Shown piece by piece: positions 1 through 64,000 of a DNA stretch of 64,000 nucleotides. The notes under the pieces are model-generated. The model had not been told where the DNA came from. It saw only the letters and a list, made by a program, of their open reading frames with translations, and searched no databases. Source of the DNA: Squalus acanthias (lineage: Eukaryota). The position numbers and the translations under genes are program-made. The stretch lies in the NCBI GenBank assembly GCA_030390025.1, contig CM059432.1, positions 21,392,001-21,456,000 on the forward strand. Reading direction: 5' to 3'. Each line of letters opens with the position of its first letter. Position 1 is the stretch's first letter.

Positions 1-976
1 ATCAGCAAGGAGCTGGTCACAGAGCTTTGCCACCTCCTGCAACCAGAGCTCCAGCCTCAGCTCAGGACCAGGACATCTCTGTCGGTGGCAGTGAAGGTCA
101 CAGTGGCTCTCAATTTCTACGCCAGCAGCTCCTTCCAGGCTTCAATGGGGGATATTGCGAACATCTCCCAGTTTGCTGTTCATTGCTGCATACGGGAGGT
201 CACAAATGCTCTATACCAAAGGAGAAGGGAGTACATCTCTTTCCCCATGACACGAGACAAACAGCGTGAACACGCATGTGGCATCGCAAGGAGAGCGGGC
301 TTCCCCATGGTTCAGGGCGCCATTGACTGCATGCACGTGGCATTGCGGGCACCTCATGAAAATGCAGAGGTTTTCCGCAACCACAAAGGCTAGCACTCTC
401 TGAAGATGCAGTTGGTATGCGACCACAGACAGCGCATCCTCGCTGTCAATACCCGCTATCCTGGCAGCAGCCACAATTCATTCATCCTGCGTCAGACTGG
501 TGTCCCAGACCTGTTCCAACCACCGCATCAACCTCGTGGCTGGCTCCTCAGGGACAAGGGTTATCCACTCTGCACCTGGCTGATGACACCGCTCCGTAAC
601 CCCAACACTCCTGCTGATCTCGCCTTCAATGAGAGCCATAGCGCCATTAGGAACCTCATTGAACAGACGATCGGCGTGCTGAAGCAACGGTTTCGGTGTC
701 TTGACAACTCTGGAGGAGCCCTGCAGTACTCCCTGATCGGGTGTCGGTTTTCATTGTTGTGTGCTGCATGCTTCATAACCTCGCCATTCTGAGGACCCAG
801 CCAATGCCACCAGGGATTGGTGCACCACCTCAGAGGAGGAAGAGGGAGAGGAGGAGGAGGAGGCGGTGGTGGAGGATGAAGAGGAGGAGGAGCAGCAACA
901 ACGTGTGAGGGAGCCTCTCAATGTTGCTTCTGCAAGGGCCGTTCGTTAACACCTCATAACACAGCGCTTCCAATGA
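1..976 (+). pseudogene. Harbinger (PIF) DDE transposase, decayed copy; 5' part lies outside the window
   Basis: Translates to VKVTVALNFYA...GAIDCMHV...DKGYP...RNLIEQTIGVLKQRF, collinear with the intact transposase at 38582-39742; in-frame TAG at 391-393 and a frameshift near 730; acidic tail, stop at ~974-976. Confidence 0.93.
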
Positions 977-1289
977 ATGACAGTGAAGATGGCTTTCGGG
1001 ATCAACAACCACATCATTACAGCCATCCTGCAGCCCCTATGAGCGGCCAAAGTTCCAATGAGAAACATGAGGAAATTTGTAACGTTTAAATAAATATTTT
1101 TATTCTTCTGAACAGCTGTGTCTTATTAAGCACAACCAATAACAAACTAACAAAACAATTTATTAAGACAACTGGTTCTTAGCACATCAAAATAATTCTT
1201 AACAAAGTGAACAATATATTTACAAACACATCCAACTTTGGTACAAACACCCCCCTGATTTAGTCAAAAAATTTTAGTTAGTCGGCCTT

Positions 1290-2700
1290 CAATGATCTCC
1301 CTCCCCTTTGCACTTACCCCCTCCCAACCCTACTGCTCCTCCGTAATGTGGCCCCGGCAAGGCTGGCAGAAGGCTGCTAAATCTCGGAGCCAGAGACTGG
1401 AGATGACTTGCAGGATGCCCTCGACCAGCTCCGAGCCTGGAGAGCCTGGCTGCAGACTGCACCAACTCTGCATGGGCGCAGCAGTCTGGGCTGGCTGGGT
1501 TACAGGCTGTGGCAAGTGCAATGGCAGAGTGGCAGTGGTGGCAGCAGGAATGCTGTCATCCCGAGAGAGGACAGCACCTCCCTGCTCCACCGACACACTG
1601 CCACTCCCCCAGGGCAGAACCACAGCATTTGGAGCAATCTGCTTGAGCACAGATTGCTGGCCTGCTGCGGCACCGTCAGATCCCCAGTGGACTGTGGGTG
1701 ACCCAGTGACGATGGTAGCAGTCAGCGCTTGCGTGGCATCAATCTGAGACTGCATCAGAGCAGTCTGAGATTGGATGGCACCAACCAATGACTCAATTCC
1801 AGCACTAAGCCGTTGCGTTGCCTCGGCCTGTGCTGCAATAGATGCTGCCACCTCACCCATTACACGTGGCATGGGGTCTGGGTTCCTACGGTCTCTCTGC
1901 AAGTCAACCATCCTTTGCAACGAGGCAAGGATGGGCTCGAGGGTTTGCACACAGATGATAGCTGTTCTGGCAGTGGACTCCTCCACGCTCCTAGCCAGTA
2001 CATCCATGCTCTCGGGCACCCTTGCCATTGCACCCATGATCTCTGTATGCATGCTTATCGCCTGTGTGTTTATTGCCGCGATATCGAGATCCTCATCCGA
2101 GTCCTGTGCAGCAGAACTCGTGCGCGCACTCACCCTCCGGGGAGATGGCCCCCGAGCTTCCCTTTCCCCATGGCGTTGCTGCAGCCCTCTGTGTCCCGGA
2201 GATTCACCCACATCAGTGCCAAATCCTCTGCTCCCCTCCAGTGACCGCGTGGCCCCAGTATCCGATGTGCCACCCTCGGGAGACGCAGGCAATGAGGCTC
2301 CGGCTTGGTGTTCCTGATCCTCTCCCATGTCGCTTCCACTGGGAGGCTGATGGACAGGCTGTTCAGATGATGGCTCACTATCTGAAAGCAGGAAGGCACA
2401 AGAGTGGCTTTAATGGGAGGGGAGGGGGGCAGGAAAGGAGCAAGGAATGGAGACAGTATACTTAGATGGAAAGTGGGAAGGACTCATGTTGTGAGGGGGA
2501 AGTGGTATGAGAGAGGAGAGAGAGATGATGAACATACCGTTGCTGTCCCCAAGGGGGTCGACCTCTCCGACGGCCACAGCGCCCACGACATGGCTTGCGA
2601 TTATTCTCTGCACTCGCTCCTCCAGCTGAGTGAGGGGGTGCAGCTCCGCCTGACCTTCTCCCATGCGTTGTTGCTCCCTCCTGTTATGACAAAGCTTGGC
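1290..2700 (-). pseudogene. Harbinger Myb/SANT-like gene, exon 2 (2538-2700) and exon 3 (from 2381 downward), decayed
   Basis: Exon 2 is 163 nt with ttgcag acceptor and gtatgt donor (AKLCHNRREQQRMGEG...), the same length as exon 2 of the intact copy; exon 3 resembles 37293-38269 but frameshifts near 1480; exon 1 not found. Confidence 0.85.
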
Positions 2701-2864
2701 CTGCAAGAAAAAGGACAGCGTGTGAGTCAGTGTCCAGCCATGTGTTTGGCAGATGTGCCTACCATAGTTGAATAGCCGTTAGTGTCTGCAAGGTGTGAGA
2801 TGTGGATGTGACTTTTAGTAGATGGGCATAATTGTTGGGTGAGTGTTGGGGATTTGGCAGTTTA

Positions 2865-3330
2865 TACCGTCTGTCATCTCTACTTCACCTGCTATCTATT
2901 CCATCAGCATGGATGCCATTTATACTGTCTCAACTTGGTCCTCAGAATCTGACCATGATGACCCCCAACACCAGCAGCACCAGGCACACTAGCAGCGCCA
3001 ACAACAACAGCACCAACCTTCTCCGCAATCACCTGACAGCACAGGACAGAGGGCATCAGCACACAAGCACATTGCTGCCCGGGTGGCCAGGAATGGCCTC
3101 ATTATGGCCAGATTTACTTCACTTGGCGCTGTACACCCATATGGCTGCCACATGATGCGCCAGGTTGGCACCACCCCACACCGACACCATAAAGCATCCC
3201 TGCAATGACCAAGCCATTCCTTTCACACTCACCACCATTGCTGGAGGTACCGTTATATCTCACCATTCACTGCAACTCACTGAACCACTTACAAAGGTGC
3301 ACACAAATCTGCCCAAGACTGGAAACTGTC
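2865..3330 (-). mobile_element. Internal fragment of the non-autonomous Harbinger family seen at 12385-14158 and 41441-47952
   Basis: Reverse complement aligns by eye to ~13210-13640 and ~43140-43530. Confidence 0.75.
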
Positions 3331-3731
3331 CAGATACTGCTCCCCCTCCCTTATGTTTCAGAGTGTCTCCAACTCGCACTCCAGCTCATTGACTCTGAGC
3401 CGGGAGATTCAAGGCGGAGACATCTACTGCAGATGTGTTCACTTGGGACGGTATGACATGGTAGCCATTACTGAGACATGGCTGCAAGACGGTCAGAACT
3501 GAGAACTAATTATACCAGGTTATAAGGTCTACAGGAAAGATAGGGAAAATGGTAGAGTGGGAGGAGAAACCTTAGTGATTAAGGATGAAATCATTTCAAT
3601 GATAAGAGAGGATATAACGAGAGGTAAGCAGGCAGTGGAGACTTTATGGGTAGAATTAAGAAATAGGAAAGGATTTAAGAAAGTAGTGGGAGTTGTGTAT
3701 AGGCCCCCTGGTAGCAGCTGTGAAGTGCTAT

Positions 3732-4010
3732 GGGGCTGAGTTTTCCCGGGACCCTTCCGCACGGAACGGCCAGACCCGGGAGATGGCGGGAAACCTGAAC
3801 TTCTGGGTTTCCCAGCGTGAAGGGCGGGTGAAGGGCGGGTTCCCCACCCGGAGGTCAGCCTGATTGACAGGATGACTTCCAGTCATGCGGGGAACGCGGA
3901 CCAGAATACCGCAGGACCAGGTAAGTGCTGGGCCCAGGAAGTTGGGGGGGGGAGGGTTTGAAGTCGTGGTGGTGGTGGGGGGGCGGTGGGGGGGGGGGGG
4001 GGGGGTCCGA
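3732..4010. mobile_element. Truncated Harbinger-type MITE end inside the CR1
   Basis: Starts GGGGCTGAGTTTT like other GGG-terminated MITEs here; CpG-rich; interrupts the CR1 APE region. Confidence 0.5.
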
Positions 4011-4310
4011 ATAGTGAGAGGGAAACCAGGGAATTATAGACCAGTTAGCCTAACATCTGTTGTTGGGAAATTACTAGAGTCTATAATTTAAGATAGGGTG
4101 ACTGAACACCTTGAAAATGTGCAGCTGATCAGAGAGAGCCAGCATGGATTTGTGAAAGGTAGGTCATGCCTGACAAACCTGATTGAATTTTTTGAAGAGG
4201 TGACTAAAGTAATGGACAGGGGAATGGATTTCCAGAAGGCATTTGATAAAGTCCCTCATAATAGATTGTTAATTGAGGTTGAAGCTCATAGAATTGAAGG
4301 CAAATTATTG

Positions 4311-4830
4311 ACATAAGAACATAAGACATAAGACGTAGGAGCAGGAGTAGGTCATTTGGCCCCTCGAGCCTGCTCCGCCATTCAATAAGATCATGGCTGA
4401 TCTGATCTTGGCCTCAACTCCACTTCCCTGCCTGATCCCCATAACCCTTGACTCCCTTATCGTTCAAAAATCTGTCTATCTCCACCTTAAATATATTCAA
4501 TGACCCAGCCTCCACAGCTCTCTGGGGAAGAGAATTCCAAAGATTCACGACCCTCTGAGAGAAGAAATTCCCTCATTTCCGATTTAAAAGGGTGCCCCCT
4601 TATTCTGAAATTATGCCCCCTAGTTCTAGATTCCCCCACGAGGGGAAACATCCTCTCAGCATCTACCCTGTCAAGCCCCTTCAGAATCTTATATGTTTCA
4701 ATAAGATCCCCTCTCATTCTTCTAAACTTCAATGAGTTTCGGCCAAACCTGCTCAACCTTTCTTCATAAGATAACCCCTTCATCTCCGGAATCAACCTCG
4801 TGAACCTTCGCTGAACTGCCTCCAATGCAA
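4311..4830 (-). mobile_element. 5'-truncated CR1 LINE 3' end, inserted antisense in the CR1
   Basis: EAVQRRFTRLIPEMKGLSYEERL on the minus strand; (ataagaac)n tail at 4311-4335. Confidence 0.92.
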
Positions 4831-6371
4831 GTTAGGGAATTGGCTGAGCAGCAGGAGACAGAGAGTGGGGATAATGGACAGGTAGTCTAATTAGTAGGAT
4901 GTGACTAGTGGTGTCCTGCAGGGATCTGTGTTGGGGCCTCAACTATTCACTGTATTTATTAACGACTTAGAAGATGGCATAGAAAGCCACATATCCAAAT
5001 TTGCCAATGACACAAAGATAAGCGGCATTGTCGGCAGTGTCGATGAAAGCATAAAATTATAAAGAGATATTGATAGATTAAGTGAATGGGCAAAACTGTG
5101 GCAAATGGATTTCAATGTAAGCAAATGTGAAGTCATCCACTTTGGACCTAAAAAGTATCGGGCAGGGTACTTTCTAAATGGTGAAAAGCTAAAAACAGTG
5201 GATATCCAAAGAAACTTGGGGGTCCATGTACATAAATCATTAAAATGTCATGAACAGGTACAGAAAATAATCAAAAATGCTAATGGAATGCTAGCCTTTA
5301 TATCTGGAGGACTAGACTACAAGGGGGTAGAAGTTATGCTGCGGCTGTACAAAACCCTGGTTAGACCACACCTGGAGTACTGTGAGCAGTTCTGGGCACC
5401 ACACCTTAGGAAGGATATATTGGCCTTGGAGGGAGTGTAGCGTAGGTTTACCAGAATAATACCCGGACTTCAAGAGTTAAATTATGAGGAGAGATTACAC
5501 AAATTAGTGTTGTATTCCCTAGAATTTAGAAGGTTAAAGGGTGATTTGATCGAAGTTTTCAAGATATTAAGAGGAACAGATAGGGTAAATAGAGAGGAAC
5601 TATTTCCACTGGTTGGGGATTCTAGGACGAGGGGGCATCATCTAAAAATTAGAGCCAGACCTTTCAGGAGTGAAATTAGGAAACACTTCTACACACAGAA
5701 TGTGGCAGAAGTTTGGAACTCTCTTCCGCAAATGGCAATTGATACTAGATCAATTGTTAATTTTAAATCTGAGATTGATAGATTTTTGTTAACCGAAGGT
5801 ATTAAGGGATATGAGCCAAAGGCGGGCATTTGGAGTTAGGTCGCAGATCAGCCATGATCTCATTGAATGGCGGAACAGGCTCGAGGGGCTAAATGGCCTA
5901 CTCCTGTTCCTATGTTCCTATTACAGTGGTCTACATTTTTGACCTGGAAGTGCTTGGTGCTGACACTATAATAATTGCTATTTCAGAAAAGGGTCTCATT
6001 TCCCAGTACTGACTTTTTAAATAAAAATTCATCTCCCCCACCCAAAAATAATTAAACAGCCATGAAAACCAGCTGTCGTTTGATTTTGTATTATATTGCT
6101 TAATTTAGGAAACAATTACAAAGATTAAATCATAAAGCTAAAAATCAACTTAAAATCTTTATTGGCATTGGAATGCTATATATCGTAAACCTTATATGAA
6201 AATCCTGGAACCATTAAGATCAGAGAGTATCAACACAGATGAGTAATGACCAAATAAAATAGGTATATTGTCTCCTTTACAAAAGTGGTTAAATTAATTT
6301 ATTGCAGTGCATCATTTTCAAAGGAAGGTAAGAATTGCCTGAAGTCCTTTAGAAGCTGCTGGCAAGAGGTT

Positions 6372-6870
6372 GGGGGTGGAATTGGGCTCGGTAGCACCCG
6401 TTTTTTGGGTGCAATGAGGCCCCATAAGGTTCCAAAATGGCGTCCACGGCACACGCGCACACTTCTGTTGCGAATTGCGATGGCTGCCATGTTGGTAAAG
6501 GGGTCAGCGTGTGCGCACCTAATATCCGCCGGCAGCATGCAGAGCAGGCAGATCATGACGTCAATCAGCGTGTCACGCAGATTTGACGCCAGCGCTGCTG
6601 TTTTGGAGCTCCTCGTTCCAGCCTACGCCCTCTCGTAACCTCTCACAGCTGAACACGACGTTAAGCAGCATGAAGGACCGCCAGCGCTGTGTAAAGGGAT
6701 CATCAACTACTTACAGGTTAGTTGCTGGCTTATTTCTTCTGGCTGTTGCTGCAATTCTATGAGTTTTGGGTGCTTTCTATAGTTGGTTAAAGTTTCAATA
6801 GTGTACAGGGAGTGGTGTGGCAGGTGCTGAAGTACTTTTTTGCTGACTTAAAGAGCGATTAACCGGTGCC
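6372..6870. mobile_element. Harbinger-type MITE fragment
   Basis: GGGGGTGGAATT start and CpG-rich subterminal region; second end not identified. Confidence 0.45.
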
Positions 6871-7177
6871 TGTTTTCGGGGGCTAACCAATTTAACTCCC
6901 ATTGTGTCAGATCAAAATGGCCCACTATTTTCAAAAATAATACGGAAGGTTGTTTCCAAATTGCAAGCCAAGATCTTTTGACAAGTGTTCAAAATAGTAT
7001 TTCGTTAGCTTCAATTTTTAGGGCCCTGTTTCTAATGATACAGTAGAAGGCTGTTACAATGGCATTGGCTGTTGGGATGCCAGCAATACTGTCGTATGGG
7101 GTGGCACGGCATGGATTTGTACCTGCAATCACACAATCTCTTTTAGATTTCTCTTTAAGTCAGTGTTCGTTACACTG

Positions 7178-7894
7178 GGGCAGGGTTACTGCTTTGGATG
7201 CAGTCGGCAATCCGGGCGCAAACTGTGCCCGAAATTGCGCTAGTTTTCAGAAGCTTTTTTCCCTCAAGTTTCCACTCAAATACATTTGCATATCGCCGAA
7301 TGTAAAATCTCCCATGAACTAGCGCAATCGGGCAGTGTTTTAGAACGTAATTAAAAAACAAAATTTGCTTTAAAAAATATTCCTTGATACATTTAAGAGT
7401 GGTAACTTGATGCAGTTTTAGTAATACAGCTGAGGATGGGTTTAGCATAAAAAATAAGCATTTTTAATCAGAGTGTCTAGTCCATCACCTGTGAGTAACC
7501 CAATTTTAAATAAATGAAAAATGATTTTAAAAGACTATACAGGAGCTCTGGTGTGCAGTAGCCAAATTATCAGTAAATTAAAAACATATATACTCAAAAG
7601 CTTTTAAAACGTGCCTATTAGTGTCCTTGCACCTGAATAAAAAGCTTAATCGAACGGACGCAATTAGCCGAAACTCGCAATGGTAATTAATTCGACCTGG
7701 GCCATGGCCAATTTTTGTGAGCGGGTCCGGCTTCTAGCGCGAAGCTTTTTAAACTAGAACACAGTATCACGGGAAATCGATTTGCGCTGACCGTAATTTG
7801 CACTTAAAATTCCGTGGTCTTGTGCACCGGTTTTGACAATTTTGGCCGAATTGCACTGAAAAAAACAGCGCAACCGAGCAGAAACCCCAGGACA
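7178..7894. mobile_element. ~715-bp MITE, paralog of 55426-56138
   Basis: End-to-end similarity with 55426-56138; imperfect TIRs (GGGCAGGGTTACTGC / GCAGAAACCCCAGG). Confidence 0.8.
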
Positions 7895-8960
7895 CTGTGT
7901 TTGATCTGTACTGACAATTTGCATAAGACTTGTTTCTGTCAGAAGCATTCATTCTCTCGTGTATTTTTTTTAACTATTACAGAATAACAGGCAGGAATTT
8001 ATTAAGGCTATGTCATGGCTGAAAGTAAAATATGATAAACATGCGATTGACCAGATAACTCTCAAGGGACGTAGTCCTGAGTGAGCTTCAGTAAGACTCA
8101 TGAATGAAAATAATTATCTCATATCACTATCGCCTGTTATGTATTGAATTTATAATACTCAGTCAGGGAAGTGGCCTGAACCCTCAAAGATAGGTAAGTG
8201 AACTTTTTGTTAAAAGCATTTGGATCAGCCCCCTTACATAAAGATCTGAGGGGGAGTGGGGAGAGTGCTCCAGAGTCTCTGGTGGAGGAGCGTGGGCAAC
8301 TCATCAATGGCAAGCAGCAGGTTCTGGATTTGCTAGCTAACTGGAGCAGGTCGGTCACGATGTGTTGTGGTAGTGCAGGAAGCCACCATCCCGTGCCAAT
8401 GAGGTGTCCTCCCGATCACCCCACAAACAGCACCAGGTCAGCACTGAAGGTCACCAGTGGGATTAGGGCCTGTGGATGTCCAGGGCCTTGATCTTGCCGC
8501 TGGTCATGGGTTGCTGCCATTGGACGTATAATACGTTCTCCGAATCAGGGCAGATTTGTTCGAATCTTTCTTCAAACAAAAAATTTAATGAGATTTTGGT
8601 GAATTGAGGATTCCACTACTTGAATGTTCTGAAGATCAACAAGGAAGAAGACCTTAGGTTTTTCTCAATATGCACTGATCACAGTGAAGCTGCTCCTTGC
8701 TTCTGACAACAACGCCCAGCTGGGTTCTAATTTCCAGGACATTTAAATGCAGTAGTCTGAAATCAACACCCACCTTGGTTAGAAATCCTTTAGTTTATTT
8801 ATCAGTTTTAATTTAGCCACTTATCCAAATTCTCATCATTCAGCCATTGATGAAATAAATTCAGTATATGTGTATCAGAGATATTTGTAATTCTGTCACC
8901 AGCTATCTGCGAGTTCCCTGTCTCTCTATCTCTGATCGAGAGGGACGCAGATGTGTCACT

Positions 8961-9110
8961 CAATGTTCCCCCTAATTTTGTTTTGGGTGCATGGCCCCTT
9001 TAAGTAGCTGTGCGGCTCATTCACAGCGCAAAACTTAACATTGAAAAAGCCAGTCCCGGGCTGCGCGGGACCGGTAAACAGCACGGTCGCACAGCTTATA
9101 GGGAACGTTG
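8961..9110. mobile_element. 150-bp hAT-like MITE
   Basis: TIR CAATGTTCCC / GGGAACGTTG; flanks GTGTCACT and GTGCCATT match at 6 of 8 positions (decayed 8-bp TSD). Confidence 0.65.
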
Positions 9111-9422
9111 GTGCCATTTATCTCCCGGGCATCCTCCTCTCCATCAGTGAGCTGGACTATTTGTAACGGTCCACCTCCAGTCCTCTCCCTCTCCCTTGTG
9201 TTTTTCACTCTCTTCTACAAGGGGCAAAGGAACAGACCTGTGAGTGAGTGAAGGTCACGTATTCACACGATGGATGCAGTGCATTCGGTGAGGGCGACTT
9301 TCAGACAGATGCATCACATTGCATAAGGATTGGGGTGAGTGGCAGCGGCTGATGGATACATGGGGAGATGAGGAAGTGCATAGAAAGTGAAGGCAGGGTG
9401 CTACTGAAACTTAAATGGGTGT

Positions 9423-9503
9423 ACAAAAATGAGAAGTCGCACAACACCAGGTTATAGTCCAACAGTTTTATTTAAAATTACGATTTAAAATTACGATTTA
9501 AAA
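9423..9503. mobile_element. Truncated copy of the short Penelope-type element at 41941-42111
   Basis: Shares TGAGAAGTCGCACAACACCAGGTTATAGTCCAACAG; 12-bp TSD TTAAATGGGTGT at 9411-9422 and 9504-9515. Confidence 0.8.
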
Positions 9504-9621
9504 TTAAATGGGTGTGAGGAGTGATGTGATGGAGTACGCTTGACAAGACAGAGTGAAAGTGGGCGGGGACTTAAACCACAGGATGTAGTTGAATCAGCAA
9601 ATGTGCTCACTTTTCCTCACC

Positions 9622-9995
9622 TGGTTAGGTCATTAAACCACTTCCTACATTGCATCTGGGCACAATGCGTCTGCTGCTCTCCTCCTCAGCCACCTCCAAC
9701 CACGTCTTCTTGGTGGGAGCAGTAGGTTTCTTCCTCCTTGCTCTATGTGCACCATCCATCGTGAACACCTCCATTTTCCATCTGTACATTTTCCATTTAA
9801 ATACAGTCGAGATCGCATCATGCGGGTGCGCATCAAGCCCACGGCGCAGCTTGGAGACGCAAAACCCGTAAGTCAAAATCAGTTGCTTTAATTCAGTAGC
9901 GATCACAGATTCCGACCCACTGAGTTGACGTCCTGGTTTCACCCACACAATTCCACCCCACCGCTTAGAAAACGCCTTCAGATTAATATCGGGGC
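9622..9995 (-). pseudogene. Decayed Harbinger Myb/SANT exon and element end
   Basis: Minus strand gives ..KKTWLEVAEEESSRRIVPR..RKWFNDLTR, like Harbinger Myb exon 1; terminus-like AATATCGGGGCC near 9990. Confidence 0.6.
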
Positions 9996-10629
9996 CTATA
10001 GTTCTAAATAAATAACGGTTTCCCATGTTTGCTGTTCTCAATCACTGAAAAACATCATGCAATACTGCCAGAAAGCAATGAGCATCCTCAGGAGATAAGA
10101 AAAGGCAGGTTATTGATATTTTTCCCCAGTCACTCTCTTTCATTAAATACACTTATGAGCTTTTATGCCTCAATTTCACAGTAATCAATTTTTCTCTCAG
10201 CAAACCTAGATAGTGTTGAGGTTGCATCAAGCAGTATCAAAAGTAGTGAGTTGACTTCATTCAGAATAAAAAGCAATTATTTGCATGCAAAGCACAGTGA
10301 GGTATTATTGTGAAGCTTACAAATTGAATTGTATGCTTAATTATCAACATCAGATATAAAGACTTTGAGTAAAAAAAAATCCAGTTATAAGTGAAGATTG
10401 ATGGGCGCATTTTCCCGGTTTCAATGGATAATTCGAGGCATTTGTCATCATTTGTTTTCTTTATTCTGTTGTTTAACTGACTGAGATGCCATCAGTCAAT
10501 ATACTCAATGCAACATCAATCAGATATTCATTATGCTTTTCTAGGCTTTGGATGTTAATCTCTGAAATGTTGCAAGTGATTTCTGGTGGGGAGGATTGAA
10601 GTTATTATAAAATATGAATGAATATAAAA

Positions 10630-11027
10630 CAACAACAACTTACATTTATACAGTGCCTTTAAAATAGTAAAACGCCCCAAGGTGCTTTATAGGAGCATTA
10701 TCAAACAACATTTGACACCGAGCCCCAAAAGGAGATATTAGGACAGGTGACCAAAAGCTTGGTCAAAGAGGTGGGTTTTAAGGAGCATCTTAAAGGAGGA
10801 GAGAGAGAGAGCGAGGTAAAGAGGCGGAGAGGTTTGGGGGAGAATTCCAGAGCTTAGAGCCTAACAGCTTGAAGGCACGGTCGCCAATGGTGAAGCAATG
10901 GAAATTGGGGATGTGCAAGAGGCCAGAATTGGAGGAGCACAGAGATCTCAGAGGGGTGTAGGACTGGGGCAAGTTGTAGAGATAGGGAGGGGCAAGGGAT
11001 TTGAAAACAAGGATGAGAATTTTAAAG
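10630..11027 (-). mobile_element. L2-clade LINE 3' fragment
   Basis: Minus ORF remnant PLRSLCSSNSGLLHIP..GDRAF...KLWNS; (aac)n tail at ~10630. Confidence 0.8.
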
Positions 11028-11137
11028 TAACTAAAGACAAGCTTATATGTTCCATTGGATAGACACTCAAGATGTCCTTTGTCTAGTGCGCAAGTTTTAT
11101 TTCTGCACTGACTTCAGGTTTCTTTCTTCAGAAATGT

Positions 11138-11866
11138 TGGCCCAGAAATTCGGGTCCCCACGGGTGAGTACGCGCTGTGTACTCGCCCGTAGGGCCACCG
11201 GAAGTGCCGGTTTTGCGCATGCACTGCGCATGCACGGGAAACTGGAACTTCCGGTCTCTTGAAGGAAGGGGTTCGCGGGTCAACCGCATGCGCCGGAGAG
11301 GCAGCGCGCACGCAGCGAACTTCCGCTTCTTTTACAGGTTTCTCCGTGCGGGTAAGTCCCTAGCAGCTGCGCGTGGAAAAAGCAAGAGCAAGGCCTGCTT
11401 TTAACAAGGTAAGAGGTGAATTAAGTAAAATTGAATTTTTTTTTCCACAGGTTTATCATTTTTAAATACTTTAAAGAAAGGTAAGTTTATTTTTAGCCCC
11501 GTTAAAAACTTTAATTAATTTTTTCAAAAATTTAAATTTTTGTTTCAAATAGTTAATTTATGTAATTTATTTGAAGTTTTACTTAGGTTTTGTGGCCGAT
11601 CTCTATTCATAGATTTGACAGGTCTTCCTGTCAAATCTATGAATGGAGATTCCCTGCTCCGATTGGCTCCCCATGGGCCACGTGATCCCAGGGGACGGTG
11701 CAAACTAGTTGCGCCACTGGGATACGCGAGCACTGCACACCGGCAGCTGGAGGAGGCCCAGGATCGGAATCCCACGCAGGCACACAGCACAATGGCAGGC
11801 ACGCTATGTAAGTGCACCCGCTATTCTTGCACCCGCGGGAAGCCTCCGACCCGAATTTCTGGGCCA
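11138..11866. mobile_element. 729-bp MITE with perfect 19-bp TIRs
   Basis: TGGCCCAGAAATTCGGGTC (11138-11156) and GACCCGAATTTCTGGGCCA (11848-11866); AT-rich core; homologous in reverse orientation to 36016-40959. Confidence 0.88.
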
Positions 11867-12384
11867 GTGATATCTTTCTGATCACCTACTCTTAGTTTTG
11901 TTAAACCAAGCTTGAACTTATTTAGGTTAGCATACCATTATGTTTTGATATTTTTATCATATTATTTGCATTTGCACCAATGTGGCAGAGGCAGAGAGTC
12001 CTCTCTCTGGTTTTAAAAATTGACAACTCTAGGTCAAGGGCCGAGGCCCATAATTCAGGAACACTGCAATGGTTAAAAGGAATAGAAGTGAAGATGAGCT
12101 AAATGAAAGACAAATGGTCAAATTTCAAAAGCCTGGAGGATTGCAGAAGGACGGAAAGAGTAAGGAGTTGCACAATTTTGAGATCTGGGCAAGAACACAA
12201 AAGGAGACAATGGCATGTGTCTTGATTTTAACACAGTAGACATGCAGGAGGAAGAGTTTGATGGATGATATAGTAAACCTGATGGTACAGGGACAGAACA
12301 GGCATTCGAGGACCAAAAAGTCTGGCTCAGGTCCAAATCATTGCAATTGCACTGCTTTTGGAGTGGGTTCAAACCCCACTCTCG

Positions 12385-14158
12385 GGGCTGGATTTTTCCA
12401 ACCTCGGCAAGTCCGGGGCAGGCAACGTCCGTGGCGTGTGGGGACCTGGCATTTGTCTCGATCCCAACCTCCAACAAGATTTTATGATGATGGGGCATAT
12501 TAAGCCCGCCCTGTGAGGTTCCTGGCCAATTAATAGGAAGTGGGTCTGATGACGTCATTTGATGACGCGTCATCAGCCGGTTTCCTTAAAGGGGCCATGT
12601 CCAAATTGATTTTGACAGTTGTGCTGTCAGTGTTCTGCAGCATTGAGGTGCTGCAAACACTGACAAGCACTGCACAGAGGTGCATGGCTGCACCCAGGCT
12701 CTCCCATGACTCCCTCCATATGCTTATGGAGGGAGTCACAGCATGCAAGGAGATTCTCTTCCCTTCCAATGGGTGGTAGTGACCTCCCCAGGAGATCAAC
12801 ACAGCCTGGTTGCACATTGCACAGGAGGGTACAAGCAGGGAGGTCATCAGGAGGACCTGGCTGCAGTGGCACAAACCTTTCAATGATCTCAGTAGATCAC
12901 AAAACGTTACTGCAAAGCCACACTCAACCTCATACTGCTTTGCCACTCATCACATCCCCATCACTCTGCCTTCCCTACCCTACTCCTGCACATCCTTACT
13001 CACACTAACTTACCTTGCACTTCCACCCATCCCTCTCTATCTACATTATCACTTCCCCATCTCACAAGCCACCCCTCACACTCACCCTCATCCTAGTCCA
13101 ATCATATCAACTAACAACACACAAGGATAGGCACTTGGGTGTTTTAGCCAATGTGTAAACTCTCTGTTAATGTGTTGTCAAGCATTGAAATCCTCATTTT
13201 CACCACTTTGCCATCTTGGACAGATTTGTGCACACCTTTGAAAGTGTCTTAGTGAGTTCCAGTGAATGGTGAGACAAAACGCCCCCACCCAATGGTGATG
13301 AGTGTGAAAGGAATGGCTTGGACATTGAAGGGATGCTTTATGGTGCTGGTGTGGGGTGGTGCCAACCTGGTGCATCATGTGGCAGTCAGGGTGTTCAGTG
13401 TTAAGTGAAGCAAATTTGAACATGGTGAGCCCATCGCTGGTGTCCCGGGCAGCAATGTGCATGGGTGCTGATGCCCTGTGTCCAGTACAATCTCAGTTGA
13501 TTGCGGAGAGGGTTAGTGTGGATGTTGGTGCTGCTGGTGTGCCCAGTATTGCTGGTGTTGGGGCTGATCATTTTGGGGTTCTGAGGACCAAGGTGAGATT
13601 TTTTCCAAGGGCTGCTGGAATAGATGGCAGGTGAGGTTGAGATGACAAGTAATCTGTCAATGTTGAGATATGTTGTTCCAAGGAGGTGACAGTGGATAGA
13701 GAGATTACTCCAAACACTTCAAAAGTGCATAAAGCTCAAAAGTGGGTTCCAAATACTGAAGGCTGAAGCTTCTGAGATTGGAAGTGACCAGCTGTAAAAT
13801 GGTAGCTTTTAGACCACTTTTGCAGCTGTAACCTATTCAAAGAAATGGAGAGTTGTTCAGAACCCGACATACTTACCTGGCGTGATCCCCAAGTGACGGG
13901 AACCTCGTGGGAAAACTTGGGAAAATGCTTTGTACCTGATAAAATGGTGATTAAATTGCTTTAAACACCCTCTTAACTAGCACAATTGCATGACCCGCCG
14001 TTTAGTGCCAGGTCTGCAAAGCGCAGGCAGAGCCGGCACGAGGGAAACTCACAAGGAGGCGGGTTTAGAGCGGGATACCGCCCCGCTGTCAATCTTTTGG
14101 ATTTTGACAGCGGACCCACCTCCGAACCCGCCCTCTGAACGCCGGCAAAATTCAGCCC
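12385..14158 (+). mobile_element. Non-autonomous Harbinger element with Myb/SANT exon remnant
   Basis: TIR GGGCTGGATTTT / AAAATTCAGCCC; TSD TCG; 12685-12890 reads MAAPRLSHDSLHMLMEGV..ILFP..RRTWLQ..FNDL with stops. Confidence 0.88.
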
Positions 14159-14179
14159 TCGTACTTAATAACATAATCT

Positions 14180-14550
14180 CGGCTGAAAGTTCAGTACAGT
14201 ACTGAAGGAGCATTGCATTGTTGGAGGCGCCGTCTTTTAGATGAGATGTTAAACTGAGGACTTGTCTGCCCGCTCAGGTGGATGTAAAAGATCCCATGAC
14301 ACCATTAAATGAAGAGCAGGGGGGTTCTCCTGGTGTCCTGGCTAACATTTATCCCTCAATTAACACCACCCAAAGCAAATTAAATGTTCATGTATCTCAT
14401 TTGTTGTTTGTGGGACCTGCCTGCATGCAAATCGGCTGTCACGTTTGCCTACATAACCAAGTCACTATAATTCAAAAGTAATTAATTGGCTGTAAAGCAC
14501 TTTCGGACATTCTGAGGATGTGAAAAGCTCCATATAAATGCTAGTTATTT
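14180..14550 (+). mobile_element. Deu-domain SINE (SacSINE1-like), 5'-truncated
   Basis: GGTGGATGTAAAAGATCCCATG...TCCTGGTGTCCTGGCTAACATTTATCCCTC core and L2-like tail (GTAAAGCACTTT...TATAAATGC); recognised from memory, not searched. Confidence 0.75.
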
Positions 14551-14639
14551 CCTTTTCAGTATTGTGCGACTTTCCTATAGTGGTCCTGTCAAAAAACAGG
14601 CATAAATTCATTTAATTATTATAATTAATTTATACTTGC

Positions 14640-15155
14640 ATTGGAGGCAGTTCAGAGACGATTCACTAGGTTAATTCCAGAGGTGAGGGGGTTGACTTAT
14701 GAAGAAAGGTTGAGCAGGTTGGGCCTATACTCATTGGAATTTAGAAGAATGAGAGGTGATCTTATTGAAACATACAAGATACTGAGGGGGCTCGACAAGG
14801 TAGATGCAGAGAGGATGTTTCCCCTTGGGGGGAAATCTAGAACTCGGGGGCATAGTTTCAGAATAAAGGGTCGCCCTTTTAGAACTGAGATGAGGAAGAA
14901 TTTCTTCTCTCAGAGGGTCGTAAATCTGTGGAATTCTCCGCCCCAGAGAGCCGTGGAGGCTGGGTCATTAAATACATTTAAGGTGGAGATAGACAGATTT
15001 TTGCAAGATAAGGGAGTGAAGGGTTATGGGGAGCCGGCAGGGAAGTAGCTTTGAGCCCAAGATCAGCCATGATCTTATTGAATGGCGGAGCAGGCTCGAG
15101 GGGCCAAGTGGCCTATTCCTGCCCCTATTTCTTATGTTCTTATGTTCTTGTCTTA
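14640..15155 (+). mobile_element. CR1 LINE 3' end
   Basis: Open ORF2 C-terminus EAVQRRFTRLIP...; (ttcttatg)n tail. Confidence 0.93.
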
Positions 15156-18100
15156 TGTAAATGAAGCCCAACAAGTTTTTATATCCACTAAGAACAGAAT
15201 TGCACTGGGTCCTTCATTTGTCAATCTGGAATAGCTTAAGAGAAGCTCTATGAGCACTGCAGTATGGCTTTCAAAGTGCTGAGGACTTCCACCTCTTTAT
15301 AAATACATTTTCCAGCTTTTCACCTCTAGCTTCCATTTTTTAAATTATTTTCCTCTATGTTTTCAAAACTTTTCAGAATATTTTGTTCTTCTTAACAGTT
15401 TGTTGATGTCTGTGTGGGACTTAAAACAGTCTACAATTGTTTACTAATTCACCAGAAAGCCACCTATAACTTAAGCTTTCCACGATTTCAGCACAAGAGG
15501 GGCTGAAAATAAAAAGGGGACATGAAACAAAAGCTCTTACATTACAATTTTTCAAGTGAGCTTAGGAAACAACAAGGGATCTAATTTAATGGTGCAGTGG
15601 TGGTTGGGTTTGATGTATCATTGATGTAATGGTATAAGGAGACATGCACAAGAGCATACCTATCATTAAGCCACCAAGCATATCTGCAGGCCCTGCCACA
15701 CCTTCCTGCCAATGACTTTAGGGAACTGGCTACACAGGACCAACCTAATGCCAGCCATCTGCTTCAAGAACACTTGTAGCCAACCTACACCATAGGGATT
15801 GAAAGATTTAGGACTTTTCAATATGGACTTGTAATTCCTGTTTTTATGGAAGACTAAAAGAATGGACTTGAAACCCTGGATTACTTGGTAAAAGAGCAGA
15901 ATTTGGTTAAAAGTATGAACAACAAAAAGAAAGAACATGGAACTGTTAAACTTGACTGAAATCAGAAGTCATGCTGGGCTATTGTTAAACTTGCCCAAGT
16001 TTGCAAGGTATCATGGTGCTTCAGACTGCTGAAGAGAGAAAATGTTCAAAACTGGCTGTACTTTCGAAGAACAGGAGAGATTAGCAAACCATAGCAAACC
16101 GTGAGAAAAGAGAGGGAAGGTAAACTACTGGCAGCCTTTTCTGCCAACTGTAAAAAGGTTCAAAAACAGCCATTTTTATAGTGATTTCTAGGAGACAGAG
16201 GGAGAAGCATTTTAAAGAAGGTGTCAAAGAAGAATTAACCTCTCAGTTTCCCAGAGGAGGATTGATCAATCTTGCTTCAGAGTTGTACTCTTGGATAAGG
16301 TTATCAGCATCTTTATCTGTAAAGCTGTTGTGTCTTGATGTCAATAAAACCAATTATTTAGAAAAATATTTCAGTTTCAGTTGATTCTTACCTCTCGTAC
16401 TAAAGAGTGAAAACATTTCTCATCACTTCGCTCAGTATTTTTGCTTCCACCTCCTTTCAACCTAGTAGACGAATCATCTGCAGCTTCAGGCAATGTGCTA
16501 CCCAGACTCATTTCAAACTGGTGACTGATACATAGATCAACAATGCCAGTGCCTTTCCACTGATAGCAACAGCAGCATGGCATGGCTGCCCAATGTCACT
16601 GCACTGTTGCACTTCCCATAAGTTGAAGGATGACAGTCTTGTGGCCATGTTGCAGATCATCAGCAAGTTTTGTCAGTAAGTGGCCATCAGGCAGGTAGGT
16701 TTGTTACAATGATTTTGTGTGGGAAGCCTTTGAAGATGTGAATGTGCTCAGAGTGTCAATTGTAAGTTGCACTTTGAATGTTCCTAGAAATTGGAAGTGG
16801 TCGAGAGTTCTCCTGGGAGTATGGGCATGCATGATAACCAATGAAAGAGCTGTAAGGCTGTGTGAGGCTTGGCATGAGCCAAGAGTAAACGTGGAACAAA
16901 TGGACAGGCAACAGTTTGTGGCATGCAAACTTGAGGCATGCACCTGGTAAGTGGTTCCTTAAGGTGTGCCACCTTCTTTTGCATCTGTTCCTAGGTTCCA
17001 AGGTACTGCGAGTACTGTACTTAGTGCTGGGCATTGCTGTCACCTCTTCATAGAGAAGTTGCATTGTTGTCATTTGGGGAGGGCGCCTTGTAGTGCCAAC
17101 AGGGCAACGCTCCTTGCACTCACCCCAAACAGCAGTGTCTCGACTTTATCAGTCAACAATCAGGGATTTCAGTGATGCCCCAATCCATCACTTGCCCACA
17201 GACTAGGGCCTAAAATTGGTTCGAGTGAACCCCATGGAAGCCACAAACAGCCGCGCCGGAAATTGGACTTATAAAGAAGTTAAAATTAATTGAGATTCTA
17301 TTAGATTCTGCATCAAGAGATCTTAGTTCAAATCAAAGTCCAACTAACACTAAGACATATTAATTCTCCAAAGTGGTGAGTTAGTTAGTTTCAGCAAGAA
17401 TACTTTAGAGAAGGAGGATAAAAATCAATGCGGTGGGAGAGGTCCTTACCTGCACCAGTTTAGTGTTTCTCCAGTGTGCAGTATTAGTGAAAACAGCAGA
17501 ACTGTTTGCCTGTTCAACTATTACTACTCCCTGCCCCACCAATCAGCAACATCATCGCTGAGGAGGATAGCCTGGAAATAAGCAGGAGTTATAACAAATT
17601 TGCAGCATAAAATGAAGGGATAAATCATACAGTAATATCACAAGCTTAGTGCTTAATCACAAGTTCAAAATCTGAATAGATGAAGCACTTAAAAGAACAG
17701 GATAGTTACTTTATTCACTAGAACGTGATCACATTTTTCCCCTTATGTACTCATACCCCATGAAGTGGAAGGCAGTATAACAATAAACTCAATTTGGAGC
17801 CAATATAACACTCAATGTGACCTTGCCCCACCATGCAGCTATTATAATGGCTTGAATCAAGCACACACTGAGAAGTGGCAATGCAATATTGGGATTTTTC
17901 TTTCTCATGCTGGGTAACAATACAGCATTTTTCATTTGATGAGTGATACACATAAATGACAATGTGTGACGACCATTAAGGTTTGTCTCGCTATGTTGGA
18001 CTAGCTGCTTCAGTAGGCTTCAGTCATTATAGCAAATTACTGTTTTCCTTACTACATATCCCAAACGTCAACAAGCTGATAAATACTTTGGGCTGCCATT

Positions 18101-18158
18101 ATCACAGCAGATTTTGTCCCATGGATTTCCTGTACCTCCGAGGGTAGAAATATGTCTG

Positions 18159-18600
18159 GGCCCCGTTTTCAGGCCCAGAATCGGCGCTGGACAGGCAGCG
18201 TGCGCCCAATCACGTGGGAGCAATTAGGAACTGAAATAAATCTGGGTCGCTCATTATCATTAAATAGACAGGCTGACAGAGCTAGTCACGCTATTGATTG
18301 TCAGCCCACCTAAAAGGGAGGGGGGGGGCAGGAGTATCGGGTGTTCCTGCCGCTATTTAAAAGCAATCTGCACCGCTTAAAGGGGAGGTGCACTTTGGCT
18401 GCAGGCAACTGTGACTTGAGTTTGCTCAGAATGGCAGAGCAAAGAGAAGCTGCAAGCACCCCTCCGGATTCTCAGATGTTGCTTTAGATGTATTGGTGGA
18501 GGAGGTCAGCAGTAGGAAGGACCTCATCTTCCCACAAGGTGAGAGGAAGATGTCCAAGCAATCTGGTCGGCAGCAGTGGTCAGAGTTGGCAGAGCAGGTC
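18159..18600 (+). mobile_element. Harbinger-derived fragment with Myb/SANT exon remnant
   Basis: GGGCCCCGTTTT start; 18431-18600 resembles ..RFSDVALDVLVEEVSSRKDLIFP..QWSELAEQV. Confidence 0.6.
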
Positions 18601-19594
18601 AGGAATTAATTCATTGATTGTGAAGCACTTTAGGAGGTCCTGAGGCCTTGATAAGACATAATAAAACATTAAGCTCTTTCTTGCAGTTCAAATAAGCCAG
18701 TCCACTCCATATGATTTACAGCCCTGGAGCTTTCTTTAGTGTTTTTCCAATACATTTACACACACACTATACTCACTGCTGTAATAGTCATACTTATTCA
18801 TTTTTTCTTTAACTAAGCCATGAATATTTATAGGATAGAATAACAAGCATTGAAAGAGCCAGAATAAATTGTAATTAGAACTGGTGATGGTTAGCTTTAA
18901 AGGTTCATTGTGATTCAATTGGCAACTTTCAAATTGACATGTCATTACTGAACTTTGGAGACAGAACATTGAATGTTCACTTGACTTCAATTATGACAGA
19001 GACCAAGATATTATACAATATATTTCTTATGCTATTCCCCCCCCCCCCTCCCCTCCCCACAGTATATGTTTTATTACTGTCATTTATTTATTTTACTGTG
19101 CACTTTAAGTTTTGGCTTGTGACTATTGGGGAATGGAACTATTTTCCACTTTTTATACCTGGTGTCAGCACAAAGAAACGGAAAACTCGGTGTCTTCATT
19201 CATAGCATTTTTTGTTGAGTTTTTCCTGTTTTGAAATACGCTTAACAAAATATTGACTGTAAAGCTAGCTGCATGTACTGTAGTTGTATTTATATGGGGC
19301 ACTAATAAAGCTGGGGCATCATATATAATCCTTGAGAATTACAGACCAGCTAATCTAACCTTGGTAGTACTTGGAGACATTTTATCAGATGCTATAAATC
19401 TAATGAGTGGAGGGACCACAAGGAGCACGCAGTCGGACTTTAGGAGCGATAAATATGCGAGAATTCTTTGAGGTTAGCGGACAAATGGTATGGAGTTGAT
19501 ATAGTTGACTTGGAAATTCAGGTGCCAAATCAATTTGGAAAGCTTAATGGCAAATAAATCAGCCAGGTTTACAATTCCCTGAGGTTAGTGGTGG

Positions 19595-19728
19595 ACCAGC
19601 CCACCATATGCAAGTCGGGAGGTGGCACTCGGGTTCACAGCAGGTTTCCCTCCTATCCGCCCATCTTACTTCTGTTCGCCGAGTGTGCTTGGAGACAGGC
19701 TGACGGAAGCAAAAACCCTGGAATCTGA
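19595..19728 (+). repeat. Unclassified ~130-bp interspersed repeat with an inverted copy at ~21990-22125
   Basis: GCAAGTCGGGAGGTGG...TTTCCCTCCT.TCCG.CCATCTTACT...GCAAAAACCCTGGAATCT shared by both copies. Confidence 0.7.
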
Positions 19729-19939
19729 AACCCTGGCTGCCACAGTTCCAGCAGCACTGCTGTCAGAGAGGAAAATCCTCATTTCCATCTTTAATATGTC
19801 AAAAATATGTCACATCTGCGCGCACAACCTGTCTACAAAACTATGCTTCCTGTTATATTTTTGTCAACTTTTTATTCACGTTATCAGTTCCTACGTCCGG
19901 TTTTATAGTGGCAGGAGGTGATCATGCAAATTTGTCACA

Positions 19940-21315
19940 TTGTAGATTTACAAGGATGATACCAGAAATGCGAGGGTATACCTATCAGGAAAGGATGGAC
20001 CGGCTGGGTCTCTTTTCTTTTGAAAAGAGAAGACTGAAGGGTGACCTAATAGAGGTCTTTAAAATAATGACATGTTTTGATAGAGTAGATACAAAGGGGT
20101 AAAAATTCAGTTGGTTGCGTCTCCCGTTAGCGCCTTAAGAGGGCGCTAATGGGGCGCAAAGCCGCTAACGCCCGGGCGCAGCGATGTTTGCGCCGCTCGG
20201 GAACTTAACTAGAGATTGTGCGGCGGCGCTAAAACTTACCGCTGCGACCACCTGCGCGCGCAGATTATGACGTCATTCCATGGTGCAACGCCCTTGTGGC
20301 GCCCCGGAGCGGAAATTGAGTGGCGCCCCCTGCCTTACCGCCTGGCGCATCCAACGACCGGAAGACTGGAACGCTATCAATCGCTGTGGGGCTGGGGGGG
20401 GGCGCTATTTAAAGGGGGCCTCTTGCTGTCTTTTATTGTTGGTGGCATTTTTGAACTACGCATTCTGAGAGAGAGAGGGAGAGACTTCTGGAGAGATTCA
20501 ACGTTGTGTGAAGGAGTTTTGGGTACTGAGCAGCACTTTGCAGGTTCATTTTGATTTGCCATTCCTTGTATCGATTTAGCAGAGACTGTGGGAGCTGCAC
20601 TCTGAGCTCTTTGCCTGGTACTCTCCATTGTTCTTTCCAGCACATTTGATGTGCAAGTCTCTCCAGGCCGAGATTCAAGGCTGCAATGAACAGGATGTGG
20701 ATGGAAAGCAAGATTAACCATCCCCTTTAAGAACTGGCCCGTGCCATTGTGTGTGTGTTCCATTGCTGACTGACATTACATGAGCTTCGCCAGCGCTCTG
20801 AGGTAGCGCCTCACTCCTTGGCCTTTGCGCCTTAAGACAGGTGTGCAGCGCCTGATTTAGCGCTCCACTCACCTCCCGGGGCGTTAAAAGTGAAGTTTCC
20901 AGTCAGTGGCGATAATTAGCGCCAGGCGCTAATATTTGCGTCCAGACGATATTTGCGCCCCAAATGGGGCGCGACCTAATTTTTACCCCAAAGAGTTTCC
21001 ACTTGTGGGGAAGAGCAAAACTAGAGGCCATCAATGTAAGATAGTCACCAAGAAATCAAATAGGGAATTCAGAAGGAGCTTCTTTACCCAGAGAGTGGTG
21101 AGAATGTGGAACTCGCTACCACAGGGAGCGGTTGAAGTGAATAGTATAGATGCATTTAAGGGGAGGCTAGATAAGCATATGAGGGAGCAGGGAATAGAGG
21201 GTTATGCTGATAGTGTTAGACAAGGAAAGACCGGAGGAGGCTCGAGTGGAGCCGGCATGGACTGGTTGGGCCGAATGGCCTGTTTCTGTGCTGCATATCC
21301 TATGTAATCCAATGT
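19940..21315 (+). mobile_element. CR1 LINE 3' end split by the MITE at 20096-20989
   Basis: RFTRMIPEMRG..FDRVDTK continues after the insertion as EFPLVGKSKTRGH; tail cctatgtaatcc. Confidence 0.9.
20096..20989. mobile_element. 894-bp non-autonomous derivative of the Harbinger at 36038-40234
   Basis: TIR GGGGTAAAAATT at both ends; TSD AAA; both terminal regions closely match the two ends of the autonomous element. Confidence 0.95.
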
Positions 21316-22664
21316 AATTAAAACCTCCCACCAGTGGTGGTGCTGTAGCCCTTCAGTTTTGCATCACTCAGCTCCTCAGTCTGTACTACAGGGAAACTCA
21401 CCGTGTGCAACACCACAGGAATACAGCCAGTGCTCATTATTTTTAGTCAAGTGTTCTAAAAGAAATCATTTGAGATATTCCTACAAATAGCAATCAGGGA
21501 AAATTCCCCCTCCCCATTTTTAATCACAGAATGATGAGTCCAACCAGAGGCTTAAAGAAGCAATATTAAATTCTATAATATATTCAGATCAAGGAAATCT
21601 TCTCTGTTGACTTTATCTAAAATCTAGGATGATAAGTTATATTCTGTGGCTGCCAAAGGTATGCTTCACACTCATGAATCAAATCAAAAGGATAAACCAA
21701 ATGAGCCAAAAAATCTGATCTAACCATGAGTAATATTTTAAGGATGAACAGCAAGGTAATTTTAAACCTGAATAATGAGCATCAGGTCAAGATTCAGGCA
21801 TTTTGATAAATTTGTAATTGGAGCTCAATTTTAACCATTTTGATTCAGAATTTTCCTTCTGCAAAAACAATAAAAGCACAACGATATGTATGCGCAAATT
21901 CAATTCTACACTAATAATATCACAGCAAAGATATGAACGAGTAATGCTATTTGGCTCATCTTAGAATACCCCCATCTGACTGTTCTTAAAGATTCCAGGG
22001 TTTTTGCTACCATCAGGCTATCTCCAGGCACACTCGTGAATGGCAGTAAGATGGACGGAAAGGAGGGAAATCTGCTGGGAACCTGGGTCCCACCTCCCGA
22101 CTTGCATCTGCATACGGTGGGCTGGGAAAGGGGTGGCCAGCAGCAGTTCCTGTGTGTATGTGTGGGGGTAGGAAAGTCAAGGTTGGGGTGGAAAGGTGGT
22201 GGTTGCCCTCACAGCTGCATTTACTGGCTATTTCTGCCACTATCTCCCTCCAATTCAGGTGGGATATCAAAGGAAAACAGCTCATATGTCATCCAATTTT
22301 TGTCCCTTATAGAGTACTTTTCATTTCTCTGTATTAAATTTTATCTGCCATTGTTCCACTCATTTGAATATTTTGTCTTACTCATTCTGGGCTGGCATCG
22401 TAGATATAACTGCCCTTCCTAGTTTGGTGTCATCTGTAAATTTGACCAGTTTGCATTGAACTTCTGAATTTCATACAGTTCTGTTTTGCATCTGTAGCTA
22501 GGCTGCTTTCTGGGTTCAATTTTTCCCATCTGACCAGTCTTTTACCATAGGATCATAGGAAATGACCAGATTAGAAAATACTGACTTGTTTCTGGATATT
22601 CCAACATGAATCCCAACATGAGACCCCTCACCTTTCTTGATGCTCAGCATTATGCCGTAATTTT

Positions 22665-23022
22665 TTTTATTCATTCACGGGATGTGAACATCACTGATGA
22701 GGCCAGCATTTATTGCCCATCCCTAATTGCCCTCGAAGGTGGTGGTGAGCCACCTTCTTGAATATAACTGGCTAGGCCATTTCGGAGGGCAGTTAAGAGT
22801 CAACCACATTGCTGTGGGTCTGGGTAAGGACAGCAGATTTCCTTCCTTAAAGGACATTAGTGAACCAGATGGGTTTTTACAACAATCCTGTAGTTTCATG
22901 GTCACCATTACTGACACTATTCCAGATTTATTTAATTGAATTTAATTTCCCCAGCTGCCGTGGTGGGATTTGAACTCATGTCACTGGATCATTAGTCCAG
23001 TAACATAACCACTATGCTACCG
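22665..23022 (-). mobile_element. tRNA-derived SINE; related fragments at ~29860-30138 (+) and ~48700-48860 (-)
   Basis: Minus strand starts GGTAGCATAGTGGTT with B-box GAGTTCAAATCCC; shared core CTGGTTCACTAATGTCCTTTA.GGAAG; A-rich tail. Confidence 0.75.
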
Positions 23023-23994
23023 CACGCCTATAAATAAAATATTCTAAACAGAAGTGTTGTTGAGCAATTCGCTCCTCTTCAATCAATTAGCTTCTGCCCT
23101 CATTCCCTTGAAGTTTGTTTTTTTAATATTCCACATAGTTGGCTTCTGGTCTTTGATATTTCTGAATCACAGGTTATGTTGGACTTGATTCTGTGGTTGC
23201 GAACACCTGAGGGTTCCTTGAATTTCATTTCTTCTGTGCCAGAAGAGGCAATACACATCTTGACTTGGCAAGTGACTCTGACACAAGATGGTAAATTTTC
23301 CTCTTCACTGTCTGTCACAGGGCAGAACACATGCCCTTTATAGAACCCGCCTAATTTTCATTCCATTGATTGGCATACTTCATGACTCCAATCTCAGGTA
23401 CCTGTCTCAAATTTACTCTGTTACCAAGATTGCTTTCTTTTAGCTCTGCAACATTGCCCGTGTACATCCGTAACATTTCCACCCCACGGCTGAAGCCCTA
23501 GTTCATGGCTTGATCGCCTGGAAGCTTGGCTTCTTTAATACTCTCAATCCTAAACTCTTTGCTGCTGCATTCTCACCACTCATAAAGATCTGGTGTTTTG
23601 ATACTCCACATTTACTTGAAAGGGCTGCTGTATGCATCTTTTCCACTGATGGATGCATGGTCACCTACTACTTACCCCACAACAAAGGAGGTACACTAGA
23701 AAGCACCATATTGAAATGAATGATTTGTGTAGTGTGGAAAGACTGTAATGTGCAACAACACCTTGAGACAATCATTTTATTCTCCAAATCCCCATGGTCT
23801 TTTCAGCCAAGAGGCTAGGTAACTGACAGGCATCTACTGGTATCCCTCTGAATGATTCACAGAGAATTGTGTGATAGTGGTCCAGTGATAGCTCTCCCAT
23901 TGCTTTCTCCTGTGCTCTGCATAACATCTAATCCCCCACCCATTGCCTCTTTAGAGAAGTCTGGCAGATAGCTAGAACTCAGCAGCTGAAGCAT

Positions 23995-26900
23995 TGAATG
24001 TACATTGAATGTCAGGAAAGAGTAAATTTAAAAGCAGCGAGAGAAATGTCAAGGCTTTAGAGCAGAGTAGAATTTTGGGTAAAAATAAGCAGAGTGGGTC
24101 AGGAAGGGACAGAGAGAGTAACAAAGGTAAGAAGACATCAGTGACCAAGGTGACACCAGGGAAAAAGCAAAATAAGTCAAAGCTTAAGGCACTATATCTG
24201 AATTTGCGAAGCATTCACAACAAAATAGATGAATTAATAGCACTGATAGAAATTAATAGGTTTGATCTAATAGTCATAACAGAGATGAGATTGCAAAGTG
24301 GCCAAGGTTGGGAACTAAATATTCCAGGATACATAACTTTTAGAAGGGATAGGCAAAATGGAAAAGGAGGAGGGGTAGCCCTGATAATAAAGGATGGGAT
24401 AAAGACAGCAGAGAGAAAGGATCTTAGCTCTGAAAATCAAGAAGTAGAATCAGTTTGGGTGGAGCTAAGAAACAGCAAGGGGCAGACAACATTGGTGGGA
24501 GTTGTTTATAGGCGCCCAAATAATAGTTGTAATGTAGGGCAGAGTATAAATCAGGAAATTAGAGGCGCATGTAACAAGGGTAATACAGTAATCATGGGGG
24601 ACTTTAATCTACATATAAACTGGGCAAACCAAATTTGCAGTAATAGTGTGGAGGACAAATTCATGGAATGTATGCAAGATAGTTTTCTAGATCAGTATGT
24701 TGAGGAACCAACTAGGGAACAGGCTATTTTAGATCTAGTATTGGGCAATGAGAAAGGGTTAATTAATAACCTTGTATTAAAGAGGCCTTTAGGGAAGAGT
24801 GACCTTAATATAATAGAATTTAATATTGAGTTTGAAAGTGACTTAGTTAAATCCGAAACTTGGGTTTTAAATCTAAACAAAGCAAACTACATAGGTAAAA
24901 GGGGAGAGTTGGCTAAGATAGATTGGGAAACTACATTAAAAGGTATGATAGTGGACAAGCAATGGCTAGCATTTAAAGAATTAATACATAATTTACAACA
25001 AATATACATTCCTTTAAGGCCCAAAAAGCCCACAGGAAAAGTGTTCCAACTGTGGCTAACAAGAGAAGTTAAAGATAGTATTAGATCAAAGGAAGAGGCT
25101 TATAATACTGCCAAAAATAGTAGTAAGCCTGAGGATTGGGAGGATTTTAGAATTCAGTAAAGGAGGACCAAGAAATTGATAAAGAAAGGGAAAATAGAAT
25201 ATGAGAGTAAACTAGCGGAGACATATAATCAGACAGTAAAAGCTTCTATTGGTATGTAAAGAGGAAAAGATTAGCAAAAGTAAATGTGGGTCCCTTACAG
25301 GTTGAGACAGGAGAAATTATAATGGGGAATAAGGAAATGGCAGAGAAATTAAACAAATACTTTGGGCTGGATTTTACCAGCCCTGAGGAGGCGGGGTTGG
25401 AGACGGGACTGCTGGGAAAATCAAAAAGAATGGGAGCGGGTCCCGAACTCGCTTCCAACCCACCTCCAACCAATCTTCCTGGGAGTCGAGTCCCTGATTT
25501 GCGCAGAGACCCGACTCCTAGCGGTGGGAAGAGGATTATAGCCACTTAACTGCCTGTTAACAGCTAGTTAACAGGCAGTTAAGAGACTTTTTCCAATTTT
25601 TAGACTCCTGCTGCGGGCTTCCCGACATCAGGAACCCCGCCAGGGTAAGTGAGGCGTGCTGTGGGTCTGTTGTAATGTTTGTGTATAGATGACAGCTGCA
25701 GGAGTAGTGTGAAGGATGCAATGGGACACTGGTGAGTATCAGAGGTAAGGAAATGTTGGGAAAGTCATTTTTAATGTGTTTAGATTTTTCTATAGGTGAC
25801 AAGCTTTGAAGTGTTTCTGTGGCCTCACCTGATTGGGAGAAGTGACAGATCGCTTCTGTACCCTCACCTGCAGCTGCCATCTGTTTTATCCTAAGGAGAG
25901 AGTCATGGGAGAGTCTGGGTGCAAGGGCTCACCTTTTTACAGTGATTGTCAGTGCTTGACAGCACCTCAATGATGTCAAACACTGTCAAATCATCTGTCA
26001 AAAATAAATGTTTCATGTCCCTTTAAGAAAACCAGCAGATGAAGCGTCATCAACTGACGTCATCTGACACTGGCTTTTCCTTAATTGGCCAGCAAGCCCA
26101 CAGGGCGGGCTCAACAATGCCAATCAGGGGAAAATAGTGTCTGTGCATCGGACGTCGCTGGGGGCGGGACTAGAACCCGGAAGGCAGCAGTCCCACTCCC
26201 AACTCGTCTCGATAAGTAAAATCCATCCCTCTGTGTCTGTCTTCGTGGAAGAAGAGGCAAAAAACTTCCCGGAAATCGTGGACAACCGAGGGTCTAGCGA
26301 GAATGAGGAACTGAAAGATATTAGTATTTGTAAAAAAGTGGTACTGGAGAAATTAATGGGACTGAAAGCTGATAAATCTCCTGGATCTGATGGCCTACAT
26401 CCTAGGGTTTTGAAAGAGTCGACTATAGAGATAGTGGATGCATTGGTTGACATTTTCCAAAATTCCATAGATTCTAGAACGGTTCCCGCAGATTAGAAGG
26501 TAGCAAATGTAACCCCACTATTTAAGAAAGGAGGGAGACAGAAAACGGGGAACTACAGACCAATTAGCCTGACATCAGTAGTAGGGAAAAAGCTAGAATC
26601 TATTATTAAGTACGTGGTAACACTTAGAAAATAATAATAGGATTGGGCAGAGTCAACACGGATTTATGAAAGGGAAATCGTGTTTGACGAATCTGCTAGA
26701 GTTTTTTGAGGTTGTAACTAACAGGACAGATAAGGGGGAACCAGTGGATGTGGTGTATTTGGATTTTCAGAAGGCATTTGATAAGGTGCCACACAAGACG
26801 TTATTGAACAAAATTAGGGCTCATGTGATTGGGGGTAATATACTAGCATGGATTGAGGATTGGTTAAAAGACAGAAAACAGACAGTGGGAATAAACGGGT

Positions 26901-27950
26901 CATTTTTGGGTTGGCAGGCTGTAACTAGTGGGGTACCGCAAGGATCAGTGCTTGGGCCTTAGCTATTCACAATCTACATCAATGATTTGGATGAGGGGAC
27001 CAAATGTAATATATCCAAGTTTGCTGATGATACAAAGCTGGGTGGGAATGTAATTTGTGAGGAGGATGCAAGGAGGCTTCAAGGGGATATAGACAGGCTA
27101 AGTGAGTGGGCAAGAACATGGCAAATGGAATATAATGTGGAGAAATGTGAAGTTATCCACTTTGGTAGGAAAAATAGAAAAGCAGAGTACTTTTTAAACA
27201 GTGAGAGATTGGGAAATGTTGGTGTTCAGAGGGACCTGGGTGTCCTTGTACACGAATCACTGAAAGTTAACATGCAGGAACAACAAGCAATTAGGAAAGA
27301 AAATGGTATGTTTGCCTTTATTACAAGAGGATTTGAGTATAAGAGTAAAGACGCTTTACTGCAATTATATAGGGCCCTGGTGAGGCCACACCTGGAGTAT
27401 TGTGTACAGTTTTGGTCTCCTAACCTAAGGAAGGATATACTTGCCATAGAGGGAGTGCAACGAAGGTTCAGCAGTCTGATTCCTGGGATGGGGGGATTGT
27501 CCTATGAGGAGAGATTGAGTAGACTAGGCCTATATGCTCTAGAGTTTAGAAGAATGAGAGGTGATCTCATTGAAACATACAAAATTATTGGAGGGCTTGA
27601 CAGGGTAGATGCAGGGAGGATGTTTCCCCTGGCTGGGGAGTCTAGAACCAGGGGTCACAGTCTCAGAATAAAGGGTCGACCATTTAGGACTGAGATGAGG
27701 AAAAATGTCTTCACTCAGAGGGTGGTGAATCTTTGGAATTCGCTACCCCAGAGGGCTGTGGAGGCTCAGTCGTTGAGTATAGTCAAGACAGAGATCGATA
27801 GATTTTTGGATACTAAGAAAATCAAGGGATATGGGGATAGTCAGGAAAGTGGAGTTGAGGTAGAAGATCAGCCATGATCTTATTGAATGGCGGAGGAGGC
27901 TCGAAGGGCCAAATGGCCGACTCCTGCTCCTATTTCTTATGTCCTTATTT
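23995..27950 (+). mobile_element. Near full-length CR1 ORF2 (APE endonuclease + RT) with several stops, split by a MITE
   Basis: LYLNLRSIHNK..GGGVAL..MGDFN..LDLVL..GKSD (APE); PQGSVLGP and KFADD (RT); stops at 25158, 26494 and 26960; 3' tail. Confidence 0.95.
25364..26229. mobile_element. 866-bp Harbinger-type MITE
   Basis: TIR GGGCTGGATTTTAC / GTAAAATCCATCCC; TSD TTT/TCT; interrupts CR1 at NKYF|VSVF; related to 42290-43130. Confidence 0.9.
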
Positions 27951-28477
27951 TCTTATTAATCCTTACTGTTATAGTGCCACATGTTGGTACTGTAATGTTC
28001 TGCACTATCATGCTGCCTATTACATTACACATTGGAACCAGTTTGGTATGATACATGAGTTCTAATATTGGTTCAGATCAACTTTTCATGATAAGTTGTA
28101 TGTCCATTTTTCAGGAAATGAATCCATTTGTTATAGTGGTGTCATTTCCCGTTGCTTCACTATTAGGTATATAATTGAGGGTCTTATGATAGTATAAATC
28201 TGAGTCAATGATAGTAAAGGGAAATTCATCTCCCTCGTGGCACATCAACCCTTTGTTTGTATCTCCTGAGGTAAAGTTCTATAAATTTCCTTCATGACCC
28301 CCAAAAGATAGTTGAAGCAACGCTCCACAGATCCAGTAACAGCTCTATTACTCAATCTTGGCCAGTTACTTTCCACAGTTGACATTTTCAACTTGCTCCA
28401 CAGCAACAATTATGTACTGTTGTGTATTTGATCATTTCTGTCCCTGCTTATTCCTATATTTTTTAATCTCATTCCGA

Positions 28478-28660
28478 AGTTGAGTATATTCAAGGCTGAG
28501 ATCGATAGATTTTTGGACTCTAAGGGATTCAAGGGATATGGGGATCGGGGGCGGGGGGGGGGGAATGGAGTTGAGGCCGTGATTTTATTGAATGGCAGAG
28601 TAGGCTTGAGGTGCCGTATGGCCTACTCCTGCTTCTATTTCTTATGTTCTTATGTTCTTA
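28478..28660 (+). mobile_element. Short CR1 3' end
   Basis: SIFKAEIDRFLDSKG followed by (ttcttatg)n tail. Confidence 0.85.
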
Positions 28661-28719
28661 CAGATATTTATTCATTTCAACTTTTGAAAGAATTAATTGA
28701 CACAGTATTAAGAGCCTTC

Positions 28720-29506
28720 TACAAAAGCAAAATACTGCAGTTGCTGGAATTTTATCTGGAATAAAAACAGAAAATGCTGAAAATACTCAGCAGGTCAGGC
28801 AGCATCTGTAGAGAGAGAAACATAGTTATCGTTTCAGGTCGATGACCTTTCGTCAGAACTGGCAACGGTTAGAGATGTAACAGGGTTATAAGCAAGTACA
28901 GAGGCAGGGAAAGGGGGAGGGGAGGAAAGAACAAAAGGGAAGGTCTGTGATAGGGTGGAAGGCAGGAGAGATTAAATGACAAAACGTATGATAGTACAAA
29001 GCAAATGGAGATGTTAATGGGACAAGTAAAGAAACAAAAGATGGGTCTAGAGGAGGTGTAAATGGGAATAGCAGAATCATCAACAGCTGCCGTCCAAAAA
29101 AATGGGGGCAGAGGTTATGGTCTGAAATTGTTGAACTCGATGTTGAGTCCAGAAAGCTGTAAAGTGCCTAATCAAAAGAGTTTATGTTGAGCTTCTTTGG
29201 AACAGTGTAAGAGGCCGAAGACAAAGAGGTCAGAGTGGGAATGGAGTGGAGAATTAAAGTGACAGGCGACCGGGAGCTCGGGGTCACGCTTACGGACTGA
29301 ATGGAGGTGTTCTGCAAAGCGGTCACCCAATCTGCATTTGGTCTCCCCAATGTAGAGGAGACCGCATCGTGAGCAGCGAATACAGTATACAAAATTGAAA
29401 GAAGTGCAGTAAATCACTGTTTCAGCTGGAAGGAGTGTTTGGGGCCCTGGATGGTGGGAAGGGAGGAGGCAAAAGGGCAGGTGTTGCATCTCCTGCGCTT
29501 GCACGG
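28720..29506 (-). mobile_element. Penelope-like element, 5'-truncated
   Basis: GIY-YIG motif VYCIRCSRCGLLYIGETK; pseudo-LTR end; TSD GAGCCTTC at 28712-28719 and 29507-29514. Confidence 0.9.
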
Positions 29507-32319
29507 GAGCCTTCATGTGAGTCTGTTTTACATTTCCTCTACTCTTTGATGGCAAAAACTTAAAAAATGATCTTGGGGAGACACCAAGCCCCACAACAAG
29601 TAGAAGAGAAGATCAGGTGACTCACTTATTAAGGATTAGGTGATGTTAAACTTGGAGTTTACATAAATTTGCAAACTTAAAAATTGGCAGTGTTTTGTTG
29701 GAAAATTCACCAGTGCTTGCTTGCATTTGAGGAGTTAATTGCAATTGTAAATTCACACTGACTGAGTGGGGGGGCGTACTGAGTGAGATGCCCTGGGAAT
29801 TAGTTAAGCCCACTACTGTTTCTAATTTACATCACTGACTTGGATTCAGAAAACTGGTATCAGTAAAAGTGACCATCAAGTTCACTTCAGATTGTCGTAA
29901 AAACCCAACTGGTTCACTAATGTCTTTTAGGGAAGATAACCTGTGTCCTTACCTGGCCTGGCCTATATGTGACTTCAGTCCCACACTCACATAGTTGACT
30001 CCTAATTCAGCCACTCAGTTGTATCAAAAAACCTCTAGAGAAAGGCCACCACCACTTTTTAAGAGCAACTTAGGATGGACAATAAATGCCAGCCTTGCCA
30101 GCAATACCCAGATTCCAAGAATGAATAATAAAAAGAAAAAATATTATCGGGTGTTTACCGTAGATTACTTAACAGGAGTGTAATCTACATGGCCAGTAGC
30201 AAGTACAAATCAGATGAAGCCAAGATAAAACTGGATAGTGCTCTGGTCAGACCAATCTTGAGTCCTGTGTCCAGTTCTGATCACTGAGACACAAAGGAAG
30301 TATTTGTACAGAAGAGTCAAAAGACTGATTCCTAGACGCAATGCATACGGATTCCTGGGGCAGCAAGGGCACACCCCCAACATGCCATGAATGCAAGACC
30401 CTTGTGCCCACAGCATAGCTTCATCAGAAAACCTGGTGCCACCACAAATTGCCATTAAATGGGTGCAAGGCCAAGATGGCGCTTTTCTGCCACTGTTGCA
30501 CCTTGTGTGTGCCTTTGTTATCTGCGCATGGGAGTTGAATGTCAGCTTCCAAATTCCGAGCAGCCCATCTGAATGGGGGGCAATAAAACCCTAATACTAG
30601 CTATTGATTCAATAATGAGGCATTTTGCTGTTACTTCATGCCGAAAATTCAAAGTAATGGCAGAGCCAAGAGCAATATGATTAGTAATGGCGGTTAGCAG
30701 ATGACACTATGAAGCGCTGTAAAAAAGTTAATTGCCATATTGTACGAAAAGGACTCCAGCAGATTTAGTATGTGTGCGACAAATGGATAAACTTTATATT
30801 GTCATGGAATTCCATCCTTGCACATGAGATTGAAATAGTTCGATATTAGAATCATTCAGCCTGTGTATTTTGGTGCTTAAGGGTGCTATAGAACTACGAA
30901 AGCAGCATTCAATAAGGTGCTTCACAAGAGGTTAATACACAAATTTAGGGCTCATCGGATTGGGGGTAATGTATCAGCATGGATTGAGGATTGGTTAACG
31001 GACAGAAAACAGAGTAGGAATAAACGGGTCATTTTCGGCAGGCTGTAACTAGTGGAGTGCCGCAAGGATCAATGGTTGGGCCTCAGCTATTTACAATCTA
31101 TATCAATGACTTGGATGATGGGATCGAGTGTAATGTATCCAAGTTTGCTGACAATACAAAGTTAGGTGGTAAAGTAAGCTGTGAGGAGAATGCAAGGAGG
31201 CTTCAAAGGGATATAGACAGGTTAAGTGATTGGGCAAGGACATTGTAGATAGAAACATAGAAAATAGGTACAGGAGTAGACCAATCGGTCCTTCGAGCCT
31301 GCACCGCCATTCAATGCGTTCATGGCTGAACATGCTACCTCAGTACCCCATTCCTGCTTTCTCGCCATACCCCTTGATCCCCTTAGTTGTGAGTGTTATA
31401 TCTAACTCCCTTTTGAATATATTTAGCGAACTGGCCTCAACAACCTTCTGTGGAAGAGAATTCCATAGATTCACCACTCTCTGGGTGAAGAAGTTCCTCC
31501 TCAGCTCAGTCCTAAATGGCTTCCCCTTAATCCTTAGACTGTGACCCCTGGTTCTAGTTTTCCCTACCATTGGGAACATTCTGCCCGCATCTAATTTGTC
31601 TAAACCAGTCAGGATTTTAAATGTCTCTATAAGATCCCCCCTCATTCTTCTGAACTCCAGAGGATACAAGTTCAGTTGACCCAATCTTTCTTGATATGTC
31701 AGTCCGGCCATCCCAGGAATCAATCTAGTGAACCTTCGCTGCACTCCCTCAATAGCAAGAATGTCCTTCCTTAAGTTAGGAGACCAAAACTGCGCACAAT
31801 ACTCCAGGTGTGGCCTCACCAAGGCCCTGTACAACTGTAGCATCACCTCCCTACTCCTGTACTCAAATCCCCTTGCTATGAAGGCCATCATTCCGTTTGC
31901 TTTCTTGACTGCCTGCTGCACTTGCATTCCCACCTTCAGTGACTGATGTACCATGACGCCCAGGTCTCGTTGCACGTCCCCTTTCCCTAATCTGCCACCA
32001 TTCAGGTAATAGTCCGCCTCTCTATTTTTACCACCAAAGTGGATAACCTCACATTTATCCACATTGTACTTCATCTGCCATACATTTGCCCATTCACCCA
32101 ACCTGTCCAAGTCACTCTGTAGCCTCCTAGCATCCTCCTCATTGTTCACACTGCCTCCCAATTTAGTGTCATCCGCAAATTTGGAGATATTACATTTAAT
32201 CCCTTCGTCCAAATCATTAATATATAATGTAAACAGCTGGGGTCCCAGCACCGAACCCTGCGGTACCCCGCTGGTCACTGCCTGCCATTCTGAAAAGTAC
32301 CCATTTACTCCTACTCTTT

Positions 32320-33730
32320 TACGATAGCAAAATACTGCGGATGCTGGAAATCCGAAATAACAACAGAAAACGCTGGAAAAACTCAGCAGGCCAGGCAGCA
32401 TCCGTGGAGAGAGAAAGAGAGTTAACGTTTCAGGTCGATGACCTTTCATCAGAACTGGGAAGAGCCGGAAATCAAATAGATTTAAGGCCAGGGTAAAGCT
32501 GGGAAAAGGGGGAGGGGATAAAGGAACAAAGGGGGAGATGAAGAGACATTAAGAGATATGCAAGGCTAGAGGTGGTGTTAATGTGACAGATTAAGGCTGA
32601 ATGAAGTGTGAAATCCACTGGCAGAATGAAGGACAGCTGCCAGCTTCTAGGAGGAAAAAAAAAGGTGGGGGGGGACAAATAAAAGGGTGGATAAAATAAA
32701 ATATAAATGTGATTGGAGCTGAGGTTATGATCTAAAATTGTTGAACTCGATATTGAGTCCAGAGGGCTGTAGCATGCCTAAACGAAAGATGAGCTGCTGT
32801 TCCTCGAGCTTACGCTGTGCTTCCGTGGAACAGTGTAATAGGCCAAGGACGGTGAGGTCAGAGTGGGAGTGAAGCGATGAATTAAAGTGACAGGCCACCG
32901 GGAGCTCGGGGTCCCCCTTACGGACTGAACGGAGGTGTTCCGCAAAGCGGTCACCCAATCTGCGTTTGGTCTCCCCAATGTAGAGGAGTCCACATCGTGA
33001 GCAGCGAATACAGTATACTAAATTGCAGGAAGTACAAGTAAATCGCTGTTTAACCTGGAAGGGGTGTTTGGGGCCCTGGACAGTGGGAAGAGGGGAGGTA
33101 TAAGGGCATGTGTTGCATCTCCTGCGCGTGCACGGGAAGGTGCCGGGCAAAGGGGAAGGGGTGCTGGGGGTGGTAGAGGAGTGGACTAGGGTGTCGCGGA
33201 GGGAGCGGTCCCTACAGAATGCTGAAAGGGGAGGTGAGGGGAAGATGTGTTTGGTGGTTGGATCACGCTGGAGGTGGCGGAAATGGCGGAGGATGATCCG
33301 TTGAATGTGGAGGCTGGTGGGGTGAAAGGTGAGGACAAGGGGAACCCTATCGTGGTTCCGGGAGGGAGGGGCAGGGGTGAGGGCAGATGTGCGGGAGATA
33401 GAACGGACACGGTCGAGGGCCGTGTCGACCACGGTAGAGGGGAATCCTCGGTTGAGGAAAAAGGAAGACATGTCGGAAGCACTGGTATGGAAGGTGGCAT
33501 CATCAGAGCAGATGCGGCGGAGACGGAGAAACTGGGAGAATGGAATAGAGTCCTTACAGGAGGCGGGGTGGGAGGAAGTGTAGTCCAGGTAGCTGTGGGA
33601 GTCGGTGGGCTTGTAGTGAATGTTAGTCAATAACCTATCCCCAGAGATGGAGATGGAGAAGTCGAGGAAGGGAAGGGAAGAGTCGGAGATGGACCATGTG
33701 AAGGTGAGGGAAGGGTGGAAATTGGAAGCA
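32320..33730 (-). mobile_element. Penelope-like element (RT C-terminus + GIY-YIG; ORF 32725-33630 open)
   Basis: YKPTDSHSYLDYTSSHP...NLVYCIRCSRCGLLYIGETKRRLGDRFAEH...GLN; 11-bp TSD TCCTACTCTTT at 32309-32319 and 33731-33741. Confidence 0.95.
32420..32456 (-). ncRNA. Minimal hammerhead ribozyme motif in the Penelope pseudo-LTR
   Basis: AGUU-CUGAUGA-A-AGGUC-AUC-GACCU-GAAAC-GUU-AACU: core boxes, helix I AGUU/AACU, helix II AGGUC/GACCU, palindromic helix III AACGUU. Confidence 0.8.
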
Positions 33731-36395
33731 TCCTACTCTTTGTTTCCTGTGTGCCAACCAGTTCTCAATCCACGTCAACACATTACCCCCAATCCCATGT
33801 GCTTTAACTTTGCTCACCAATCTCTTGTGTGGGACCTTGTCGAAGGCCTTCTGAAAGTCCAAATACACCACATCTACTGGTTCCCCCCTGTCCACCCTAT
33901 TGGAAACATCCTCAAAAAATTCCAGAAGATTTGTCAAGCATGATTTCCCTTTCACAAATCCATGCTGACTTGGACCTATCATGTCGCCACTTTCCAAATG
34001 GTCTGTTATGACATCTTTAATAATTGCTTCCATCATTTTACCCACGACCGATGTCAGGCTGACCGGTCTATAATTCCCTGCTTTCTCCCTCCCTCCTTTT
34101 TTAAAAAGAGGGGTTACATTGGCCACCCTCCACTCCATCGGAACTGATCCAGAGTCTAAGGAATGTTGGAAAATGATCGTCAATGCATCCACTATTTCCA
34201 AGGCCACCTCCTTAAGTACTCTGGGATGCAGACCATCAGGCCCTGGGGATTTTTCAGCCTTCAGTCCCATCAATTTCCCCAATACCTTTTCCCGACTAAT
34301 AAGGATTTCCCTCAGCTCCTCCCTCTTACCAGATCCTCTGACCCCTTTTATTTCCGGCAGGTTGTGTGTGTCCTCCACAGTAAACACCGAACCAAAGTAC
34401 TTGTTCAATTGATCAGCCATTTCCTTGTTCCCCATTACGACTTCCCCTGTTTCCGACTGCAGGGGACCTACGTTTGTTTTTACTAAGCTCTTTCTTTTTA
34501 CATATTTATAGAAGCTTTTGCAGTCCATTTTAATGTTCTCTGCAAGCTTCCTTTCATATTTTATTTTCCCTGCCCTAATCAAACCCTTCGTCCTCCTCTG
34601 CTGAGTTTTGAAGTTCTCCCAGTCCCCGGGTTTGCTGCTACTTCTGGCCAATTTGTATGCAACTTCCTTGGTTTTAATACTATCCCTGATTTCCCTTGTT
34701 AGCCATGGTTGAGCCACCTTCCCTTTTTTATTTTTACGCCAGACCGGGATGTACAATTGTTGTAGTTCATCCATGCGATCTCTAAATGTCTGCCATTGCC
34801 CTTCCACTGATAGCCCCTTAAATATCGCTTGCCAATTTAACCTCGCCAATTCACGCCTCATACCCTCAAAGTTGCCCTTATTTAAGTTCTGGACCATGGT
34901 CTCTGACTTAACTGTTTCCTTCTCCATCCTAATGTAGAACTCCACCATACTATGGTCACTCTTCCCCAGGGGGCCTCGTACCACAAGATTGCTGATTAGT
35001 CCCTCCTCATTACACAACACCCAGTCCAGGATGGCCTCCCCTCGAGTTGGTTCCTCAACATATTGGTTTAGGAAACCATCCCTTAAACACTCCAGGAAAT
35101 CCTCCTCCACCGTATTGCTTCCAGTTTGAGTAGCCCAATCTATATGCATATTAAAGTCACCCATGATAACTGCCGTGCCTTTTTTGCACGCACCTCTGAT
35201 TTCCTGTTTCATACCCTCCCCCACCTCACTACTGCTGTTTGGAGGTCTGTACACAACTCCCACTAACGTTTTCTGCCCTTTGGTGTTCTGCAGCTCAACC
35301 CATATTGATTCCACATCCTCCAAGCTGATGTCCTTCCTAGCTATTGCATTAATCTCCTCTTTAACCAGCAATGCTACCCCACCCCCTTTTCCTTTTATTC
35401 TATCCTTTCTGAATGTTGAATACCCCTGGATGTTCAGTTCCCAGCCTTGATTGTTCTGGAGCCACGTCTCTGTAATCCCAATCACATCGTATCCGTTAAC
35501 ATCTATTTGCACAGTCAATTCATCCACCTTATTACGGATACTCCTTGCATTAAGACACAGAGATAGAATATAATGTGGAGAAATATGAAGTTATTCACTT
35601 TGGTAGGAAAAATAGAAAAGGAAAATTATTTTTAAAATGGTGAGAGACTGGGAAATGTTGGTATTCAGAGGGACCTTGGTGTTCTTGTACACAAAATACT
35701 GAAAGTTAACATGCAGGTACAGCAAACAATTAGGAAAGCAAATAGTATGTTAGCCTTTATTACAAAGGGATTACAGTATAAGAGTAGAAGTCTTACTACA
35801 ATTATATAGGGCCTTGGTGAAACCACACCTGGAATATTCTACAGTTTTGGTCTCCTTACCTAAAGAAGGATATACTTGCCTTAGAGGAAGTGCAATGTAG
35901 TTTTACTAAACTGATTCATGGGATGAGGGGATTGTCCTACGAGGAGAGATTGAGCAGACTAGGCCTATATTCTCTAGAGTTTAGAAGTATGAGAGGTGAT
36001 CGAATTGAAACATGTTGGCCCAGAAATTAAACACTGAGGGGGAAAAATTAGGTCGCGCCCCATTTGGGGCGCAAATATCGTCTGGACGCAAAAATTAGCG
36101 CCTGGCGCTAATTATCGCCACTGACTGGAAACTTCACTTTTACCGCCCCGGGAGGTGAGTGGAGCGCTAAATCAGGCGCTGCACACCTGTCTTAAGGCGC
36201 AAAGGCCGAGCAGTGAGGCGCTAACTCAGCGCGCGAGCGCAGCGCAGGTGCTGCCAGTTAGCGAGGGAACACAGACACACTGGCGCCGGCCAGTTCTTAA
36301 AGCGGGGGGGCCAACTTGCTCCCCAGCCAAACCCTACTCATTGCAGCCTTGAATCTCGGCCTGGAGAGACCTGTGAATCCATTTTGCTGCCAAGG

Positions 36396-38269
36396 ATGGA
36401 GAGGGTGAGAGAACGAGCTCAGCGCTTCACCGAGCGGGCCTTGGATGCTCTGGTTGGCGCGGTGGAGCGCAGAAGATCTATACTCTTCCCTGAGAGTGGC
36501 AGGAGGCCTTTGCCACGCGAGTACAGAAGAGTGTGGAGGGAGGTGGCTCAGAGCATCTCCTCCAGGAGCATGGTGCCCAGGACCCATGTTCAATGCCGCA
36601 AAAAGTTCAACGACCTCACTCGGGTCGTCAGGGTGAGTGGCTTTTTCTCAATACCTCTCCATCCCTCCATCTCAACCTCACTCTATGGCCAGAGGGTCTT
36701 AAAACCCCAATGCACAACACTCATCCAACACCTATGGCCCTTTCATGAAACACACACACACATTCCACACTTTGCATACAGTAAGGGCTATTCACCTATG
36801 GGAGGCACATCAGGCAAGACCATGGCTGCATACAGTAAGGGCTATTCACCTATGGGAGGCACATCAGGCAAGACCATGGCTGCATACAGTAAGGGCTATT
36901 CACCTATGGGAGGCACATCAGGCAAGACCATGGCTGTATATTTACTCAGATGCTGTCCTTTTACTTGCAGGCCAAGCTGGCGCATAATAGGAGACAGCAG
37001 CAACGGACAGGTGGAGGGCGGCCTCAGCTGCAACCCCTCAGCGATCTTGAGGAGCGCGTCCACAGGATTGTGGCAAGCCGGGTGATCGGTCCCGTCGCCA
37101 CTGGAGACGCCGACCCCGTTCTGGACAGCAATGGTAAGGTCATCACCTTTTTGTCCTCTGTCCTTCCACTTGTCCCTCACAACACCAGCCTTTGACACTT
37201 TCAATCCAACTTGCTAACTCGCTGCACTTATTCCTCCCTTACTGCCACCCTGTCCTCACGCTAATGCCACTCTTGTACCTCCCTGCTTTCAGATGGTGAT
37301 TCACCAGCTGAGGAGACGGGCCCTGAAGCTGCCAGTGGGAGTGAAGCTGCAGCCGAGGAGGAAGAGGAAGCCGGAGCATCAGTGCCACCCTCTCCCGAGG
37401 AAGCCCATGCCCACACTGGGAACACGCCTTCCCTGGAGGGGAGCAGTGGGGAAGGGTCTGATGAGGGTGAAGCTCCAGGACCCAGCGGGCTGCAGCAATG
37501 CCATGGGGGTAGGGAAGAACGGGGGCCTTCTCCCCAGAGGGAGAGTATGCCAGCGACTCCTACTGCAATGGACGCAGAGGAGGAGCGGCTGATCGCAGAA
37601 ATGAACACCCAGGCGGTGGGCATGCACACTGAGCTCATGGGTGCAGTGGGAAGGGTGCCCGAATGCATTGAGTCACTGGCAAGGAGTGTGGAGCACTTCG
37701 CTGTAGCACAGGCGGATGCCACACTAACGCTTAGTGCTGCAATTCAGTCACTGACTGCCGTGATCCCATCTCTGACTGCTCTCATGCAGACTCAGATTGA
37801 GGCCACGCGAGCACTGACTGCTGCCAACCTCGATGGTTTGTTCACATGTCCCCGGGGCTCTCACCGCGCCGCAGCAGGCCAGCAATCTGTGCCCCAGCAG
37901 ATTGCTCCGGATGCTGAAGTGCTGCCCCGTGGGAGTGCCAGTGTGTTGGGCGAGCAGGGAGTTGCTGTCCTCTCTCACGATGACAGCATTCCTGCTGCCA
38001 ACACTGTCACTTCTCCACTGCACTTGCCACCGCCTGTAGGACAGACTGCTGCCGCCCATGCAGAGTTGGTGCAGTCTGCAGCCGGGCCCTCCAGGCCCAG
38101 AACTGGTCGAGGCCGTCCTTCAGGGGCATCTGCAGTGTCAGGGTCTGACAATCAGCAGCCTTCCACCAGCCTTGCTGCAGCCACTGAGGTCCCATTACGG
38201 AGGAGCAGTAGGGTTAGAAGGGGGGAAGTGCGCAAGGGAAGGAGATCACCCTCGAAGGGCAAAAAGTAG
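36396..38269 (+). CDS. Harbinger Myb/SANT (trihelix-like) DNA-binding protein, 3 exons (36396-36632, 36971-37133, 37293-38269), 458 aa
   Basis: MERVRERAQRFTERALDALV..W..VA..RTHVQCRKKFNDL; GT-AG junctions in phases 0 and 1 join into one 1377-nt frame; basic C-terminus RRSSRVRR..KGKK. Confidence 0.88.
36773..36936. repeat. 54-bp tandem repeat, 3 copies, in Myb intron 1
   Basis: TGCATACAGTAAGGGCTATTCACCTATGGGAGGCACATCAGGCAAGACCATGGC three times, identical by eye. Confidence 0.95.
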
Positions 38270-38581
38270 GAGGTGTGACAAAATGCTGGTCATTTTTTTA
38301 TTAAAGGCCGAGGTTCGTGGTCCAACTTTTGCCTAGTGTTTTGGACATTATCTCCAGGTTGTGAGAACCAGTTATGTTAATGACTGTTTTTTTGTGTTTA
38401 TTTCTATGAGTTTGTCATGAGGAAATGACACACACAGAGTTTGTAAAATAAATACGTTTTTGTATTCAAAATATACATGTTTGGTGTTTGGAATCATTGG
38501 TGCCTTGGCCGGCTTAGGGGTTGCGTGCTGGGTTCATTGATGTTGTTAGCAATGGCAGAAGCCATTTCCACAGCAGGGGCC

Positions 38582-39742
38582 CTAGAAGCGGCTTGCTATC
38601 AGCCGTTGACGGACGGCCCTTGCAGTTTCACCATTGTGGGCCGCCCTCCCGCCTTGGTGCTGCTGATGATCATCCTCCTCGTCCTCTTCCTCCTCTTCCT
38701 CCTCCTCCTCTGGTGGTGCTCCAAGGCCTGGTGGCATTGGCTGGGTCCTGACGATTGCCATGTTATGCAACATGCAGCACACAACTACGAAGTTGGATAC
38801 TCGCTCAGGCGAGTACTGCAGGGCTCCTCCAGAATGGTCGAGACAGCGGAACCGTTGCTTCAGCACGCCAATTGTGTGCTCAATGATGTTCCTGGTAGCT
38901 TGATGGCTCTCGTTGTACCGCAGCTCAGCAGGGGTGTTGGGCGTACGGAGCGGTGTCATCAGCCAGGTGCTCAATGGATACCCCTTGTCCCCGAGAAGCC
39001 AACCAACTGGCTGATGCGGTGCCTCAAAAAGTTCTGCCACAGTAGTCTGGCGCAGGATGAAAGCATCGTGGCAGCTGCCAGGATAGTGGGCATTGACAGC
39101 GAGTATCAGCTGTCTGTGGTCACAGACCAACTGAACATTCAAGGAATGGAACCCCTTTCTGTTCCGGAATTCCTCGGCATTCTCATGTGGAGCACGCAAA
39201 GCCACATGCGTGCAGTCAATGGCGCCCTGCACCATGGGGAAGCCTGCTATCCTCGCAAAGCCCAGAGCGCGGTCACGCTGCTTGTCTGGGGTCATGGGGA
39301 AAGAGATGAACTCTCGTCTCCTTTTAAAGAGGGCATTTGTGACCTGCCGGATGCAGCAATGCACCGCGAACTGGGAGATATTGGCGAGGTCCCCAGCAGC
39401 AGCTTGAAATGAGCCAGTAGCATAGAAGTTGAGAGCCACTGTGACCTTCACTGCCACCGACAGAGACGTCCTGGACCTCAGTTGAGGCTGCAGATCTGGC
39501 TGCAGCAGGTGGCAGAGCTCAGTGACCACCTCCTTGCTGAATCGCAGCCTTCGCAAACACAGCTCCTCAGACATATGAATGTAGGAGAGCTGTTCACGAT
39601 ATACCCTGGGAGGGTAAGCTCTCCTGTACATACGCCTGTTGGCCCTCCTCTGTCTGGCCATCATTGCCACTCTCTCTCTGCGTCTCTGTGTCCTCCGATT
39701 CAGCTGGAGCAGGACGACGCCCCCAATCAGTGCAGCCCCCAT
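38582..39742 (-). CDS. Harbinger DDE transposase (HARBI1-like family), 386 aa, intact
   Basis: First ATG at 39742; N-terminal LRFSKEVV..L region; catalytic motifs GAIDCTHV, LLGDKGYP and RNIIEHTIGVLKQRF; no stops. Confidence 0.95.
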   Translation of the reverse strand: MGAALIGGVVLLQLNRRTQRRRERVAMMARQRRANRRMYRRAYPPRVYREQLSYIHMSEELCLRRLRFSKEVVTELCHLLQPDLQPQLRSRTSLSVAVKVTVALNFYATGSFQAAAGDLANISQFAVHCCIRQVTNALFKRRREFISFPMTPDKQRDRALGFARIAGFPMVQGAIDCTHVALRAPHENAEEFRNRKGFHSLNVQLVCDHRQLILAVNAHYPGSCHDAFILRQTTVAELFEAPHQPVGWLLGDKGYPLSTWLMTPLRTPNTPAELRYNESHQATRNIIEHTIGVLKQRFRCLDHSGGALQYSPERVSNFVVVCCMLHNMAIVRTQPMPPGLGAPPEEEEEEEEEDEEDDHQQHQGGRAAHNGETARAVRQRLIASRF

Positions 39743-41940
39743 AGTCTCTTTGCAAGCAAAGTTATGAAGGACAGCAACCAAAGTACCAGCGAAGTTAGGA
39801 TCAGTAGGCAAAACTACCTCACACAGCGTTGACTCAATGCAGAAGTCTCTCTTTCTCTCTCTCCGAATCTCTCTCTCTCTCTCAGAACGAGTGGTGCAAA
39901 AATGTCAACCACAGAAAAAGACAGGAAGAGGCCCCCTTTAAATAGCGCCCCCCCCAGCCCCACAGCGATTGATAGCGTTCCAGTCTTCCGGTCGTTGGAT
40001 GCGCCAGGCGGTAAGGCAGGGGGCGCCACTCAATTTCCGCTCCGAGGCGCCACAAGGGCGTTGCACCATGGAATGACGTCACAATCAGCGGTAAAGTTTA
40101 GCGCCGCCGCACAATGTCTAGTTAAGTTCCCGAGCGGCGCAAACATCGCTGCGCCCGGGCGCTAGCGGCTTTGCGCCCCATTAGCGCCCTCTTAAGGCGC
40201 TAACGGGAGGCGCAACCAACTGAATTTTTACCCCTGAGTCTTCACGCGGGGGTAAGGCTTCCCCGCGATATCTCACTCCGCGCCTACCTTTTTCCTCCGA
40301 GCCCACACAAACTTTAGTTTCAAGGCTGCAGCTGTGCAGTGCTTGCGTGACCCAGAGACGCAATTAGTTCGTGCGAGCTCTGGGATCACGTGATTCAGTT
40401 AGAGCCAATGGCAGCACACCATCTTTCATTCATAGTTTTCACAGCAAGAGCTGTCAAAGCTTTGAATACTATACCCCCCCAAAAGAACAGCTAAAGCTCA
40501 ATTAAATTAAAAAAAGCCATCACATTAATAAAATAAGTATAGTTAAATAAATTAACCACTTTAAACAAAAAATTAAATTTTTGAAAAAATTTGAAATCTT
40601 TTTAAAAGTTATAAAAATAAACTTACCTTTCTTTAAAGTCTCTAAAAAAGATAAACCTGTTGAAAATTTTTTAAAATAATACTTAATTAACTACTTACCT
40701 TGTTAAAAGAGGGTCTTACGCCTCCTTTCTTTATGTGTAAAATCTTCCATGCTTACCTGCGCGTTCAAAGCACTAAGTGCACTGCGTGCGCGCAGCCTGT
40801 AGCGCGCACGCGATTCACTTAGGAACCGCCCCCTTTTGAATTCACGAAGTGCCGGTTTCCCACGCATGCGCAGTGCATGCTGGAAACCGGCAATTGGAGA
40901 CCTAAAACGTGAGAGTACACAGTGCGTACTCTCGCGTATTAGGTCTAATTTTCAGGCCATAAAATTCTTACAGGGCTTGACAGGGTGGATACTGGGAGGA
41001 TGTTTCCCTTGGCTGGGGAGTCTAGAACCAGGGGTCACAGTCTGAGAATAAGGGGTTGGCCATTTAGGACTGAGATGAGGAGAAAGTTCTTCACTCAGAG
41101 GGTGGTGAATCTTTGGAATTCTCTACCCCAGAGGGCTGTGGAGGCTCAGTCGTTGAGTTTATTCAAGAAAGAGATATATTTTTGGATACTAAGGGAATCA
41201 AGGGATATGGGGATAGTCAGGAAAGTGGAGTTGAGGTAGAAGATCAGCCATGATCTTATTGAATGGCGGAGCAGGCTCGAAGGGCCGAATGGCCTACTCC
41301 TGCTTCTATTTCTTATGTTCTTATTAGTAAATAATGGTTTAGCTTCCCGCCAAGGCTATATAGTTTATAGTTTAAATGCAGCCAGAATCCAGAGTCAGGG
41401 CCCAATATAATCAAAGTGATGTGAGACTCCCTGAGACAGGGGGCTGGATTTTACCAACCTCGGCAGGGCCGTGGCGGGTCCCGACCCCGCTGCTGGCTCC
41501 AGCCTGCTGTCCAAAATGATTTTCCACTGATTGGGCTTGTTTGCCGGCCAGCACGTTTGCCAGCCAATTGATGATGCGTCATCAGTTGGTTTCCCTAAAG
41601 GGACTTTGCGCAAATTGATTTTGACAGTCACAGCACACAGGGAGTATCTCTTCCCTTCCAATGGGTGGAAGAGACCTCCCCGGGAGACCAACGCAGCCTG
41701 GTTGCACAATACACAGGAGGACATAAGCAGGGATGTCATCAGGAGGACCAGGCTGGAGTAGCACAAACATTTCAATGATCTCAGTAGATCACGAAACGTT
41801 ACTGCAAAGCCACACTCAACCTCATCCTGCTGTGCCACTCCTCACATCCCCATCACTCTGCCTTCCCTACCCTACTCCTGCACATCCTTACTCACACCAA
41901 CTTACCTTGCACCTCCACCCATCCCTCTCTATCTACATTG

Positions 41941-42111
41941 ATGTGGAGGTGCCGGTGTTGGACTGGGGTGGACAAATGTGAGAAGTCGCACAACACCAGG
42001 TTATAGTCCAACAGTCGAAGGACTTCACCTGACGAAGGAGCAGCACTCCGAAAGCTTGTGATTTCAAATAAAACTGTTGGACTATAACCTGGTGTTGTGC
42101 GACTTCTCACA
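41941..42111 (+). mobile_element. 171-bp non-coding Penelope-type element containing a hammerhead
   Basis: 13-bp TSD TCTATCTACATTG at 41928-41940 and 42112-42124; 38-bp inverted arms 41977-42014 and 42074-42111; empty site visible in the paralog near 13036-13050. Confidence 0.88.
42025..42061 (+). ncRNA. Minimal hammerhead ribozyme motif
   Basis: UCAC-CUGACGA-A-GGAG-CAGCA-CUCC-GAAAG-CUU-GUGA; helix I UCAC/GUGA, palindromic helix III AAGCUU. Confidence 0.82.
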
Positions 42112-42289
42112 TCTATCTACATTGTCACTTCCCCATCTCACTAGCCACCCATCACACTCACCCTCATCCTAGTCCAATCAAACCAACTAACAACACACAA
42201 GGGTAGCCACTTGGGTGTTTTGGCAAATGTTCATGTAAAGCTTCTGCTAATGTGCTGTCAAACATTGAAACCTTTATTTTCAACACTTT

Positions 42290-43130
42290 GGGCTCAAATT
42301 TCCAAGCCCCGAGGAGACGGGTTTGGAGGCGGGAGTGGTGGGAAAATTGCAGATTCAGGGGGCACGTACCCATCCCGCCCCCAACCCACCTCCATGCCAA
42401 TGTCCCAGGAGGCGGGTACCCGACCTGTGCTGGGAGCCGCCTCCCCGAGGCGGGAAGGGGATTAGTGCCAATTAACTGCCTGTTAACAGGTAGTTAACAG
42501 GCAGTTTTTTGGCTAATCCCTATTTTTAGCCCTGAAGTGTGGGCTGCCCGACGGCTCCAAACCACGGCAAGTTAGCGAGGTGGACCGTCGGTCTGCAGGG
42601 CTTGGAGGGGTCGAGATGTCTGGAGTACAGGTGAGTGATGGGTGCATGAGTGCAGAGGTAAGTGTGTTTGGTGTGTCTAAAGTGTTTTAATAAGTTTTAC
42701 TTACCTTTACTTTCTCCTCCAGGCTTCCTCCCTTCAGTTCTCGAGAGTACCTCAGCTCACCGGCACAGAAAGCAGAATGGCCGCTGAGCTGTCAAAAGCT
42801 GCAGCCTCTGCTTTCTGGTCTGGAGAGCTGTCTAACTGAGTCTGAGTAGAAGGACTCAAGTTAGAAGACAGATTGTCAGTGTTTGACAGCTTCACAGAGC
42901 TGTCAAACGCTGATATTTCATCTGTCAACAGCTCTTGACAGATGAAATGTCAATTGCTGACGTCACCAGTATCCAAGTGTCCCTTAATTGGCCTGCTGAG
43001 CCCGCTGGGCGGGCTTAACAAGGTCAATCAAGGGAAAGTAGCGTGGGTTGGCCACAAATCGATGGAGGCGGGACTACAACCCAAAAAGTGGGAGTCCCGC
43101 CTCCACATCCCCATTGACAAAATCGAGCCC
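42290..43130. mobile_element. 841-bp Harbinger-type MITE
   Basis: TIR GGGCTCAAATTT / AAAATCGAGCCC; TSD TTT; shares its internal palindrome with 25364-26229. Confidence 0.9.
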
Positions 43131-44163
43131 TTTGTGTTCTTGGACAGATCTGTGTACACCTTTGGAGGTGCCTTAGTGAGTTGCAGTGAATGGTGAGACA
43201 TAACGGTATACCCCACAAAGGCTTGGGCATTATAGAGATGCTTTATGGTGTTGGTGTGGGTTGGTGCCAACCTGGCAGCCAGGGTGCACAGTGTTAAGTG
43301 AAGTAAATCTGGCCATGGTGAGGCCATCCCTGGCCTCCCGAGCAGCAACGTGGTTGGGTGTTGATGTCCCCTCTCCTGTGAAGCATCAGTTGATTGTGGA
43401 GAAGGTTGGTGTTGTTGCTGGTACTGGTGTGCCTGGTGCTGCTGGTGTTGGGGCTGATCATGGTGGGATTCTGAGGACCAAGGTGAGATAGTTTCCAGTG
43501 CACCTATGCTAATGTAATAGATGGCATGTGAACTTGAGATGACAGAAGCGATCTGTCAATGCTAAGAGAGGTTGTTCCAATTGAGGTGACACTGGATAGA
43601 GAGTTTACTTCAAACATTTGCATCCTGCATTGTGCATGAATAGCCATATTCAGAAAAATACATCATCCTATGAAATAATTCTGACTTTATTAAACATGAC
43701 AAACTGGGCTTGAAAATCTGGAAGCCTCAACAAGGAAAAGCTGTAAACAGAATACAGGCTTTTGAAATAAGATAAGTTGTTGACACTGAAAGAATAGCCC
43801 TATTGAAGCAGAGGGTTGGAGGTGCCTAGAAGTCTGCAGTTTGGAAAGAGCACAATAGCATACCCAGTTAAAGTGTCTTAAACCAACACTTCGAAATGAA
43901 TCACATAAATTAAAGAAACATATGCCTTCGTAAATATAACATCAAATGAAACACAGGAGACATCAAATGAAAGACAGGAGACATAATTCTTAATGCAACC
44001 AACTGAGGTGGCTAGGGAGACAATGATGCACCCGGTTGAGGTGTTTTTAATTTACATGTTGTAAAAAGATACAAACAGAAGACTTTCATAAATATGACAT
44101 CAATAGATGCAACAGCCATCACATTGTTTTTGTGTTGAACTTGGAACACCTAGGAGACACAAA

Positions 44164-44937
44164 GGGGGAAAAATTCAGCTGCTTGCGCCTCCCGTTAGCG
44201 CCTTAAGAGGGCGCTAATGGGGCGTAAAGCAGCTAACGCCCGGGCGCAGCGCCGCCCACGCCTCCCGAAAAATTTAGTGGGAGGTTAGCGGCGGCGGCAG
44301 CCGGTAGCGCCCTGTGGCGCTGCGCTGCCGGCGATGATGTCATCGCCGTGCGCAGCACCCCGCTCGCGCCCCGGCCGTGATCTTCAGTCGCGCCCCCTGA
44401 TTTACCAGCCAGACGCTATGTCCGACGGGTTCAGGGAGGCGTACGTGCGGCCGGGGTGGCGATATTTAAAGGGGAGGTGGCAGGCGGCCATTTTTGTTGC
44501 TGGCCGCCTGCCAGCACCTGCCCCCGTTGCTGTCCCCGGCCCCCGTGAAGCCCCCCCACCGTGAAGTGCCGGCTGCGCTCCAAGAGCCCGGCACTTCTCT
44601 TGAGTGCCGGGCTCTTTTGCCGGCACTCCCGATCCCTGGGGGCCCAGCTGGGCCCCGGTTCGCGCTGCGCAGGGTCCCTCCCCTTTAAGAAGGGGAGGAA
44701 GGCCTGCAATACCGCGGCGCGACGTGCCGCAGCGCGTGGCGCTGCGGCACGTAGCGCCAGGATATTCCCTCGCAGCGCCCCAAGAGGGATGCGGGGTGCT
44801 TCCAGTGGCGCCCCGCTTCCCTCTTGGGGCGCAACCACTGAAGTTCCGGCGCGGGGCCGCTAATTTTTTCGGGGCGCTAAAAGTCGCGCCCCGGCAAGGT
44901 TAGCGCCCCAAATGGGGCGCGACTCAATTTTTACCCC
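44164..44937. mobile_element. 774-bp GC-rich MITE with termini like the autonomous Harbinger
   Basis: TIR GGGG(G/T)AAAAATT; TSD AAA; TTAGCGCC subterminal motifs. Confidence 0.92.
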
Positions 44938-45373
44938 AAAGTCTGTAATGCAACCAGCTAAGGTGACTTAAGAATTGAATAGAAGACCTTACTAAGAATG
45001 GCATCAAATAGATACATCTGTTACAACCATTTTTTATGATGAACTTGAAACACCTAAAGGAGAGACACGTATCTGAAAGCTACAGCTGAACTAATTGTAA
45101 GAATAGCAAGGGTCAACAGAAAAATAACTAGAGATAATTAGCTTACATCAGCAGAAAACTTCAAAGGATATACCACTGAGAAAGAGTATAAAAGATAGGA
45201 TTTTCAAATAGGAAGACAGAATTCGCTGGAAGGGGCAAAGTGCTTCTCAGACTTCAGAGGCAAGCTCTGTAAGTTTTCAACTCTTTAAGTCTCGGGGTTC
45301 AAAGGTACTTGTATTTGATTTTGGTGGATATTCTGGAATAAGACTAAGTAAGAAATGTAAAAATGTAACGAAG

Positions 45374-47061
45374 TGTAAGAAATAGCTATTAGAGTCATAG
45401 ATGAAGTTTGACTCTTAGAACAGAAATTAAAACTGCAGTCAGGAGCAAAATGGGGGAAGTGTCAGCAAGGTCAATTAACAAACACCAAAATGATAAGGTT
45501 GTAAAATGCAAGAAAACAAGGGAGGATAGCACTAGCTGGACAATAAGGAGCCACGAAACCATAAAATGTCCCTGAAAAAACATAACAAAACATTCCTCAG
45601 AAAGATAAGAGAAAAGGACTCGGTGGCCATTAAGGAGAGAAACAGGGAGGGATGTTTTCCCGCATCACACTTGGGATATAGGTGAATGACATTAAATAAA
45701 TCACGGCCCACCGAAATAATTATAAAGATACTGGGCTGAGAGCAGAAGTCAGACAGCGAGGAGCGAAGGCTTCTTCGAGGTGGAAATCAATGCTGGCTCA
45801 GGCCTAACACCTTGACTAAGTTTAGCCTCTGAGGTGGATCAATGCTGGCTTATGCCTAACACCTCCAACAGCCCAGGGGACGAATCAACAGAAGTGACTG
45901 CTGCGCTGATTGCAGAAACCAGCTGACCCAAGACCTCCACGCTGCCTCATCAGACATCCAACCAACCGTCCGTCCGGTCGTGGTGTTCCGCTTCGGGAGC
46001 CGTAGATCGCTCTCTACTGTCACGGGTTGTATGTTTATTATACTCAGCTTAAACCATATGTAATATCTGATTATGCTTTAAAACTGTAGGGGGGAAAAAT
46101 TCAGTTGGTTGCGCCTCCTGTTAGCGCCTTAAGAGGGCGCTAATGGGGCGCAAAGCAACTAGCGCCCGGGCACGACAATGTTTGCGCCGCTCGCGAAATT
46201 AACTAGACATTTTGCGGCGGCACTAAACACTACCGCCACGATCTCCTGCGCCGGCAGATAGTGTCGTCAGGCGAGTGTGCAACGCCCCGGTAGTGCCCCG
46301 GTGCGGATATTGAGTGGCACCCCCTGCCTTACCGCCTGCCGCTAGCAATGACAGGTTGAGGGGAGCATTTTGCAGTCAGGAAGGGACTGGGGGAGCGCTA
46401 TTTAAAGGCGACTGCTTCCTGCCTTTTTTTGTTGGTGACATTTTTGTACCACGCATTCTGAGAGAGAAAGAGAGAGACTTCTAGAGAGATTCAATGCTGT
46501 GTGAAGGAGTTTTGGGCTACTGAGCAGCACTTTGCAGGTTCATTTTGATTTGCGCTTCCTTGTATCGATTTAGAAGAGACTTTGGGGGCTGCACTCGTAG
46601 CTCTTTCCCTGGTTCTCTCCATTGTTCTTTCCAGCAGATTTGATGTACAGGTCTCTCCAGGCCGAGATTCAAGGCTGCAATGAGAAGGATGTGGATGGAA
46701 AGCAAGATCAACCCTCCCCTTTAAGAACTGGCCGGCGCCATTGTGTCTGTATTCCATTGCTGACTGACATCACATGAGCTTCGCCAGCGCTCTGAGTTAG
46801 CGCCTCGCTCCTCGGCCTTTGCGCCTTAAGACAGATGTGTAGCGCCTGATTTAGCGCTCCAATCACCTCCAGGGGCGAAAAAAGTCAAGTTTGCAGTCGG
46901 AGGCGATAATTAGCGCCAGGCGCTAATCTTTGCGCCCGGCCGATAATTGCGCCCCAAAAGGGGCGATACTGAATTTCTCCCCCTAGCTCTTTAAATAAAA
47001 GCCTTACAACTTCTAAAGCCCTGTTGGGTAATCTGTGTGAGCCTGTGATCCTGATCTTACA
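45374..47061 (+). mobile_element. Solo LTR (~790 bp without its insertion)
   Basis: Termini TGTAAGA...TCTTACA; 4-bp TSD GAAG; TATAAA at 45721 and AATAAA near 46994; absent from the paralogous host copy near 60270. Confidence 0.85.
46090..46983. mobile_element. 894-bp Harbinger MITE, same family as 20096-20989
   Basis: Ends GGGGGAAAAATTCAG / CTGAATTTCTCCCCC; TSD TAG; same internal sequence. Confidence 0.95.
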
Positions 47062-50000
47062 GAAGTAAAGATTTGAGTATAAGGATCTCTGATAAGAATT
47101 GTAAGCTTTTAGGTCTTGGAATTGTTAAAGTTGCGATTGAATCACCAGCTGTAAACTACATGTTAGTTCTTTAATAAATCTATATTTTTTTAGAATTGTC
47201 TCACATAGTACTTCTGTATCAAAGTCGCAAACTCAATCTCTGTACACTCTTTGGTGAGGAGTTGCAGAATTCTGAAGGAGTTTTCCGGGCCCTCATAATA
47301 TCCGGAAGGTTACAGTCTAGCTAAACTTATTAAAAGTGCTATCTGGAGGACGGTAACATCTTCAGGTCATTCCTTTCCTTTAGGGAGAGATAGTCTGGAC
47401 CTTTAGACCCAATTAAGCGTCTTTAGGATCCGGCTACCTCTAACTTTAGTTGAAGGTGAACGTCTGGGGAATACGCCTGATCCGGGGTAGCCCGAAAAGG
47501 GCTAGGACTAGTGATAATCATTTCAGCATCAAGTTCAATCTGTGTTCCAAATTCAGTAAGCAACAGCTTCTGAGCTTGGAAAGTGAACAGCTGTGAGATG
47601 TGAGCTTTTATAGCACATTTCAAGCTGTCATGTAATGAGCTGATTCCATGGTCATACAATTCCCAACCTGCTTACCTACATGATCCCCAAACAGCGTGGA
47701 CCCTGTGGGTGACCTCGTAAAATGTGAAGGTGAGCTCAAAATGCTTCTTAATGGGCTGTTAACAAGGTCAGAGTTACTTGAATTGCCTCCCCTGCCGCTG
47801 CGTGTCGCGTCTGTTCAGCGCTGACAGACCCAACATCTGGGAAAGGCGCGTGGTGGCGGGTTTTCAGTGGGGTCCCGACCCGCTGTCAAAAAAAAATTTC
47901 CCACCTGACCCGCCACCGAACGCGCCCGCTGATCCTCCGAAAAATTTCCCCCAGGGAATCTCGTTCTGCTTCCCATCATAGTCAGTTCGGGCTTTCAGGC
48001 ACCACTTGCACTCTTTTAACAATAGTGCGAAGGCAAAGCCGTTTTGCTAAAATTGTGATGCGAATAAATGCACTGTTATGCAGATCTCAGTGTGGGCCTT
48101 TAGTAGTCAGACAAAAAGAGATGCTGAAATTTTAACCGTAATCTGAAAGAAGAGCTGATCTCAAGTCCTACAAACATGTCGAAGCCCTATTCAGTAATTA
48201 GACACCTAACATTTGATGCTTATATACTGAAGTCTATCATAGTAACTGTTGAACGCCCACTTGTGCACTCTCACTGTCATTGCTATGGGCAACATTGACA
48301 GGTGGCCTTTCAGGCTGAAGTATGTGAAAAATCAACTAATTATTTTCTACAGTTAATTGCTAAAATGGTGGGTCACTTAACGAAGCCATTTTTAAAAAAT
48401 AAGTAAATTACTGTATAATTAACCACTTGACTATGCAACTGTGCCACATTCATTATTTCCTTTTTCTAAAGCTGGAAACAATTTGTTTTGATTTTTGGCA
48501 TCTCTTAGTTACATCTAACCTCGTTCAAATACTGTTATAAATTGGGGCATGAGACATCACGCACGGAATGAGAAACAACCATTTAGCCCATCAAACCCAC
48601 TCTTTCCAAATCTACCCACACTCAACCTGCTTTTGGCCCCGATATTAATTGAGAGACGCTCTGGGAGCAGTGTGGGGAGGGGGAGATGGGGGCGGTCCGA
48701 TACTGTGGGACTGGAGTCACATGCAGGCCAGACTGGGCAGAGCTGGCAGGTTCCCTTACTGAAGGGCATGAGTGAACCAATTGGGTTTAAACAATAATCC
48801 ACAGTTTTCATCATCATCATTTTCTGGTACTAGCCCAGAAATTGCCAGATTTTTCGAATTCATTAGCTGTGAACCACTTTGTGATGCCCTGGGTATGTGC
48901 CATATAAACGCAAGTTCTTCAATCCATGGACTCTACCCCACCCAGTAATCTTCTGAAGTGAAAATCACAAAGTTAAACATTTTGTTCGAAGAAGGAATTT
49001 TTTTTCCTAATTTTAAATTATAGCCTGGAAACTACTGTTGGTGATGTTATCGTATGAGCGCTTCAAATACTCGTATCAAATTCACGTCTCTGCTATTTTA
49101 ATTAACTTATTAATTCTCAAATGGCTAAATCGCCTGGAAAGGGAAATTTGAGAGGAGTGCTCCAAGTGTTTGTAAGATAACACTGGTAACCTTCAACACA
49201 AAATCCTGGGTTTTTGAAAAATTGATGGCAAATTGTATTTTTTATTAGTGATTAGCTCAATTTATTTTGCAAATCATTTAGACGTTCACTATCTAGATTC
49301 ACACAGGAAGAGTGTCTAATGAGATTTGCAAGAGTAGTGTTGGCACCCAGCATGAGTTAATACCTCTGGGGAGAAAAACAAATGTATGCTGAAAGGTTAA
49401 GATTCACACTGCAGTGCAGTGGAATTCTGCTCTATACCATAGATTAGGCCGGTGGGTGGGAAAGGAAAAGCTTATTTGTATATAACAGGACTGGCCGCAT
49501 CGATATTTATTTTGCCACTTGATAACCATTTGCATGCTTTAGGGATTTGATCCAAAAGTAACCTTTTTAAAAATCAATTTTGACTATCACTTAAAGGGAT
49601 ACGCTAAGCAAACTACTGCTGTGCTGTGAACCATGACACTCGAGAGACTCTAGTGCAGGAAAATAACTTGTTAACAGTACAGATGGATGAAGATAGGCGT
49701 TAGATCAATAGAAACATTCAAAGAGAATTATTCAGACTGCACTGACATTTGTCAATAGGCTCTTTTCAATAACTATTCCGTAAATATCTTTTTTACAGAA
49801 CGTTTTGCAGTAAAATTGCCTTCATTACAATTTTTCCTGTCATGGTGACCACGTACGATGTCATGTAAAGATAACGTTAGCACTTTAAACTTAACCCACC
49901 CGTCGGGCAACTGACGGTATCGGGTGGAACGCTGGTTTCACACCCCGCCCGATCATACTCACCATTGAAGTAAACCTAATTCCCCGATCCCATGGGTTTC

Positions 50001-50221
50001 CCGCCCGGCACGTTTAGGTTAAAATGACCCCAAGATTCTCAATGGTATTACAAGAGTATCAAATCTGGAACAGTTTTTGTTTGCTCTGATGCAAAGTAAC
50101 ATCAGGTGAAGTTCAAAGGAGGTTTTTGCAGACAGTCTGCAATAATGCACCAACAAACTGACAGGTTAGGGAAGTTAACTATTAATGATAGGAAAACATA
50201 TAAAGTGCTCCGACCACATTT

Positions 50222-50562
50222 ACATAAGAACATAAGAACATAAGAAATAGGAGCAGGAGTAGGCCAATTGGCCCCTCGAGCCTGCTCCGCCATTCAATAA
50301 GATCATGGCTGATCTGATCCTAACCGCCAATCTACTATCACAGAACCATCTTCTGAACCCAACAGAATTGGACACACGAAATAGGAGCAGGATCAGGCTA
50401 CACGGCCCCTAGGCCCGCTACGCTACCCACAGGGCCATGACCGATCCGAACCTAGACTCATGTCCAAATTCCTGCCCGCTCCCCGTAACCCTTAATTCCC
50501 TTTACTTCTAGGAAACTGTCTATTTCTGTTTTAAATTTATGTAATGATGTAGCTTCTACAGC
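50222..50562 (-). mobile_element. CR1 3' end with a duplicated, diverged 3' UTR
   Basis: (acataaga)n tail; second degenerate AAATAGGAGCAGGA unit near 50378. Confidence 0.8.
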
Positions 50563-51557
50563 TACAGAAAACGCTGGAAAAACTCAGCAGGCCAGGCAAC
50601 ATCCGTGGAGAGAGAAACAGAGTTAACGTTTCAGGTCGAAACCCTTCGTCGGAACTGAGAGAAAAGCAAGAAATTAAACAGATAAAAATGCAAGGGGGAG
50701 GCTGGGGGGAGGAATAAAAGAACAAAAGGGTTGGTCTATGGTAAGTAGAGACATTAAGAGATGCTCAAGGCAAGACGAGATGGTAATGGGACAGGTTAAG
50801 TAACAAAAGCTGAGGTGTGAAAAGCTGGCAGAATGAGACAGCTGCCGTATGGGGAGAGAGAGAAAGAAAAAAAAAGGAAAAAGGCAAGGACCAAAAGGGG
50901 TGGATAAAATGTATATATATGTGGGAGGGGCCGACGTTATGATCTGAAATTGTTGAACTCGATATTGAGTCCGGAAGGCTGTAATGTGCCTAAACGAAAG
51001 ATGAGGTGCTGTTCCTCGAGCTTACGCTGAGCTTCCGTGGAACAATGCACGAGGCCGAGGACGGTGAGGTCTGAGTGGGCGTGGAGGGGTGAATTAAAAT
51101 GACAAGCGACCGGAAGCTCGGGGTCATCCTTACGGACTGAACGGAGGTGTTCTGCAAAGCGGTCACCCAATCTGCGTTTGGTCTCCCCAATGTAGAGGAG
51201 ACCACATCGTGAGCAGCAAATACAGTATACTAGATTGCAAGAAGTACAAGTAAATCGCTGTTTCACCTGGAAGGGGTGTTTGGGGCCCTGGAGAGTGGGA
51301 AGGGGGGATGTATAAGGGCATGTGTTGCATCTCCTGCGCTTGCACGGGAAGGTGCCGGGTGAAGGGGAAGGGGTGCTGGGGGTGATAGAGGAGTGGACTA
51401 GGGTGTCTCGGAGGGAGCGGTCCCTACGGAATGCTGAAAGGGGAGGTGAGGGGAAGATACGTTTGGTGGTGGGATCACGTTGGAGGTGGCGGAAATGGCG
51501 GAGGATGATCCGTTGAATGTGGAGGCTGGTGGGGTGAAAGGTGAGGACAAGGGGAAC
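50563..51557 (-). mobile_element. Penelope-like element, 5'-truncated
   Basis: GIY-YIG ORF 50937-51557 nearly identical to 32725-33345; hammerhead variant at 50621-50656. Confidence 0.93.
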
Positions 51558-51967
51558 TTTTGGGGGCAGCTGCAAGTAGTTCGGGCCACTAAATCACAGG
51601 AAGGATTGCTATGGAGAGATTTGAGACTTCTTACAGAAGGGTCAAAGAAGTTGGTTTTGTTTTCTTTAGTAAAGAGGAGACTTTGAAAAGGAAATTACGC
51701 TCCTGGATGCAGATATTAGATTAGATAGATCTCAAAAATATCCACAGTTTAAATAGTGCACAGTGCAGCCTGTATCTTGCTAGGAGAGAGGTGAAATCAT
51801 GCACATTTTATTGAACTGGGCATGGGACATGTGAGTCTTTGCCTCCAAGTATAGTATTATGGCTCAAGAGAAGAGCTCAAAGGTATTGATTAGAGGATAC
51901 AAGCGGCATCTGTCCCAATTCTTGGAGGTGGATGTAACTCTCGCTTGGACACAGTCCTTCAGTAAGT

Positions 51968-52355
51968 ACTGAATACGCACTAGATAAAGGTTGAGAGGAG
52001 ATTTGATAGAGGTGTTCAAAATCATGAGGGGTCTAGACAGAGTAGATAGAGAGAAACTGTTCCCATTGGCGGAAGGGTCGAGAACCAGAGGACACAGATT
52101 CAAGGTGATTGGCAAAAGAACCAAAGGTGACATGAGGAAAAACTTTTTATGCAGCGAGTGGTTAGGATCTGGAATGCACTACCTGAAAAGCTGGTGGAGG
52201 CAGACTCAATCATGGCTTTCAAAAGGGAATTAGATAAGTACCTGAAGGAAATAAAAAATGCAGGGCGGAAGAGTGGGACTAGCTGAAGTGCTCTTGCAGA
52301 GAGCCGGCACGGGCTCGACGGGCCGAATGGCCTCCTTCTGTGCTGTAACCATTCT
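51968..52355 (+). mobile_element. CR1 3' end
   Basis: RGDLIEVFKIMRGLDRVDREKLFPL. Confidence 0.88.
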
Positions 52356-52371
52356 AAATACTGAGTACTGA

Positions 52372-52511
52372 GGGGAGTGAATTTCTGTGGGGGGGGGGGG
52401 TGGGGGCGGTGGTATCTCTCACTTTTTCACTGGAACTTCAGTGGAAGAGCCACGGAAATCTCAGAAAAATGATGTAGACAGTAGACAGAGCCCCCATGGA
52501 GATTCATCCCC
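52372..52511. mobile_element. Short Harbinger-type MITE
   Basis: GGGGAGTGAATTTC / GAGATTCATCCCC flanked by TGA on both sides. Confidence 0.55.
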
Positions 52512-52865
52512 TGAATACTTCCCAATACTTAATAGTTACCCAGTACTGGTAAGGTCTTGAGCAGGTAGTTGAGATAGGAAGCACCTTACCTGTGTGGAAA
52601 AAAATCCCAGTGATAGGTCTACCCATCCAGGTTCTTATATGCCGAAAAACTGCAACAGCTTTTTCCTATTATTCCTAAAGAAATAACAAACTGTATCTGG
52701 AATCTTTCTCATACCTTTGACCAGCATAATAGTTTCTATCTCCTCCATGTGTTTTTCTTATAGGATGGCAGCCCCATGTTTATTCTGCAAAATGCTATTT
52801 TATTATCTATTTCAGGATTTTTCAATGGAAAGGTTTTATTTCCTGGTCCTTTAAGTGTTCTTTGC

Positions 52866-53992
52866 ATTATTAGCTAAAATTCAAGCTCATGGAATTGAAG
52901 GCAAATTATTGACCCAGTTAGGAGAATGGTTACACGGTAGAAGACAGAGAGTACGGATAATGGGTATGTACTCGAATTGGAAGATAGTGACTAGTGGTGT
53001 CCCACAAGGATCTGTGCTGGGGCCTCAACTATTGACTATATTTATTAATGACTTGGATAACACAATATAGAGCCATAAATCCAAGTTTGACGATGACACA
53101 AAGATTGGTGGTATAGTAAATAATGTAGACGAAAGCATAAAATTACAAAGAGACGTTGACAGATTAAGCGAGTGGGCAAAACTGTGGTAGATGGATTTCA
53201 ACACTGCTAAGTATGAAGTCATCCCTTTTGGACCAGAAAAGGATAGATCCAAGTATTATTTAAAAGGTGAAAAGCTAGGAACAGTGGAGGTCCCAAGCGA
53301 TTTAGGGATCCATGTACACAGATCACTAAAATGTAGTAGTTACAAAAAATAATCAAAATGCTAATGGAATGTTAGCCTTTATAACTAGAGGGCTAGAATA
53401 TAAAGGGGAGGAAGTTTTGCTACAGCTATACAAAGCCCTGGTTAGACCATATCTGGAGCACTGTGTACAGTTCTAGGCACTGCACCTTAGAACGGATATA
53501 TTGGCCTTGTCAGGAGTGCAGCGCAGATTCACCAGAATGTTACCAGGGCTCCAAGGATTAGATTATGAGGAGAGCTTACATAAACTAGTTTTATATCCCT
53601 GGAATATAGAAGGTTAAGGGGTGCTTTGATTGAGGTTTTTAGGATTTTGAAAGGAATTGATAGGGTAGATAGAGAGAAACTATTTCCGCTGGTGGGGGAA
53701 TCTAGGACAAGGGACATAACCTTAAAACAAGAGCCAGGCCATTTAGGAGCGAAATTAGGAAACGCTTCTTCACGCAAAGGGTGGTAGAAGTGTGGCACTC
53801 TCTCCCACAAAATGCAGTCATTACTACCTCAACTAATAATTTTAGATCTGAGATTGATGGATTTTTGATAGACAAGGGTAAGGGATATGGAACCGGGTGG
53901 ATGGAGTTAAGATACAGCTCAGCCATGATTTAATTGAATGGCAGAACAGGCTCGAGGAGCTGAATGGCCTACTCCTCTTCCTACGTTCCTAT
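52866..53992 (+). mobile_element. Degraded CR1 RT and 3' end
   Basis: [11 protein letters not shown]; several stops; 3' UTR tail. Confidence 0.9.
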
Positions 53993-54930
53993 TGTCTGCC
54001 AGTTTATATTGATGCATTCAGCAGCACTTTCTAAATTTTCTTTTCAAAGCAAATAAACTGACTTACCATGACAATCTCACCCATATTATTTTATTTCTTG
54101 CATCATAAAGATTTTCCTGCATGTTCCTTTTTATTGTCTCATTCAAATGCTGCTGATGCAATGTGTAGTGTTGTTCAAATAGTTCATGATTTCTCAAACT
54201 ACAAGATGGCTCACTCATATGACCGACACAAAAGCTACCTCCAAAAGAGGGCTGAAATAATACTTAACACCCCTTCCAGCAACCTCACAGTGGCATCGCT
54301 TCCTAATATAAATATAAACCTTTCTCTTTATTTTCACCTTCGCCACCTGGGTGATAAAAATGACTGTGGCACAAATTTATTTGCTGGCAACTGAGTTGGC
54401 CAGAAAAATATTGCATAACAAAGCCATGGTTAAAGATTGGGAAAGAATAAAAACAATTCCTGTAACTTGCATGGAATTGTGAAGGAGTGTACTATCTGCG
54501 TTTTTAACAGGAACTAGTGTAGATGTTATATATCAGTCTATAGCATATTAAAATAAAACTCCCATTCCTGTCAGGAGCTACCTGTCCCCGTCAAACCTCA
54601 AATCAGAAATGCGTATTGTGTACAATATGGATGGAGATCTGACAGAAGTGATCACCACCTTTACTTCTGGTTGGTTACGCCAAAATTACACTTAGTTATG
54701 GGATATTAACGACAGAAAAATCTAAGCTCTAGTGTCAGCATTAGGCGCTCGCAGGTCAAGTATAGCGTGGCTAGTTGGTGAGTAAAGCTCTGCCCTATCG
54801 ATATACTTCAGGTCCAACCACAGCTGAGCACCCCTCCTGCTTATGTGTAGAATTTTGTAGACTCAATGCAAGAACATATTGATATTGTATTATAAATCTT
54901 CCATCTGCAAGTGCTTCCTATTAACTTCCC

Positions 54931-55096
54931 ATTATAAATTCCAATGTCCATATTTATCATAGAAACTGCCTATGTAAACGGGTCACATTGTAATTACGCA
55001 CTCTTGTCAGTGCTGACACTGGTGGGAGGGTGTAATTATAATTACATGTTTACATAGACAGGTTCCATTACAAATGTGAACAAAGGAATTTATAAT
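54931..55096. repeat. 166-bp imperfect palindrome (long hairpin)
   Basis: ATTATAAATTCC/GGAATTTATAAT; GAAACTGCCTATGTAAAC/GTTTACATAGACAGGTTC; ATTGTAATTAC/GTAATTATAAT. Confidence 0.85.
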
Positions 55097-55425
55097 AAAA
55101 ATAAGGACAGAACGTATGATTTTAAAATGGGGACTGAATTCCAACTAGACCAAAGGTATTCCCTACTGTATGCGACACCATGCTTAGCTATCTGTGCCTG
55201 CCTGAGATGTGTCTTTCAGATCGGCAATTTAGATTATTGATTGGAATGTGAAATGCTACATTCCAACTTGTCTGCATTTTAATACTACTATTATTTTCTC
55301 ACTGTGTGTTATTCTATTCAATAAAGGCTGGTAAGCATTTGCGGCCTTGGGATTTTTGGTATTATATTTTTCTCATGAATAGCTATCCTTTGTCAAGTCC
55401 AAAACCATACAAGAGAACAAATAAG

Positions 55426-56138
55426 GGCCTGGAGTTTCCGCTTTGGGCTCAATCGGCGATCCGTGCGCAAATTGCGCTAGTTTTGAGAATGTTTTTTGTT
55501 CTCCAGTTTCTGCTCAAACTCATTTGTATATCACTGAATGTAAAATCTGGCATGAACCAGTCTAATCAGGCAGCGCTTTAGTATGTAGTTTAAAAAAAAT
55601 ATATAGTTTTGCTTTAAAAATTATTCCTTGATATATTTAAGAGTGGTAACTTGGTGCAGTTTGATTAATATAGATGAAAATGGATTGATCACCAAAAGGA
55701 TAAGCATTTTTAATCAGTGTGTCTAGTCCACCACCTGCGAGTAACCCGATCTTAAATAACTGAAAATGATTTTAAAAAACTAGACGGAATCATTTACGAG
55801 TTATATTGGTGTACAGTAATTAGTTTCATAGTAAATTAAAACAAAAAATTCAAAAGCTTTTAAAATGTTTCTATTAGTGTCCTTGTGCCTAAAAAATTCA
55901 GCTTACTTTTTGCAATTAGTGGAAACTCCCACTGGTGATTAATTTGATCTGGGGGCACGGCCAGTTTTGTGGGTGGGGCGGGCTTCTAGCGCGATGTTTT
56001 TTAAACTAGTGCAAAAGATCGCGGAAACTCTATTTGTGCTGAACGTAATTTGCGCTTAAAATTTTGCGATCTTTTGCGCTGGTTTGGCTGATTTGGGGCG
56101 TTGGATAAACCAACGCAACCCAGCAGAAACTCCTGCCC
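55426..56138. mobile_element. 713-bp MITE, paralog of 7178-7894
   Basis: TIR GGCCTGGAGTTTC / GAAACTCCTGCCC; TSD AAG. Confidence 0.85.
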
Positions 56139-57489
56139 AAGAAAACTAAAAATGCTTGAAACAAGAAAAGGTCAGTTGAGCCGATTAAGACCGCTCCTTC
56201 TACCTTGATTATGGAATCCCTTCACCAAAGATTTCCATACTTTCTAAGTCCCATGTTAATCAAACAGATCTACAGTCTACTACTAATTCAAAGTTGCTTA
56301 ATTCAAATCATTTGATAATCCATTTTAGTGCTAAATTCCCACTTTATTGTGTTACTTCATTGTGTAATTCAGTTTATTGTATAAATTTGTTTTGTACAAA
56401 AACATCTTCATATTATCAGAATGTAGGCTGTACTAATATCTTGATAACCCTCAATATCCTTTCTTGACAGGGGTTAATCCAGTTCCTTTTTGAAGCTACC
56501 TATGCTGGTAGCGTATTCCAGATCATGAAAATTCATAGAACACTTAACTAGTAGTGTCTCCACATCATGGAACATCAAATTAAATGGGGGAAAAAAAACT
56601 TAATTCAAAAAACTTTTGTGACAAATTCTGTGAGGCTCTGTTCCAAATTTTCCAGCCAAGACATTAACATTAACAAAAATTGACTGCAAAATCAGAAGTG
56701 CTGCAAATTGCTAAGCTCCGCGTTCCAATTCTACAATTCACCCTCCCTTCAAGCAAGGAGCAGAGCCTTGCAAAATTTACTCTGTGTGGTTTATGTTTTA
56801 GAAACTTTCAGAAAGCCCACTCAAAAACCAGACTGTCTGATGCAAAATTGGACAGAGGACAACCATCACACCAGATTTTGTAGAGCATTGAGCATATCAG
56901 TAATGTCACTAACTTCCAACAATGTGCAGGCCAGGGCACACAAATATGTTACATTCTGGAGGGTTGCGCTAGAGAGAAGCTCCAAGGGAGAGGCTGTTTG
57001 AGATTCACGTCCCATTTCATCTTTATGACACTGTAACAGCATCTATTAACAAATTCTTTAAGCACAATGCGGCACTCAGTCAGGCACGAGAAATGCATTT
57101 TTGAGAACAATTCATAACACTTCATAATGTTCAAGGCTGTGTAAGGAAAATAGAAACTGTGAAATTAAAATTATCGGAATCTTGTACATATTCATCTCTG
57201 TTGAAAGCACACAGCCTGGCAACGCATGAATTTCAGATTTAATTTCTGGTCCACCATTTATATACATCCCATGGAGCTGCAGAATTACTAGATGATTTGT
57301 TTAGTCTGTATTTCCTTCCCAGTGTCCTCCTGAGGTTTTCAATGGCATTTAGCTTGCAGCGTCTCGCTCTTCTTTTTGGCCCTTGTTAATTAAATACTGC
57401 TATGCCAGGGCCTCTCGGTCCTAAACAGAATTATACTGAAGTGTTTCTACGTATAAAGCTGTACTTTTAAACATCTTCCTGTATATGTT

Positions 57490-57670
57490 CCTGTGGACGT
57501 CCCAATGCGCTTTACAGCCAATGAAGTACTTTTGAAGTGTAGTTGCTGTTGTAATGTAGGAAACGCAGCAGCTAATTTGTGCACAGCAAGGTCCCACAAA
57601 CAGCAATGAGATAATGACCAGATGATCTGTTTTTAGATGTTGGCTGAGGGATAAATATTGGCCAGGACAC
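57490..57670 (-). mobile_element. Deu-domain SINE fragment
   Basis: Reverse complement similar to 14330-14520. Confidence 0.7.
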
Positions 57671-58069
57671 TTGCCAGTATTTTCAAGCACCCAACAGAAA
57701 AGTAAAAAAACATAAAAGTTGAAATTATTCTGAATGGTATTTGCAACAAAAAAAACCAACCATGTATTTGTATCAAGTTCCCTTGTGAGCTCGTGTATCA
57801 CATTTCTTAATATGTTTAAAGTGAGCAGGTTAATAGATCCAGTAAGATAGAACACAGAAGAATTTCATACATGCCCTAAAGCATTTTATGTTAATACTGC
57901 TAAAAAACCTTTTCAACTGCATTATTTCAGGCAATAATTAAAGATATGAGCCTAAATTTTCCCTCATTCAGCTACCACACCTTAAGTATGGCAGCTTAGG
58001 ACTGCCACCTGCTAGTTGTGATCCTGATCCTCTCCCAGTTCCTGGGTTTCCTTGCATGTAAATATGCAA

Positions 58070-58880
58070 ATGTGAAGTTATCCACTTTGGTAGGAAAAAT
58101 AGAAAAGCAGAGTATTTTTTAAATGGTGAGAGATTGGGAAATGTTGGTGTTCAGAGGGACCTGGGTGTCCTTGTACACGAATCACTGAAAGTAAACATGC
58201 AGGTACAGCAAGCAATTAGGAAAGCAAATGGTATGTTGGCCTTTATTACAAGAGGATTTGAGTATAAGAGTAAAGAACGTCTTACTGCAATTATATAGGG
58301 CCCTGGTGAGACCACACCTGGAGTATTGCGTACAGTTTTGGTCTCCTTGCCTAAGGAAGGATATACTTGCCATTGAGGGAGTGCAACAAAGGTTCACCAG
58401 ACTGGTTCCTGGGATGGGGGATTGTCCTATGAGGAGAGATTGAGTAGACTAGGCTTATATTCTCTAGAGTTTAGGAGAATGAGAGGTGATCTCATTGAAA
58501 CATACAAAATTCTTACAGGGCTTGACAGGGTAGATGCACGGAGGATGCTTTCCCTGGCTGGGGAGTCTAGAAACAGGGGTCACAGTCTCAGAATAAGGGG
58601 TCGGCCATTTAGGACTGAGATCAGGAGAAAATTCTTCACTCAGAGGGTGGTGAATCTTTGGAATTCTCTACCCCAGAGGGCTGTGGAGGCTCAGTCGTTG
58701 AATATATTCAAGACAGAGATCGATAGATTTTTGAATATTAAGGGAATCAAGGGATATGGGGATAGTGCAGGAAAGTGGAGATGAGGTAGAAGATCAGCCA
58801 TAATCTTATTGAATGGTGGAGCAAGCTCGAAGGGCCAAATGGCCGACTCCTGCTCCTGTTTCTTATGTTCTTATGTTCTT
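58070..58880 (+). mobile_element. CR1 3' end
   Basis: LYRALVRPHLEYCVQFWSP; (ttcttatg)n tail. Confidence 0.93.
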
Positions 58881-59216
58881 AAGTTCGGTGGGCACCCAAG
58901 CTACTTACGGTGCAGCTGGAGTGTCTGCCTCAGGTGGGAGATTGGAAATTTGGCTACAGCATCTTGCCACATCATTAGTGAGCCCCATGACTACACAGAC
59001 ATCCCTTGTGCCCTGTGTTAATAGAGCTAGAATGGCATATATTACTCTGTGTAATGTAATTTCCTCATTTGTATGGTATTATAATATGCCCACCCATAAG
59101 TGCTTGCTCCCACCATTAGCTGGAAATCCTGAAGAGCAGAAAAAGAGGCAACATTAGTCAGAAGGCCCCCAAGCCCATTGAACCTGTTGATGAGGAACAT
59201 AACATTTAGTACTCAC

Positions 59217-59279
59217 TCTTTGCGTCCTCTTTGGTTCCTGACGCAAGCTCACCACCTGTTTCTTGGTACACTTCTGTAT
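59217..59279 (-). other. Candidate 63-nt internal exon of an unidentified transcript
   Basis: ctcttccctttatatttcag acceptor and gtgagt donor; two open frames; in non-repetitive-looking DNA. Confidence 0.3.
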
Positions 59280-59834
59280 CTGAAATATAAAGGGAAGAGT
59301 TTGGGAATGCCTCCTCCATCTTAATGCTACAGCTCCACCTATCGGGGACTGCCCTGAAAATCCTGGGGTAAAGTTATGGTGGGGAAGATCCAACATAAAG
59401 GATATTTGACCCCTTTTTTATTACCTTCATGCCTGGAAAATGGGCATTACTCAAGGAAACAAGTCACAGAAATCAGCCTCGGTATCTCTTATAACTGGTT
59501 TGGGTGTCAGCCATTCCCAGGTTGTCCATTAAAAAGGATCTTTCTCCATGCAAGTGCAGCTGCCACTTCCAGTAAAGTCCACAGACATCTCTCAGCCTGT
59601 CTACCTGTGTCTGACCAAAGTGTCAAGTTGACCAAATTGAGTAGAATGACACCTAAGCAGAAAGGTGTCAAAAAATTCATCTTAATAGCAATGCATCTGA
59701 AATTACCCTTTTGAATTCCAGACTGTAATGATGATGTCTGACCTCAGCCCTGTGTGCACTGTGACCAACAAGAAAGAATACAAACCAATTCAACACAAAA
59801 CAAAAGTGATTCAGTATCGCTGAAGGGATAATTA

Positions 59835-61208
59835 CAAGTCGTAGCCCTTCTTGGTCTACCCCAGATCAGGCGTATTCCCCAGATGTTCCCCTTCAACTAA
59901 AGTTAGAGATAGCCGAATCCTATAAGACGCTTAATTGGGTCTAAAGGTCAGACTATCTCTCCCTAAAGGAAAGGAATGGCCTGAAGATGTTACCGTCCTC
60001 CGGATAGCACTTTTAACAAGTTTAACTAGACTGTAACCTTCCGGACATTATGAGGGTTTGGAAACCCCCCCAGAATTCTGCAACTCCTCACAGAGGAGTG
60101 TACAGAGATTGAGTTCACGAGATTGATACAGAAATACTCTGTGAGACAATTTAAAAAATATATAGATTTATTAAAGAACCGACATGTAGTTAACAACTGT
60201 TGATTTCAATCGCAACTTATACAAATAGTTTACATTTCTTATCAGAGATCCTTACTCTCAAATCTTAACTTCATTACATTTCCACACATCTACTTATTTC
60301 TTAATCCAGAATATCCACCAAAATCAAATACCTTGATTACCCGAGACTCAAAGGGTTCAAGAACTTATAGAGCCTGCCTCTGAAGTTGAGAATCGCTTGC
60401 CTTTCCAGCGACTTCTGACTTTCTATCTGAAAAGCTCGATTTTTATACCTTTTTTAGTGGTTTATCCTTTGAAGTTTTCTGCTGATGTAAGCTAATTATC
60501 TCTAGCCATACCTCTGTTGACTTCTTTCTATTCTTACTGTTAATTCAGCTGTTAGCTTTCAGAATTCTGTCTCTGTATAGGTGTTTCAAAAACTTATCAT
60601 ATAAAATAGTTATTACAGATTTATCTCTTTGATGCCTTTGAAGGTCTTCAATTCAATTCTTAATATTGACTTAACTGCTTGTATTTCAGACTTCTCGTCT
60701 CCTTGTGTTCCAAGTTCAACACATAAACAATGTGATTGCTTGGTACATCTATTGATGTAATATTTTCAAAGTCTTATGTAGGTATCTTTTACAATATGTA
60801 AATCAAAACACTTCATCTAGGGTGTTCTTTGCATTTCTTAGCTACTTCAATTGGTTGTATATATAATCTTGTTTCCTGTTTCATTTGATGTTACTTTTAC
60901 AAAGGCACATGGTTTTTTAAAGTTCTGTTTTTCTGTTCGACGTGTTAGTTTTTAACACTTTACTTGGGCATTGCTATTGTGCTGGTTACAAACTACAGAC
61001 TCCTTGGAACCAACTCTTTGCTTCTTCAATAGGCCATTGTCTCAGTGTCAATAACCAATCTTTATCTCAAAAGCCTGTATGGTGTTTACAGCTTTGTGAC
61101 GTTGAGGCTTTTAGATTTTTAAACCCAGTTTGTCATGTTTTAATAAAATCAGAATTCTGTTCATAGGATGGTATATTTTTCTGAATAGGTTTGGCTCATT
61201 CCTTTACA
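59835..61208 (-). mobile_element. Unclassified ~1.4-kb element (copy 2, uninterrupted)
   Basis: Reverse-complement homolog of the host portions of 43631-47511. Confidence 0.8.
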
Positions 61209-61619
61209 TTGCCACATCTATTTCTTTATTCACATAGATACTGTGCTGTCATTACACGCTTTACCATGTACTTGGACACAATTACTGTGTCTAAACTGCT
61301 CATGTAACGCATCATAGCATAAGTGAATAATATGGTCCATATCGTTAGTTCTTCAGTCTTCCAATCTCCACAGAACTCATGCCTTCCAAGCTTTCCCAGG
61401 TCGCCCTCCTGTACAGATCAACAATATATTGCTCCTACAGCATCAGTGATTTATGGCGTCCATCACTCTGATTTTAAGCCAATTTTGCCTGTAAACGTAA
61501 AAACAGTGGGGATTGAGAACATTTGGCTCATGGAAATTCCATCCTGTAGTGTATATTCTCCCTTCCTCCATTAAACTATATATAACACACTACTGCATAA
61601 CCCTGCAATTTATAAGAAA

Positions 61620-62161
61620 GAAAGAACTTGCTTTTATATTGAGCTTTTTACACCTAACGTCCCAAAGCACTTCACGGTCAATGATATACTTTTGAAGTAT
61701 AGTCACTAATGTTATAATGCAGGGAAATGTGCAACCAATCTGTGTGCAGTAAGGTTCCACATGATTATATAATCCATAAACAAAAGCAAAATACTGCGGA
61801 TGCTGGAAATCTGAAATAAAAACAGACAATGCTGGAAACACTGAGTGGGTCAGGCAGCGCCTGTGGAGAGAGAAACAGAGTTAACGTTTCAGGTCGATGA
61901 CCTTTCAAAAGAACTGGAAAAAGTTAGAGCTATAACAGATTTTAAGCAAGTGCAGAGGTAGGGAAAGGAGGGAGGGGAGGGAAAGAACTCCCCATTATAT
62001 AATCTGTTTTTATGTGTTGGTTGAGGGGTAAATAATGGCCAGGACACCAGGAAAAATGAGATCTTCTACATCCACCGGAGAGGCCAGACGGAGCCTCGGT
62101 TTAATGCCTCATCTGAAAGATAGCACCTCGAACAGTGCAGCACTCCCTCAGCATGGCACTG
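61620..62161 (-). mobile_element. Deu-domain SINE split by a Penelope pseudo-LTR fragment (61775-61993)
   Basis: SINE halves resemble 14180-14550; 11-bp TSD ATTATATAATC at 61764-61774 and 61994-62004. Confidence 0.75.
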
Positions 62162-62254
62162 AAATATTTCCTCAGTACCACACTTTTACTTCTAAAACAT
62201 TACTTACTACATTCTTGTTAACATTGCTCTGTATCAGTACTACTTTGTGGCATA

Positions 62255-62710
62255 CAATAGCAAAATACTGTGGATGCTGGAAATCTGAAATAACAACAGA
62301 AAATGCTGTCCTCGGCCTCTTACACTGTTCCATTGAAGCTCAACGTAAGCTCGAGGAACAGCACCTCATCTTTCGATTAGGCACTTTACAGCCTTCTGGA
62401 CTCAACATTGAGTTCAACAATTTCAGACTATAACCCCAGCCCCCCATTTTTCAGGCTGTTAATGATTCTGCCATCCCCATTTGCAACATTTAATCTCTCC
62501 TGCCTCCTACCCGAGTACAGACTGTTCCTTCAGCTCCTTTCTCCCCTCCCCTCCCCCTTTTCCTGCCTCTGCACCTGCTTAAAACCTGTTACATCTCAAA
62601 CCTTTTCCAGTTCTTATGAAGGGTCACAGACCTGAAACGTTAACTCTGTTTCTCTCTCCACGGATGCTGCCTGGCCTGCTGAGTGCTTCCAGCATTTTCT
62701 GTTGTTATTT
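62255..62710 (+). mobile_element. Short Penelope copy with an inverted partial pseudo-LTR at its 5' end
   Basis: KLEEQHLIFRLGTLQPSGLNIEFNNF; inverted GAAATAACAACAGAAAATGCTG; 15-bp TSD CTACTTTGTGGCATA. Confidence 0.9.
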
Positions 62711-63289
62711 CTACTTTGTGGCATATATCTGTTACATTTACAACTTTCCATATGTACTGGCTGCTCCTTTACAATAATATGTATCCCTTACCTTTGTACC
62801 CTTCTTTAAGATGGAATTTTCTCTGTTGGCACTGAGCCAATTGCTGCTACAATTCAGTACTCCACTGCTTTATTTATTAACAATCTTTATGGCATTCATG
62901 TTGATTAACTGGCTCGTTGGCTACTTGAGAAGCTTTAAAGGCTCATTATTACAGGTGCTATTTGTGTTTGTTATCACCAATGGAATCACATGCAAAAGAA
63001 CTGTTTCAAACATATGGGCCACGATATTTACAGGGAGGCGGGGAGGGTGCGGGGGAGGCTGAAAAGGGCCGAAGATTATGTTCGACAGCACCACATTATC
63101 ATTTTATTCTTTCATTTCCCATCCGGCAGCCGGTAAAATTGACAGCCTGGCTGACGGCTGGGAGGGAACACCGGCAGGAGAAGGCCGAGGCCAGGGGCTC
63201 TTGGGGACGGTCCCCAGCAATCGGGAGGGGGAAGATCGGAGATCGGGCCTGCGGGGGTGGTAGGTCGGCAACTGAGACTAGGGAATAGG

Positions 63290-64000
63290 CTGCGATCGGA
63301 AGGGGGGAGAGAGGCAGGGGATCGGGAGGGGGAGAGAGGTTGGTGATTGGGAGAGAGAGAGAGGTCGGGGAGCGGGAGGGGTAGAGAGGTCGGTGATTGG
63401 GAGAGGGAGAGAGGTCGGTGATCAGCAGGGGGAGAGAGGTCGGTGATTGGGAGAGGGAGAGAGGTCGGTGATCGGGAGGGGGAGACAGGTCGGTGATCGG
63501 GAGGGGAGAGGGTCGGTGATCGGGAGGGGGAGAGAGGTCGGGATCGAGAGGGGGAGAGAGGTCGGGGATCGGGAGGGGGAGAGAGGTCGGGATCGAGAGG
63601 GGGAGAGAGGTCAGTGATCGGGAGGGGGAGAGAGGTCAGTGATCGGGAGGGGGAGAGGGGTCGGGGATCGGGAGGGGGAGAGAGGTCTGGGATCGGGAGG
63701 GGGAGAGAGGTCGGGGATCGGGATGGGGAGAGAAATCGGGAATCGGGATGGGGAGAGAGGTCAGTGATCGGGAGTGAGAGAGGTCGGGGATCGGGAGAGG
63801 GAGAGGGGTCGGTGATGGGGAGAGGGAGAGAGGTCGGTGATCAGCAGGGGGAGAGAGGTCGGTGATCGGGACAGGGAGAGTGGTCGGTGATCGGGAGGGG
63901 GAGAGAGGTCTGGGATCGGGAGGGGGAGATAGGTCGCGGATCGGGAGGGGGAGAGAGGTCGGGGAACGGGAGGGGGAGAGAGGTCGGGGATCGGGAGGGG
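63290..64000. repeat. G-rich minisatellite with ~25-bp unit, probably inside a MITE starting near 63016
   Basis: (GATCGGGAGGGGGAGAGAGGTCGG[T/G])n continuing to the window end. Confidence 0.93.

Follow-up and report, generated by a model that had tools for sequence, protein, structure and literature searches.

A copy with intact coding frames from a highly abundant PIF/Harbinger transposon family in the shark Squalus acanthias, probably left by a burst that has ended

The target-site duplication (TSD) of PIF/Harbinger transposons is 3 bp long and classically TWA. As far as the available portions of two earlier accounts go, Harbinger transposition needs both of the element-encoded proteins (PMC9179366; PMC2836001), and among vertebrates there is Harbinger3_DR of zebrafish, an active element obtained by reconstruction from inactive copies (Sinzelle et al., 2008) and described, in the accessible part of PMC3016246, as integrating at the target AAACACCWGGTCTTT. 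Large expansions are reported in excerpts on two other lineages, namely the coelacanth, with LatiHarb1 accounting for 9.3% of its genome (PMC3787270), and a newt, Pleurodeles waltl, in which Harbingers show a recent burst and are expressed (PMC5741667). The same protein domains also occur in HARBI1 and NAIF1/MSANTD, presented in the consulted section of PMC9392472 as domesticated, single-copy and syntenic genes of jawed vertebrates lacking terminal inverted repeats (TIRs). Respective to cartilaginous fishes, a study of fish genomes reported, in its accessible part, no Harbingers in the elephant shark and called for other cartilaginous fishes to be examined (PMC9179366), and the genome paper of the grey reef shark goes no further than naming Harbinger/Tourist the most frequent DNA transposons (PMC12498223). 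In the literature searched, no description of a characterised elasmobranch Harbinger family was found.

The DNA analysed here, hereafter the window, is a stretch of 64,000 nucleotides of contig CM059432.1 of Squalus acanthias. It holds a full-length PIF/Harbinger transposon of 4,197 bp (36038-40234), the features of which are as follows, in window coordinates.

36035 to 36037: left TSD, TGA
36038 to 36049, plus strand: left TIR, GGGGGAAAAATT, with the same terminus in sibling copies
36095 to 36224: left subterminal region, where the TTAGCGCC/GGCGCTAA motif occurs three times; predicted binding sites of the Myb-like protein
36396 to 36632, plus strand: exon 1 of the Myb gene (aa 1-79), ATG at 36396; Myb_DNA-bind_5, E 2.1e-10; donor AGG|GTGAGT
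36633 to 36970, plus strand: predicted intron 1, 338 nt, GT..AG, with a 54-bp tandem repeat at 36773-36940
36971 to 37133, plus strand: exon 2 of the Myb gene, conserved (dN/dS 0.24) in an older element, 75% identical, that lies at window 2410-2778
37134 to 37292, plus strand: intron 2, 159 nt, GT..AG, skipped exactly in contigs of X1, X2 and X7
37293 to 38269, plus strand: exon 3 of the Myb gene including the TAG stop, encoding an acidic, helical C-terminal region matching no Pfam family
38270 to 38581: intergenic spacer separating the two convergent genes; candidate poly(A) signals (motif positions) at 38300 and 38447 on the plus strand and at 38297 and 38397 on the minus strand
38582 to 39742, minus strand: transposase coding sequence, 386 aa and stop; DDE_Tnp_4, with D176, D252 and E288
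40085 to 40086: point at which 19 bp are deleted in the window copy alone, within the right subterminal region and upstream of the transposase gene
40098 to 40203: right subterminal region, three matches to the TTAGCGCC/GGCGCTAA motif
40223 to 40234, minus strand: right TIR, AATTTTTACCCC, one mismatch with the left TIR
40235 to 40237: right TSD, TGA

The main components, i.e., the TGA duplication, the 12-bp TIRs, the 386-aa transposase and the convergent three-exon gene for a 458-aa Myb/SANT protein, had been proposed in a sequence-only reading of this DNA, and all were found where it had placed them. The ends of the element could be defined by comparison with a host repeat of about 750 bp, since in nine of its eleven paralogous copies the site is uninterrupted and reads AAACAC TGA GTCTTC with a single TGA, which makes the element boundaries and the 3-bp duplication exact; the remaining two were hit at the identical site in the opposite orientation. 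The insertion lies 22 bp inside this young repeat, itself abutting a LINE fragment that ends at 36013, and the nested position previously suggested is thereby borne out. A joint from 36038 to 40246 in X3 and X4, considered as a candidate empty allele, contains seven foreign letters between sides of 20-24 nt and was attributed to a paralogous copy of the host repeat. In the window copy, the TIRs are complementary at 11 of 12 positions; across the family, the mismatched base is either A or C, the C variant giving a 12/12 match. The subterminal motif TTAGCGCC/GGCGCTAA has 20 matches in the 64-kb window against 0.87 expected, all of them in the ends of Harbinger elements or of miniature relatives (MITEs). 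As for the claim that the element is CpG-rich, it holds mainly for its two ends, which resemble CpG islands (observed/expected ratios of 0.83 and 0.94), but not for the gene bodies, where the ratio is 0.41-0.53 and thus near the 0.47 of the window overall.

The transposase matches the Pfam family DDE_Tnp_4 (PF13359) with an E-value of 4.2e-40, its residues 175-327 covering positions 1-158 of the 158 of the profile. Three acidic residues lie in motif context, namely D176 (GAIDCTHV), D252 (LLGDKGYP) and E288 (IIEHTIG), and are taken here to be the catalytic ones, as assigned from Harbinger and HARBI1 alignments. This D-D-E triad is present in every intact copy of unchanged length in two copy sets (24/24 and 23/23); at the position of E288, the glutamate is missing in 12 of 18 aligned homologues but kept by the family of the window copy. 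Compared with the family majority, the window transposase shows two residue differences, one of which, R289H, adjoins E288. Against an older relative in the window, its dN/dS is 0.14. Full-length colinear transposases, 61-67% identical, are annotated in other elasmobranchs, for example the sawshark Pristiophorus japonicus (P0002 and P0003, the latter covering 100%), and a search of 5.8 billion clusters returned no protein more than 67% identical, so that the family is not represented among them.

Spliced together, the three exons of the Myb gene give a single frame of 458 aa, which aligns colinearly over the two junctions with P0123 and P0126, annotated proteins of the sawshark, at 37% identity. 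The frame of exon 3 is kept in the older relative with a dN/dS of 0.77; a word-based search found no homologue of the exon 3 protein, and a full HMMER scan of 1.84 billion representatives found 13. With respect to the family majority, the Myb protein of the window copy differs by 6-7 residues. The sequence-only reading had pointed to both splice junctions as RNA tests, and the outcome was divided. On the one hand, the joint of intron 2 (37133/37293) occurs in contigs of X1, X2 and X7, from runs tentatively classed as RNA and from two organisms, and none of 81 aligned genomic copies (80 distinct insertions) lacks this intron; the joint is not listed for the contig runs X3, X4, X13 and X14. On the other hand, the junction of intron 1 (36632/36971) is listed for none of the seven contig runs examined. 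Its acceptor is used in one X7 contig joint, from 36154 to 36971, with a depth of 7, and the one line of support for intron 1 itself is that of the colinear sawshark proteins spanning R79|A80. Copies differ in the length of this intron (230-608 nt), for the most part by steps of 54 nt. The raw poly-A RNA reads of X18 comprise eight matches, all to a CT-rich simple repeat near 39846-39883, and are uninformative on expression.

A 31-mer of the transposase gene is matched exactly at 2,764 places in the 3.7-Gb genome, its reversed control at none, and the family accordingly counts at least 2,764 transposase-bearing copies, i.e., about 0.3% of the genome (2,764 x 4.2 kb / 3.71 Gb). The first 100 of these 2,764 matches, all on one contig (C1), were taken as a copy sample, in which 85 copies are full length and 64 of these 85 carry a perfect TSD. 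Ten matches covering about positions 1-2598 of the query had suggested truncated copies with the Myb gene alone; three that were fetched, together with two matches of about 1-3060, proved to be full length in all five cases, so that deletion derivatives of this sort find no support in the copies inspected. Of the 85 full-length copies, 47 have an open Myb frame and 46 an open transposase frame. Both are open in 25 of the 100 sampled, all of them full length, and, among the 30 copies nearest to the window copy, in 16; the length of the transposase has changed in about 20 of 51 copies. The window copy is no rare survivor, given the size of the family and the quarter of the sample with both frames open.

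Across 79 distinct insertions, 67 show a perfect 3-bp TSD, and their target sites reveal a palindromic preference, ARACAC-WWW-GTSTYT: of the 67 sites, 61 have A at position -4, 51 have C at -1, 49 have G at +1 and 58 have T at +4. The three central bases are rich in A and T, most often TAA, TAT or AAA, yet not strictly TWA, as TAA or TTA was duplicated in 15 of 67 insertions and TGA in the window copy. For the copies L002 and L010, on small contigs, no allelic contig with an empty site was found, their flanks being themselves repeats.

Taken together, these data make it likely that the element in the window is a full-length copy, with both coding frames intact, of a highly abundant elasmobranch PIF/Harbinger family, which would have spread by cut-and-paste transposition relying on a transposase together with a Myb-like protein, in a burst that has since ended. 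By analogy with Harbinger3_DR and Ping/Pong, (i) binding of the Myb-like protein to the subterminal TTAGCGCC motifs would serve to recruit the transposase, (ii) cleavage at the TIRs by the transposase would be followed by insertion at the palindromic site, with duplication of the three central bases, and (iii) related MITEs, having these ends and motifs in common with the element, would be moved in trans.

The principal alternative is that the family is transposing today and that the window copy is an autonomous and active element in no need of reconstruction, which is judged unlikely. Such activity would agree with the share of copies with both frames open, the window copy included, with the intact D-D-E triad, the perfect TSDs and the CpG-island-like ends, as well as with the spliced junction in probable RNA contigs of two organisms. 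The window copy is moreover young, as the sequence-only reading had proposed: at 0.63% from the family majority, it has only one of the 85 sampled full-length copies below it and is among the least diverged of the family. Several observations nonetheless argue for a burst that is over. The divergence of the 85 copies from the majority ranges from 0.6 to 2% (median 1.12%, minimum 0.60%) and none lies under 0.5%, bearing in mind that distance from a majority of mixed subfamilies overstates age, that a sample of this kind would miss rare recent insertions and that any dating in years hinges on the mutation rate measured in another shark (PMC10587355). Between copies with different flanks, the smallest pairwise distance is 0.63%, and no near-identical copies (>99.5%) at different loci occur in the sampled set. 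The nearest sibling of the window copy differs by 0.88%, which comes close to the lack of near-identical siblings that the sequence-only reading had named as evidence against its own proposal; for two other intact copies, the nearest genome-wide neighbours are about 0.7-1% away as estimated from bit scores, giving a range of about 0.7-1.0% for the three. The 19 nt deleted in the window copy are present in 29 of 29 siblings, and a 36-mer across the deletion junction occurs only once in the genome, so that the assembly contains no daughters of the window copy with this deletion. Besides, none of the examined copies encodes the majority-state protein of either gene.

The abundance of open frames does not call for ongoing transposition either. 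Stops represent 2-4% of singleton changes, and at about 1% divergence the share of open frames fits a rough estimate of neutral decay. The pN/pS ratio is 0.71 for the transposase and 0.99 for the Myb gene among singleton substitutions, and 0.51 and 0.79, respectively, among shared ones. It thus appears that the frames are still open because neutral decay is slow in a genome with a low mutation rate, and not because of present-day selection. On these sequence data, the burst of the family has probably ended, and the window copy would be a well-preserved relic that might still be active.

Two further explanations carry next to no probability. That the two genes are host-domesticated HARBI1/NAIF1-like genes and not a transposon could be suggested by the NCBI name "putative nuclease HARBI1" borne by the closest shark database proteins, but it is refuted by the insertion structure (TIRs, TSD and precise paralogous empty sites) and by the copy number, at unrelated loci with different flanks, and the substitutions private to single copies are nearly neutral. 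Copying by segmental duplication or assembly redundancy, and not by transposition, describes only L068/L069, which differ by 0.07%, lie 32 kb from one another and share their flanks, no other pair being under 0.6%; it is refuted for the family at large, all other sampled copies having different flanks and each its own 3-bp duplication, with a palindromic motif common to the target sites.

Returning to the reading of an ended burst, the family is unusual in that most of its roughly 2,800 copies with a transposase gene have kept their full length and have not shrunk to MITEs, and in that about a quarter have both genes open at roughly 1% divergence. Tentatively, and with more doubt than confidence, it can be envisaged that hundreds of natural copies encode a working transposase and Myb protein, which would make this the first vertebrate Harbinger usable straight from the genome, with a palindromic target of about 15 bp. 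If even one copy were functional, it would provide a natural vertebrate Harbinger system, the strong sequence-specific target preference of which would be of interest for targeted-insertion tools, and a model of how transposon genes can long outlast a burst in genomes that mutate slowly; if no copy works, the family would amount to an ordinary but well-preserved transposon fossil bed.

Compared with the domesticated genes HARBI1 and NAIF1/MSANTD, the shark element has the same two protein domains but is multicopy and of the mobile-element type, with TIRs and TSDs. Plant PIF and Ping/Pong elements, along with their mPing Tourist MITEs, likewise require two element-encoded proteins and have a 3-bp TSD, as far as the accessible text of PMC2836001 and PMC9179366 describes them. 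As for Ping/Pong and mPing, MITEs share the ends of the shark element: two, of 894 and 774 bp, lie in the window, a marker of the MITE family occurs 12,246 times, and MITE ends, including those of the 894-bp MITE proposed as a donor, are 82-86% identical to the ends of the Harbinger element. The shark accessory protein, in contrast, is of the vertebrate Myb_DNA-bind_5 type, and the TSD is not restricted to TWA. With LatiHarb1 and the newt Harbingers, likened here by their partially accessible descriptions, the family has in common a high copy number, a Myb-like gene and a vertebrate host with a large or slowly evolving genome; it differs by its cartilaginous fish lineage, its genome share of roughly 0.3% and its unusually high proportion of full-length copies (85/100). 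With Harbinger3_DR, again by description, it shares the two-gene layout (DDE transposase and Myb-like protein) and the 3-bp TSD. The arms of the target sites match, AAACAC-CWG-GTCTTT for Harbinger3_DR against ARACAC-WWW-GTSTYT for the shark family and AAACAC-TGA-GTCTTC at the window site, with a central triplet that is WWW in the shark family and CWG in Harbinger3_DR. Finally, while Harbinger3_DR had to be rebuilt, the shark family comprises hundreds of natural copies with both frames open.

The element studied here is a PIF/Harbinger DNA transposon carrying two convergent genes, and the features claimed for it by the sequence-only reading, i.e., a TGA target-site duplication (TSD), a stop-free 386-aa transposase and a convergent three-exon Myb frame of 458 aa, are all present. 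It is listed below with its relatives in the window.

36038-40234, Harbinger element, 4,197 bp, first letters GGGGGAAAAATT, last letters AATTTTTACCCC
Directly outside both ends of 36038-40234, target-site duplication, TGA
39742..38582, minus strand, transposase, 386-aa frame without interruption
36396-36632, 36971-37133 and 37293-38269, plus strand, exons of the Myb gene, ATG at 36396
20096-20989, Harbinger MITE, 894 bp
46090-46983, Harbinger MITE, 894 bp
44164-44937, Harbinger MITE, 774 bp
2-2790, minus orientation relative to the element, older Harbinger relative, ~75% identical, cut by the window start

The transposase covers the entire Pfam profile DDE_Tnp_4 (E 4.2e-40), and its D-D-E triad (D176, D252, E288) is intact. 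The Myb gene contains two GT..AG introns, its spliced exons form a single frame, and exon 1 corresponds to a Myb_DNA-bind_5 domain (E 2.1e-10). The two genes are separated by 312 bp with poly(A) signal motifs on each strand; at 38297-38452 the motifs of both genes are interleaved and, if used, would give overlapping transcript 3' ends that could form double-stranded RNA. The right terminal inverted repeat (TIR) carries an A variant, common to about half of the family, resulting in one mismatch. For the 8-mer TTAGCGCC, the window has 20 occurrences where 0.87 would be expected, always within the ends of the element (three per end) or of related MITEs, and these are likely binding sites of the Myb-like protein. 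As for the description of the element as CpG-rich, it holds for the non-coding ends, where the observed/expected ratio is CpG-island-like (0.83 and 0.94), but not for the gene bodies (0.41-0.53).

LINE homology on the left of the element ends at 36013, and a host repeat of ~750 bp begins at ~36016, picks up again at 40235 and extends to ~40960. In 9 of 11 paralogues this repeat is uninterrupted at the insertion site ('...GGCCCAGAAATTAAACAC TGA GTCTTCACGCGGG...'), which confirms both the element boundaries and the TGA duplication. The remaining two carry a Harbinger in opposite orientation at the identical site, which has thus been hit independently at least three times, window copy included. 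Copies of the host repeat (36016-36037 plus 40235-40960) are 97-99% alike, and position ~22 is occupied by Harbingers in 3 of 12 examined copies (window copy included, both orientations). Across the family, 67 perfect-TSD insertions of 79 distinct ones showed a flank preference for A at -4 (61 insertions), C at -1 (51), G at +1 (49) and T at +4 (58), with an A/T-rich duplicated triplet (TAA 10, TAT 10, AAA 9), giving the consensus ARACAC-WWW-GTSTYT; TGA was duplicated in one of the 67 only, namely the window copy.

Searching the window's own 3.71-Gb genome at the DNA level gave 35 scored matches from 5,063 first-look candidates, each of them full length and 98-99% identical, and an exact internal 31-mer of the transposase gene occurs 2,764 times genome-wide (reversed control, 0). 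The first 100 occurrences, which all fall on contig C1, include 85 copies complete from one end to the other, and 64 of these are flanked by identical 3-bp duplications. Five apparently truncated matches from a genome-wide search, three covering about positions 1-2598 of the query and two about 1-3060, likewise proved to be full length when their loci were retrieved. Among the 85 copies, the Myb frame was open, splice sites included, in 47, the transposase frame in 46 and both in 25; in the 30 copies closest to the window copy, both were open in 16. By extrapolation (25/100 scaled to 2,764), some 700 copies with both frames open would exist in the genome. Considering this abundance of full-length, open-frame copies, the window copy is one of many. 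The triad is likewise intact in every examined open copy of unchanged length in two copy sets (24/24 and 23/23). Respective to the majority state, the window transposase differs by R31Q and R289H, the latter adjoining E288, and the window Myb protein by 6-7 residues; the majority-state protein of either gene was encoded by none of the examined copies.

Divergence of the 85 sampled full-length copies from their column-wise majority had a median of 1.12% (quartiles 0.87% and 1.51%) and a minimum of 0.60%, none being below 0.5%; at non-CpG sites, the median was 0.85% and the minimum 0.46%. The view of the window copy as young is borne out in part, since it lies 0.63% from the majority (0.40% at non-CpG sites) with just one sampled copy lower, but its closest sibling is already 0.88% different. 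For two other intact copies searched genome-wide, the best non-self matches were ~0.7% and ~1.0% away, as estimated from bit scores. The only pair closer than these nearest neighbours, L068 and L069 (two loci on contig C1 at ~19.92 and ~19.95 Mb), is 0.07% apart with identical flanks and 32 kb in between, and is a recent segmental duplication containing a Harbinger. The window copy also bears a private 19-bp deletion after 40085; a 36-mer across the junction occurs once in the genome, i.e., this search revealed no daughter copies with the deletion in the assembly. With a directly measured shark mutation rate of 7e-10 per bp per generation (95% CI 1.4-14.1e-10; excerpt of PMC10587355), which is that of another species, we infer that 0.4-0.5% non-CpG divergence would correspond to millions of generations. 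Of the element's sampled 31-mers, 54-64% recur in contigs of sequencing runs that bear one of seven organism labels (A, B, D-H), and under labels D and E the element pieces are 98-99% alike, which would fit a burst predating some species splits.

Open frames in such a family could reflect present-day selection or slow decay. Substitutions found in a single copy have a pN/pS of 0.71 in the transposase and 0.99 in Myb, and 2-4% of them are stops; transposase length is altered in about 20 of 51 copies. A divergence of ~1% is estimated to leave roughly half of the frames open against about 55% observed, so that they can be accounted for without present-day selection. Shared substitutions, i.e., those from lineages that went on copying themselves, have somewhat lower ratios (0.51 transposase, 0.79 Myb), and dN/dS against the 75%-identical older relative (window 2-2790) is 0.14 for the transposase, 0.24 for Myb exon 2 and 0.77 for exon 3; both comparisons indicate that the two proteins mattered during propagation of the lineage. 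The C-terminal part of Myb is fast evolving. In the older relative, the transposase frame contains in-frame stops and the Myb exon 3 frame (1330-2409) is open, with a 45-aa insertion compared to the young family.

In contigs of three runs labelled 'RNA?' (X1, X2 and X7; two organism labels, two studies), a segment of 159 nt with GT..AG ends that is precisely intron 2 is missing, and the joined form has a depth of 52-211. Since intron 2 is present in all 81 genomic copies aligned, which represent 80 distinct insertions, the joined form is most simply spliced RNA; the joint is not listed in contigs of runs X3, X4, X13 and X14. Of the two predicted junctions, 37133/37293 is thus seen in probable-RNA contigs, but 36632/36971 (intron 1) is absent from all contig runs checked, the intron 1 acceptor being used in a single X7 joint, of low depth, that begins at 36154. 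With Myb exon 3 as query, a full HMMER scan retrieved 13 homologues, and two annotated Myb domain proteins of the sawshark Pristiophorus japonicus, P0123 (554 aa) and P0126 (377 aa), are colinear with the spliced model through both exon junctions (37% identity), which supports the predicted three-exon model. Intron 1 harbours a 54-bp tandem repeat (36773-36940) whose unit number differs between copies, resulting in lengths of 230, 284, 338, 392, 446, 500 or 608 nt, most commonly 284 nt in the first 60 sampled places. Another sawshark protein, P0122 (801 aa), is annotated as TRIM-like (RING/B-box/PML-coiled-coil), and over its C-terminal residues 614-791 it shares homology with the C-terminal part of the Myb-like protein (E 3.5e-31), which may reflect exon capture or the fusion of two gene models.

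Outside the genome, the best protein match of the transposase is a P. japonicus 'putative nuclease HARBI1' (67% identity), and nearly all top matches are elasmobranch. At the predicted catalytic E288 position, E in the shark family, the residue is K, R, Q, G or D in 12 of the 18 homologues aligned; 8 of the 12 elasmobranch 'HARBI1' proteins aligned are among those without E. The three window MITEs share TIRs and TTAGCGCC motifs with the element, have 3-bp TSDs, are 82-86% identical to it at their ends, and keep the beginning of the Myb ORF of a related subfamily; a MITE-type 30-mer marker occurs 12,246 times genome-wide. Two further repeats flank family copies at L002 and L010, two loci on small contigs. 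A ~300-bp repeat, present at L002:800-1100 and at many other loci, may be a SINE-like family of very recent origin, as dozens of its copies are 99-100% identical across 297-301 bp. Six matches to the flank repeat of L010, spaced by ~6.4 kb on contig C3 (64286338-64319120), suggest that a longer unit is repeated there in tandem.

Harbinger transposition requires both proteins, according to the excerpted text of PMC9179366, where the elephant shark yielded no Harbingers and the other cartilaginous fishes are described as untested. In a grey reef shark assembly, Harbinger/Tourist elements are the commonest DNA transposons (PMC12498223), and large expansions are described in coelacanth (excerpt of PMC3787270) and newt (excerpt of PMC5741667). 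In the light of this literature, Harbinger expansions are already known in vertebrates and what is new here is this shark family as a further member. As for target choice, the zebrafish Harbinger3_DR target, AAACAC-CWG-GTCTTT in the excerpt of PMC3016246, has the same arms as the shark consensus, with CWG in place of WWW as its central triplet.

Follow-up and report, generated by a model that had tools for sequence, protein, structure and literature searches.

A 171-bp hammerhead-bearing insertion in Squalus acanthias as a probable fold-back copy of a Penelope-like element end

Penelope-like elements (PLEs) leave insertions of a recognizable layout, in which an inverted, 5'-truncated copy lies at the 5' end and a tail of 30-40 bp is often present at one end only (PMC8557442; PMC3846280), and short fold-back PLE insertions are a kind already known. 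In D. virilis, a 34-bp repeat is located at the start of the open reading frame (ORF) (PMC2377424). The PLE protein of the anole cuts and extends both strands, with two internal starts that bound the tail, and it prefers uncleaved RNA, while the hammerhead of this element cleaves only with the protein (PMC11167929). Non-LTR retrozymes are defined by at least two consecutive head-to-tail units that each carry a hammerhead, by a hammerhead of the canonical type I, and by a fixed, amplified monomer (PMC7229834; 10.64898/2026.07.22.740005).

The window analyzed here is a stretch of 64,000 nt from Squalus acanthias (assembly GCA_030390025.1, contig CM059432.1, positions 21,392,001 to 21,456,000 of the forward strand), and coordinates refer to positions within it. 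At 41941-42111 lies a 171-bp insert in which one high-copy repeat end is present twice, first as an inverted copy that bears the tail and then as a forward copy that bears the hammerhead, the whole being set between target-site duplications (TSDs). The features of the insert, its host and its relatives in the window are given below.

41591..41806 (+): host sequence lying 135 nt upstream, the decayed Myb/SANT-like part of a Harbinger-type element
41928..41940 (+): left TSD, 13 bp, whose last 2 nt also match the 3' end of the family
41941..41975 (-): inverted 35-nt "tail" of the probable PLE end, on the left side only, the right arm having no counterpart
41976..42015 (-): inverted arm, a perfect reverse complement of 42073-42112
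42016..42021 (+): junction filler CGAAGG, 6 nt, with the same letters as 42033-42038 and not family sequence
42022..42111 (+): forward arm, corresponding to the pseudo-LTR (pLTR) from an initiator-like base to the inner end and without a tail
42025..42061 (+): minimal type I hammerhead motif with predicted cleavage after 42057, fitting the consensus in Fig. S3 of PMC4209133
42112..42124 (+): right TSD, 13 bp
13036..13047 (+): empty site in a paralogous host copy, with a single target copy (12/13 bases)
9411..9515 (-): sibling insertion with its TSDs, comprising 81 nt at 9423-9503 and the 12-bp TSD TTAAATGGGTGT

The flanks of the insert are exact 13-bp copies of TCTATCTACATTG at 41928-41940 and 42112-42124, in agreement with the initial annotation of this DNA; as background, a 13-mer is repeated exactly 100-300 nt downstream at 86 of 63,599 window positions. 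The left boundary of the insert can be placed only to within 2 nt, since the family's own end shares TSD bases 41939-41940. The inverted repeat pairs 41976-42015 with 42073-42112. Its arms had been described as perfect over 38 bp, and the perfection holds while the length does not, with 40 bp measured, 39 of them within the insert. The arms are separated by 57 nt, and the junction is not a palindrome. Read in order, the insert consists of the inverted tail and inverted arm (75 nt together), the 6-nt filler and the forward arm, with the tail present only on the left side and the hammerhead only on the right. Where the insert meets its target, there is a 1-nt match at the inner site and a 2-nt match at the tail end. 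The insert has a GC content of 48.5% and is devoid of coding sequence. The one-sided 35-nt tail and the filler at 42016-42021 are anatomy beyond that which the initial annotation had described.

The host is recognizable from its own relatives in the window. The stretch at 41591-41806 matches the Myb_DNA-bind_5 ORF at 36225-37085 (35% over 72 aa, E 5e-8, tblastn), and a paralogous copy is 92% identical over 314 nt to the left of the insert and 88% identical over 180 nt to the right. An empty site had been proposed near 13036-13050, and the paralog indeed features one target copy there, at 13036-13047, with 12 of 13 bases; the ends of the empty site also occur in 58 and 141 contigs in two sequencing runs of relatives. 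An inverted, 5'-truncated arm of 75 nt at the 5' end, a one-sided tail of 35 nt and a 13-bp TSD with a paralogous empty site are all features of EN+ PLE insertions. The earlier view of the insert as a retroelement, in the sense of a retrotransposed insertion, is borne out, and the insertion is very probably that of a PLE end with a putative coding parent.

The truncated sibling reported at 9423-9503 is present as well, with a 12-bp duplication and 98% identity to the insert over 49 nt, and it lacks the hammerhead. Its homology begins near the predicted cleavage site (the equivalent of 42058) and is preceded, at its 5' end (9470-9506), by 2.8 copies of a 13-nt unit, while its end matches the target at 5 of 6 positions a few bases beyond the inner site. 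The idea that copies start at the cleavage site was set aside, the sibling being its one example; the aligned stretch in the relatives ended at 42072, which places copy starts past approximately 42053 outside its view.

Both window copies of the family follow a decayed Harbinger-type Myb/SANT exon, at distances of approximately 96 and 135 nt, and share the orientation of the host (n = 2, and Harbinger DNA is common here). In a Harbinger-type element at 36225-39904, the DDE_Tnp_4 transposase frame is open over 440 aa, a Myb/SANT gene lies convergent to it, and a 54-nt unit is present in 3.1 copies at 36773-36940. Elsewhere in the window, a tRNA-like sequence at 22958-23026 (-), which scores 26.3 bits and falls under the Rfam gathering score, is possibly the head of a tRNA-derived SINE, and a 25-nt minisatellite of 28.5 copies fills 63294-64000 and continues past the window end.

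The CUGACGA and GAAA boxes with helices I and II, as well as the loop-less palindromic helix III, were correctly noted in the initial annotation and are located at 42025-42061. Helix I is formed by TCAC/GTGA (42025-28 / 42058-61, 4 bp) and is followed by CTGACGA at 42029 with an extra A, by helix II (GGAG/CTCC) and by GAAA; helix III is the palindrome AAGCTT, and the triplet CUU ends at 42057. When the whole insert is folded, helices I and II have pair probabilities of 0.94-1.0 (0.94 for helix I). A descriptor of the minimal hammerhead finds two sites in the window, at 42029 (+) and 32452 (-), and none in 300 block-shuffled windows. The motif has the CUGANGA box with an extra base, the G-C first pair of helix II, GAAA, an NUH triplet, a palindromic loop-less helix III and a short helix I, and all of its positions agree with the published consensus for minimal PLE hammerheads (PMC4209133), which upholds its earlier assignment to this type. 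A search of the whole window against Rfam at E<=1 returned no hammerhead family and four weak, unrelated matches, and no helix III of the active dimer emerged when two copies were cofolded, a pairing that thermodynamic folding would not be expected to reveal. In published work, a monomeric minimal hammerhead did not cleave and dimers cleaved little (PMC4209133), while 8 of 9 predicted frog retrozyme dimers showed no cleavage (10.64898/2026.07.22.740005). Self-cleavage of the lone insert copy by this predicted ribozyme is therefore doubtful.

Sequencing runs of relatives, which are not shown to be Squalus acanthias, provide a wider view of the family. Part of 41600-42500 is contained in 20 of the 24 listed runs (9 studies), and four runs (X1, X2, X15 and X21) were aligned to 41820-42072 at 85% likeness; the individual runs, in no stated order, yielded 12,321, 7, 1,127 and 32,404 aligned records, host flank included. 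X20 (share 0.05) and X22-X24 (share 0.00) were not among the four. X15 consists of contigs and is possibly an RNA run, although it may be DNA. Differences from the window copy are near-fixed at 41949 (X1 and X15) and at 41980 and 41988 (X2). The family is hugely abundant in these runs and extends beyond both ends of the insert, with 30 letters visible past each family end. Copies that end at 41939 with unlike flanks are found in 97, 633 and 22 contigs (agreement 0.36-0.41) and in 3 reads. In three of the four runs an ATG, the first downstream of the hammerhead, directly follows the tail as the last consensus letters (agreement 0.36-0.41), while the fourth run, with 3 reads, differs. In the upstream direction, X2 continues past 42022 in 142 contigs (agreement 0.57) and at 42024 and 42026 in 81 and 76 contigs (agreement 0.44 and 0.41). 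The 33-nt tail at 41971-41939 is doubled head to tail in 7 contigs of X2, and related joints have 7-10 extra letters between the copies.

The insert junction itself is rare in these data. Summed contig depth, which does not equal copy number, is 762, 44 and 8,964 at junction position 42016 and 1.12 million, 33,477 and 6.26 million at 42045 in the three contig runs, so that the junction falls below 0.15% of family depth in all three and is no amplified unit in these relatives. The natural order, from 42072 to 42014/42015 on the opposite strand, is found in 44 (X1), 100 (X2) and 7 (X15) contigs and in 1 read (X21). Fold-back order also occurs at other breakpoints, with at least 12 joints of 1-2 contigs each and sides of only 19-27 nt. 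Nine of the 12 joints listed, beside which there are another 45, have unknown letters between the sides; two of the other three are without the CUGANGA box and one has it. These joints, short as their sides are, and the different start of the sibling indicate variable 5' truncation among copies.

A second PLE family in the window serves as an internal control and is represented by five copies.

28712-29514: truncated copy, TSD of 8 bp
32309-33741: truncated copy, TSD of 11 bp, with an intact hammerhead at 32452 (-)
50564-51560: truncated copy, TSD not found
61764-62004: non-coding stump, TSD of 11 bp, with a degenerate hammerhead
62240..62725 (+): fold-back insertion, TSD of 15 bp, with an inverted arm at 62255-62308 that bears a 32-nt tail

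The last of these repeats the layout of the insert, its forward copy, which has no tail, comprising a GIY-YIG C-terminus and a degenerate hammerhead; the GIY-YIG match of this family (E 2-3e-4) is just under the Pfam cut-off. One of the five hammerheads passes the descriptor. The longest match between the ends of the two families is at most 16 nt, and the proposal that the insert belongs to a family different from the coding Penelopes here is accordingly sustained. Coding sequence is present in four of the five copies of the second family vs. neither of the two window copies of the insert's family.

The initial annotation had viewed the insert as an independent, retrozyme-like mobile element, which would be a self-cleaving unit that amplifies in tandem and moves via circular RNA. 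The insert does share a hammerhead, a long TSD, the lack of coding capacity and a GC content of 48.5% with such elements, and retrozymes derived from PLE pLTRs have been reported from one chondrichthyan (10.64898/2026.07.22.740005). Against this stand three departures from the retrozyme definition, in that the locus contains no tandem unit, the single hammerhead is of the minimal rather than the canonical type (which has a longer helix I and a looped helix III), and no amplified monomer is seen in the relatives, where the junction is scarce, 12 other breakpoints with fold-backs are listed, and the family extends both upstream and downstream. The two arms are also head to head, and the coding family of the window has left a non-coding hammerhead stump (61764-62004) and the same fold-back layout (62240-62725). 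The claim of an independent unit is thus not upheld, and a retrozyme origin appears extremely improbable.

A further alternative keeps the PLE ancestry and proposes as the parent a short, non-autonomous derivative with a promoter, hammerhead and tail but no ORF, which a coding PLE would have moved in trans, the insert being one fold-back copy. Non-autonomous PLE derivatives exist (PMC8557442; 10.64898/2026.07.22.740005), neither window copy is coding, and searches linked no ORF to the family. The frame running into the post-tail ATG had no matches among longer proteins (2 candidates scored), near-length proteins or 1.84 billion representatives, although these searches were weak because the query held only 25 family codons in addition to host codons. 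Exact-pattern scans gave 0 and 0 matches in viral contigs and 0 and 0 in metagenome contigs; five matches to a 20-mer in bacterial genomes, none of which covers more than 29 nt of the element, were taken as chance. The ATG that follows the tail in three of four runs and the upstream continuation of the family speak against a parent without an ORF, and the stump at 61764-62004 demonstrates that a coding family can leave non-coding remains. A non-autonomous parent is thus quite unlikely.

Taken together, these observations suggest that the insert is probably a single, dead-on-arrival pLTR insertion of a coding PLE, and two primings are the likely route of its formation. The left arm has the tail and the right arm has the hammerhead, indicating that neither was copied from the other. 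The GIY-YIG/RT protein of the parent would nick both target strands approximately 11-13 bp apart. The end of the bottom strand would then prime at the inner site, 42111, with its 1-nt match, and copy through the uncleaved hammerhead to 42022, while the end of the top strand would prime at the tail end with its 2-nt match, a point approximately 35 nt farther downstream on the RNA, and copy 75 nt, after which the two cDNA ends would be joined via the 6-nt filler. The hammerhead would be a passenger in this process, as its helix III presumably cannot close unaided and would depend on another copy or on the PLE protein. The insert is without the family's upstream TATA-like box and thus is not expected to be transcribed on its own. 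Twin priming is a term from LINE-1 work. Searches of the openly accessible literature listed no paper on twin priming in PLEs or on this shark-type family.

The same PLE-end identity is compatible with another route, namely fold-back of a single cDNA, either onto itself or onto an antisense template, followed by endonuclease resolution that leaves a one-sided tail. Published interpretations of the inverted junction lean this way: palindromic junctions of rotifer PLEs led to a proposal of self-priming (PMC3846280), and EN-mediated resolution has been put forward for the tail (PMC8557442). The 6-nt filler repeats a nearby hexamer, as would be expected of template slippage. In the insert, however, the junction is not palindromic and the arms are 57 nt apart, and a target-primed cDNA that starts at 42111 contains no tail to copy. 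The anole protein, moreover, extends both strands in vitro (PMC11167929). Fold-back of one cDNA is thus an unlikely source of the insert.

A further point concerns the base at which the forward arm starts. In the X2 consensus upstream of 42022, TATATAT begins exactly 30 nt above this position, and the consensus also supplies the rest of an initiator-like TC-ACTTC, in which the A corresponds to 42022, the first base of the forward arm. In 5/5 copies of the second family, helix I carries an initiator-like motif with a TATA-like box at -29/-30 from it, though these copies are related and the pattern was chosen after the fact; the background frequency of the -30/+1 spacing is 0.09% (loose) or 0.006% (strict). 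In a rotifer pLTR, a TATA box lies 20 bp from a TCACT (PMC3846280). It is conceivable, if somewhat doubtful, that the RNA starts at 42022, at helix I, and that the forward arm is a run-off ("strong-stop"-like) cDNA as opposed to a random truncation. A PLE promoter with a TATA-like box at -30 and an initiator at +1 would then start the RNA at helix I of the hammerhead, and internal priming approximately 90 and 125 nt downstream, just before the start codon, would be followed by run-off at the RNA 5' end. Direct evidence for this comes from one copy, and 0/5 second-family copies start at +1. Also counting against run-off, the promoter of D. virilis has no TATA box, and its start precedes helix I by an intron and at least 46 nt (PMC2377424; PMC4209133).

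As fold-back PLE insertions are known as a kind, the insert matters little by itself. It is nonetheless an unusually clean single event, as the junction can be read together with its empty site and the two points of priming. In bulk, such mini-insertions could test two primings against fold-back as the source of inverted pLTRs, as well as whether solo hammerheads are run-off products of the pLTR promoter. If true, twin priming combined with run-off would generate promoterless hammerhead hairpins in bulk and explain why such genomes contain so very many solo minimal hammerheads. A short hammerhead insert in these genomes that has flanking TSDs but no tandem unit should not be counted as a retrozyme.

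Of the known systems, non-LTR retrozymes (Cervera and De la Pena, 2020, PMC7229834; Li et al., 2026, 10.64898/2026.07.22.740005) are like the insert in that they are non-coding, carry a type I hammerhead, have a long TSD and are related to PLE pLTRs. Retrozymes are head-to-tail repeats with a hammerhead, mostly canonical, in each unit, whereas the insert is a head-to-head fold-back with a single minimal motif. Closer in the ribozyme are the minimal hammerheads of metazoan PLEs (Cervera and De la Pena, 2014, PMC4209133), which share CUGANGAH, G10.1-C11.1, GAAAN, the palindromic 15.2-16.2, a short helix I and an AU-rich 3' side, with a turtle example having the same GAAA-G-C-U-U; the 56-motif alignment, as far as that source is drawn on here, includes no cartilaginous fish, and the motif of the insert is a predicted ribozyme. 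PAc, a Poseidon PLE of Anolis carolinensis (Frangieh et al., 2024, PMC11167929), resembles the insert in its two internal starts bounding the tail, the priming of both strands, an AC-rich start region and a template whose hammerhead is uncleaved. The PAc ORF begins within the hammerhead, and the start sites are found 111-118 nt after its beginning, whereas the first ATG of the insert's family is at the tail end; the tail region of the insert folds into no significant stem-loop (z -1.1 and +0.55). Finally, compared with EN+ PLE complex insertions (Arkhipova et al., 2013, PMC3846280; Craig et al., 2021, PMC8557442), the insert is unusual in being 171 bp long and non-coding, with a 6-nt filler, a non-palindromic junction and a parent ORF that is not seen, and TSDs are 11-13 bp here as opposed to 8-10 bp in the published cases. 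Despite these differences, the insert shares with them the inverted, 5'-truncated copy at the 5' end, the one-sided tail and the TSD, as well as the pLTR hammerhead and the TATA- and initiator-like motifs.
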